Assembly: GCA_000004985.1 (NCBI GenBank) | Contig: GG739187.1 | Origin: Naegleria gruberi | Taxonomy: Eukaryota | Strand: one strand, 5' to 3' | DNA length: 4,404 nt | Shown here: piece after piece, positions 1 to 4,404 of the stretch | How the letters are laid out: every line of letters begins with the position of its first letter | Position numbering within the stretch: position 1 is the first letter of the stretch | The notes under the pieces: model-generated | Seen by the model: only the letters and a program-made list of their open reading frames with translations | Database searches by the model: none | What the model was told of the DNA's origin: nothing | Position numbers and translations under genes: made by a program

Positions 1-203
1 ACAGTAGAGGATGAACATTTGGAAAATTTGAGTGATTGTAAATAGATGGATTTCAATGCAAATTGTCCATTTCATGATTATTCTCAAAATATGAGCTAGA
101 CGAAATAGTGGCGAAACTATTGAGATCCTTCCTGATTACAGAATTCTGTAAAGGTTACTCAAGCTGAAAAGACAGTTTCATCCTTGGTTAAAAATTGGCA
201 CCA

Positions 204-219
204 AATTGAATATTCAATT
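204..219. repeat. 16-bp perfect palindrome aattgaatattcaatt
   Basis: Self-reverse-complementary, read directly. It lies about 350 bp upstream of the gene 1 ATG. Confidence 0.7.
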
Positions 220-272
220 AATTCTGTTCAGCTGCTATATTATGGAAGACTATTTTCTTTTTGGAAGTGATT

Positions 273-467
273 TTATAACAATGATTCATTAATTCTAATA
301 AGCTTGCACAAACCATCCACTTGGTCAGTATTAACATAGCTGGGATTCTCTAATAATTTACAGAAATCATGCCAGGAAATCAATCCATTGCTAATAGTGT
401 TTGGAACTGAGGTTTGTAAATTTTGTCCAGGGAGTTTGAATATTTTGTCTGAGTTACTGATCGGCAA
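273..467 (-). other. ATG-less 64-codon open frame (MPISNSDKIFKLPGQ..; track start is TTG)
   Basis: The frame is open, but there is no in-frame ATG before the upstream stop at 483-485. It could be a terminal exon of an unseen minus-strand gene, or chance. Confidence 0.15.
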
Positions 468-558
468 ACCATTCGTCTTCTTTTATTTCTACGGAGAAGA
501 AACTCCACAACACCATTGCCAAAACATTTTTTAAATTGTTTATTATTTTTTTAATTTT

Positions 559-565
559 AAAAAAA
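559..565 (+). promoter_or_regulatory. A7 translation-initiation context of gene 1 (ttttaaaaaaaATGAG)
   Basis: Homopolymer A run abutting the ATG. The same 13-mer taaaaaaaATGAG occurs at the minus-strand gene start. Confidence 0.4.
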
Positions 566-988
566 ATGAGAAAAACTCTGATTGGCCGAAAAGCTGGAGA
601 CTCGGACCAATTCAAAGAGAAAAAGTCGGCAACAACAACAACATCACGATCAACATTCTCTCTAGGAATACCCTTTAGGAAGAAGAAGGAAGCTCCTCCT
701 GATAAGAGTAGTACATTTACGGGTGAGAGAAGGAGAAGTGATGATTCGAAATTAAATGATTTATCATCATTGGAAAATGGTGAAAAGAGAAGGTCTTCAT
801 TTTCGGAACAAAATGATAAAAGACAATTCGGATTGATTATGGATCAAGAAAATTTGGTTTCGAAAGAAAACTTTAAATTAACTGATGATAACATGTTAAT
901 GCCTGGAACTGCAGACGAATATAACGAGGATTTACTTCTTCACAAAGGTTATTTAGTGAAAGAGGGAGGAAATATTCACAATTGGAAG
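566..988 (+). CDS. PH-domain protein, exon 1 (5' complete): basic/Ser-rich N-terminal region with RRxS motifs plus first beta-strand of the PH domain (..HKGYLVKEGGNIHNWK)
   Basis: The frame is open from ATG at 566-568 and is preceded by seven A residues (559-565). The first in-frame ATG is at 566; 536 is only TTG. Codon usage matches the other genes (aga/agg Arg, gaa Glu, tta/ttg Leu). The exon ends at a complete codon (aag, Lys) directly before GTAAGA. Confidence 0.7.
632..643 (+). repeat. coding trinucleotide microsatellite (ACA)4 encoding TTTT
   Basis: aca aca aca aca in frame within gene 1 exon 1. Confidence 0.6.
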
Positions 989-1256
989 GTAAGATATCTA
1001 GTTGACTAGAAATTATTTAAAATCAAATTAGAGGAGATATTTTAAATTATTCACAACAAGAATAGAATACTACAAGGATGAGGAACAAACCAAAGCCATC
1101 AAGAGCTTCCCAATTACCAAATCTACACAGGTTGGTGAAGCCCCTGAAAAAGGAAGCTCTAAACCTAACACTTTCAAGGTTGTGACAGCCGATAGAACAT
1201 TGTTTTTATCAGCATCAAACAGAGAACAAATGTTCGATTGGATTAAGAAGATTACA
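944..1256 (+). other. pleckstrin-homology (PH) domain, interrupted by the 43-nt intron
   Basis: Spliced sequence KGYLVKEGGNIHNWKRRYFKLFTTRIEYYKD....FKVVTADRTLFLSASNREQMFDWIKKI follows the PH consensus: basic G-x-L-x-K, then WKRRYFVL, then YYKD, then R-x-F-x-L-x-A-x-S-x-x-E-x-x-W-[IM]. This is established knowledge of the PH fold. Confidence 0.65.
989..1031 (+). other. spliceosomal intron, 43 nt, phase 0 (gtaaga....aattag)
   Basis: The donor GTAAGA lies immediately after ..NWK. Read-through gives VRYLVD then stop TAG at 1007-1009. The upstream reading frame is blocked by TAG at 1029-1031. Only the acceptor AG at 1030-1031 joins ..NWK to RRYFKLFTTRIEYYKD.., which restores the canonical PH-domain core WKRRYF. 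Phase is consistent: the first exon is 423 nt, exactly 141 codons. Confidence 0.65.
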
Positions 1257-1382
1257 ACAGCAGCTCGGTCTATACATTTAGTGAAACCAAAACTAATGTC
1301 TCCATTTTTACATTTGCAAAAAGTGCCACTACTTAAAAAGAGTGCACCAAACTTTAAGGATTATTTAAGCTCTGCTGTAGAA
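1032..1382 (+). CDS. PH-domain protein, exon 2 (3' truncated by scaffold gap): RRYFKLFTTRIEYYKDEEQTKAIKSFPITKSTQVGEAPEKGSSKPNTFKVVTADRTLFLSASNREQMFDWIKKITTAARSIHLVKPKLMSPFLHLQKVPLLKKSAPNFKDYLSSAVE..
   Basis: 117 complete codons with no stop run up to the first N. The segment contains the remaining PH-domain strands and the C-terminal helix with the invariant Trp (FDWIKKI). The GTG 'start' at 1182 in the ORF track is an artefact of alternative-start calling, not a real initiation codon. Confidence 0.7.
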
Positions 1383-2473
1383 NNNNNNNNNNNNNNNNNN
1401 NNNNNNNNNNNNNNNNNNNNNNNNNNNNNNNNNNNNNNNNNNNNNNNNNNNNNNNNNNNNNNNNNNNNNNNNNNNNNNNNNNNNNNNNNNNNNNNNNNNN
1501 NNNNNNNNNNNNNNNNNNNNNNNNNNNNNNNNNNNNNNNNNNNNNNNNNNNNNNNNNNNNNNNNNNNNNNNNNNNNNNNNNNNNNNNNNNNNNNNNNNNN
1601 NNNNNNNNNNNNNNNNNNNNNNNNNNNNNNNNNNNNNNNNNNNNNNNNNNNNNNNNNNNNNNNNNNNNNNNNNNNNNNNNNNNNNNNNNNNNNNNNNNNN
1701 NNNNNNNNNNNNNNNNNNNNNNNNNNNNNNNNNNNNNNNNNNNNNNNNNNNNNNNNNNNNNNNNNNNNNNNNNNNNNNNNNNNNNNNNNNNNNNNNNNNN
1801 NNNNNNNNNNNNNNNNNNNNNNNNNNNNNNNNNNNNNNNNNNNNNNNNNNNNNNNNNNNNNNNNNNNNNNNNNNNNNNNNNNNNNNNNNNNNNNNNNNNN
1901 NNNNNNNNNNNNNNNNNNNNNNNNNNNNNNNNNNNNNNNNNNNNNNNNNNNNNNNNNNNNNNNNNNNNNNNNNNNNNNNNNNNNNNNNNNNNNNNNNNNN
2001 NNNNNNNNNNNNNNNNNNNNNNNNNNNNNNNNNNNNNNNNNNNNNNNNNNNNNNNNNNNNNNNNNNNNNNNNNNNNNNNNNNNNNNNNNNNNNNNNNNNN
2101 NNNNNNNNNNNNNNNNNNNNNNNNNNNNNNNNNNNNNNNNNNNNNNNNNNNNNNNNNNNNNNNNNNNNNNNNNNNNNNNNNNNNNNNNNNNNNNNNNNNN
2201 NNNNNNNNNNNNNNNNNNNNNNNNNNNNNNNNNNNNNNNNNNNNNNNNNNNNNNNNNNNNNNNNNNNNNNNNNNNNNNNNNNNNNNNNNNNNNNNNNNNN
2301 NNNNNNNNNNNNNNNNNNNNNNNNNNNNNNNNNNNNNNNNNNNNNNNNNNNNNNNNNNNNNNNNNNNNNNNNNNNNNNNNNNNNNNNNNNNNNNNNNNNN
2401 NNNNNNNNNNNNNNNNNNNNNNNNNNNNNNNNNNNNNNNNNNNNNNNNNNNNNNNNNNNNNNNNNNNNNNNNN
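1383..2473. other. scaffold/assembly gap (1091 N)
   Basis: An uninterrupted run of N. Every ORF called across it (1182..2489 +, 1354..3078 -, 1365..2477 -) is meaningless inside this interval. Confidence 0.99.
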
Positions 2474-3045
2474 GCATTATTTACAGTAAATAGTTCTATA
2501 GTGTTTGAGTTTCTCCACAGTAAGTCTCTTTCATTACCACCTTCCTCAGAGAGAGACAAATCACCAAAATCATAGGAAGCTGTAATATCCTCACTAATAA
2601 AATCCAATGTATCTTGTCTCGTTAAATTCCACACAGCGAATGATTCATCAGCTTCCGATTTTAATTCAGTATTATTTTCCTTTAAAGTTTTTATATTATT
2701 TTCCTTCTGACCAATTTCATAGTCTAAAACTAGTTTCTTTGCCTTATATTCCTTAATGATGGCTCTCAGATTTTCCATCTCCCTCCGATCATTCTCAGAG
2801 AAACTACTATCAATTTGATCAGCACTAGCTGTTGCAACAGATTGATTAAGTGGAGCCTTATTCGTCGGTTTAAATGGTTTATATTCATCTGTTAAAAGTG
2901 AAGAAACCACAGATATCGTATCGCTCAATTCAGGTTGTGGATAATTAGCTCCAGCACCAGATGATGATAAGAGTGAGGATAATTGAGCCTGTGGTTGGGA
3001 TGCTCCATATTGACTCGAGAATGAGGCTGACCTTAAATTCCTCAT
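2474..3045 (-). CDS. hypothetical protein, 5' complete and 3' end lost in gap: N-terminal S/Q/A-rich low-complexity region, coiled-coil-like segment (ENLRAIIKEYKAKKLVLDYEIGQKENNIKTLKENNTELK) and acidic patch (DFISEDITASYDFGDLSLSEEGG)
   Basis: About 190 codons are open on the minus strand from the gap edge to ATG at 3043-3045. That ATG sits in ttataaaaaaaATGAGG, the same 13-nt context (taaaaaaaATGAG) as gene 1. A further upstream ATG at 3076-3078 would add MSMCFSIIIKK but lacks the A-tract context. No GT..AG intron is needed. Confidence 0.6.
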
Positions 3046-3052
3046 TTTTTTT
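3046..3052 (-). promoter_or_regulatory. A7 translation-initiation context of the minus-strand gene (ttataaaaaaaATGAGG on minus strand)
   Basis: T7 on the plus strand directly 3' of CAT (3043-3045). Confidence 0.4.
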
Positions 3053-3124
3053 ATAATGATAGAAAAACACATTGACATTGTTACTCTTTATCAATTCATT
3101 ATCATATTAGAATTTTTGATGTCT

Positions 3125-3138
3125 TTTAAGGTGGCACT
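3125..3138 (+). repeat. inverted-repeat arm A: tttaaggtggcact
   Basis: Exact reverse complement of 4063-4076, read directly from the sequence. Confidence 0.85.
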
Positions 3139-3158
3139 ATTGTTCAGTGTTCACCAAA

Positions 3159-3173
3159 TTTTTTTTAAAAAAA
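3159..3173. promoter_or_regulatory. T8A7 homopolymer tract (near-palindromic) about 115 bp upstream of the minus-strand gene ATG
   Basis: ttttttttaaaaaaa read directly. Poly(dA:dT) tracts are known nucleosome-excluding promoter elements in AT-rich eukaryotes. It also lies inside the putative TIR element, and a similar tract occurs at the same offset from the other terminus. Confidence 0.3.
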
Positions 3174-3691
3174 TACAAGTCAAAGATCAGTCACCTTCTT
3201 TGTTTTGCACTTCTTCTGTCCTTTGTGGCAATCATCACACAAATTGCACTGGATTTACAAGTACAACTCCTTTTCCAGTACAAGTACATGGTCTATTTTC
3301 TTCTTTGATGGTGGATTTCTTTTTCGGAATTAATAATTGTTGATTGTTAGTGGCTTTCCTTTATATTCAACAAACAATCCTTTAGCATCTTTCTTAGATA
3401 ATTTATTCATGAGGGGAAAATTTAGTGGTTTTATGAATGATTTGTGTATGTGAAATACTGCTAAATCCACTCTTCCTATCTTTTTGAAACAAACTTGCAC
3501 ATACTATTCAGAGACTCATTGGATTGAGTGTGAGCACTCTTTTTATAAGAATCTGCACTTTCAGCAAGTTCTGTAAATGTGAATCATCATTTTAAAAATC
3601 ATATCAGCATACAATTCCATTTTTAAAATAAATATAATTTTCGTTAGCACTTTTGATTACCTATTTTCTTAGAAGAGGAATAACATCACCA

Positions 3692-3706
3692 AAATGTAAT
3701 GCAGGA
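3692..3706 (+). repeat. direct repeat copy 1: aaatgtaatgcagga
   Basis: Exact 15-mer shared with 3877-3891. The flanks diverge immediately. Confidence 0.8.
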
Positions 3707-3876
3707 ACAAATACAACAACATCTCTAGACCATATGTTGTTCTTCTCTGGGTTTTATCTTGTTGCTGGTGCGTGCAAGAGGGTTGGAACTTTAATTTTTT
3801 TACCGTTACATTTCTGATAACAAATTCGATCAACGGAGGAATTTATTATTTATTCAATAACTAGTGATTTGTAAAG

Positions 3877-3891
3877 AAATGTAATGCAGGA
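3877..3891 (+). repeat. direct repeat copy 2: aaatgtaatgcagga (followed by a third partial tgtaat at 3893-3898)
   Basis: Exact 15-mer, 185 bp downstream of copy 1. A degenerate third version, aaatgtgaat, lies at 3575-3584. Confidence 0.8.
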
Positions 3892-4062
3892 TTGTAATAT
3901 ATACATCTCATAGGACATTTTCTCTTCGAATGATATCTCCAGAGTGGTAGCATTCCGTGGGAGAGGTTCTCAAACATTAACAATTTACTTCGTATGTCAG
4001 CAAGAAATTTTAAAAAGTTGGACCAAAAATTTTTAACAAAATTTCCTTTTATTGCGAGCTAC

Positions 4063-4076
4063 AGTGCCACCTTAAA
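4063..4076 (-). repeat. inverted-repeat arm B: agtgccaccttaaa (reverse complement = tttaaggtggcact)
   Basis: Exact reverse complement of 3125-3138. The arms are about 925 bp apart. Confidence 0.85.
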
Positions 4077-4158
4077 TATATGTTCAATAATCAAATAATA
4101 ATAGTTTTACATTGTTGACCGAAAAATTGGATAATACTAATAAATTAAAAATTCAATC

Positions 4159-4166
4159 AAAAAAAA
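4159..4166 (+). promoter_or_regulatory. A8 translation-initiation context of gene 3 (caaaaaaaaATGCTT)
   Basis: A run abutting ATG at 4167. Confidence 0.4.
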
Positions 4167-4404
4167 ATGCTTTCTTTTCTTGATAGGGCAGGCTTCTTTC
4201 ATAACAAGGCTGTGTTTGAACCACTACTCCGAAAACATGGTATCAAGGCTTCAAAGATAACTGCAATGATAAATGCAGAAATTGAATCGGAAGGTAATGA
4301 TAAAATTCTTCCATTTAGAAAAGTGAGAATTGCTGGAAAGAAGGAACCTATTTTAAAGCAACCATGTACTGGGTCGTTATTAGCAAATAATACTAATTTT
4401 ACAC
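4167..4404 (+). CDS. hypothetical protein, N-terminal fragment running off the window (MLSFLDRAGFFHNKAVFEPLLRKHGIKASKITAMINAEIESEGNDKILPFRKVRIAGKKEPILKQPCTGSLLANNTNFT..)
   Basis: ATG at 4167-4169 is preceded by eight A residues (4159-4166), like the other two starts. 79 codons are open to the window end, with consistent codon usage. It is absent from the ORF track only because it is truncated. Its product is not recognisable. Confidence 0.45.
   Translation, partial: MLSFLDRAGFFHNKAVFEPLLRKHGIKASKITAMINAEIESEGNDKILPFRKVRIAGKKEPILKQPCTGSLLANNTNFT

What the first reader, a model, noticed from the sequence alone, without database searches (positions are those of the whole stretch)
3125..4076. 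Divergent intergenic spacer is bracketed by a perfect 14-bp inverted repeat with TTAA on both sides, suggesting a TTAA-targeting MITE inserted in a bidirectional promoter
Read from the sequence: tttaaggtggcact at 3125-3138 and its exact reverse complement agtgccaccttaaa at 4063-4076. TTAA lies immediately outside a 9-bp core (GGTGGCACT / AGTGCCACC) on each side. Two unrelated 14-mers in about 1.1 kb would match as an inverted pair by chance with probability of order 1e-3, and the TTAA/TTAA symmetry is an extra coincidence. Established knowledge: TTAA target-site duplication flanking short TIRs is the hallmark of piggyBac-superfamily elements. A TA duplication with 10-bp TIR (Tc1/mariner-like) is an alternative reading of the same bases. 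The interior (942 bp) has no ORF above about 35 codons, as expected for a non-autonomous element. It has A/T tracts (aaattttttttaaaaaaa versus aaattttgttaaaaattttt) at near-identical subterminal offsets of about 26-27 nt from each end. With the element removed, the spacer between the two divergent ATGs would shrink from about 1120 bp to about 175 bp, similar to the short upstream region of gene 1. Inference: a recent insertion into a shared promoter, possibly donating the T8A7 tract and the 15-mer repeats as regulatory sequence.
Basis: partly seen in the sequence, partly recalled or inferred. Interest (0 to 1): 0.62.

Follow-up and report, generated by a model that had tools for sequence, protein, structure and literature searches.

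The report
Defective Kolobok transposon in Naegleria promoter
The 942-bp stretch between two back-to-back Naegleria gruberi genes is a real but ordinary jumping-gene insertion: a broken copy of a Kolobok-type DNA transposon that landed in a TTAA site, and a near-identical sequence from another sample still has that site empty.

Summary
The window is a whole 4404-bp scaffold of Naegleria gruberi. A metagenome contig (L001) is 97.3-97.6% identical on both sides. It carries the same two divergent genes with one TTAA where the window has TTAA + 942 bp (3130-4071) + TTAA. That is an exact empty site.

On the minus strand (3577-3296) the interior holds a frameshifted remnant of the C-terminal 150 residues of an N. 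gruberi transposase, P0004 (XP_002668207). P0004 aligns across the whole D-to-E core of the Repbase Kolobok-1/-2_NaeGru transposases. It also has the Kolobok signature of DDE, DxxH and a zinc cluster before the E.

The termini read TTAA|GG...CC|TTAA, which is the Kolobok pattern and not the piggyBac one. Transposase-bearing relatives share the terminus GGTGGCACTATTG(T) at three different TTAA sites (L002, L003, L104). A further relative (L102) has a similar 16-nt terminus flanked by TTAA.

Verdict: this is a polymorphic insertion of a non-autonomous, internally deleted Kolobok element in the middle of a 176-bp bidirectional promoter. It was wrong about the superfamily. MITE status and any regulatory effect are not shown. 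It is a new member of a known kind, of modest interest.

The parts
3126..3129 (.). Left copy of the TTAA target-site duplication
   Evidence: Both blastn alignments to the empty-site contig L001 end on the single TTAA at L001 1041-1044.
3130..4071 (-). The inserted element, 942 bp: a non-autonomous, internally deleted Kolobok-superfamily DNA transposon. Its own 5'->3' direction, that of the transposase remnant, is the window's minus strand.
   Evidence: Absent from L001, whose flanks are 97.3-97.6% identical. The termini are shared with transposase-bearing elements L002, L003 and L104.
3130..3145 (+). Terminal inverted repeat at the element's 3' end: GGTGGCACTATTGTTC. The first 9 nt pair perfectly with the other end, and 13 of 16 pair overall.
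   Evidence: The first 14 nt are identical to both ends of L003 and to the left ends of L002 and L104.
3293..3295 (-). Stop codon of the transposase remnant, one codon short of the natural stop of P0004
   Evidence: The translation ...SEKEIHHQRRK* matches the P0004 C-terminus ...SEKEIHHQRRRK.
3296..3577 (-). Degraded 3' part of a Kolobok transposase gene, equivalent to P0004 residues 490-640. It is read in different frames across frameshifts and has several deletions. It keeps the codon of the third catalytic residue (E510, about 3515-3517) but lacks D301, D383, DxxH and the zinc cluster.
   Evidence: tblastn of P0004 gives 3577-3479 with 33/34 identical, 3476-3348 with 44/89 identical, and 3361-3296 with 12/22 identical. 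Many more distant relatives hit 3577-3479 as well.
3578..4055 (-). 5' internal part of the element with no detectable homology. It is presumably the 5' subterminal or untranslated region of the parent element, or filler DNA.
   Evidence: No tblastn or blastn match to P0004, to 152 relatives, or to L002-L004. No Pfam hit.
3692..3706 (+). First copy of the 15-nt direct repeat AAATGTAATGCAGGA inside the element
   Evidence: A further shared ACATCTC lies 11-12 nt downstream of each copy (read).
3877..3891 (+). Second copy of the 15-nt direct repeat
4056..4071 (-). Terminal inverted repeat at the element's 5' end: GGTGGCACTGTAGCTC on the minus strand
   Evidence: This variant resembles the 16-nt perfect TIR GGTGGCGCTGTACTCG of element L102.
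4072..4075 (.). Right copy of the TTAA target-site duplication
3043..3045 (-). Start codon of gene 2, a coiled-coil protein (NAEGRDRAFT_76852; MRNLRSAS...), 80 nt from the insertion site
4167..4169 (+). Start codon of gene 3, a peptide deformylase homologue (MLSFLDRAG...), 91 nt from the insertion site
   Evidence: The full-length orthologue in L001 hits Pfam Pep_deformylase at 3.6e-27.

Best explanation
Window 3130-4071 is a non-autonomous, internally deleted DNA transposon of the Kolobok superfamily. It inserted into a TTAA in the middle of the roughly 176-bp bidirectional promoter between a coiled-coil gene and a peptide deformylase gene of Naegleria gruberi. Shown here: the insertion is absent from a near-identical haplotype or strain, the TTAA is duplicated, the ends are GG...CC inverted repeats shared with transposase-bearing relatives, and the interior carries a frameshifted C-terminal remnant of a Kolobok-type DDE transposase. 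Inferred from what is known of DDE cut-and-paste transposons: the element cannot make a transposase because it lacks about 490 residues, including two of the three catalytic acids. It was therefore moved in trans by a full-length relative such as P0004, which would bind the GGTGGCACT... termini. That enzyme would make a 4-nt staggered cut at TTAA, join the element ends, and leave gap repair to duplicate the TTAA. The insertion leaves 80 nt upstream of gene 2 and 91 nt upstream of gene 3. Whether expression of either gene changed is unknown.
For: 1. Empty site. L001 aligns to both flanks at 97.3-97.6% identity, with one TTAA in place of TTAA + 942 bp + TTAA.
2. Coding remnant. tblastn of P0004 (N. 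gruberi XP_002668207, 641 aa) matches the minus strand 3577-3296 in different frames, 33/34 identical in the best block, and runs to the natural stop.
3. P0004 is a Kolobok transposase. BLASTP gives 92 bits over the entire D-to-E core of Repbase Kolobok-2_NaeGru, 88 bits to Kolobok-1_NaeGru and 63 bits to Kolobok-2_TV. Its Pfam family PF20700 hits bona fide Kolobok cores at 1e-50 to 1e-53. D301, D383, H407, H455, C463 and E510 are invariant, and D404 and H460 nearly so, across 24 relatives. This is the DDE + DxxH + zinc-cluster-before-E layout described for Kolobok in PMC9587614.
4. Termini. TTAA|GG...CC|TTAA fits the published Kolobok definition of TTAA duplication with 5'-RR...YY-3' ends, stated to differ from piggyBac (PMC9587614; PMC6004289).
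5. Mobility of the family. L002 and L003 are 99.76% identical over 2084 bp, have different flanks, and both are bounded by TTAA+GGTGGCACTATTG(T). L104 is a third site. L102 and L004 are further relatives with TTAA+GG termini.
6. Kolobok is recorded in Naegleria (PMC9587614).
Against: No second copy of this particular 942-bp element was found, so its copy number and any current mobility in N. gruberi are unknown. The N. gruberi assembly could not be searched. The DNA of the P0004 scaffold was not available, so it is not shown that a P0004-type full-length element carries these termini. The elements that do share the termini encode a protein only 34-45% identical to P0004. The 480 nt at the 5' side have no detectable homology to anything. 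No THAP domain, usual in animal Kolobok transposases, was found in P0004 or its relatives. The empty site alone cannot separate a TTAA duplication from a TA one, because TTAA is a palindrome. That distinction rests on the 11 TTAA junctions in related elements. L001 comes from a metagenome, so whether it is a strain or an allele is inferred from identity alone.
Confidence: 0.92

Rival explanations
1. A piggyBac-superfamily MITE: short TIRs and a TTAA duplication made by a piggyBac transposase.
For: The TTAA duplication is real and piggyBac also targets TTAA (PMC9587614).
Against: The termini are GG...CC. PMC9587614 states that 5'-RR...YY-3' termini distinguish Kolobok from piggyBac. The internal remnant is homologous to a Kolobok-type transposase. 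No piggyBac transposase family was reported for P0004 or its relatives in the Pfam scans, which listed hits up to E = 1 for P0004 and 0.01 for the relatives.
Confidence: 0.02
2. A Tc1/mariner-like element with a TA duplication and 10-bp TIRs AGGTGGCACT.
For: Because TTAA is a palindrome, the empty site in L001 fits a TA duplication with A...T element ends just as well (reasoned).
Against: All 11 junctions of six related elements read TTAA, including the outer T and A, which would be arbitrary flanking bases under a TA model. The coding remnant and the full-length relatives are Kolobok-type, not DD34E/D.
Confidence: 0.02
3. The element is ancestral at this locus and L001 lost it, either by precise excision or by deletion between the two TTAA copies. 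The polymorphism would then reflect loss rather than a new insertion.
For: Presence and absence alone do not give direction, and no outgroup locus could be fetched (P0003 was not retrievable). From my own knowledge, precise TTAA-restoring excision is known for piggyBac.
Against: The empty site is seamless and the 176-nt spacer is in line with the short upstream region of gene 1 in this window. Precise excision has not been established for Kolobok, as far as the papers read here go. The element would still be a Kolobok transposon, so this changes only the history.
Confidence: 0.04
4. A chance inverted repeat or long-range stem in a native 1.1-kb intergenic spacer, or an assembly artefact of this small gapped scaffold.
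For: A perfect inverted pair of at least 14 nt arises in 1.2% of shuffled spacers. The scaffold is only 4.4 kb, contains an N run, and carries an odd gene model.
Against: The repeat coincides to the base with the limits of a 946-bp presence/absence difference. It also matches the termini of independent transposase-bearing elements. Rfam and tRNA scans find no RNA gene.
Confidence: 0.01

Closest known systems
Kolobok-1_NaeGru and Kolobok-2_NaeGru (Repbase Kolobok families of Naegleria gruberi; transposase cores printed in Data S5 of PMC9587614)
   Same: Same host species and same superfamily. P0004, the nearest full-length relative of the window's remnant, aligns over their whole D-to-E core at 88-92 bits. 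It shares the ISxDxRxSxxRNxxECT, GASK, SFxHDxD, LDxNH, AYxxH...NHxxC and NES motifs.
   Different: Identity is only about 30-33% at the protein level, so this is a different family within the superfamily. The window copy is a 942-bp deletion derivative with no catalytic core. The nucleotide consensus and termini of the Repbase families were not available for comparison.
Xenopus T2-MITE / XKol elements (Kolobok superfamily; PMC6004289)
   Same: Non-autonomous Kolobok derivatives with a TTAA target and purine-purine termini (AGGRR there, GGTGG here), mobilised in trans.
   Different: T2-MITEs are short, very high-copy and non-coding. This element is 942 bp, keeps a transposase pseudogene fragment, and has unknown copy number. 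Xenopus Kolobok transposases carry a THAP domain, and none was detected in this protist clade.
piggyBac-superfamily MITEs
   Same: TTAA target-site duplication and short terminal inverted repeats.
   Different: The terminal dinucleotides are GG...CC, the pattern said to set Kolobok apart from piggyBac. The associated transposase belongs to the PF20700/Kolobok family, not to piggyBac.
Internally deleted non-autonomous elements such as Ds derived from Ac (hAT superfamily; from my own knowledge)
   Same: Both ends are kept, most of the transposase gene is deleted, and the rest of the gene decays. Movement depends on a full-length relative.
   Different: A different superfamily, with a different target duplication (8 bp for hAT, TTAA here).

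Membership tests
Kolobok superfamily (DNA transposon) | [quoted passage not shown] | tested here: met
   The empty site L001 has one TTAA where the window has two flanking the 942-bp insert. TTAA is present at all 11 junctions of six related elements: the window, L002, L003, L104, L004 and L102. The definition is from PMC9587614 and PMC6004289.
Kolobok superfamily (DNA transposon) | Termini 5'-RR ... YY-3' | tested here: met
   The element begins GG (3130-3131) and ends CC (4070-4071). The same holds in L002, L003, L004, L102 and L104.
Kolobok superfamily (DNA transposon) | Transposase homologous to known Kolobok DDE transposases, with a C/DxxH motif and a zinc finger between that motif and the catalytic E | tested here: met
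   The window holds only the C-terminal remnant, 33/34 identical to P0004 in its best block. P0004 scores 92 and 88 bits against the Kolobok-2 and Kolobok-1_NaeGru cores. PF20700 hits curated Kolobok cores at 1e-50 or better. D301, D383, D404xxH407, H455/H460/C463 and E510 are conserved across 24 relatives. The layout is as described in PMC9587614.
Kolobok superfamily (DNA transposon) | N-terminal THAP DNA-binding domain (usual in animal Kolobok transposases, not universal) | tested here: not met
   No THAP hit in P0004 or in 10 relatives. A THAP-looking string on the minus strand of the element (about 3830-3664) gets no Pfam support and lacks the third Cys. The papers read here give THAP as usual, not as defining.
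Kolobok superfamily (DNA transposon) | Nucleotide match to a curated Kolobok consensus (Repbase or Dfam) | not testable with these tools
   No repeat library is available. Only protein cores printed in a paper supplement could be used.
piggyBac superfamily | TTAA target-site duplication | tested here: met
   This feature is shared with Kolobok and so does not discriminate.
piggyBac superfamily | piggyBac-type termini (CCC...GGG, from my own knowledge) and a piggyBac-type transposase | tested here: not met
   The termini are GG...CC, the pattern that PMC9587614 says distinguishes Kolobok from piggyBac. The coding remnant and its relatives are Kolobok-type.
Tc1/mariner superfamily | TA target-site duplication with arbitrary bases outside the TA, and a DD34E/D transposase | tested here: not met
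   The outer T and A are conserved at all 11 junctions. The transposase is Kolobok-type. The empty site alone is ambiguous because TTAA is a palindrome.
MITE (structural class) | Short (typically under about 800 bp), no coding remnant, many near-identical copies | tested here: inconclusive
   The element is 942 bp and carries a transposase pseudogene fragment. Copy number could not be measured because the N. gruberi genome was not searchable. No protein resembling its ORFs other than P0004 exists among 5.8 billion clusters.

The most novel reading that the evidence does not exclude
This Kolobok lineage is still active in the Naegleria gruberi complex. P0004, which has an intact DDE triad, DxxH motif and zinc cluster, would be its working transposase, recognising GGTGGCACT termini that are conserved across several elements from different samples. 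The presence/absence polymorphism here would be a recent event that split a 176-bp bidirectional promoter and changed expression of the peptide deformylase or coiled-coil gene on one haplotype. If so, this would be a native TTAA-specific cut-and-paste system that could be developed as an insertional tool for Naegleria.
Probability: 0.2. Interest if true: 0.5.

Novelty: new member of a known kind. Interest (0 to 1): 0.3.

Why it matters
The result turns a suspicious inverted repeat into a fully documented transposon insertion, with exact limits, a target duplication, an empty allele, a superfamily and a likely source transposase. Three practical consequences follow.

- The 1.1-kb 'intergenic spacer' should be annotated as a Kolobok element and not mined for native promoter signals.
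- The insertion probably explains why this 4.4-kb scaffold stayed apart from the main 297-kb scaffold, which carries a 98% identical copy of gene 2. This is an inference.
- The locus offers a natural pair of alleles, a 176-nt promoter against a promoter split by 946 bp, for asking how much upstream sequence Naegleria genes need.

Kolobok is a little-studied superfamily. A clade with termini conserved across several elements from different samples, and near-identical copies at different sites, points to recent activity. Beyond that this is routine transposon biology.

Tried and rejected
1. THAP domain. On the minus strand (about 3830-3664) the string CYQKC..LLHAP..W..PALHF..VIPLL looks like a THAP finger, which would suit Kolobok. 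Pfam gives nothing even at E = 10, the third Cys is missing, and neither P0004 nor its relatives have THAP. I rejected it as a chance resemblance.

2. Fetching N. gruberi DNA. The look-up of encoding contigs has no record for P0001, P0002, P0003 or P0004. So I could not read the main-scaffold allele, the P0004 scaffold or an outgroup.

3. The search for related loci with P0004 in JGI metagenomes found no relatives.

4. Scan of JGI metagenomes for TTAAGGTGGCACTATTG. It gave 71 hits, about 50 of them from Ga0209365 and Ga0209452. There the 17-mer lies inside an unrelated repeat with conserved sequence on both sides, after a (GTA)n tract, and no Kolobok transposase is nearby. This was uninformative.

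5. The same scan of 596 Gb of GTDB genomes gave 26 hits scattered over unrelated bacteria, which is the chance background.

6. Word-based protein search with P0004 found only itself. The exhaustive search was needed to find its 240 relatives.

7. Rfam and tRNA scans of the window found nothing.

8. Nucleotide comparison of the element with L002-L004 showed no similarity beyond the termini.

9. Literature. Only one paper in the library mentions both Naegleria and Kolobok. Nothing was found for the accessions of the source assemblies.

Full report
**What the window is.** The sequence is eukaryotic. Gene 1 (ATG at 566) needs a 43-nt GT-AG intron (989-1031) to give an intact PH domain (Pfam 5e-18). 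Gene 2 lies on the minus strand (ATG at 3045-3043) and gene 3 on the plus strand (ATG at 4167). They are divergent and separated by 1121 nt. A protein search with the N-terminus of gene 2 returned two Naegleria gruberi predicted proteins. P0002 (XP_002668238) sits on a contig of exactly 4404 nt, so the window is a whole small scaffold. P0001 (XP_002671592) is 98% identical and sits on a 297-kb scaffold.

**The observation.** The 14-nt perfect inverted pair is at the stated coordinates, and its 9-nt core occurs nowhere else in the window. It extends imperfectly to 21 nt at 86%. Dinucleotide-preserving shuffles give a perfect inverted pair of at least 14 nt somewhere in the spacer in 1.2% of trials. 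That is unusual but not decisive.

**The decisive result: an empty site.**
- The 90%-identity cluster of P0001 has a second member, P0005, from an ENA metagenome assembly.
- Its 2614-nt contig, L001, could be fetched.
- L001 carries the same two divergent genes.
- blastn aligns L001 1041-1697 to window 3129-2474 (97.6%) and L001 710-1044 to window 4404-4072 (97.3%).
- The two alignments overlap on a single TTAA. L001 reads gatgtcttTTAAatatatg where the window reads gatgtcttTTAA-GGTGGCACT...AGTGCCACC-TTAAatatatg.

So 3130-4071 (942 bp) plus one TTAA is present in the window and absent from L001. The limits fall exactly at the inverted repeat. The spacer between start codons is 176 nt in L001.

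**What the insert is.** I concatenated the six-frame ORF pieces of the interior and searched them against 5.8 billion protein clusters. The single hit was P0004, an N. gruberi predicted protein of 641 aa (XP_002668207, NAEGRDRAFT_54899) on a 3659-nt scaffold. tblastn places P0004 residues 490-640 on the minus strand in three blocks:
- 3577-3479, with 33/34 residues identical.
- 3476-3348, in another frame, with several deletions.
- 3361-3296, sharing the frame of the first block, up to a stop one codon short of P0004's own.

More distant relatives also hit 3577-3479. The interior is therefore the decayed 3' end of a transposase gene. The remaining 480 nt on the 5' side match nothing.

**Which superfamily.** Pfam calls P0004 'Mutator-like transposase' (PF20700, 3.4e-9). 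The literature gives TTAA duplication with 5'-RR...YY-3' termini as the definition of Kolobok, states that these termini distinguish it from piggyBac, and lists Naegleria among its hosts (PMC9587614; PMC6004289). The element reads TTAA|GG...CC|TTAA.

Data S5 of PMC9587614 prints the D-to-E cores of Repbase Kolobok transposases, including Kolobok-1_NaeGru and Kolobok-2_NaeGru. The tests were as follows.
- BLASTP of P0004 against these cores gives 92 bits over the full length of Kolobok-2_NaeGru, 88 bits to Kolobok-1_NaeGru and 63 bits to Kolobok-2_TV. E-values are 4e-19 to 4e-9 at a notional database of 1e9 residues.
- PF20700 itself hits curated Kolobok cores at 1e-50 to 1e-53. The Pfam name is therefore misleading, and the family is in practice Kolobok.
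- An exhaustive HMMER search found 240 relatives of P0004.
- In an alignment of 24 of them, D301, D383, H407, H455, C463 and E510 are invariant, and D404 and H460 nearly so. This is a DDE triad with a DxxH motif and a zinc cluster before the E, the arrangement said to separate Kolobok from MuDR, P and hAT.

The window's remnant keeps only E510. It cannot encode an active enzyme.

**Other elements with the same ends.**
- Contigs encoding P0155/P0006 (34-45% identical to P0004 over the aligned blocks) were retrievable. L002 and L003 are bounded by TTAAGGTGGCACTATTG(T) and its reverse complement, as 17-18 nt perfect TIRs.
- The two elements are 99.76% identical over 2084 bp but have different flanks on both sides.
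- L104 shows a third junction in yet another flank.
- P0155 lacks P0004 residues of about 325-468. These elements are therefore also defective, yet sit at several sites.
- L102 is a contig that begins and ends with TTAA+GGTGGCGCTGTACTCG. That terminus resembles the window's right end, GGTGGCACTGTAGCTCG.
- L004 has TTAA+GGATGTAGTT.

All 11 junctions seen read TTAA. The empty site alone cannot separate a TTAA duplication from a TA one, because TTAA is a palindrome. The constant outer T and A across independent insertions favour TTAA.

**Mechanism.** Shown: a polymorphic, TTAA-flanked insertion of a TIR element that carries a Kolobok transposase remnant. Inferred: mobilisation in trans by a full-length Kolobok DDE transposase that recognises the GGTGGCACT termini, a staggered cut at TTAA, and repair that duplicates the TTAA. 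The insertion leaves 80 and 91 nt upstream of the two start codons. Any effect on expression is untested.

**Limits.**
- The N. gruberi assembly could not be searched. Copy number, the state of the main-scaffold allele and the termini of the P0004 element are therefore unknown.
- Scans of JGI metagenomes and GTDB genomes for the terminus gave only an unrelated repeat and chance hits.
- I could not check whether the element is already in Repbase.

**Verdict.** Its core interpretation, a TTAA-targeting non-autonomous element in a bidirectional promoter, is right. The superfamily is Kolobok, not piggyBac or Tc1/mariner, and 'MITE' is not established. This is a new member of a known kind, well documented and of modest interest.

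Noticed in passing
window 1383-2473: A run of 1091 N separates the 3' parts of gene 1 and gene 2. The NCBI gene model P0002 (234 aa) jumps across it and ends in antisense of gene 1 (...VLGLELPFSGASPTCVDLVIGKLLMALVCSSSL), so that model is probably an artefact of the gap. L001 shows the true continuation of gene 2 and a small ubiquitin-family gene downstream (Pfam 2.2e-7).
   Followed up: partly
window 989-1031: A 43-nt GT-AG intron in the PH-domain gene. Splicing joins ...NWK to RRYFKLF... and restores a full PH domain (Pfam 5e-18).
   Followed up: partly
window 3692-3706 and 3877-3891: A perfect 15-nt direct repeat, AAATGTAATGCAGGA, occurs 185 nt apart inside the element's 5' half. A further shared ACATCTC lies 11-12 nt downstream of each copy. 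These could be subterminal transposase-binding repeats or an old internal duplication.
   Followed up: no
window 3046-3056 versus L001 1113-1123: The T tract directly upstream of the gene 2 start codon is T8 in the window and T7 in L001. This 1-nt difference changes which upstream ORF a prokaryote-style gene caller extends into (MSMCFS... against MIKSNN...).
   Followed up: no
L002 140-2498, L003 105-2259, L104 162-end: These elements encode a 525-aa protein that lacks the segment matching P0004 residues of about 325-468 (second catalytic D, DxxH, zinc cluster). Even so, they occur as 99.76% identical copies at three different TTAA sites. Defective copies of this family therefore seem to have spread recently in their unidentified host. 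Their 5' subterminal regions differ by a 200-nt indel.
   Followed up: partly
L005-L075 (about 50 contigs of JGI metagenomes Ga0209365 and Ga0209452): The 17-mer TTAAGGTGGCACTATTG recurs inside a high-copy repeat, always preceded by (GTA)n GCAATGAATATTA and followed by CAGTATATGCTGCAGGACCACCGTACAAATGTCAC. No Kolobok transposase is nearby. Whether this is coincidence, or a very old Kolobok end nested in another repeat, was not resolved.
   Followed up: partly
P0012 (N. gruberi XP_002681476, 707-kb scaffold): This is a second, divergent Kolobok-type transposase gene in the same genome, 31% identical to P0004 (PF20700 at 1.3e-18). Counting the two Repbase families, N. gruberi holds at least three or four Kolobok lineages.
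   Followed up: no
window 4167-4404 and L001 3-947: Gene 3, next to the insertion, is a peptide deformylase homologue (Pfam Pep_deformylase, 3.6e-27).
   Followed up: partly
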